Source: Candidatus Heimdallarchaeota archaeon (GTDB taxonomy: Archaea > Asgardarchaeota > Heimdallarchaeia > Heimdallarchaeales > Kariarchaeaceae). From it: a DNA stretch of 32,000 nt. Position numbers and translations under genes: made by a program. Each line of letters begins with the position of its first letter. Position 1 is the stretch's first letter. Under the pieces are notes generated by a model that was not told the origin of the DNA, ran no database searches, and saw only the letters and a list, made by a program, of their open reading frames with translations. The stretch lies in contig JASBSB010000006.1 in NCBI GenBank assembly GCA_030149205.1, positions 30,001 to 62,000 of the forward strand, read 5' to 3'. Below, piece after piece: positions 1 to 32,000 of this stretch.

Positions 1-88
1 TTTTTGAGATTGTTCTGTCCAAAAATTGTTTTTTAGACTCAGCAATCATTTTTTCAACATTCGCATCTATTGGGTCTTTCTTAGACAT
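1..88 (-). CDS. Partial CDS (N-terminal 29 codons, runs off the window edge), hypothetical
   Basis: ATG at 88-86 on the minus strand; open to position 1: MSKKDPIDANVEKMIAESKKQFLDRTISK. Too short to assign a family. Confidence 0.45.
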   Translation of the reverse strand, partial: MSKKDPIDANVEKMIAESKKQFLDRTISK

Positions 89-285
89 CAGATTCTATCA
101 AAAAATTGACCTAATAAACTTATGTTCTTTTTTTGAGTATAGTGAAATATATCAAAATTAAATATATCAGTTTATGACTGATTAGTCGTTGATATGTAGT
201 AAAGTCCTCTCAAAGATTACATTTTGAAAGTAAATTATTTGATTCATTCTACGGTGATTGGGTACTACAAATGGTCTCATTCAAC

Positions 286-978
286 TCAGGAACTGGTAGG
301 GATGACTCTAAATACCTTATGATCTTTGTGATATCTATCGATACTAACAGATTTAGAAACTGTAAAGTCCTTGGATTCTAGTATCCGACTCTGTTCCCTG
401 AAAATCTGTTCTGGGGATTTTGTTTGTGATATTGACTTAGATTTTATGGCAATTAATCCCTCACCCTCCAGTAAAAAGGCATTTAAGTTTCTTACAAAAA
501 GTTCGGCTTGGTTGGGTTGAGCCACATCACAGAATACAAAATCCACGCAATCCACCAATTCTGTGTACTCTTCGGGATATCTAGCATCCCGATGAAGTGG
601 GATAATGTTTTCTCTTCTGATAGATAGATTCAAAAGGTCTCTCATAGGAATTGGAGCAAATTCAATTGCGAAAACGATTCCTTCTGTTACAATATCACTG
701 ATGTGAGATACGGTTGTCCCAGAGGATGCGCCAAGATACAACACCTTAGAGTTTCTCTTAAGATTATCAATCGTCATATTTTGGAGAATACTGGCTGCTA
801 CCTTAGATCTTTTGAATGAAAATTCACGAAGCTCTCCAAATTCTGTTTGAAATAATCGCTCTCCATATACAGAGGTACCTTTAATCATATTCTGAGTTGC
901 CAATCTGACACCCAATATTCCTTCAACGGTATAAAGTCCAGCAATTTTTGGGTGTGGTTTAAATCTTTCTTCCATCAT
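286..978 (-). CDS. flpA: Fibrillarin-like rRNA/tRNA 2'-O-methyltransferase (box C/D sRNP catalytic subunit)
   Basis: SVYGE motif, RSKVAA, SAM-binding VLYLGASSGTTVSHISD, AIEF, DVAQPNQA; start overlaps the nop5 stop (ATGA, 975-978). Confidence 0.97.
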   Translation of the reverse strand: MMEERFKPHPKIAGLYTVEGILGVRLATQNMIKGTSVYGERLFQTEFGELREFSFKRSKVAASILQNMTIDNLKRNSKVLYLGASSGTTVSHISDIVTEGIVFAIEFAPIPMRDLLNLSIRRENIIPLHRDARYPEEYTELVDCVDFVFCDVAQPNQAELFVRNLNAFLLEGEGLIAIKSKSISQTKSPEQIFREQSRILESKDFTVSKSVSIDRYHKDHKVFRVIPTSS

Positions 979-2132
979 CTTCTCTGTCTCCTCCTTTTCT
1001 TCCCTTGATTAGATTTGTTCCTTTTGTATGACTGTTTAGACTGCCTAAGGAATCTTTCTGGTGCTTTTGGAAATCTTTCTCTAAGCGTCTTAGAATAATC
1101 AATCAGTCCTTTTCTAATCTCAGTCCCTCTGTTTTCTCCTTTGAAAAAGTCTAATTTTGTCGCAATTGCTATTTTTGCTGAAAAGGCTCTTGCCATCTTA
1201 CCGCGGAGCCAGAAAGGCATGGTTCCCACTTCTGGGATCTGAAAGATTATTCCGTGCTTTGGTGTTTTTCCCCTTGATTTGATTGCCTTGTAAAGTGCCT
1301 TTTCCGCTCCAAGTGTCTGTATTTTTCCAGCAGGAGAAAAAGCGAGTTCTTTCAGACTTCCTGCCTGAGAAATTAATCTAGCCCCAACATTAGTTCCAGC
1401 AACTGCTGAGAGATTTGGAGCTATGTCCACCATTGTTTCACTGATCCAGTTCTCTAACTCAGTCTTTTGTTGGTAGACCCCTACTACCTCATTTGCCAGT
1501 GATTTTAACATAGCATAATCAATGGAGTCGAAATCTGCACCTAGGGATGTTTCTCGTGAATTCAAGATTAATTTTGATATTTCTGAGTCTAATCCTTGAT
1601 CATTTAGAACATTTAAACTCAGTTCAGATTTATCTGGACACGCTGAAATTACTCTAGCCAGAGTATGGGAAGTCCTTATAAAAACAAGAATTTCTGGAAA
1701 ATGTAAGGAATAGATCTCCTGTAACCGGATTCCAAGTTGAATGTAAGATCGCTGAAGTTCATCAACAGTTAACACTGCTTGAGCAATCAATGTGTCTCTT
1801 CCCTGTGAAAACTGTCTTACTGAGTCACGAGAGAGCTCTATGGCTTTTTCTCTCACCAGATCATAATAATCTGCAAGTTCACCAATAAACATAGAATTAT
1901 TGAGTAGAAATTCAAACCGATTATTACGAATCTTCTTCAACACAATATTTGAGAGATCAAGCTTTTTATTGATATGATCAGAGAGAGTCTCATAAACCCA
2001 TCTGTTATCTGTGATAACCTTATCCCACGATGACGAAACCTCAGAGAGAGATGCTTCATCAATCAACTGAATCACATCACCTTCTTCGGTCAATTCTAAG
2101 ACACCAACTATAGTTTTACTTAAGAGAGTCAA
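975..2132 (-). CDS. nop5: Box C/D sRNP scaffold protein Nop5 (Nop56/58 homologue)
   Basis: Nop domain motifs APNLSAVAG, GARLISQAGSL, IQTLGAEKALYKA, TPKHGIIFQ, RGKMARAFSAK; basic C-terminal tail; TTG start; coupled to fibrillarin. Confidence 0.96.
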   Translation of the reverse strand: MTLLSKTIVGVLELTEEGDVIQLIDEASLSEVSSSWDKVITDNRWVYETLSDHINKKLDLSNIVLKKIRNNRFEFLLNNSMFIGELADYYDLVREKAIELSRDSVRQFSQGRDTLIAQAVLTVDELQRSYIQLGIRLQEIYSLHFPEILVFIRTSHTLARVISACPDKSELSLNVLNDQGLDSEISKLILNSRETSLGADFDSIDYAMLKSLANEVVGVYQQKTELENWISETMVDIAPNLSAVAGTNVGARLISQAGSLKELAFSPAGKIQTLGAEKALYKAIKSRGKTPKHGIIFQIPEVGTMPFWLRGKMARAFSAKIAIATKLDFFKGENRGTEIRKGLIDYSKTLRERFPKAPERFLRQSKQSYKRNKSNQGKKRRRQRR

Positions 2133-2274
2133 TAGGTTTTATGGGAGTTAGGGAATATAAAACATAAGCAACTAACATAGAAAAACCAAACATCAACTCC
2201 TATATTTTCAATGATAGTTTGTTGGTGAACACATCTTAACCTTTTAAAGATACAAATCTCTTAATAGTTTGTAC

Positions 2275-2445
2275 ATGACACACGGTAGGTTACAAAACGC
2301 AGGGATTGTTCGTAAGAGAACTCCTAAGCAGGAAAGAAAGTATCCAAACAGAAAGAGTCCCATTCCTAGAATTAGAAATAAGAAGAATTACTACAACAGA
2401 CTTTTCAAAAATAAACCCATTGGACAGGGAAACAAAAGGCGTTAA
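2275..2445 (+). CDS. rps30e: 30S ribosomal protein S30e (eS30), 56 aa; absent from the ORF track
   Basis: Manual translation MTHGRLQNAGIVRKRTPKQERKYPNRKSPIPRIRNKKNYYNRLFKNKPIGQGNKRR matches the eS30 pattern (HG-L--AG-VR--TPK ... PR--N---Y--R); next to nop5/fibrillarin. Confidence 0.9.
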   Translation: MTHGRLQNAGIVRKRTPKQERKYPNRKSPIPRIRNKKNYYNRLFKNKPIGQGNKRR

Positions 2446-2465
2446 TTTACTAAGAGGGTTGCTCT

Positions 2466-4061
2466 CTGTACCTTGAAGAACGAGCCTTAGATGAGAAATC
2501 CGAGAAGGCTTATAAAGAAATTATACAGGATATCCTTAGGTTTAAACCTAACAGGGATGAATTAGAAAAGATTAAGAGACGAGTTTCCATCAAATATCAG
2601 TTGAAGAGATTCCCAAAGAATTCAGACTTACTTGCATTTAGCCCTGATAAGAGGGATGAATTGGTGAGATATTTACAAATTAGAGGAGTAAGATCTGTTT
2701 CTGGTGTAAATGTTATTTCTGTAATGACAGCACCCTTTGAATGTCGTCATGGAGCTTGTATTTATTGTCCAGGTGGCCCAACATGGGGTACTCCTATGAG
2801 TTACACTGGAAGAGAGCCCGCTTCAATGAGAGCTATCCAAAACGGATTTGATCCGGTTTTACAGATACAATCAAGACTAAAACAGTTCGAAGCAACCGGT
2901 CACAACGCTGAAAAAATTGACTTGATAGTCATGGGTGGGACATTTAACAGTACTCCAAAGGAATATCAAGATGAATTTATGATGGGGGTATATGAGGCAC
3001 TAAATGGTGAAAGATCAGAAACTCTTGAAGAAGCAAAGAGAATGAACGAAACAGCCAAACATAGATGTGTGGGGCTAACTTTTGAGACTAAGCCCGATTG
3101 GGCACTACAGCAGCATGTTGTTGAAATGCTAAAATATGGAGTAACAAGAGTTGAAATTGGGGTACAGACATTACAAGAGGATGTTCTTGAATTTGTAAAT
3201 CGGGGGCATGGATTGCAGGAAGTTGAAGATTCATTTAAAGCACTTCGAGATGTTGGTCTTAAAATAACAGCTCACATGATGCCAGGACTACCTAAAACCA
3301 CACCAGACACCGATATCGAGGACTTTCGTAAACTTTACTATGATCCAAGATTTATACCGGATGAAATTAAAATTTATCCCACCCAAGTCATTGAAAACAC
3401 TCCCCTTGCCAAAATGGTAAACGAGGGAACCTACAAGGGTTTAAGCAATGAAGAAACTTTTAGGATAATGTTAGAGGCAAAGAAAATCACACCACCTTTC
3501 GTTAGAATCAAACGAGCACTTCGAGACCTCCCTATCCCTCTCGTTGTATCTGGCCCTACCTGGGGAGATATGAGAAAGAGAATAGAAGAACAAATGGAAC
3601 AACTGGAAGCGGTATGTAAATGTATCAGGTGCCGGGAAATCGGTCAGTTGGCATACAAAGGGAAACCCATACCCAAGCCTGAAGATATCTATCTCAAGAA
3701 CCGTACCTATAAAGCTGGTGGAGGAACAGAACACTTTTTGTCATTTGAAGACAAGAACGATGTGTTAGTAGGATTCTTAAGACTAAGATTTCCTTCAGAA
3801 GATGTTTTTTTGGAATCTCTAAAAGATTCTGCTATCGTTAGAGAAGTTCATGTATATGGGTCTTCTCTCCAACTCGGTGAAGAATCAGGGGATAGCTTTC
3901 AACACAGAGGATATGGAAGAAAATTGGTGGAAGCTGCAGAAAACCTTAGCAGAGATGCTGGGTACAAATTTTTATCAATTATATCTGGGGTAGGTGTACG
4001 CCAGTACTATGAGAAGTTTGGTTATTCATTAAATGAGTTTTATATGACCAAGAAACTCTGA
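2466..4061 (+). CDS. elp3: Elp3-family radical SAM / GNAT tRNA uridine(34) acetyltransferase
   Basis: CRHGACIYCPGG Fe-S motif, SYTGREPA, MGGTF, ETKPD, TRVEIGVQ, KIYPT, GFLRLR, VREVHVYG, FQHRGYG, ISGVGVRQYY. The frame is open from 2454; the track start at 2601 truncates an Elp3-like N-terminus. The start given here (CTG 2466) is uncertain. Confidence 0.95.
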   Translation: MYLEERALDEKSEKAYKEIIQDILRFKPNRDELEKIKRRVSIKYQLKRFPKNSDLLAFSPDKRDELVRYLQIRGVRSVSGVNVISVMTAPFECRHGACIYCPGGPTWGTPMSYTGREPASMRAIQNGFDPVLQIQSRLKQFEATGHNAEKIDLIVMGGTFNSTPKEYQDEFMMGVYEALNGERSETLEEAKRMNETAKHRCVGLTFETKPDWALQQHVVEMLKYGVTRVEIGVQTLQEDVLEFVNRGHGLQEVEDSFKALRDVGLKITAHMMPGLPKTTPDTDIEDFRKLYYDPRFIPDEIKIYPTQVIENTPLAKMVNEGTYKGLSNEETFRIMLEAKKITPPFVRIKRALRDLPIPLVVSGPTWGDMRKRIEEQMEQLEAVCKCIRCREIGQLAYKGKPIPKPEDIYLKNRTYKAGGGTEHFLSFEDKNDVLVGFLRLRFPSEDVFLESLKDSAIVREVHVYGSSLQLGEESGDSFQHRGYGRKLVEAAENLSRDAGYKFLSIISGVGVRQYYEKFGYSLNEFYMTKKL

Positions 4062-4231
4062 ATGTTAGAAACTATGAATTTTTCATCTTGCAAGAATTAT
4101 GGATTGCTGATTCATGTGTATAACCATCAGGTTAGTGATTATATGGAAACTAAGGCATTTCTTTTGCAAAATTTGCTAACAGTTATTGATCAGCGATAAA
4201 CTCACTCTATTCATCTAAAATTGAAATAGTG

Positions 4232-5026
4232 TTAGGCAAATTCTCCTGGTGTTTTGCGCGGTGTGCTTGCTTGAGTCAACAGTGTGATATGTTCTCTTAC
4301 AACAAAGAGCTTGCGATACACTTTATTCCAGTACGACTGAGGGATTGAATGATAAAGGTTGAGAATTTCTTTGGCCAAGATTTCATTTTCATCTGAATTT
4401 ACAAACTCATTCTCCTTCTTGAGGATCTCTTTTTTGAGACTGATTTTTTTAAATTCAGATAAGAGTGAGCTAAGTTCTATCGCCATTGGTCTCAACATTG
4501 TTTCTATCTGAAAACTAACATCGTAGACCATGGAATTAACTGTCCGTTTACCCTTTTTAGGTTTAGTCGGTCTTCTTAACCTTAATACTATCGGGTTCAT
4601 TTTGGCGATTATGTCACCCTCCCAATCTAGATTTCTACTTATCACTTCAAAAAGTGGTCCAAGCCTCAATATAGCCACCTGTTTCTCTAATTCAGATCTA
4701 ATCTTCCAAAAGTGACTAAACCATTCATTGCTAAGATTGGCAAGAACTTCACTGCGTATGATTTTTGAGTGCTCGATAAACCTTTCATATTTTCGTTCAA
4801 ATGTATCACGTTTGATTTCACTCTTTGCCTGATCCTCTAAGCCTTCCCACCTTATCTTGGCATAATTTATTTGAGATTCAATGAATTTTGAAAATCCTGT
4901 GTTAATCTTTTGGATCTCATCCCTTATTAATTTGACCTTACTAAGGTTTATGAACAAATCAAATTGACCTGCCTGTAAATAATATTTATAAGGTAGACTT
5001 GAAGGGTTGCTCACCAGATATCTCAA
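4232..5026 (-). CDS. Hypothetical protein, 264 aa, basic, probably helical
   Basis: Long ORF, co-oriented with its neighbours; no recognised motif. Confidence 0.7.
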   Translation of the reverse strand: MRYLVSNPSSLPYKYYLQAGQFDLFINLSKVKLIRDEIQKINTGFSKFIESQINYAKIRWEGLEDQAKSEIKRDTFERKYERFIEHSKIIRSEVLANLSNEWFSHFWKIRSELEKQVAILRLGPLFEVISRNLDWEGDIIAKMNPIVLRLRRPTKPKKGKRTVNSMVYDVSFQIETMLRPMAIELSSLLSEFKKISLKKEILKKENEFVNSDENEILAKEILNLYHSIPQSYWNKVYRKLFVVREHITLLTQASTPRKTPGEFA

Positions 5027-5069
5027 TTCTAGATTTATTATACACTTTTAAGCCTAGAGATTAATTCGA

Positions 5070-5621
5070 CTAGGCCTTTTCATACGAGAAAGATATCTGC
5101 TTTGCAGTCTGATTTTCCCAATTGGTAAATATCTGTTTAGCCGATATTGCAAGTTTTTTCCAGTTATTCTGGAAGTAATCTACCAACCAAAAGACCTTAG
5201 TTATGGTCTCCTCATTCGATACCATATTATCATCAACCATTATAGTAAAATCGCCTGCGTCCCAATCACTTTTTTGAACAATCTGAATGGATTTTGAGAG
5301 TGTGGATTTCATCCTACTTAATGCATATTTTTCAAATTCATCACTTACATGTAGGTTTAGGTGTATCATGATGCTGTTAACAGTTTTTTCGACCACCACG
5401 TTGTCCTCGACTAACATTTCAACCTCTCCTATCTCACATTCTCTGCAGATAGCACAAGGAAAATTAATTCCCCCTCTTTTTGGACACTCTATTGGTTTTA
5501 AGCTCTGAAATTCCTGTAGATGTAAGATTTCCATTTCAATGAATCTTTCAACTTCCCTTAGTGATAAATCTTTGTTAGTGGAATATAGATATTTCAACAA
5601 TTTTAGGTTGTTTCTGTTCAC
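5070..5621 (-). CDS. Hypothetical protein with a Cys cluster (CPKRGG...C-x2-C-x2-C), possible metal-binding
   Basis: 183-aa ORF containing CPKRGGINFPCAICRECE. The true start may lie downstream of the track start. Confidence 0.65.
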   Translation of the reverse strand: MNRNNLKLLKYLYSTNKDLSLREVERFIEMEILHLQEFQSLKPIECPKRGGINFPCAICRECEIGEVEMLVEDNVVVEKTVNSIMIHLNLHVSDEFEKYALSRMKSTLSKSIQIVQKSDWDAGDFTIMVDDNMVSNEETITKVFWLVDYFQNNWKKLAISAKQIFTNWENQTAKQISFSYEKA

Positions 5622-5696
5622 GTAGTGGTTTTTCTGATGTTTCAGTTACACAATAAAGAAAGTTAGGAAAGGGATTCTCTAATGCCTAATAAATTT

Positions 5697-6305
5697 TTAA
5701 TAGATCTTATGATCCTCTGTGTCCTGTTCTACTCTTTTGTCCTCTAATTCCTTGAAGTAGTCTTTCTCAACTCTTCTTCTATCAGGTACAGCCACGTGTG
5801 CTATCCCTGCTTTAACTCGAGGTTCGATGTGTTTATCCCACATTTCATACATTCTTTCTGGGCTGTAATACAACTGTTCTCTGATATATCCTGCGTCTTC
5901 AAATTGATCTGTATGTCTTATTGCAAATTGTCTGTCACAAGACTCCTCACACAGTCCACATTTCATGCATCTACCAGCAAAATATGCTGGGAACCGGTAT
6001 TCTTTTCCGTCAATATCCCTGGGTTCCATGATGATAACCTTGTTTGGACAGATTCTCTCACATTTTCTGCAACCTGTACAAGCCTCTTCAGAAAGTGCTA
6101 GCAGTCCTCGGTATCTCTCCTGAACATAAGGATGCTGAGAGTGCTTCTCATGAATTGGGTGGTACATATTTGTTGAAGGTACCTTAAAAAATGTCCTTGT
6201 TACAACTTTTATAGGTCTTAGATGAAGAAACCGTAATACCCTGTTTCCGAATCCATCTCTTCTCTCTGGAGTTATTACTTCCATTCTTGATAAAGCATCA
6301 CTCAT
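5697..6305 (-). CDS. nuoI: NuoI/FpoI-like 2x[4Fe-4S] subunit of a complex I-like oxidoreductase
   Basis: ERYRGLLAL, CTGCRKCERICP, YFAGRCMKCGLCEESC, and a C-terminal FE-A...R-QL-Y pattern typical of NuoI. Confidence 0.8.
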   Translation of the reverse strand: MSDALSRMEVITPERRDGFGNRVLRFLHLRPIKVVTRTFFKVPSTNMYHPIHEKHSQHPYVQERYRGLLALSEEACTGCRKCERICPNKVIIMEPRDIDGKEYRFPAYFAGRCMKCGLCEESCDRQFAIRHTDQFEDAGYIREQLYYSPERMYEMWDKHIEPRVKAGIAHVAVPDRRRVEKDYFKELEDKRVEQDTEDHKIY

Positions 6306-6503
6306 GTAATATCAAACTTAACTAGAACTGGTATTATATTAAAATTCCTATAATTGAATTGTACTTTCTCCTGATATCTTTAAATTTTATATTGTTAACC
6401 GATATGATAATGTCAATCTCAAGAAATAATCTATGGATGTTTTGTCTGTTTACTATAATTTAAATGCTTTACAACTTATATAAGGTTAGTAGAGGTTAGG
6501 TCA

Positions 6504-6743
6504 ATGCCAGCTTGCCCAGATTGTGGAGAAATAAAAATGAGAAAACATCCACCCTATTATGTTTGTACTAGGTGTGGATTGAGTTTTAAACCTACAGAGG
6601 TTCAAAAAGCTCAAGATAGAGCTAAACATGATATAGATCAATTCAAAACAAAGAAGCCCACCAGTGAGGAGAAATGGGAAAAGGACAGGAGGAAAAAGCG
6701 CTCATATAGAAACTGGTATGAGGGCTCAACTGATGAAGAATGA
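6504..6743 (+). CDS. Small CPxCG Zn-ribbon protein, 79 aa
   Basis: CPDCG and CTRCG pairs followed by a charged helical tail ending RRKKRSYRNWY; has its own divergent AT-rich upstream region. Confidence 0.75.
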   Translation: MPACPDCGEIKMRKHPPYYVCTRCGLSFKPTEVQKAQDRAKHDIDQFKTKKPTSEEKWEKDRRKKRSYRNWYEGSTDEE

Positions 6744-6766
6744 TCTAAACCTCAAAAATTTAAACA

Positions 6767-7546
6767 TTAAATATTAGAATCTAAAAATCCCTGTTCTCGA
6801 GCAGCTTCAATTCTTCGTTTTTCGACTTTTGCAAGCCATTTACCACCAAACTTGTTTCTGAGGTGGTCTGACCAAGAATAGTTGGAGGGTCTCTCACCAT
6901 ATTTTTGGTAGTAGCCTTCCTTTACTAAGGCTTGACTCATCTTGCTAATGCCTGCATTTAATTCTTCATCTGAGGGAGTTGTATATTGGTCAACAAAATT
7001 AACCAGATTCATTGGTAGTCTTGGTCGTACTGGGGGATATTCCAATCCCTTCCCAATAGCTAGTCCAGTTAGAGGTAATACATGATCAGGGAGGTCAAGT
7101 GCTTCTATCATTTTCTTAGGCTGGTCGCCACAAGAGCCACAGAAACAAACATCAAACCCCATAGCCTCAGCAGCCAACACCATATTTTGAGCCATTAATC
7201 CAGCATCAAAGGTACCAATGAGAATAGATGCAAAATCCCAATTTGGATTCTCACCACCTGAGAGTTCAACTAACCTTCTAAGTCTGTTCAGGTCAAGACA
7301 TATTACACAAAAGTAACTCGCATCTTTAACAAATTGCTGGTCTCCACAAAGTGGAGCTATTTCTTCTCTTCTAGATCTGGTGATCTCTATAATTGTATAC
7401 ATTTGTCCTGTACAAGAAGTTGACGCCTGCTGCCCAGCAGCTATTATTGACCTAATTTTTTCGGAATCAATTGTTATATTAGGATCAAATTTTCTAACTG
7501 ACCTATGTGCATGAATCGTTTTTAAAACAGGTAATTCAGAATCCAT
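6767..7546 (-). CDS. NfsA/Frp-like FMN-dependent nitroreductase / flavin reductase
   Basis: HRSVRKF, QASTS, DAGLMAQNMVLAAEAMG, LDLPDHVLPLTGLAIG, RPRLP. Confidence 0.9.
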   Translation of the reverse strand: MDSELPVLKTIHAHRSVRKFDPNITIDSEKIRSIIAAGQQASTSCTGQMYTIIEITRSRREEIAPLCGDQQFVKDASYFCVICLDLNRLRRLVELSGGENPNWDFASILIGTFDAGLMAQNMVLAAEAMGFDVCFCGSCGDQPKKMIEALDLPDHVLPLTGLAIGKGLEYPPVRPRLPMNLVNFVDQYTTPSDEELNAGISKMSQALVKEGYYQKYGERPSNYSWSDHLRNKFGGKWLAKVEKRRIEAAREQGFLDSNI

Positions 7547-7675
7547 ACAATGTGCTGATGTTCATAAATTTATATCTAACTGATGCTCCCACTCTCCACA
7601 GTTAAATTTAAATGGAAGTTTGATTAAAAACATTAAAATTTAGCATCTGCTAATTCATTGGGATTGTATAAGAGG

Positions 7676-8284
7676 TTAATGGTGGTTCGACAAAAACTGA
7701 ATAATCTCATCAAACCCTTTTTTTATCAATGAGTAGTCCATAGTTGGTGATTTACCATTTAACGATTGAACTGGAAGTAACGGGACATGAACAAACCCCG
7801 CAGGGATTTTCGAACCCAGATGATTTAGATAACTCATCGCTTCATAAAAAATCTGATTACAGCCATATGAACCAGCAGAATAAGATATTTCAGCAGGAAT
7901 TCCTTTCTTATGAAGGTATTCTTTGAGAGGATGCAAGGGTAAAGATGAGAAAAAGGCTTTGTCTCCTCCTGAATTTAGCTCTTGAGCATTAACAATTGAA
8001 CCACAGTTATAGGGTGTGTTTCCACTATCAACCCAATTTATTGCTACTTTTTCAAGGGAAATTACAGATCTTCCAGCTTGTCCAGACATCAACAGGACAT
8101 CAGGATTATGCTCATCTATGAGTTCCCTGATTTGTTCCCTGATTTCCATATAATTTAGCTTAATTACTCTGCCTACTACTTCTGTGTTTATTAACTTAAC
8201 ATTATTGAGATCGTTTGCTAATAATTCTGTGGGGTTTACAGAATATTTTCCAAATTTTTCAAATCCTGTCAAGAGTATTTTCAT
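7676..8284 (-). CDS. pcp: Pyroglutamyl-peptidase I (peptidase C15)
   Basis: ILLTGFEKFG--VNPT; catalytic Glu (LEKVAIN), Cys (AGSYGCN) and His (GFVHVP). Confidence 0.95.
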   Translation of the reverse strand: MKILLTGFEKFGKYSVNPTELLANDLNNVKLINTEVVGRVIKLNYMEIREQIRELIDEHNPDVLLMSGQAGRSVISLEKVAINWVDSGNTPYNCGSIVNAQELNSGGDKAFFSSLPLHPLKEYLHKKGIPAEISYSAGSYGCNQIFYEAMSYLNHLGSKIPAGFVHVPLLPVQSLNGKSPTMDYSLIKKGFDEIIQFLSNHH

Positions 8285-8425
8285 AAAATAATAATCAAGA
8301 AGAGGTTCTTAAATCATTGGAATTAAGTAATATTCTGACCAATTTGAATTTTTTACATGTTGTGGGCTTATCAAAATGACGTCAATTGCTACAAGGGTTT
8401 AAAACACAACAGTACAATCAGACTC

Positions 8426-9628
8426 ATGAAATATGCATTCACAGGAGCAAACATCCATACTATAACTGGAGGAAAAATTGAAGGTGGTACCTTACTTGTC
8501 GAAGATAACCTCATTGTTGATGTAGGTTCAAACCTTCCAACAGAGGGTTATACTATTATCGATTGTGCTGGAAAACATATAACACCAGGGTTTATTGATG
8601 CTCATTCACATGTGGGATTATTCGAGGAAGGTGCGGGTCCTGGACCAGCTAATTCAGACGGAAATGAGATGACTGCCCCAATTACACCTTTTTTAAGGTC
8701 AATGGACGCGATATTTCCAGAAGACATTGGATTTGATGACGCTCGTAAAGGAGGTGTCACGACCATGGGGATAACCCCAGGTTCAGGTAACCTGATAGGA
8801 GGTCAATTTTGTGTGGTTAAATCTTATGGTAAAATAGTCGATGAGATGGTGATTCGACAACCAGCAGGAATAAAGATGGCATTAGGAGAAAATGCAAAAC
8901 GTGTTGGAGTTAACAATAACCGTGCACCAAACACAAGAATGGGAAATGCACACTTAATCAGAGAGGCATTTTACAAGGCTATTGACTATCAAGGTAAATG
9001 GCAAAATTACCAAGAAAAACTTAAGAAGCAGGAACTTTCTGAAGAAGATAACAAACCGTTGGATAAACCAGATTATGACTTAGGAAATGAAATTTTGTTA
9101 CAGGTGTTATCTCGTCAGATCCCCGTTAGATGCCATTCACATCGATCAGATGATATCAGAACAGCTATCAGACTCTCAGAAGAATTTGGCTTCATATTGG
9201 TTATTGATCATGCAACCGAATCACATAAAATCAAAGAGGTTATCAAGGACAGAGACATCCCTGTAGTTGTTGGTCCCCTTCTTACAAGCCGCTCAAAGAG
9301 GGAACTCAGAGATAGAACTCTGAAAACACCAGGAATTATGATGGAAGAGGGAGTAAGAGTTTGTATAACCACAGATGCACCCGTCATCCCAATTTTTGGA
9401 TTAAGAGATACTGTTATAATGGCTATTCGAGAGGGACTTCCAGAGGAAAGAGCCTTGGAAACAATCACAATAAATCCAGCCAAGGTTCTAAATGTTGATA
9501 ACAGAGTGGGTTCTTTAGAAAAGGGAAAAGACGCCGATTTTCTTATCTTTAGTGGAGACCCATTAGATGCAAGGTCTTATGTTGAAAAAACATTTATAGA
9601 CGGACGAAATGTATACTCACTAAATTAG
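8426..9628 (+). CDS. Metal-dependent amidohydrolase (imidazolonepropionase-like superfamily)
   Basis: PGFIDAHSH, KMALGEN, CHSHRSDD, DHATE, TTDAP, TINPAKVL, GSLEKGKDAD. ATG 8426 (MKYAF) is preferred over the track start at 8357. Confidence 0.9.
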   Translation: MKYAFTGANIHTITGGKIEGGTLLVEDNLIVDVGSNLPTEGYTIIDCAGKHITPGFIDAHSHVGLFEEGAGPGPANSDGNEMTAPITPFLRSMDAIFPEDIGFDDARKGGVTTMGITPGSGNLIGGQFCVVKSYGKIVDEMVIRQPAGIKMALGENAKRVGVNNNRAPNTRMGNAHLIREAFYKAIDYQGKWQNYQEKLKKQELSEEDNKPLDKPDYDLGNEILLQVLSRQIPVRCHSHRSDDIRTAIRLSEEFGFILVIDHATESHKIKEVIKDRDIPVVVGPLLTSRSKRELRDRTLKTPGIMMEEGVRVCITTDAPVIPIFGLRDTVIMAIREGLPEERALETITINPAKVLNVDNRVGSLEKGKDADFLIFSGDPLDARSYVEKTFIDGRNVYSLN

Positions 9629-10002
9629 TAATTGATTTAACTGACTAATAATTAACCAAATCAAAATATATATTAGAAATCTCTACATAAAAGGTTACAA
9701 GAACAGGATGACCTTAAAAATGGCAAATCAATCTTTTTTAATTGTAGGGATAGAAAGAGGCAGGTTTTGAATTTATATAACGACAATTCTATTTTAATAA
9801 ATTTTGATTGTCTAAATAGAGACTTTGTACAATATCCCACAAATATCTATTGGAACAATACACAAAATATCAGAATTACTAAGGTAATGTTCAGATTTTA
9901 ACTAAATTATTAGACTAAAACCAATAAATAATTTCATAATTGTAGTATTTTTAGAAAAGCTTATATCCTATATATTGTATATTAATTCACTTCGGTGGTA
10001 AC

Positions 10003-10962
10003 ATGAAAAGAATAACTATCGTATTATTAATTACACTTGCTGTAATGTTGATTTCTCCATTTGGAACGGTTCAGGCTGCTGAACTTGCACCAATCAAATA
10101 TTCAGCAACTAAAGTGTCAACCCCAATGAAAATTGATGGTAATCCAGCTGACTGGTCAAACATTCCAGTTGCCAAGATAAACCTCACATCACCTCTGGGA
10201 TTAGATAACTTGGTATATCATGCTCAGGTTCAGGTTGCATATGACACCAATAACGCTTACTTTTTAGTACAGGTGACAGATGAATACAGAATGTATGCTC
10301 CTATCCCCTCTGGTACACCTTTCACTGATTTTCAGAATCATAATACATCAGCAATAGGCTTAGCTTTTCCAATTAATGCTACAGTCGGGATGCATATGGG
10401 TGCACCAAGTGACAAACAAGCTGACCTAACTAAATCAACAGGTACTGTTGATATTGCTTTCTGGCAATTACAGACAAAACATGGTGTTCAAGCTGGAGGA
10501 ATAAACTCCTCTTATTATCACTCTGGTTCAGGTTCTGGGTTTGGTGGTCTAGATAATATGTGGGCGAACAATCCATACGTAAAGAATGTTGATAACAACA
10601 GTAAATCAGGTAACATGTGGCTTGGTGCATGGAGTTTTTCATCAGGAAACTATGTCAACGGTTCTAAAGGAAACTGGATTTTTGAATACAAGAGACCCTT
10701 GGTTACAAATAACACATTAGATGCTCAATGGAAAGTTGGGGGTATGACCTCTTTAGCACTAGCTTACTGGGATCCTGATGTAGACCCAAGTGGTTGGAAT
10801 GACCCAACTCATCACACAAGTAACCAGATGGTTGATATCTATTTTGGCCCCTTACCCACAACAAAGAGTGGAACCCCTGGGTTTGAGATTCTCTCTGGTT
10901 TATTTGCTGTATTGTTGATGGCTCCTGTCATCAGAAAGCTCTACCTTAACAAAAAACTTTAA
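10003..10962 (+). CDS. Secreted DOMON-fold (ethylbenzene-dehydrogenase-gamma/EB_dh-like) putative haem-binding protein with a PGF-CTERM-like anchor
   Basis: N-terminal signal peptide; IDGNPADW, AYD--NAYFLV, GMHMG, VDIAFW, GNWIFEYKRPL, LAYWD and THHTS motifs; C-terminal TPGF + hydrophobic helix + basic tail. Confidence 0.7.
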   Translation: MKRITIVLLITLAVMLISPFGTVQAAELAPIKYSATKVSTPMKIDGNPADWSNIPVAKINLTSPLGLDNLVYHAQVQVAYDTNNAYFLVQVTDEYRMYAPIPSGTPFTDFQNHNTSAIGLAFPINATVGMHMGAPSDKQADLTKSTGTVDIAFWQLQTKHGVQAGGINSSYYHSGSGSGFGGLDNMWANNPYVKNVDNNSKSGNMWLGAWSFSSGNYVNGSKGNWIFEYKRPLVTNNTLDAQWKVGGMTSLALAYWDPDVDPSGWNDPTHHTSNQMVDIYFGPLPTTKSGTPGFEILSGLFAVLLMAPVIRKLYLNKKL

Positions 10963-10989
10963 CTATTGTAGTTTGTGTAGATTTAATTA

Positions 10990-12582
10990 TTGAAGAATAA
11001 TTTACTTGTATTTATATTAACGATTTTTCTAGTTTTTTCAACTAATATTCAAATTTCAACGATTTCTTCTGAGGTCAATAATCAAAACCTTAACGTTCAA
11101 CTTTATCCAAAAAACACTTCTACAAGTGTTATTCTTGGGCTTAAACAAATAAACTCAGTTTTGAACAATTCAGTGATTTTTAATGGAGATTCATTGATTG
11201 GTTGGAAATATCGAGTGAATTCATCTTTAGATATAGCGAATACCATATTTGAGGGTTATTTGTTGGGGAATGCTGGTATAGGAAATTTCCTTCTAAATGC
11301 AGCTAAGGACAACCGGAGTGGAGTTAACGGCTCAATACTTTTACAGGTAGTAAACCATTTTCAAATGAACAAAAAGGTCTCACCCGCAGGAAATTATTAC
11401 TGGGGTAAGAAAGCGACTCCATCTGAAGGATATATTGGTTATCGATATGGATCTGCAGGGATACTTGATTTTTTATCCAGTTATTATAAAACCTATCAAA
11501 ATCAATCTTTGATACCGTTAATAGAAAAGGCGGTTAAATGGTTCTTTGAAATCAGACGTGCGGATGGGAACATCCCCATAAGCCCAAACAGCTTTTACAC
11601 AAGTGGTTTAGAGTATGGAATGGCTGCACCAGTACTTTCACTTGTCAAGCTTACTAGTAGATTAAACAACAGAACATATTTGCAACTAGCAGAAGAAATT
11701 GCACAACCACTTATACAGCTTGGAACATGGAATAATGGTAGTTTTTCTATCGAATGGACACCTTTTGGATCTGGAACTGAGTTTGCAAACCTAATTTTGA
11801 CGGGATACGAAACAGGACAAGCAGGTTTGTTGAAGATGTTCACTGATCTATATTTATCAACAAAAAATTCCACATATCTACGCTATGTGAATGGGATTGC
11901 CAATTATTTGGTTACCCATGATTTAGGTGGTTACTGGGCCAATAACACTGTCGGATACGTTTCTCACGAGAGTAATAACAATGCTCTTACTGGACTGTTA
12001 TCTGGTTCAGCTGGGATTGCTTTACAATTGCTAAACTATTCACTCACTTTTAACAAACCTCTTGTTTTAAGCAATGTCGCAAGGGTAGAGAAATTCTTGA
12101 ATCTATTTTATTCCAATGGTACCATATCAATGAGTCCTTATTTCAGTGGTATCAGGTACAATGGATTAAGATTAGGGGTGTCTGGATATCTTCATTTCCT
12201 TATGAAGTTGTACGAATCCTTTGGAACGGAATCTTATCTGACAAAAATCGACGAGATTATTATGGACCAAATCCGTCAGATAAATACATACAAAGATTAT
12301 CCAATAAGGACCAACAGCCCAGCCAATGGATTTGCATATAATTTAGCAGATGGAATCACTGGGTTTGGAACCATATTACTTGACTATCTTCGTTTACAAA
12401 AAGGTTCACCCAATCCAGATTACCAAAAATATTTGAATTCTGTGAAAGTGAACACTAATTATTATCCCACATCAAAAAGCACATCTGGTAAGATCACCGT
12501 TATTTTTACATTTGTGCCCATCACTCTTGCAATTCTTGTACTGAATAAGAAAAAACTAACTTTCAGAAATAAAGCTTCTTAG
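10990..12582 (+). CDS. Secreted, membrane-anchored LanC-like (alpha/alpha barrel) protein without cysteines
   Basis: Seven LanC-like repeats (GYLLGNAG, GYRYGSAG, GLEYGMAA, GYETGQAG, GLLSGSAG, GLRLGVSG, NLADGITG); signal peptide; C-terminal TM helix + KKK; no Cys in 530 aa; TTG start. Confidence 0.7.
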   Translation: MKNNLLVFILTIFLVFSTNIQISTISSEVNNQNLNVQLYPKNTSTSVILGLKQINSVLNNSVIFNGDSLIGWKYRVNSSLDIANTIFEGYLLGNAGIGNFLLNAAKDNRSGVNGSILLQVVNHFQMNKKVSPAGNYYWGKKATPSEGYIGYRYGSAGILDFLSSYYKTYQNQSLIPLIEKAVKWFFEIRRADGNIPISPNSFYTSGLEYGMAAPVLSLVKLTSRLNNRTYLQLAEEIAQPLIQLGTWNNGSFSIEWTPFGSGTEFANLILTGYETGQAGLLKMFTDLYLSTKNSTYLRYVNGIANYLVTHDLGGYWANNTVGYVSHESNNNALTGLLSGSAGIALQLLNYSLTFNKPLVLSNVARVEKFLNLFYSNGTISMSPYFSGIRYNGLRLGVSGYLHFLMKLYESFGTESYLTKIDEIIMDQIRQINTYKDYPIRTNSPANGFAYNLADGITGFGTILLDYLRLQKGSPNPDYQKYLNSVKVNTNYYPTSKSTSGKITVIFTFVPITLAILVLNKKKLTFRNKAS

Positions 12583-12957
12583 ACTAATTGCATGTCTACA
12601 AATCCCCCTCAGACATTTCTCGTTTTTACAAACCCCATATTTCAGACCCCATATTCTGATCTGTTCTAAAATTGGGATAAGTTCCTCACCCTTAGAATTC
12701 AACTTATATCTTTTCTTTCTAGGTTTTTCAGTGTTGTCAATTGTGTCTATGACACCAAGTTCTGTTAGGTGTGTCAACCTTTTGCTTAACACACGGGTGT
12801 TAATCTCAGGTAGAAAAGATTGAAGTTCGGTATAACTAAGGGAATTTTCAGGGTTAATTCTAGCGTTAATAAGCTCAATGATTAATTGCAAATTCCATTT
12901 TTCTCCAAAAACCGCTTCAACAAACCATAGCACACAATCGTCTCGGATGTTTAACAT
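12556..12957 (-). CDS. HxlR / MarR-DUF24 winged-helix transcriptional regulator
   Basis: C-x8-FGEKWNLQLI, SYTELQSFLPEINTRVLSKRL--L-E-G, RYKLNSKGEEL-PIL--I--WG; Cys8 plus a C-terminal CKNEKCLRGICRH. Confidence 0.92.
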   Translation of the reverse strand: MLNIRDDCVLWFVEAVFGEKWNLQLIIELINARINPENSLSYTELQSFLPEINTRVLSKRLTHLTELGVIDTIDNTEKPRKKRYKLNSKGEELIPILEQIRIWGLKYGVCKNEKCLRGICRHAISLRSFISES

Positions 12958-13005
12958 TATAGCATAGAAGTATTGGGATTTTATTAATATTTTAGAAAAT
13001 TCCCG

Positions 13006-13028
13006 ATTAGCTGTACATAATACAGCAA
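13006..13028. promoter_or_regulatory. Putative operator box 1, ATTAGCTGTACATAATACAGCAA (core palindrome GCTGTA-N5-TACAGC at 13010-13026)
   Basis: Perfect 6-bp inverted repeat; 22/23 nt identical to box 2; about 50 nt upstream of the HxlR start and adjacent to TTTATATT. Confidence 0.75.
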
Positions 13029-13160
13029 TTTATATTCAAATTGCTAATTTCTAAACATTCTCTGAATCTATCCTGTTTTTCATGCTATTTTATCAAATAA
13101 GCATGTATACTGTATTTTTTTGACAAGATTTTCTTGAAAACACAAAACAATGCAATAAAC

Positions 13161-13168
13161 TTTATATT
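13161..13168 (+). promoter_or_regulatory. Putative TATA box of nirK (TTTATATT), preceded by a purine-rich BRE-like stretch
   Basis: Sequence match and position just upstream of operator box 2 and the nirK start. Confidence 0.5.
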
Positions 13169-13171
13169 GTA

Positions 13172-13194
13172 ATTAGCTGTACAAAATACAGCAA
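13172..13194. promoter_or_regulatory. Putative operator box 2, ATTAGCTGTACAAAATACAGCAA (core at 13176-13192)
   Basis: Perfect GCTGTA-N5-TACAGC palindrome directly downstream of the TATA-like box; a degenerate third copy GCTGTA-TAAAG-TAAAGT follows at 13202-13218. Confidence 0.75.
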
Positions 13195-13230
13195 AAAAGT
13201 TGCTGTATAAAGTAAAGTTAAGTGATTACT

Positions 13231-14595
13231 ATGTCTATGGAATTGACAAATCAAAAACTATTTGGAATCATCATCGGAGTTGGATTACTCTCCGGGATGC
13301 TTGTAGCGGGAGTTGTTCTGGCCACCATACCTCAACAATCTACTCCCACACCTGGAAAGGTAACTTTTACATTAGTTGCAAAACTTTCTGGATTTGAAGG
13401 AGTTGGTGGAACCATTGATGGAAAGGTAAACCCTGACCTGAAAGTCTCACCCAACGACAATGTGACTATCATCCTTAAGGCAGGGGAACCTGTGCCTCAT
13501 GATTGGACATTAGATTCGGTTGGGAAATCTGAAACCGTCTCTACTGAGTCCTCTTTAGGGAAGTCTGAAGTTAAATTTAATTTCTTAGCAGGAAAAGAGC
13601 GAGTAGAAACCTATTATTGTTCAATTCCGGGCCATTTTGTGACCATGAATGGAAAGTTCATTGTAGGTACACCAAACCAGGTCCAACCGAAAGCTGCTTC
13701 ACATCTTTCAAACAGTGTGATCAAGTCACCAACAGATATTCCTGCACCTGTAGGAAATAGGTCTGCAAAAAATGTAGAATTTACTTTGGTCACTAAAGAG
13801 GTTATAGCTAAGATTGATGATGGGACAAGTTTCACCTTTTGGACTTTTAATGGAACTGTTCCAGGACCTTTAATCAGAGTTAGAATAGGTGATAATGTTA
13901 CATTACATCTAAAGAATGAATTGAATTCCACAATGGTTCACAGCATTGACTCACATGCGATAAATCTTCCAGGAGGAGGAGCAGCCTACACCCAGGTTAA
14001 ACCAGGAGAGACAAAATCATTCACATTCACTCCACAGTGGGAAGGTGTTTTTGTGTATCATTGTGCAAGTCCGCATATCCCTACACACATTTCAAAAGGT
14101 ATGTTCGGGGCATTATCAGTTGAACCTGCTGCTGGATTACCTACAGTAGCAAAAGAGTTCTATGTTGGACAGAATGAGGTTTACACACAGTTTCCGAAGG
14201 GCACACAGGGTCATCAAGAGTTCAGTGATGCAAAACAACTTACTGAGACTCCAGATTATGTTCTATTTAACGGACAAGTAAATGCTCTGACAAAGCCTGG
14301 GTTTACACTCAATGCAACAGTAAATACAACTGTAAGGATATTCTTTGCTGTTGGGGGACCAAATGTTGCTAGCAACTTTCACATGATAGGTGGAGTGTGG
14401 GACAGAGTGTACTATGAAACAGACTGGACCACTCCAAACATGATTAATGCGGAAACTATAGTTGTTCCACCGGGTTCTGCATTAGCACTAGAGATGGACA
14501 TAACTCGTCTTGGAAAGTTTATCTTGGTGGATCATGCATTAACTAGAACATTTGACAAGGGTTCACTTGGATTTTTATATTCAAACTTACCCTGA
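13231..14595 (+). CDS. nirK: Copper-containing nitrite reductase with an N-terminal TM anchor and an extra N-terminal cupredoxin domain
   Basis: WTFNGTVPGP, HSIDSHA (T1 His, catalytic Asp, T2 His), YHCAS...HISKGM (T2 His; T1 Cys/His/Met), GGPNVASNFHMIGG (catalytic His), LVDH (T2 His); extra domain PHDW...YYCSIPGHFVTM. The start could be GTG 13222, ATG 13231 or ATG 13237. Confidence 0.93.
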   Translation: MSMELTNQKLFGIIIGVGLLSGMLVAGVVLATIPQQSTPTPGKVTFTLVAKLSGFEGVGGTIDGKVNPDLKVSPNDNVTIILKAGEPVPHDWTLDSVGKSETVSTESSLGKSEVKFNFLAGKERVETYYCSIPGHFVTMNGKFIVGTPNQVQPKAASHLSNSVIKSPTDIPAPVGNRSAKNVEFTLVTKEVIAKIDDGTSFTFWTFNGTVPGPLIRVRIGDNVTLHLKNELNSTMVHSIDSHAINLPGGGAAYTQVKPGETKSFTFTPQWEGVFVYHCASPHIPTHISKGMFGALSVEPAAGLPTVAKEFYVGQNEVYTQFPKGTQGHQEFSDAKQLTETPDYVLFNGQVNALTKPGFTLNATVNTTVRIFFAVGGPNVASNFHMIGGVWDRVYYETDWTTPNMINAETIVVPPGSALALEMDITRLGKFILVDHALTRTFDKGSLGFLYSNLP

Positions 14596-14846
14596 CAATA
14601 AGTCATGAAACAAAAAATTTGATCAAGAATTTAAATTGAGATTAATTTGAAATAACAAGTATGTTAACCTACATCAAGTCAAAAGTTTTAAAATTTATAA
14701 ATCCTATTCACCTATGGTCAGTTCTTAAGCAACCCGAGATTCTTCGATGAGAAGTTGTGAGTCACTGACCTTATGATTATTCAAATTGGGTAATGCTCTT
14801 TGTGTAATACCAAAATTTGATATGGGAAGTTATAAACTACAATTAG

Positions 14847-16001
14847 ATGAGCAAAAGAGTTGCTGTCATTGCTGCTGGACAGAGCAAATTTGGAACATTA
14901 GGGAAGAGTATGAAGGAGTTGTTTATCGATGCCCTTAAAGATTGTGAGCTAAACACAAAAGAGCTCCTTACAAAGACTGAGGAAGTATACATTGGGAATT
15001 TAGGGGTTGGTGGATCTCAGCTTGGAAACCCTGCAGCTCTTCTTATTGAACATGGACTAAGAACAGGAATTAGTGCCCAACGTGTTGAAAACGCATGTGC
15101 ATCTAGTGGATTTGCCTTTAGAGATGCATACAGAGCCATCAGATCAGGTGCCAAAGTTTCAATCGCAGGGGGTGTTGAAGTTATGAATGATCTCTCACCA
15201 CTTCATCAAAAATACTGGTTAGGGGTTTCAGGTGACACTGAATGGGAAAGGTTAGCGGGAGCAACTTTTGCAGGAATATATGCTTTAATGGCAAAACGTC
15301 ATATGTATGAGTATGGCACTACAAAAGAAATGCTTGCCTCAATCGCAGTAAAAAACCATAGGAATGCTATAAACAATCCAAAAGCACAATTTCACAAAGA
15401 AATTAGTTTGGAGATGGCATTGAATTCTCCCCTTGTCGCAGATCCATTGGGGTTGTTTGACTGCTGTCCAACTTCAGACGGGGCTTCTGTTGTATTCCTG
15501 GCATCTGAAGAAGTTGCAAGAAAATACACTGATGAGCCTATTTGGGTCACTGGGAGTGGTGCTGCAACAGATTTTCTTGCTCTTCATGATCGACCATTAA
15601 TATCTGAAATAAAAGCAACTCAGCTAGCAATGAAACAGGCAATAAATCAAGCTGAAATAAAACATTCTGAAATTGACTTTGCCGAAGTACATGATTGCTT
15701 CACCATAGCAGAACTCTTAGCTATGGAAGATTTAGGGTTTTATGACAAAGGAGAGGCAGGTGATGCAATATTAAGAAATGATACCGGAATTGATGGTACA
15801 TTACCAATAAACGTTTCAGGTGGTCTTAAAGCCAAAGGACATCCCTTAGGGGCCACAGGAACCGGACAAATAGTTGAAATTTTTAACCAGTTAACAGAAA
15901 ACGCAGGAAAAAGACAGTTAAAAAACGTTCAAACAGGCCTTGCACATAATGTTGGTGGGTCTGGTGCAACATGTACTGTTCACATCTTAAGGAGGGAATA
16001 A
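14847..16001 (+). CDS. Archaeal-type acetyl-CoA acetyltransferase (thiolase, HDCF type)
   Basis: VENACASSG (catalytic Cys), DCCPTSDGA, EVHDCFTIAE, NVSGGLKAKGHPLGATG, GLAHNVGG. Confidence 0.95.
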   Translation: MSKRVAVIAAGQSKFGTLGKSMKELFIDALKDCELNTKELLTKTEEVYIGNLGVGGSQLGNPAALLIEHGLRTGISAQRVENACASSGFAFRDAYRAIRSGAKVSIAGGVEVMNDLSPLHQKYWLGVSGDTEWERLAGATFAGIYALMAKRHMYEYGTTKEMLASIAVKNHRNAINNPKAQFHKEISLEMALNSPLVADPLGLFDCCPTSDGASVVFLASEEVARKYTDEPIWVTGSGAATDFLALHDRPLISEIKATQLAMKQAINQAEIKHSEIDFAEVHDCFTIAELLAMEDLGFYDKGEAGDAILRNDTGIDGTLPINVSGGLKAKGHPLGATGTGQIVEIFNQLTENAGKRQLKNVQTGLAHNVGGSGATCTVHILRRE

Positions 16002-16003
16002 AA

Positions 16004-17386
16004 TTGGGATTAATTACACACATCTTTTCAAACTTGCCAAGGTTAAAGTTAAAATACACAGGAGGTTCAACACAATTAGAGAGATTTTATCACGCTTCCT
16101 ATAAGTTTGGGGTTGATGAGACGCCCACAACATTAGGTGTCAACTGCATGATAAATTTTCTAGATTCCATAAATGAACATAAATCCCTAGAGTTAAAATC
16201 CATTTTTATCTCATATCCTGAGGACTTTGAACTAGACACTTTTCTTGAAGCTACAGGAATAGATTCAGATAAGGTTTTAATTGTTAATGGACGAGTTAAT
16301 TTAGAAATTTTATGGGAGATTGGAAAAACACTGGATACCTGTTTCATCAACATAACTGATCCTAAATCTTCGAATAATGAAATCAGGGGAGTTCTAACAC
16401 CCTCTGCCATTCTTTTTGCAAATATTTCGAGTTTTAATCCGCTTTTAGTTTTAGATAATTTCAACAGATTTAACAACCTAAGAATCCCCACCTTGTCGCG
16501 AATTAATTCGTTATCAGTAGAAAAAAGAGTTCTAGAATCTTTGACCCCAATCGTTGATAAGGAAAAATTGATATTGACTAATACTCTAAATGGAAAAAAA
16601 TTATCTAAACTCAAGAACTTTATTTGCTCAAATCAATGGTTCGGTTTTTCCGGAGATGCAACACTCTTGCTTAACTTGCAAATGTTAGTTTTTGGACATG
16701 ACTCCTCTTCAGATATTGAAAAATCATTTATACTCTTTAATGGAAATGAGCTAGGTTCTGTGACAGTATCTGGAAAAATCATAGTCAAGAATAATAGTTC
16801 GCTCTCAGTTGAAAAATTTTTCAAAACAGAAGAAAAATATACTAACTTAGAATTAAAAGTAGAAGAAAAAAAACAATGTTACCTCTCAAAAGGTGTTCAA
16901 AACATATCCATTGAAAAGTTTTTGAAATTACAAAATACTCATAATCCATCTGAAAGTATTGCTCAAGGTGCCTTTATTTCAAACGCACAGTATTTAAAGG
17001 AGAAAAACTCTCGCTATCGGTTGGTTTCAAACAGATGTACGGAGTGTGAAGAGATTATCTTCCCCCCTAGATTATACTGTAGATATTGTTATAGTTTGAC
17101 AAAGAAGGATCTTCCACTTCCCAAGACTGGAAAAATCTACTCATTAACAACCATAATGAAAGGAGCCGCTCCAAGTGAGTTTGTTGCTTATCAGGAGCTC
17201 GATAGTATATATTCTGTAGGTATCATAGAGCTCCTTCCAAATGTTCGAATTATCTCTCAGATTACTGACTGGGAATCAAATGAACTTGACATTAATGATG
17301 AGGTGCATATGGTGTTCAGACTGATTTATTGCCAAGATGGGTTGAGAAGATACGGATTTAAATTTACAAAATTAAAAATTTTTTAA
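16004..17386 (+). CDS. Degenerate HMG-CoA-synthase-like N-terminal region fused to a DUF35 Zn-ribbon/OB-fold domain
   Basis: N-terminal LPRLKL and DETPTTLG resemble the HMGCS/KAS-III start; C-terminal CTECEEIIFPPRLYCRYC, GKIYSLTTI, VGIIEL and VHMVFR are DUF35. GGAGG at 15991-15995 supports a TTG start at 16004. Confidence 0.8.
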   Translation: MGLITHIFSNLPRLKLKYTGGSTQLERFYHASYKFGVDETPTTLGVNCMINFLDSINEHKSLELKSIFISYPEDFELDTFLEATGIDSDKVLIVNGRVNLEILWEIGKTLDTCFINITDPKSSNNEIRGVLTPSAILFANISSFNPLLVLDNFNRFNNLRIPTLSRINSLSVEKRVLESLTPIVDKEKLILTNTLNGKKLSKLKNFICSNQWFGFSGDATLLLNLQMLVFGHDSSSDIEKSFILFNGNELGSVTVSGKIIVKNNSSLSVEKFFKTEEKYTNLELKVEEKKQCYLSKGVQNISIEKFLKLQNTHNPSESIAQGAFISNAQYLKEKNSRYRLVSNRCTECEEIIFPPRLYCRYCYSLTKKDLPLPKTGKIYSLTTIMKGAAPSEFVAYQELDSIYSVGIIELLPNVRIISQITDWESNELDINDEVHMVFRLIYCQDGLRRYGFKFTKLKIF

Positions 17387-17497
17387 CATAGTTATTGTCT
17401 TGGATGAATTATAAACTGTTGTATATCCATAATTTTTATTTTTAAAGGAAATTACAAAATTCCTAATAAATGGAACAAGTCTCTTTAATACACAATT

Positions 17498-19600
17498 ATG
17501 TTTAACATTATAATGGTAGAGATGGATGAAGCAGAGGTTGAGGCTGTAAGAAACCTTGCTGAACTTATCACCATATTTCAAGACGATTTTATATCTAATT
17601 CATTAAAGTGGAACAGAGACAACGAGAGACTCAACTTTAATTTAAAAAGGTCATACTTGAAGGTTATAATCTATTTTTTAAGTTTGTTGATTTTTTTTTA
17701 TTATTGGGTCTTTACTTTCCCCTTTACTGGTGTATTTATCATAATATTCCTGTATCTTGGAAAAAAGATGATAGATAGCATAGTTTCAACATTACCCTTC
17801 GATCATAAACTTATTGAGATAAAGACTTCATTTTCTTGGGATGATGAAATTAAACAAAAATTGATTGGACACTTCTCCAAATCTTATATCCTTAAATCTG
17901 AAAATTTGGATGAATTTAGGGTCTTAGAAATATCGAACCAATCTGATGTTATAGAAGGGGCAGAGTTGTTTTTTTCTTTGAATAACCAGAAAATAGAACT
18001 GAATTTAAAACGAAGAAATTCAACAATAAATACCAATGCAATAGAAACAATAAACCTATGGTTTGACTTCAGTAAATTTATTGGATTACAAGAAATGTGT
18101 AAATTGTCGAATTCACTTTCCCCAATAAAAAGAAAAGGGTTGATAAATCTTGCAAAGTACCCAGATGAATTTTTAGCCTATTATTTTAATATAAAGACAG
18201 TTTTATTAGAGAAAGAGTTAGTAGAAATGATTAAAATTCCAATATCATTTGAAGATGATAAATTGACCATTAAAATTGGTTCTCCTTCAAAAAGGAGTTT
18301 CAATTGGGAAAAACTTCTATTCTTTTTCTTTTTCTTTCTTATTTTTGGAGCAATTATAACATTTCCATATCTTATAAATTTAAATTGGATTCGTTTGTAT
18401 TTAATTTCTAATTATAATATTCAACTGAATCGGATGGACAATCTTATATCTTTAACTTTGATAACATTACTTATTTTATCCTTTCTTTTGACGTGGATCA
18501 TGTACATACGTAAAACTAGACTAATTGGATTTCCCAATAAAATTGGAGATTCTAAATATCCCATAATAATCTTGATAAATGGAATAGAAGGTGCATATTT
18601 GTATAATTATGTAGTTTTTTTAATCAAAGTATTTGTTTCAAGGTATTTTGACCCCGAGGCATTAAAATTTACAAAAGTACTTGATAAATCTGGATCGATA
18701 GTAATCCACTCATCAGAAAATTTTATTTCTAGATCAATAAGTGATTCCTATTATTTTGATTCGTACGGCATTGAAAACCTAATTATGAGTTTCGAACTTT
18801 TGGATGTCTCAGAGTTAAATGAGATTAGAATTTACGGAAATGATGAAGTAATAGCAGAGCTATATCAATCCCTCCATAAAATATTAAATTCTGAATTAAT
18901 GGTATATAATCAAATTTCAGGAGTTCTACAAAATTTTGCTGAGGAAAATACAAAAGTTCCATTAAATTTTGACATTGAGAGTTTGTTCAATAAAAATTTT
19001 CTCTCCGAAAACATCGATGTAGTAAAATTGTTGCTTCTGTTTGGTTTTTCATCCATTTCATTTTCAATTCAATATTTTGTTTTAACTCAATTCTCGAATT
19101 TAAACATAGACAATTTATTTCCATTTCTTGTAATTGTGGCTATTTTTCTCTTTTTAGTTGAATTTTACACTTATTTATTTTTGTTTTCTAGTTACCCAAG
19201 TGAATTAGGGTTTAGTTATTTCAATTTCTCCAAGCTAGCAGAAAGAATCGAAAATCTAGATCTTAAATTAAAATTATGTGACTTGGAGAGTTTGAAGTCG
19301 AATATAACGTTGAGTGAAGATCAAACAAATTTTGTTAAGCTAGGTTTGCAATCTATCTCAGCTATATGTATCTTTCTGATAACAAACAGGGTGGTTCAGA
19401 ATTCAACATATTCAAGCGGAGTGAAGGCAATAATTTTTAGTTTAACTTTTAGTGCAATTATATTGGTACTTTTCTATACTCAAATTCGATATAGCAACGA
19501 TTATGGTAAAGACCAAACTTCAAAACTTATGAAGGGAATTTCACTCCCTCTATTGAAAGTATCGTTTCTTCCATTGTTGGTTTATTTACTAATGCCATAG
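17498..19600 (+). CDS. Large multi-pass membrane protein of unknown function, about 700 aa
   Basis: Long ORF with several pairs of hydrophobic helices separated by soluble segments; very AT-rich; alternative ATGs at 17513 and 17522. Confidence 0.7.
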   Translation: MFNIIMVEMDEAEVEAVRNLAELITIFQDDFISNSLKWNRDNERLNFNLKRSYLKVIIYFLSLLIFFYYWVFTFPFTGVFIIIFLYLGKKMIDSIVSTLPFDHKLIEIKTSFSWDDEIKQKLIGHFSKSYILKSENLDEFRVLEISNQSDVIEGAELFFSLNNQKIELNLKRRNSTINTNAIETINLWFDFSKFIGLQEMCKLSNSLSPIKRKGLINLAKYPDEFLAYYFNIKTVLLEKELVEMIKIPISFEDDKLTIKIGSPSKRSFNWEKLLFFFFFFLIFGAIITFPYLINLNWIRLYLISNYNIQLNRMDNLISLTLITLLILSFLLTWIMYIRKTRLIGFPNKIGDSKYPIIILINGIEGAYLYNYVVFLIKVFVSRYFDPEALKFTKVLDKSGSIVIHSSENFISRSISDSYYFDSYGIENLIMSFELLDVSELNEIRIYGNDEVIAELYQSLHKILNSELMVYNQISGVLQNFAEENTKVPLNFDIESLFNKNFLSENIDVVKLLLLFGFSSISFSIQYFVLTQFSNLNIDNLFPFLVIVAIFLFLVEFYTYLFLFSSYPSELGFSYFNFSKLAERIENLDLKLKLCDLESLKSNITLSEDQTNFVKLGLQSISAICIFLITNRVVQNSTYSSGVKAIIFSLTFSAIILVLFYTQIRYSNDYGKDQTSKLMKGISLPLLKVSFLPLLVYLLMP

Positions 19601-19701
19601 ATTCAAAATTACATGTTCCCTTTTAATTTAATATCTATTGTAAATTAGGTCCGTTTCTAAGTTGACACTTTTGCATTGATTGCCATTAAAAATTGAGTAA
19701 A

Positions 19702-20634
19702 TTACTTTTTCTCACTAAGAAAATCACCTGTATCACCGTCTTGAGACTTAAAGGCATAGACCAAATCTTTTGTGGATTTCATAGCAGAGAAACCAAAGTC
19801 TTTAGTCATCACAATTACTCCTGCATATCCTTCAACCTTGTTTTTCATTTCCTCAAGTGCCAATTTGGTTGCTACTTCAGCAGATTGTGTTTGGGATATA
19901 TAGAACTTGATTTTCATAGCTAAGACGTATTCAATTATTTTCTCACCAATACCGGTAGCAGAGACAGCGATCTCATCATCTGCATAGGTGCCTGTTCCGA
20001 ACAAAGGTGTATCTCCCACCCTTCCTGGAAGTTTACCTAAAACACCCCCTGTGGAGGTAGCTGCACTAAGTCTTCCCTGAGAATCTAGAGCTACAGCCCC
20101 AACAGTGCCATACTTTCCTCGTCTCTCAGGATCCTTACTTGGTTCAATGTAATCACCATAGCTCTTTTTTTCAACCAAATATTTTGTTAGCCTGTCTCTT
20201 GACCTTTGGGTGATGAGGGTTTCCTGTGGAACAAGTTCAACTCCCTGTGTTTGTAAGTACTCTTCAGCCTGTAAACCAAACAAGAGATGATGTGGAAGAT
20301 TTTCTAGGATAACTTTTGACGCAGAAATTGGATTTTTAACATGAGAGACACCAATTAACCCCCCTATCCTCATGTTCGACCCATCAACAATCAACGCATC
20401 CATCTCTATTGTACCCTTTTCTGTCATAACAGAGCCGTAACCTGCATTAAACAATGGGTAATCTTCCATTGCTTGGACTGAGGCTTCAACAGCAGATAAC
20501 GAGTTGCTTGTATGTTCCATGACCTCCCAACCAGTTTTTAATGCCTCAATAGCACCTCTGTGGTAATCTTTATGTAACTCCTTTGGAATAGTTCCAGCTC
20601 CCCCGTGTATAAGAAGTTTTTGAGTAAATGTCAT
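19702..20634 (-). CDS. iaaA: Isoaspartyl peptidase / L-asparaginase type 2 (Ntn hydrolase)
   Basis: IHGGAG, MED-PLFNAGYGS, EMDA, autocleavage site G|TVGAVA, TSTGG, GRVGDTP, SATGIGE. Confidence 0.93.
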   Translation of the reverse strand: MTFTQKLLIHGGAGTIPKELHKDYHRGAIEALKTGWEVMEHTSNSLSAVEASVQAMEDYPLFNAGYGSVMTEKGTIEMDALIVDGSNMRIGGLIGVSHVKNPISASKVILENLPHHLLFGLQAEEYLQTQGVELVPQETLITQRSRDRLTKYLVEKKSYGDYIEPSKDPERRGKYGTVGAVALDSQGRLSAATSTGGVLGKLPGRVGDTPLFGTGTYADDEIAVSATGIGEKIIEYVLAMKIKFYISQTQSAEVATKLALEEMKNKVEGYAGVIVMTKDFGFSAMKSTKDLVYAFKSQDGDTGDFLSEKK

Positions 20635-20685
20635 ATAATGTCACGATAGAAAATGATCATTTATACCTAATCTTTGCCCTAATTC

Positions 20686-21846
20686 TTAATCCCAAGGATA
20701 TTTTCCGTCTCTGATCAATCTGTTTGCAATTATTAATCGTCTGATTTCTGAGGTTCCAGCACCAATTTCAAGTAGTTTTGCATCCCTAGCAAGTTTTTCA
20801 ACCTTGTACTCCCTCATATAACCATATCCTCCGAGAATCTGTACTGCTTGAAGACTGGTTTGTGTGGATTTTTCAGCTGCATACAATATCGAGCTTGCTG
20901 GTGCGATGTTGTTAGAATGATTTAATTCAAGTTCATTGATAGCCCAATAAACAAGCAATTTTGATGCTTGTGTTTCAACAAACATGTTAGCAAGTTTCTC
21001 CTTGATCATTTGAAAGTCTGCAATTTTCTGCCCAAATTGATTTCTTTCAAGAGCATATTTCAAAGCCAGTTTAGAAGCCTGTTCACTAATTCCCAATGAA
21101 ATAGCTGCCAACACTGCCCGTTCTGCTGATAAACCTGACATGACAACTTTGTGTCCATGATTTACCACTCCCATAAGATTTTCTAGAGGCACTCTCACAT
21201 TATCAAAAAACAGCTCTCCCGTCTTAGAACCTCTCATCCCCATTTTATCCATTGCCTTTCCTCTTGAGACACCTTCAGAATCTAGATCCACCAAAAATGC
21301 ACTAACTCCCTTTGATCCTAAATTAGGGTCTGTTTTAGCATAAACGATGGCAATTTTTGCAAGTGGAGCATTGGTTATAAATGTCTTTGAACCATTAAGG
21401 ATGTAGTAATCCCCTTCAATTCGAGCAGTTGAGTTCATCCCCAGAGCATCTGATCCACTCCCAGGTTCTGTCAAAGCTAAAGATCCAACCCACTCTCCAC
21501 TGCACAGCTTTGGAAGAAATCTTTGCTTCTGCGATTCTGTCGCGTTTCTGTTGATATTGTCTAGAGTTAGGTTAGAATGAGCACCAACACTTAATGCAAA
21601 TGCTGGGCTAATTTTAGCCAATTCCTCAAGAATGATTGCTTGAACACGATAACCGAGGCCCGACCCACCATATTTCTCATCTATGGTAGGTGCAAGCAAA
21701 CCTAATTCTCCAAACTCTTTAAACACATCATTAGGCCAGTAATCCTCCTTATCCATTTTTTCTGCGACTGGGTCGAGTGAATTCTCTGCAAATTGCCTGA
21801 CTGTCTCCTGAATCAGGAGTTCTTCTTCTGTAAACTGTAAATTCAT
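20686..21846 (-). CDS. ivd: Isovaleryl-CoA dehydrogenase-like acyl-CoA dehydrogenase
   Basis: ALTEPGSGSDA, NGSKTFITN, KMGMRGS; IVD-type catalytic Glu position (GLSAERAVLA) and EIGAGTSEIRR rather than the IYEGT of MCAD/SCAD; SVGAHSNL. Confidence 0.85.
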   Translation of the reverse strand: MNLQFTEEELLIQETVRQFAENSLDPVAEKMDKEDYWPNDVFKEFGELGLLAPTIDEKYGGSGLGYRVQAIILEELAKISPAFALSVGAHSNLTLDNINRNATESQKQRFLPKLCSGEWVGSLALTEPGSGSDALGMNSTARIEGDYYILNGSKTFITNAPLAKIAIVYAKTDPNLGSKGVSAFLVDLDSEGVSRGKAMDKMGMRGSKTGELFFDNVRVPLENLMGVVNHGHKVVMSGLSAERAVLAAISLGISEQASKLALKYALERNQFGQKIADFQMIKEKLANMFVETQASKLLVYWAINELELNHSNNIAPASSILYAAEKSTQTSLQAVQILGGYGYMREYKVEKLARDAKLLEIGAGTSEIRRLIIANRLIRDGKYPWD

Positions 21847-21934
21847 AGGTATTTCAGGTGATATTAAATTCTGTTTTCATAATATTTTGTTTTATGCAAC
21901 TCCAAAAGCTCAAATTTTGTTGAAGAATAGAAGA

Positions 21935-23038
21935 TTAAAATAATTCATCGTCAACTGAAAGTTCCCAATACTCATCACTCATATCATTTTGTTTGTAATA
22001 GAGTGTTGAGCCCTTTCCTCTCGTGTTTTTTACCTGTATAAGCTCAATAGGAGGACTTTCAGAATTAGTTGAGATTTTCACCGTATCATAAAGATATAAC
22101 ATGGTCACAATGAGCCTAGCGACTTCTCGCTGACTTAAGCTCAAGTTATCAATCTTTACATTATTGGGCTGTTCAAGGTAAATTGAATGAACTCCAGATT
22201 GTTTGAGAATTCCTTGTAGATCAGAATCGGTTGTGGCAAAAATTATTTCAAGATTTGTCAACTTGCTGATGTTGATTATCTGTTGAGCAATACTAATATC
22301 AAAGTAAGGACTGGAAGGTGATGGATTTGAGAAGGTGTCTTGCTTGCCTTTAGTTTCAGAGTCCTTGGTCAGAACTCTGTTGATGAGCAGAGGTATCTCA
22401 GATTGAGCTATAAAGTGAGGGTATCTATTGATTATTGTCTGATGGTGAAACTTCCCCCAGGCCCCTCTTCTTCCTCTTGAGTTATAGGTTTTAATTGGGA
22501 GACGAAAATTTTCAGTTTGCCATAGGTCTGTTTTTACGTCGGAGCTCAACATATGATGGATCTCAAACTCAGTGGCCTGTGTTGTGATGATAATGGGCAC
22601 CCTTTGATTAAGTCTGAATGATGGAACAACTTTTTTTAATTCATCAATAAGAAAGGACAACTGATAAATTAGAATAACAGATGTATCCAAACCAAGTACA
22701 ATTGATCTACTCTCACCGAGTATTTTTTTTGCCAGTTCATCGCGAATTGAGACTGAGTTCTTTGGTTTAGTTAACCCAGAAACCCATAAGAGATTAATTA
22801 ACCTCCACTTGGATCTCTTCATTATGAGTTTGTGGTTTGAAAATTCAAATTTGGAATTTATATTTTTAATTAACTCTAACTCAATTTCTGTGACGGGTTG
22901 TTTCCTATGTTTTCCCTTTCTTTGGTTTTCATTTTTATGAATTGATTCCTTAAAAGATAGGCCAGACAAAGTAATGTTCTCAGAAATAATCAATTCTTTT
23001 AGCAATTCAAATAGTTTCAATAAATTAGCAAAGTACAA
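21935..23038 (-). CDS. PIN-domain-like putative ribonuclease, 367 aa
   Basis: PIN-like acidic residues in order: VLGLDTSV, TEFEI, YFDISI, IFATTDSDL; N- and C-terminal extensions; TTG start. Confidence 0.7.
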   Translation of the reverse strand: MYFANLLKLFELLKELIISENITLSGLSFKESIHKNENQRKGKHRKQPVTEIELELIKNINSKFEFSNHKLIMKRSKWRLINLLWVSGLTKPKNSVSIRDELAKKILGESRSIVLGLDTSVILIYQLSFLIDELKKVVPSFRLNQRVPIIITTQATEFEIHHMLSSDVKTDLWQTENFRLPIKTYNSRGRRGAWGKFHHQTIINRYPHFIAQSEIPLLINRVLTKDSETKGKQDTFSNPSPSSPYFDISIAQQIINISKLTNLEIIFATTDSDLQGILKQSGVHSIYLEQPNNVKIDNLSLSQREVARLIVTMLYLYDTVKISTNSESPPIELIQVKNTRGKGSTLYYKQNDMSDEYWELSVDDELF

Positions 23039-23089
23039 AAGATAAATAAGTTTAAGGAGGAAAGAATAGATTTTAATTAGTCAATTAGG

Positions 23090-23581
23090 TTATTTTTGCA
23101 TTAGTTTGTAATAATAAGGGTTGTAATCAGTTTCTGTAAGTGAATCAACTATATTCCAATGTCTGAGTAATGCAGCAAATTGACCTCTGTGATATGCAGC
23201 ATGTGTGACAAAGTTAAACAAAATCCGCTCCTTATTTGTTTCAACTGACTTATCATCTTTATTCCACTGTAATCTATGTTTTCCCATCAAATTAGAAGAA
23301 TCTGCGTAGTTAATTGTCTCTTGATCAATTCCTCTGAGTTTTGGAATCAAGTATTTATAATCTCTTGAGATATTCTCTATTGGGACAAATTCTTTATCCT
23401 GCATAAAATTAAGCCAAAACAGACTGGCCTCATAAATGTGGAATAGAATTGAAGATAAGGATTGGTCAAATCCCTCAAGGATTTTCTCCATTTGATCCTT
23501 GGATAAGGTTTCAAGTATTTTTAGATATTCCTCATTCGCCCACTGGTTAAATTCTAACAATTCTTTGATAGCAATTTGCAT
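23090..23581 (-). CDS. DinB/YfiT-family four-helix-bundle protein
   Basis: FNQWAN, SILFHIYEA--FW, NFVTHAAYHRGQ (His metal triad). Confidence 0.88.
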   Translation of the reverse strand: MQIAIKELLEFNQWANEEYLKILETLSKDQMEKILEGFDQSLSSILFHIYEASLFWLNFMQDKEFVPIENISRDYKYLIPKLRGIDQETINYADSSNLMGKHRLQWNKDDKSVETNKERILFNFVTHAAYHRGQFAALLRHWNIVDSLTETDYNPYYYKLMQK

Positions 23582-23703
23582 ATTTATCAGAATTTCATTA
23601 AAATTAAAAATATTTCTTAAGTAGGAGAGTAACTACATGTCTAAAACGCATTGGTCCACTTAAGAAATCTTAATCTTAAAAGGATATGTTACCTTAGGGG
23701 TGT

Positions 23704-24240
23704 GTGAAACTTTTCTGTTTAGCTGGAAGTAGTACTAGAGCTGTTACAAACATTATCTGTTCACATTTTATTATCAACAAATTCAAAATCAACGAGATTA
23801 CAGTTTTTACAGGTAAAGGCTTAATGGAAAAGCTAAGAGAAGAACTAGTAATTGAACTCAATTCAGGACTGACAAAAATATGTAGAATGAAAAAGCATAA
23901 AGAGTTCAACAACTGCAGAGAGCATGATATTAATCCCATATTTAAACAAATTAACACAGAAAGGCTAGAGGGCATTTTAGATGATATAAGTCATAACCTC
24001 CCAAATGACAACTTCATTATAGATATAACTGCTGGAAGAAAAATCATGTCAGTGGCTGCTAGCCTGGCTTTTATGAGAAATAGCCAAACAGGCGATAATT
24101 CAACATATATGTCATATTACCTTTTGAAAACATCCTCAACTGAGTTTTTCAAGGATAAAACTATTTTTCAACTTTTGGAAGATGAATGGGAGCTTCAGTT
24201 TTACAGAGCTGAGGGAGAAACTATTAAGTTGTTAAGTTAA
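23704..24240 (+). CDS. Stand-alone CARF (CRISPR-associated Rossmann fold) domain protein
   Basis: N-terminal strand + LAGSSTRAVTN and the signature FIIDITAGRKIMSVAA; 178 aa with no effector or HTH fusion; GTG start after AGGGGTG. Confidence 0.8.
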   Translation: MKLFCLAGSSTRAVTNIICSHFIINKFKINEITVFTGKGLMEKLREELVIELNSGLTKICRMKKHKEFNNCREHDINPIFKQINTERLEGILDDISHNLPNDNFIIDITAGRKIMSVAASLAFMRNSQTGDNSTYMSYYLLKTSSTEFFKDKTIFQLLEDEWELQFYRAEGETIKLLS

Positions 24241-24255
24241 CTTTAGTTGGAAATC

Positions 24256-24753
24256 TCAACCTTCAAGTTTATCAGAGGGGTAAAGGTCATCATGCTGTGA
24301 TATTTCCGGGAAAACTACAGACGGTGAGCCAGAATTGTTAGTAACCAGATAAAGGTGCAATCTTTGATCAATGAGTTCAGAAATTATCTTGATTGAAATT
24401 ATTACACTCAAAAAATGAGGGATAAATAAAACAAATACCATTGAATTAATAAGCGAGAACCAGAGGGTACCATACACTATTCCCTGGTCATAAGTAACCA
24501 CCAAAAAAATAGCTAATTTCCTTGAAAAATCAGAATTAGAATTTATTCCTCTAATAACAAGTTCTATTGAGATAAAATAAAACAGAGGTAGAACCATGAA
24601 TAGCTGTACAATTATCATATTTTGATTAAAGTTGATGCTTTGTTGTAGTAAATATGTATAAGGAATTGAAATAATATTGATAACATAAGTCAGTCGAAGA
24701 AACATAAATAATTTTTTTAGATGCATTTTGAAACCAAATATATTAGAGGTCAA
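24256..24753 (-). CDS. Hypothetical membrane protein
   Basis: 165-aa ORF with about 4 hydrophobic segments; AT-rich; start uncertain. Confidence 0.55.
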   Translation of the reverse strand: MTSNIFGFKMHLKKLFMFLRLTYVINIISIPYTYLLQQSINFNQNMIIVQLFMVLPLFYFISIELVIRGINSNSDFSRKLAIFLVVTYDQGIVYGTLWFSLINSMVFVLFIPHFLSVIISIKIISELIDQRLHLYLVTNNSGSPSVVFPEISQHDDLYPSDKLEG

Positions 24754-24932
24754 ATTGATTCAAACTGGAATTATACATTAATAAAGTACATTTATTCGGA
24801 ATCCACTAATGAGAGATTGTAACTTGGTATTAGGTAATTTAATAAATGAATCCAATTACTGATCTCCATCTTATTATTATCTAACACTCAAATAGTAACA
24901 AATTCACAGCGAACAGAATTTGTTAATAATTT

Positions 24933-25640
24933 TTAATTCTCATGCCCACAAACTGAACAGAATTTACCATCTAATTTCGAACCACAGTTTGCGCAGAATT
25001 GATTTGAGCTTGATGTATAGGTATCAGCAGGAGGTTTAGCAGCCATGGGGGGTGGAGACGATGTGCCTTCAACCATATAGTTTGGTTTGTTAATTGGTCC
25101 CCTGTTCATAAGTTGTGCCTTAAACAAGTTCAAGGAATCAATGTAGCGTACGACTGGAGTACTAATCATAATCATGGCTAACTTGATTGACATACCAATG
25201 TTGATCACTTGCAATATTCCGTTGGTTACAGCAAAGAAGGGGGATATAACGACGATTGAGTTAGAACCCGCTGTCAGAACAACAATGTTGGTATACACAC
25301 TATATATTGCATTTAAGTCCGAAAGAATAATTATTATTAATAGAATAATTCTTGCGTTGTTAGACCCTTTTTTTAGGTTTGATATGATTAATTCGGTAAC
25401 TACTACCTGTATAGCAAGGGAAAAAAGTACTCCAAATATAGCAAAACCTGCAACTAATCCACCAAGACCTGAAACTCCAGAATTAGGTGGTAATGTGTTT
25501 GATGCGGAATTAAAAAAGTTCAGCGTATTAAATACTCCAAGGATTCCTCCTATAACAGCTGTAACATAAAATGCTCTAAGTAGTTTTATACCAAGTTCAA
25601 ATTGCTCATTTTTAGGATTTTGTTCATATAAGGGAAGCAT
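24933..25640 (-). CDS. Membrane protein with a Pro-rich linker and C-terminal zinc ribbon
   Basis: About 4 TM helices, then PPPMAAKPP, then FCANCGSKLDGKFCSVCG. Confidence 0.8.
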   Translation of the reverse strand: MLPLYEQNPKNEQFELGIKLLRAFYVTAVIGGILGVFNTLNFFNSASNTLPPNSGVSGLGGLVAGFAIFGVLFSLAIQVVVTELIISNLKKGSNNARIILLIIIILSDLNAIYSVYTNIVVLTAGSNSIVVISPFFAVTNGILQVINIGMSIKLAMIMISTPVVRYIDSLNLFKAQLMNRGPINKPNYMVEGTSSPPPMAAKPPADTYTSSSNQFCANCGSKLDGKFCSVCGHEN

Positions 25641-26056
25641 AATATTTCAATTCTAATTAGAATTTAAACTTTTTGTGGGGCAAAAGTACAACCTTGGTTT
25701 TTTTTAATTTTTATGCACAGATACGGTAAAAACGTACATTGAATCATTTAATTTTATTAAATTTCAATAATGTTTTAATAGTAATAAGACCTTAGGAGGT
25801 CTCAAGATTAGGTGGCTTTTAATACAAAAGAACTACGAAGTTTTTTTTAAAAAACAAACTCACTTTGTAAAGCTCTATAAAATGTGTGTTTATTTTGTAA
25901 GTTTACACCAAAACTGTAGAATCTTGGAGATGATTGCACAAAGAATTATTTAGAATGTACAACATTTTAATTTTTATCACAAATTGTGTTTTTATGTTTA
26001 TCATTTATTACTGAGGTTATGAGCAATATGGTGTGAAATTGATTTGTATAGCTGAT

Positions 26057-26803
26057 TTATTTTGAAACAGATATTGGAGGTATAACCAGTGTCCCTATTG
26101 TTTCATCAAAAGGGTACATCGAGATAGTTAATGGATCTGAGAGGTTTTTTAAGGTGGGTGATAAGAACTCACCAATGGTTCTTGGAGGAAATGAGGTACC
26201 GCCAGTCAAATCTCCAGCTGCTGGTAACAGGATGAAATTGGTAGCTCCATCAAAACAATGTGCAAAGGATTTTAACTTCACTCTCTCACCTAAACTCCCT
26301 CTCAGTACATATGATGGATGCTCATGACTCAAAACTATGTACTTATATGATTCTGGGTTTTTGATTATTCTATCCCCATGGGTAATGAGTATATCTTTTA
26401 ACTCAAAGGAGTATCTTAGGTTCAAATTATTCATTTTAGGGAGAATTAAAGAAATCATGGGGTCGTGATTCCCCTTAACGAGAATGATTTTTTTGGACGA
26501 GATTATAGGATTGTTCAATACATAGTTTAGTTCAAGTTTTTCTTGAATCTGCACCCCTCTGGTCACATGCTTTATATCTCCATTTAAAACAATGGTGTTG
26601 ATATTGAAGTGATCAACACATCGCTCTAAAGCGTGTCTTAGTATTTTTACAGCATTAGATACAGTGGGTCTTTGAGATTGAATAATATAATTCTCCTGAC
26701 CCAGATGTAGGTCACCTAATATTAATGTATCATATTCTTTTAAGTAAAGGAATGGATATCCTTCTATTATATAAATTTCATCAACAAGATTGAAAAGCTT
26801 CAA
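26057..26803 (-). CDS. Calcineurin-like metallophosphoesterase (archaeal ICC-like / SbcD-related family)
   Basis: GDLHLG, LNGDIKH, VKGNHD, THGD, SHEHP motifs; TTG start overlaps the upstream stop (TTGA, 26800-26803). Confidence 0.9.
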   Translation of the reverse strand: MKLFNLVDEIYIIEGYPFLYLKEYDTLILGDLHLGQENYIIQSQRPTVSNAVKILRHALERCVDHFNINTIVLNGDIKHVTRGVQIQEKLELNYVLNNPIISSKKIILVKGNHDPMISLILPKMNNLNLRYSFELKDILITHGDRIIKNPESYKYIVLSHEHPSYVLRGSLGERVKLKSFAHCFDGATNFILLPAAGDLTGGTSFPPRTIGEFLSPTLKNLSDPLTISMYPFDETIGTLVIPPISVSK

Positions 26804-27612
26804 ACGAGTGGAGTGAGCCTCCCTGCTGTGTATTTGAAGTTTGTTTCCCTCCCTACAGTTTCTGGCTTTTCATTATAGGCAATTACCTTGACATTGATTA
26901 CAGAATCTCCGTTAACTACCTCGTTTGAAAGTCTCAGAACACCGTTAGCCAGGTGTTCGACACTTCGAACATCTTTGAGATCATGAGCATCTGCATGAAG
27001 TGTTAAGAGAGTTGTCCCGTTCTGTCTTTGATCCATTGCTCTTCTGTTTTGAACAAATGTATAAACATCCTTAAAGCTAGGTGCTGAGACAATAATTGAA
27101 GATAGACTTATACAAGCACCTCTTATTGCAGTTTGCTGTGATTCAGCAACATGGAAAAGTGACCTTCTGATGGCCTCATTTATCTCATGAGGTTGAGTTA
27201 TATCTCTGAGATGTTGGATAGCATCTTGATCTGCCATCATTGTGTGAGAAGTGGAGAATCCTGAGGTGGAATCAACGCCTCCACCAGCCAATCCAAGATT
27301 GTATGACCCACTAAATCCATCAATGAACCTTAGTCTACCAGTTCCTAACTCAGTATCAGGGTTTCTTCCGAAAGTCTGAAACTTTTTTTTGTAGGATCCA
27401 AAAGTGTTTTCTGTGGACAGGAGGTACACATAATCCATTGATTTGAGTCCATTTGCAAGAAATGAAACAACAAATGGTTCAGCATCAACGCCTACCATAT
27501 CTTCCAATATCCATGTGGTACCTCTTGGTAATCCTCCACCGATAATTTCGTCTAATGTAGGTAATCCAAACTTACAGATTTGTGAGGAACCTGAACCAAT
27601 ATTTGCAAACAT
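26800..27612 (-). CDS. KaiC/RAD55-like RecA-superfamily protein with degenerate Walker motifs
   Basis: FGLPTLDEIIGGGLPRGT start, LRFIDGFS, HLANGVLRL; Walker A position reads EDMVGVDAE and Walker B position reads ACISLSS. Confidence 0.82.
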   Translation of the reverse strand: MFANIGSGSSQICKFGLPTLDEIIGGGLPRGTTWILEDMVGVDAEPFVVSFLANGLKSMDYVYLLSTENTFGSYKKKFQTFGRNPDTELGTGRLRFIDGFSGSYNLGLAGGGVDSTSGFSTSHTMMADQDAIQHLRDITQPHEINEAIRRSLFHVAESQQTAIRGACISLSSIIVSAPSFKDVYTFVQNRRAMDQRQNGTTLLTLHADAHDLKDVRSVEHLANGVLRLSNEVVNGDSVINVKVIAYNEKPETVGRETNFKYTAGRLTPLV

Positions 27613-27665
27613 ATAAAATTTAATATTCTAGCTTCTTTTTAATCTTTTGAGCTTTGTGTGGTGGA

Positions 27666-28130
27666 TTACTCTTTTTGTGAATAATAGAAATAAAACATCC
27701 ATAGTACACCCAAGACACCAGATGTCCACATTATGATTGTTTTCATATCACCAGTTAAGTTTGAACCATTGACAGTATCCACATTTATACTTATGAGGAG
27801 AAATGCATAAATTAACGCTCCTGCATAAGGAAAGAAAATTTGATTCCATGAGGGTAAATTCCCCCTATATTCTTCATAATAAGCCAATGTAAAGACTAAG
27901 GCAAGGTATATTATCTGAACAATTAAACTTAAAAGAATTGTGAGAGGCCAATTAGTTGATTTAACTGGCAAGTCTGGATACAGTCCTTTTAAAAATCCAT
28001 AGCTGCTGGCTACAGTTAATGGGTTAAGTGAGGCTAAAACCCATCCCAATATCAAGAAAAATACTGTGATAAATCCCGATGCAAGTAATCTATTTACTGG
28101 GCTTCCTTGTGATCTTTTCTTTTTGCTCAT
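27666..28130 (-). CDS. Small membrane protein (about 4 TM), first gene of the KaiC-like operon
   Basis: Four hydrophobic segments, basic N-terminus, co-oriented with the two downstream genes. Confidence 0.75.
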   Translation of the reverse strand: MSKKKRSQGSPVNRLLASGFITVFFLILGWVLASLNPLTVASSYGFLKGLYPDLPVKSTNWPLTILLSLIVQIIYLALVFTLAYYEEYRGNLPSWNQIFFPYAGALIYAFLLISINVDTVNGSNLTGDMKTIIMWTSGVLGVLWMFYFYYSQKE

Positions 28131-28273
28131 TTAGGTCTAACTTCTAAACTGAATGTTGGTTTTTGAGTGTTTCCTTAAATTTAACTAATTTCGAGAACTT
28201 ATTTTAAAAGGAGAACGAATTCACTACGATTCATTAACTGAACCCATAAATAGAATTAATAAAGGAAAACTTG

Positions 28274-30379
28274 ATGAAAAATCTGGAAATTCAAGGATTA
28301 CAGGAAATTGTCCAAAGAATTAAGCAACCAGAAGGAAGAGTAAACTTTGTCAATGTTTTTCATCTTCACCAACCAGAAGGTCAGTTTGAACACATTTTTG
28401 AAGAAGCATATAATAAGTCATACAACCCCTTAATTTCAGCTTTGGAAAGGCATCCATTGTTAAAAACAGGGATTCATATAACTGGTCCACTTTTAAAGTG
28501 GTTTGAAGATACGAAAACTGATTTTATTAAAAGAATTCGAGTATTAGTTGAACGCGGACAGGTTGAGATGATAGGGGGGGGCTATTATGAACCCATCCTT
28601 GCGGTAATTCCAGATAGGGATAAATTAGCTCAGATAATCAAATTAAGTGATGAGCTAGAAAGATTGTTTAAGATAAGACCTAAGGGTATGTGGTTGGCTG
28701 AAAGGGCCTGGGAACCATCGTTGGTAAGTATTATCTCAAAAGCTGAGATAGAGTACATCTTTATAGATGATAACCACATAAAAAGTGCTGGAATTTTTGA
28801 ACCTGAAATCCATCATACATTTGTAACAGAGGATCAGGGAGAATCACTTCAGATTTTTCCTATTAACGAACCTATCAGGTATATTATTCCTTGGAAGAAA
28901 CCTGAAGAAATTTTTGATTATCTCTCAGAACAGATAGATCTCAGCAAAATAAATGATGATCAATTTGATCAAAGTTTGCTCATTACCAACATTGATGATG
29001 CTGAAAAACTGGGGATGTGGCCAGGCACCTTCAAACAATGCTACGAATCTGAAAATGGGGGGTTGCCTTGGATTGACCAATGGTTTGGGTTAACAGAAAG
29101 TTTAGATTGGGTAACTAGCATTTTACCATCGGAATATATTGGAAATTATCCAGATCAAGAAATTGTGTATCTACCAACGACATCCTATGACAAGATGGGA
29201 ATATGGGTACTTGCAACTCCAAGCAGGCGTGAGCTAGAAAAATTCATAAATTTTGCAAAAAAGGATAAACTGGCTGATGTCGATGGTTTTTCTGTAAATC
29301 AGGCAACTTTAAGATATGCAAAAGGAGGGTACTGGAGACAATTTATGATGAAATACCCAGAAGCCAATCTCATGCACAAGAGAATGCTATTTACACATAA
29401 GCGACTGAGAGGACTAGAAAAGAAACTAAGGAAAGATGATTACGAAATAGCTGAAGATTTCTTATTAAAAGCTCAATGTAATGATGCATATTGGCATGGT
29501 CAATTTGGGGGGGTATACTACTTTTTCATGCGTAACAATGTATACAAAAACTTGATATCTGCTGATCGACTCCTGTACCCAAAATTGGATTCTGACACTA
29601 CAAAAATTTTGGATTATGACTTTGATGGAAAGAAAGAGATTATTATGGAAAGTGAAACCTTAATCTTGTTCATTTCACCCCATAAATCCTTTTCATTTAA
29701 GGAAATTGATTACAAAGTCAAGCCTTGTAATATTGTTTCAACTTTTACAAGAAAAGAGGAGTCTTACCATCCCATCGATCCAAAACCAGTATATGATTTG
29801 TGGAATAAATTCAGTTTTATTGAGTTTCAACTCGTTGTAAACTCTGACTCAACCAATTTGATAAATTTCATTGAATCGCAGCGAGAAGAGTTAGTTTCAT
29901 TGATATCATACCAACCTGAGCCTCATGTAAATTTTGACACCATCCTTACGGTAGGAGGAGTTTCCGAAGTCGTGAGAAAGGAAATTAAATTATCAAGCAG
30001 TTCAGCCAGTTTTGAGGTTAGTTATGACTCTATAACCACTGAATTTATCACAGAGATAAATTTGACCCTTGATGATGCTCCAGGCAACATTGAATTTGAT
30101 TTTGGGTCAATTAAACAAGTTGGAGTTCCACCTCACCCCACCCAGATATTTGTTGACACTAAAAATGATAGAGGTCAACTAAAGATCCGATGTAAAAACC
30201 CTTCACAGCCTGAGATAACCATAGATTATCCAAAGGGGATTAAATACAGTATACTATCAGCAATAACCTCATTATCATATGAGGAGGGAAATTGGAAAGA
30301 GGTTTTTCAAGGATTTAGTTTACACTTTTTGCTTTGCACCAGTCCTGTGGAAAAAAGGTTTAAGGTTCATCTAGACTAG
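28274..30379 (+). CDS. GH57 family 4-alpha-glucanotransferase / alpha-amylase
   Basis: FHLHQP, GGGYYEP, GMWLAERAW (Glu nucleophile), DDAEKLGMWPGT (Asp acid/base), PTTSYDKM, KYPEANLMHKRM, AQCNDAYWHG, DYDFDG; closely resembles thermococcal GH57 glucanotransferases. Confidence 0.93.
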   Translation: MKNLEIQGLQEIVQRIKQPEGRVNFVNVFHLHQPEGQFEHIFEEAYNKSYNPLISALERHPLLKTGIHITGPLLKWFEDTKTDFIKRIRVLVERGQVEMIGGGYYEPILAVIPDRDKLAQIIKLSDELERLFKIRPKGMWLAERAWEPSLVSIISKAEIEYIFIDDNHIKSAGIFEPEIHHTFVTEDQGESLQIFPINEPIRYIIPWKKPEEIFDYLSEQIDLSKINDDQFDQSLLITNIDDAEKLGMWPGTFKQCYESENGGLPWIDQWFGLTESLDWVTSILPSEYIGNYPDQEIVYLPTTSYDKMGIWVLATPSRRELEKFINFAKKDKLADVDGFSVNQATLRYAKGGYWRQFMMKYPEANLMHKRMLFTHKRLRGLEKKLRKDDYEIAEDFLLKAQCNDAYWHGQFGGVYYFFMRNNVYKNLISADRLLYPKLDSDTTKILDYDFDGKKEIIMESETLILFISPHKSFSFKEIDYKVKPCNIVSTFTRKEESYHPIDPKPVYDLWNKFSFIEFQLVVNSDSTNLINFIESQREELVSLISYQPEPHVNFDTILTVGGVSEVVRKEIKLSSSSASFEVSYDSITTEFITEINLTLDDAPGNIEFDFGSIKQVGVPPHPTQIFVDTKNDRGQLKIRCKNPSQPEITIDYPKGIKYSILSAITSLSYEEGNWKEVFQGFSLHFLLCTSPVEKRFKVHLD

Positions 30380-30506
30380 TTCTTTTGGAAATAAAAACTG
30401 AGACAAATATAATTTATCTAATTAATAGTGTAAAATTAATTAAAGACAATTATCACAGCGTCTTCTATAAAGTTTAAATAATAGGCGAGACATTAATATA
30501 CTTAGA

Positions 30507-31577
30507 TTGATAACTGATACCTTCTATATAGTGGGAATAATCTTTAGCTCTATTCCAAGTTTGGTTTCAGGAGCCTTGTTACTTTACAAATATAGAGCGG
30601 TTCAGTCAAGAAATTTATTGGTTCTATCCATCGTTTGGTTTTGTTTAGGGTTCAACAACCTTTTTGTTAGTCTTGCGATATTTATTAACTCTCCTGAGCT
30701 ATTCAAAGCAAGAACTGTTTTTTTAGTCATAATGGCTGTGTCCTTACAGGTTGGATACGACCTGATAACGAATGATAAAATAAATAACCTGAGATTTGTT
30801 ATTCTCCTCTTTATAACTTCGGGACTTTACGTAGTGGTATTAAATACTAGCTTAGTTGAATATAATTCCGGAGTTCTCGTGTTTTTTGGAATAAGTAGGT
30901 TGTTCCTAGTATTGATTGGATTTTATCTTAGTTTGCTAATCTTGTTGTTGTCCTTTCATTTCATAAGAAAATCAAAAAAGAATAATAGATTTCCCACAAT
31001 TATTTTCTTTATTGGAGCACTCTTTCTTGGACCGATAACCATTTTATCATATTGGATGGATTTACATCTTTTATATTTTCGTGAAGAGCTTTTTGCGTCT
31101 ATTGGAATTATTTTAATTACTACAGCAATATATTATTTCCCGGTTTTAATGTTTATGCTTCCTTATGAACTCCGTAAACTTTATGTAATCGATCAAGTGA
31201 GCTCTAAGGTGATATACAGCTTTAGTTGGGAAGATTCAGTTAACATTAAACAACATGAAAAATTTGTTGTTGATGTTTTGAGTGCTACCTCAGAGATGTA
31301 CAATAATTTATTCCACACTGGCTTGTTTTCCGAGATTAAATTCGAGAATGGGTCTGTAATGTTTAACACAAAACATTCTGAGACGTTGGCTTTTGTATTA
31401 TTGGTTAACCGATATTCTAAATACATTTCAAATGAATTGGATAAATTTGCGAAAGATTTCATTGATACATTTCATGGGTTTGAGAATATCCCTGAGGTCA
31501 CTTATGTTGATAAATTAGTCGATAAATATTTCAATTTAATTAATGATAGAGCGGAAGGCGGGACTTTCAAACACTAA
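30507..31577 (+). CDS. Seven-TM membrane protein with a C-terminal longin-like domain
   Basis: Seven hydrophobic segments, then LYVIDQVSSKVIYSFSW...LSATSEM...FSEIKFENGSVMF...LAFVLLV...ELDKFAKDFIDTF (beta-beta-alpha-beta-beta-beta-alpha longin-like pattern); TTG start. Confidence 0.65.
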   Translation: MITDTFYIVGIIFSSIPSLVSGALLLYKYRAVQSRNLLVLSIVWFCLGFNNLFVSLAIFINSPELFKARTVFLVIMAVSLQVGYDLITNDKINNLRFVILLFITSGLYVVVLNTSLVEYNSGVLVFFGISRLFLVLIGFYLSLLILLLSFHFIRKSKKNNRFPTIIFFIGALFLGPITILSYWMDLHLLYFREELFASIGIILITTAIYYFPVLMFMLPYELRKLYVIDQVSSKVIYSFSWEDSVNIKQHEKFVVDVLSATSEMYNNLFHTGLFSEIKFENGSVMFNTKHSETLAFVLLVNRYSKYISNELDKFAKDFIDTFHGFENIPEVTYVDKLVDKYFNLINDRAEGGTFKH

Positions 31578-31643
31578 AGTGTTTATTGAACCCGCGACTT
31601 CTTGCTTACCAAGCAAGCGCTCTAGCCCCTGAGCTACTCCCGC
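31550..31643 (-). tRNA. tRNA-Thr(GGT) with a 21-nt intron at position 59/60 (intron 31564-31584)
   Basis: Manual fold: acceptor GCGGGAG/CTTCCGC, D-stem GCTC/GAGC, anticodon stem CTTGC/GCAAG with loop TT-GGT-AA, T-stem GCGGG/CCCGC, discriminator U, no encoded CCA. Removing the intron gives T-loop TTCAATT. Confidence 0.95.
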
Positions 31644-31793
31644 AGAAGAGATTGGAGAGACTCCATCTCAGTTCTAAATTCAAAACTTGAGAATAAAAAA
31701 AATTCGATTTGTTACTTGATAAAAAATGATTTAATTCTCTTTTCTGACAGATTTACAATTATCTTAGTCAGATAATTTTTAATCCACGCAATT

Positions 31794-32000
31794 ATGGCAA
31801 CTTTAGAAGGTATGTCAAGAAAATCATTTGTTGTTACAGGGAAAGGTCATAAGAATATCACAGCTCTACACAAGTCTACTTTTGAGTTTACCAAAGAATC
31901 AAGTTTAACTAAGCGTGGGGATTGTATCATTGCTATAGAGTCCAATTGTTCAGCTAAACAATTCCCTGAAAGCTTTAGAGAATTTTTAAAATGTGGACTC
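31794..32000 (+). CDS. DUF371-family protein, partial (runs off the window edge)
   Basis: Manual translation MATLEGMSRKSFVVTGKGHKNITALHKSTFEFTKESSLTKRGDCIIAIES contains the GH-NI-A-H--T-E-T----LT-RGDCII signature. Confidence 0.85.
   Translation, partial: MATLEGMSRKSFVVTGKGHKNITALHKSTFEFTKESSLTKRGDCIIAIESNCSAKQFPESFREFLKCGL

Follow-up and report, generated by a model that had tools for sequence, protein, structure and literature searches.

A candidate HxlR-family regulator and palindromic operator-like boxes beside nirK in a Heimdall-group archaeon

The window, a 32,000-nucleotide stretch of genomic DNA from an Asgard archaeon (Heimdall group; identification of the host as an ammonia oxidiser was rejected), contains a gene for an HxlR/DUF24-family protein lying divergently to nirK, with a set of palindromic boxes between the two genes (Table 1). 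Re-reading of the sequence confirmed the boxes, TATA-like elements and regulator that an earlier note had listed, all at the coordinates given there. The start of nirK was revised: it is most likely ATG 13231, which follows a GTGAT Shine-Dalgarno-like element, and not GTG 13222. Over residues 54-450, NirK aligned with 6tfd (E 2.4e-108) and 2dv6 (6.1e-108), its Pfam matches were Cu-oxidase_3 and Copper-bind, and its motifs HSIDSH, YHCASPHIPTHISKGM, FHMIGG and VDHAL match the aligned motifs of the solved enzyme. The protein has both cupredoxin domains of such an enzyme, with ligands for type 1 and type 2 copper and with the catalytic Asp and His, and the alignment to 2dv6/6tfd, beginning at residue 54, covers the extra N-terminal cupredoxin domain (Hyphomicrobium type). 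The neighbouring gene thus encodes a genuine three-domain NirK. Of 400 Asgard genomes searched, only 4 proved to have nirK, and these belong to one family. No compositional island was found around the locus.

Table 1. Coordinates of the regulator gene, nirK and the elements between them
Feature	Position	Strand	Remarks
HxlR/DUF24-family winged-helix regulator, 133 aa	12556..12957	-	Cys8, Cys110, Cys115, Cys120, His122
Box 1, candidate operator	13006..13028	.	ATTAGCTGTACATAATACAGCAA = ATTA-GCTGTA-CATAA-TACAGC-AA; regulator side
TATA-like element	13029..13036	-	AATATAAA on minus strand; directly upstream of box 1 seen from regulator gene
TATA-like element TTTATATT	13161..13168	+	candidate promoter of nirK, ending 3 nt before box 2
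Box 2, candidate operator	13172..13194	.	ATTAGCTGTACAAAATACAGCAA = ATTA-GCTGTA-CAAAA-TACAGC-AA; over expected nirK transcription start
Box 3, degenerate copy	13202..13218	.	GCTGTATAAAGTAAAGT = GCTGTA-TAAAG-TAAAGT
nirK, membrane-anchored copper nitrite reductase with N-terminal cupredoxin domain	13231..14595	+	454 aa from ATG 13231

Boxes 1 and 2 are identical at 22 of 23 nt, and each holds a perfect GCTGTA-N5-TACAGC palindrome of 17 bp whose half-site centres lie 11 bp apart, about one helical turn. In box 3, which begins 26 nt after the start of the box 2 palindrome, the left arm is intact and the right one degenerate (2 mismatches). With up to 2 mismatches allowed, the palindrome matched 4 times in the window against 0.53 expected, and none of 100 shuffles reached 4. 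The exact palindrome occurs at only two sites in the whole 3,308,062-base genome, namely boxes 1 and 2, while base composition predicts ~0.1 such sites per genome. Chance was therefore ruled out as the origin of the boxes. The genome scan, with both exact sites falling in this intergenic region, also bore out the earlier view of the palindrome as real and specific to the locus. A related strain from an independent vent metagenome (X2) has kept the regulator and box 2. Its 186-nt contig differs at 5 positions, 2 of them in the N5 spacer of box 2; both half-sites of that box are intact, and none of the listed differences falls in half-sites or the TATA-like element, the X2 contigs covering box 2 and not box 1. 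Both copies of TTTATATT, at 13029-13036 and 13161-13168, lie between box 1 and box 2, so that each box stands on the gene side of a TATA-like element. The putative role of the 13029-13036 element is read from its mirror arrangement with the other. A second, proximal TATA-like stretch can be read in the sequence ~25-40 nt before the regulator ATG.

The regulator matched HxlR (PF01638) at 55.7 bits over residues 17-107 (cut-off 20.8 bits), and its closest solved relative by sequence profile was YodB (5hs7, 9.3e-20). An AF2 model (pLDDT 90.5) gave a Foldseek probability of 1.00 to 2fsw, 7kd3, HxlR 7bzg, HypR 4a5m, YodB 5hs7 and QsrR 4hqe, with target TM-scores of 0.75-0.85 for these HxlR-fold structures. 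The protein has the marks of the HxlR/DUF24 family, that is the family HMM match, the winged-helix fold and an N-terminal Cys in helix 1. Its earlier description as an HxlR/DUF24 regulator that has the N-terminal Cys of the family, and a Cys/His tail in addition, was borne out. Pfam reported HxlR alone at E up to 0.01, with no Rrf2 domain (PF02082), and there were no Rrf2 structures among 17 profile matches or the top 50 fold matches. Cys8 is invariant across 20 aligned sequences and stands 13 residues before a conserved Trp; in YodB the N-terminal sensing Cys stands 14 residues before the conserved Trp by our count. The C-terminal tail reads C110-KNEK-C115-LRGI-C120-R-H122, and Cys8, Cys115, Cys120 and His122 are the four invariant residues of the regulator's Asgard clade. 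At most 111 of the 133 residues align with any solved HxlR structure, and the extra C-terminal helix lies outside all of them. Tails of the form C-x4-C-x-H occur in 12 clusters among the best 150 relatives, and tails of the form C-x(2-8)-C-x2-C in 28; in most of the N-terminal stretches listed for these relatives a Cys comes early. That Cys and His replace each other at the last tail position is typical of metal ligands.

We modelled the regulator as a homodimer and obtained an ipSAE of 0.75, compared with 0.00 for the best control. In calibration, 20 of the 30 proteins with a solved one-chain pair came up to this mark, as did 1 of the 23 solved as single chains; these counts hold only roughly here because a custom alignment and two zinc ions were included in the dimer model. 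The runs agreed in at least 97% of contacts, with pLDDT of at least 83. Since solved HxlR-family dimers exist, the pass may partly reflect the model's memory of them or likeness to them. As modelled, the protein forms the family's homodimer through N- and C-terminal helices. The modelled interface comprises residues 6-14 and 103-112 and then, of the tail, only 115, 120 and 122, which suggests that Cys8, Cys115, Cys120 and His122 are among the residues at the subunit interface.

In 5 of 13 Asgard nirK loci, nirK has as its neighbour an HxlR regulator with this Cys3-His signature, a count drawn from related and hence not independent genomes. The link between regulator and nirK is kept in relatives, a point that the earlier note had proposed to check. 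Three arrangements were found: divergent (the window and P0003, the latter with 194 nt between the genes on a 7.9-kb contig of run SRR20820740), tandem with the regulator upstream of nirK (L039), and convergent with the regulator downstream (L077 and L078). The nirK-linked regulators are 26-47% identical to the window protein, yet C8, C115, C120 and H122 are invariant in them. Since the host genome has ~7 HxlR genes, we estimate the probability of a chance HxlR neighbour of nirK at well under 1%. In the first 40 relatives searched, regulator homologues at 38-45% identity were found and none adjoined nirK; the view drawn from those relatives, that the trio of regulator, boxes and nirK was not conserved, was overturned by the nearest metagenomic homologues. 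A match to the regulator at E 1e-5 or better is present in 10 of the 11 other family genomes. The tree gave no resolution as to whether the nirK-linked regulators form one clade or where P0003 belongs, and it paired the window protein with P0002 at a support of only 86/63.

Related boxes recur upstream of nirK. Among 8 loci tested, 7 had the core CTNT-N7-ANAG, with a symmetric central base, upstream of nirK. This generalised pattern was partly drawn from the same loci later counted, L043 and L046 having been fetched after the pattern was fixed. At most 2 of 8 loci carried this core in 2000 dinucleotide shuffles, and its genome background is 0.023 per 220 nt. The boxes are thus kept in relatives, as the earlier note had wondered, in the form of related palindromes. 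Their arms change symmetrically, from GCTGTA/TACAGC in the window to GCTTTA/GAAAGC in L039 and [GA]CTATA/TATAGT elsewhere, and the exact GCTGTA-N5-TACAGC was absent from all of the relatives' loci examined. Several boxes upstream of nirK were also found in L039 and L034. Boxes of the CTATA type precede nirK in the absence of an adjacent HxlR gene at G002, G005, G008, L043 and L046. The nirK upstream regions of L047, L077, L078 and L079 show no recognisable box, and that of L080 has a 1-mismatch site only; L077 and L078 have the regulator and no recognisable box, L047 neither. The placement of a TATA-like element next to a box, as in the window, is also seen at G008 nirK and G005 DoxX. The distance between the two varies between loci from ~6 to 35 nt, so that the geometry expected for repression is clear only in the window and G008. 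Other clade regulators, that of L039 included, proved to have no such box upstream, and autoregulation is therefore not general. CTATA-type boxes also precede DoxX in two genera, as well as thioredoxin-like, TusA-DsrE and hemerythrin genes, and G005 holds 10 CTATA-type sites near several unrelated genes, compared with 2 for a reversed-pattern control. Judged from sequence, the genes with CTATA boxes look like a redox regulon. Since this box type also lies upstream of DoxX and redox genes, the system looks like a branch of a wider regulon and not an isolated invention.

With moderate confidence, we propose that the regulator locally represses nirK, and probably its own gene, and that an intersubunit thiol or metal centre sets its DNA binding. 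The 133-aa protein would be a dimeric, YodB-like HxlR/DUF24 transcription factor dedicated to the adjacent nirK, with one dimer bound per 17-bp GCTGTA-N5-TACAGC palindrome. Box 2, with the weak box 3, immediately follows the TATA-like element of nirK and lies where transcription is expected to start, and box 1 mirrors box 2 by following the TATA-like element that faces the regulator gene. Because boxes 1 and 2 each follow the TATA-like element of their gene, bound protein would block recruitment of RNA polymerase at both divergent promoters, and both nirK and the regulator would be repressed. Release would be triggered at a four-residue intersubunit centre, to which one subunit would give Cys8, from the start of its helix 1, and the other Cys115, Cys120 and His122. 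This centre could be a YodB-like thiol-disulfide switch, a bound metal or an Fe-S cluster. A plausible signal would be an oxidant or nitrosative species, for example NO made by NirK; NO, nitrite, copper and thiol oxidation are guesses at what the nirK regulator senses. We infer that the regulator binds the DNA, represses and autoregulates, and likewise the nature of its centre and signal. Because the gene pairing and the related sites recur in relatives, the system is probably a dedicated switch for nitrite reduction. The earlier note knew of no described example, and the literature that we searched likewise gave no published HxlR-type regulator controlling nirK.

The closest characterised parallels are the thiol-based repressors YodB (of Bacillus subtilis), QsrR and HypR, which have the Pfam family and fold in common with the regulator as well as a sensing-type Cys at the start of helix 1. 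Thiol-based switching in the family works by S-alkylation or an intersubunit disulfide, and the YodB switch is an intersubunit Cys6-Cys101' disulfide. Cys101 and Cys108 of YodB align with Cys110 and Cys115 of the regulator, and an equivalent of YodB C6 is also present. However, the invariant set of the regulator's clade is C8, C115, C120 and H122 and not the YodB disulfide pair, and compared with the YodB group the regulator has ~25 extra C-terminal residues that add Cys120, His122 and a helix. Its host is an Asgard archaeon and its putative target a nitrite reductase, in contrast to the quinone or azo reductases of YodB. The QsrR operator is said to be GTATA-N5-TATAC. According to PMC8063818, a YodB dimer contacts TACT-N7-AGTA in two neighbouring major grooves. 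That operator has the same architecture as the candidate operators beside nirK. HxlR of Bacillus subtilis (7bzd, 7bzg) likewise has the family, the fold and an N-terminal helix 1 Cys in common with the regulator and locally controls a divergent operon next to its own gene, as the regulator would do beside nirK, but it lacks the Cys/His tail. It is an activator, and it senses formaldehyde by an intra-helical Cys-Lys cross-link (PMC7835342).

Beyond the family, the regulator can be likened to NsrR in being a small winged-helix dimer that would act as a local repressor at nirK. NsrR, of the Rrf2 family, senses NO through a [4Fe-4S] cluster and represses nirK in Nitrosomonas europaea as well as NO-stress genes in many bacteria. 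Its centre has three C-terminal ligands and an N-terminal residue of the partner, an arrangement that C115, C120, H122 and C8' would resemble in our dimer model. The two belong to different families, Pfam giving HxlR alone for the regulator, and the likeness is one of possible working and not of membership. NnrR, DNR and Nnr of the Crp-Fnr family are the usual NO-responsive activators of bacterial nirK and nirS. They too are dedicated to control of nitrite reductase by a nitrogen oxide or oxygen signal, but they have another fold and activate at Fnr-type boxes (TTGAT-N4-ATCAA). Neither a protein of this type nor an Fnr-type box was found beside nirK in the Asgard loci examined.

The sign of control is not fixed by the HxlR family, because B. 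subtilis HxlR is called a transcriptional activator in its PDB entries, one of which shows it with formaldehyde and DNA. With the same protein and boxes, the regulator might therefore activate nirK once its sensing centre is modified, box 1 serving as an upstream activating site and box 2 holding the protein at the promoter. The differing distance from box to TATA-like element among nirK loci would fit such activation, and if the regulator's proximal TATA-like stretch is the one used, then box 1 sits upstream of the regulator promoter. Nevertheless, we regard positive control as unlikely. In the window, box 2 starts 3 nt past the TATA-like element, a position that would overlap the transcription start, and in archaea a factor bound over the transcription start usually blocks RNA polymerase. 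The closest characterised relatives by sequence, YodB, QsrR and HypR, are also mostly repressors. The palindromes might instead act as RNA hairpins in the nirK 5' leader, on stability or translation and not as DNA operators. The symmetric arm changes also resemble compensatory base pairs, including at G:U-compatible positions. As RNA, 13169-13240 folds at -17.7 kcal/mol (z = -3.4), pairing the Shine-Dalgarno-like region, and several loci place the box between TATA-like and Shine-Dalgarno elements. Single hairpins are weak, however (-2.6 to -4.6 kcal/mol for the CTATA type, -7.0 for the window), and the arm sequence itself is conserved at C, T, T and A positions, beyond mere pairing. In the window and G008 the nearest TATA-like element puts the start inside or after the box, while box 1 lies 166 nt upstream, beyond any such leader. 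Rfam gave no match, the sole hit being a chance-level miRNA model (E 0.48). Hairpin action thus has very little chance of being the explanation.

The identity of the protein that binds the boxes has to be weighed separately. Since the box tracks nirK without an adjacent HxlR gene, the binder could be an unlinked factor and is not necessarily the HxlR protein. Such a factor would control nirK together with a family-wide redox regulon, and the adjacent HxlR protein would have another target or an indirect role. The five nirK loci with boxes and no HxlR neighbour, the CTATA-type boxes over several unrelated G005 genes and the lack of boxes upstream of other clade regulators all fit this reading. 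Against it, HxlR is the sole regulator family that recurs beside nirK, and the window presents its mirrored TATA-like elements and boxes towards both genes. In addition, loci with an adjacent regulator have private boxes (GCTGTA, GCTTTA), whereas loci without one share CTATA, a pattern that fits a dedicated paralogue with a co-diverged operator. Given the regulator matches in nearly all other genomes of the family, a clade regulator may also act in trans where no HxlR gene adjoins nirK. We consider control by an unlinked factor improbable, to the same degree as activation.

If the proposed repression by the HxlR protein is correct, this would be the first regulator put forward for a denitrification gene in Asgard archaea and the first HxlR-family protein linked to nitrite reductase. 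Control of nirK could show when these organisms use nitrogen oxides, and it bears on the debate over oxygen and nitrate respiration in Heimdall-group archaea. The pair at this locus is short, unique, readily testable and linked to an enzyme of respiration or detoxification, and the locus points to an uncharacterised HxlR subgroup with four conserved Cys/His ligands that may bind a metal or an Fe-S cluster. A bolder extension, which we hold to be doubtful, is that the Asgard clade with Cys8 and C-x4-C-x-H and the sister group with C-x(2-8)-C-x2-C hold an intersubunit Fe-S or redox metal centre. They would then be an HxlR-fold counterpart of NsrR that senses NO or O2 and switches on nitrite reduction and a stress regulon of DoxX, TusA-DsrE and hemerythrin, the paralogues beside nirK having co-diverged with their operators. 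If true, this would be a convergent counterpart of NsrR in the closest prokaryotic relatives of eukaryotes.

Searches for further regulator loci depended on the query. A word-based protein search with the regulator matched the query itself alone, and a scan of genome contigs with the single regulator protein gave no matches. A 16-sequence alignment was too diverse for the locus scan and was rejected. A 4-sequence alignment found one Heimdallarchaeota locus and two metagenome loci, none of the three with nirK near the regulator. These three loci share nuo-like membrane genes, named from their translations alone, and a divergent gene, which was DUF123 in the one tested.

The repeated palindrome between the regulator and nirK, described in the earlier note, stands in the window as it was reported there, with boxes 1 and 2 identical at 22 of 23 positions, each containing a perfect palindrome, a degenerate third copy, and flanking TTTATATT. 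Allowing up to two mismatches, the palindrome matched the window 4 times against 0.53 expected, and none of 100 shuffles reached 4. The genome scan proposed in that note found the exact GCTGTA-N5-TACAGC at these two sites only in the whole 3.31-Mb genome (35.5% G+C), where we calculated about 0.1 matches from base composition; other arm spacings between 0 and 12 gave 0 or 1 match each genome-wide. The repeated palindrome is non-random and private to this locus. The regulator and box 2 are also present in a near-identical strain, sampled in an independent vent metagenome; its 186-nt contig shows five differences, two of them in the spacer, and none of those listed touches a half-site or the TATA-like element.

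Positions of the regulator, the candidate operator boxes and neighbouring genes (bare coordinates, window; G000, the window's own genome, with contigs C2 and C8; G002, G005 and G008, related genomes; L numbers, loci from relatives or metagenomes)
Feature	Position	Strand	Sequence or remark
Regulator ORF	12556-12957	minus	133 aa; HxlR PF01638, 55.7 bits against a 20.8-bit cut-off
Box 1	13006-13028		ATTAGCTGTACATAATACAGCAA; contains perfect GCTGTA-N5-TACAGC
Box 2	13172-13194		ATTAGCTGTACAAAATACAGCAA; contains perfect GCTGTA-N5-TACAGC
Box 3 (third copy)	13202-13218		left arm alone intact
TATA-like element, two copies	13029-13036; 13161-13168		TTTATATT
L039 box	just upstream of nirK		AAATTGCTTTA-CTTTT-GAAAGCAATTT
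L039 weaker box	94 nt further up		GCTTTC-AAAAT-TAAAGT
G002 box	upstream of nirK		GCTATA-GAGAC-TATAGT
G005 box	upstream of nirK		GCTATA-AAATG-TATAGT; two N6 variants further up (by eye)
G008 box	upstream of nirK		ACTATG-CAAAA-TATAGT
L043 box	upstream of nirK		GCTATA-AGACC-TATAGT
L046 box	upstream of nirK		ACTATT-TATTC-TATAGT
G000 DoxX box	C2:16516-16532 (L049:2017-2033)		ACTATA-TTTGC-TATAGT
G000 TusA box	C8:478409-478425 (L050)		GCTATA-CTTAA-TATAGT
EB_dh/DOMON-like and LanC-like genes	10003-10962; 10990-12582
Thiolase and ChsH2/OB genes	14847-17386
Truncated-globin gene (Bac_globin)	L080:3919-4308
Fur-like gene (weak)	L079:2013-2432		Thorarchaeota contig
COX1 genes of G000	C2:103797-105122; C8:413685-415052; C2:435999-437357

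The plus-strand neighbour is a true NirK, matching 6tfd and 2dv6 at E about 1e-108 in an alignment covering the copper-ligand motifs as well as the additional cupredoxin domain at the N-terminus; its start is most likely the ATG at 13231, downstream of a GTGAT Shine-Dalgarno-like element. The regulator belongs to the HxlR/DUF24 family and is not an Rrf2 protein. Compared with solved structures, its clade profile ranked YodB first (9.3e-20), followed by YdzF, HxlR, YtcD, HypR (listed as YybR) and QsrR, and AF2 modelled the protein (pLDDT 90.5) with the winged-helix fold of HxlR. Solved relatives cover at most 111 of its 133 residues, so the protein ends in an extension of ~25 residues, which contains short helices at 113-116 and 121-132. 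The protein contains C8, C110, C115 and C120, plus H122, and the profile alignment set C110 and C115 against Cys101 and Cys108 of YodB.

Conservation of the pairing in relatives, a question raised by the earlier note, was found only in part. In the first 40 relatives searched, the homologues found at 38-45% identity did not adjoin nirK and the motif was absent, while a HxlR neighbour of this kind occurs in 5 of the 13 Asgard nirK loci examined, in three arrangements. An exhaustive HMMER search placed the regulator in a small clade whose two closest members both adjoin a NirK gene: P0002 (47% identical) in tandem, upstream of nirK in L039, and P0003 (45%) divergent from it, as in the window. 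In two loci found from the NirK side, L077 and L078, the HxlR gene is convergent and directly follows nirK, and the encoded proteins, at 26-27% identity to the window regulator, keep C8, C115, C120 and H122. The genome has ~7 HxlR genes, and from this we estimate that chance alone would put one beside nirK in far fewer than 1% of loci. Other clade members have different neighbours, among them a conserved set of nuo-like genes and a divergent DUF123-type gene, and the clade tree neither supports nor rejects a single lineage of nirK-linked regulators.

Boxes of the same design recur at other nirK genes. A strict core, CTNT-N7-ANAG with a symmetric centre, was present in 7 of 8 nirK upstream regions (9 sites in total), a count to be read with the facts that the first few loci had served to shape the generalised pattern, L043 and L046 being added later, and that the loci come from genomes related to one another. 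Dinucleotide shuffling (2000 shuffles) gave a mean total of 0.16 core sites and never more than 2 of the 8 regions with a site, and the genomic background was 0.023 per 220 nt. The fact that the arms are conserved in surroundings that cannot be aligned across loci points to sequence-specific recognition. The CTATA type is common to the loci that lack an adjacent regulator. Where a regulator is adjacent and the box can be read, which holds for two loci, the variants are private, GCTGTA and GCTTTA, L039 differing from the window by G to T at left-arm position 4 and C to A at the mirror position; the recognition helices of their regulators read INTRVLSKRL and ISSRTLTRRL, against the common ISPRMLSMRL. 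Private boxes and differing helices would fit dedicated paralogues with co-diverged operators, a lead drawn from two cases.

C8, C115, C120 and H122 occur without exception in 16 clade members, and the divergent L077/L078 branch has them too; C110 varies. Among the best 150 relatives, a C-x4-C-x-H tail occurs in 12 clusters and C-x(2-8)-C-x2-C in 28, the named members of the latter among those looked up being Methanofastidiosa archaea, and most of the N-terminal stretches shown include a Cys near the start. Four such ligands, conserved and with His and Cys interchanging at the last position, characterise metal or cluster sites more than simple disulfides. A dimer model, run with a custom alignment and two zinc ions, reached an ipSAE of 0.75 against 0.00 for the best control, with contact agreement of at least 97% and pLDDT of at least 83 across runs; in calibration, whose counts hold only roughly for such a run, 20 of 30 proteins solved as one-chain pairs and 1 of 23 solved as single chains scored this high. 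As HxlR dimers have been solved, part of this score may reflect structures that the predictor has already learned. The modelled interface comprises residues 6-14 and 103-112 and, from the tail, solely 115, 120 and 122. In NsrR, three C-terminal Cys and one N-terminal residue contributed by the other subunit form the cluster site. The modelled interface matches this topology, with the metal putative, and by analogy the regulator may work in NsrR fashion. The predicted interface also matches the Cys6-Cys101' switch topology of YodB (PMC8063818).

Both TATA-like elements lie between boxes 1 and 2, so that the order toward either gene is TATA-like element, box, gene. We read the locus as two putative divergent promoters with an operator after each, where a regulator dimer would occlude the start sites at both and would be released when the intersubunit centre is oxidised, nitrosylated or stripped of metal. 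The same regulator binding the same boxes as an activator is a rival reading. A hairpin in the nirK leader RNA is a weakened one: boxes 2 and 3 jointly fold well as RNA (z = -3.4), but the CTATA-type stems are feeble (-2.6 to -4.6 kcal/mol), the arm sequence is conserved beyond mere pairing, box 1 sits 166 nt upstream, and an Rfam scan gave no match.

A further rival is that an unlinked factor binds the boxes. Here the sites beyond nirK are relevant. In G000, one CTATA-type box, 13.5 kb ahead of the first base of the window, immediately precedes a DoxX/DoxD-like gene and the thioredoxin-like gene after it, and another immediately precedes a TusA-DsrE-DsrE operon. G005 has 10 sites with the box pattern, compared with 2 for a reversed-pattern control, and those examined lie upstream of two DoxX genes, a hemerythrin, a Rce1-like protease and nirK. 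An extended box, ATACTATA-N5-TATAGTTA, is the same before DoxX in G000 and both DoxX genes in G005, and over 21 nt the two genera have near-identical DoxX boxes. By their neighbours, these boxes look like the mark of a redox or sulfur-stress regulon. DoxX-like genes are classic DUF24 regulator targets in Bacillus (catD under CatR and YodB), which indirectly favours an HxlR protein as the box binder. Separately, an EB_dh-domain gene in G008 (L051) has a perfect ACTATA-N5-TATAGT 14 nt before its start. The window's own EB_dh gene, which with the LanC-like gene lies just upstream of the regulator and encodes a secreted protein, has no box of that type upstream.

Our literature search returned nothing relevant on HxlR with nirK, nitrite reductase, iron-sulfur or zinc, and no paper on a four-ligand HxlR subgroup with either tail. 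The HxlR/DUF24 family itself and the presence of NirK in Heimdall-group genomes (PMC11459464, PMC11958966) are already known; what appears new, judged from sequence, is an Asgard Cys3-His HxlR clade that is linked to nirK and has a well-defined candidate operator.

The host is an Asgard archaeon, since the closest regulator homologue among named genomes belongs to a Candidatus Heimdallarchaeota MAG, the L039 contig carries ESCRT genes, and the labels on the closest NirK proteins read Kariarchaeaceae, Hodarchaeales and Thorarchaeota. NirK of the window type was found in 4 of 400 Asgard genomes searched, all four from the window's own family. Across the nirK loci of G000, G002 and G005 (L033, L034), the NirK of G002 (same genus; 63-66% identity to the window's) is no closer than that of G005 (another genus; 64-66%), and its gene has a different context, with a peroxiredoxin upstream, which suggests old paralogy or transfer within the family. 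The truncated-globin gene is convergent, directly 3' of nirK, and the Fur-like gene also follows nirK; these neighbours hint at NO or metal handling around Asgard nirK. Given its three heme-copper oxidase superfamily genes, G000 probably respires oxygen, and one or two of the three might be NO reductases. Within the window, a larger gene with a terminal ChsH2 zinc-ribbon and OB domain (DUF35-like) comes after the thiolase gene, and the pair resembles the archaeal acetoacetyl-CoA thiolase/HMG-CoA synthase scaffold arrangement of the mevalonate pathway.
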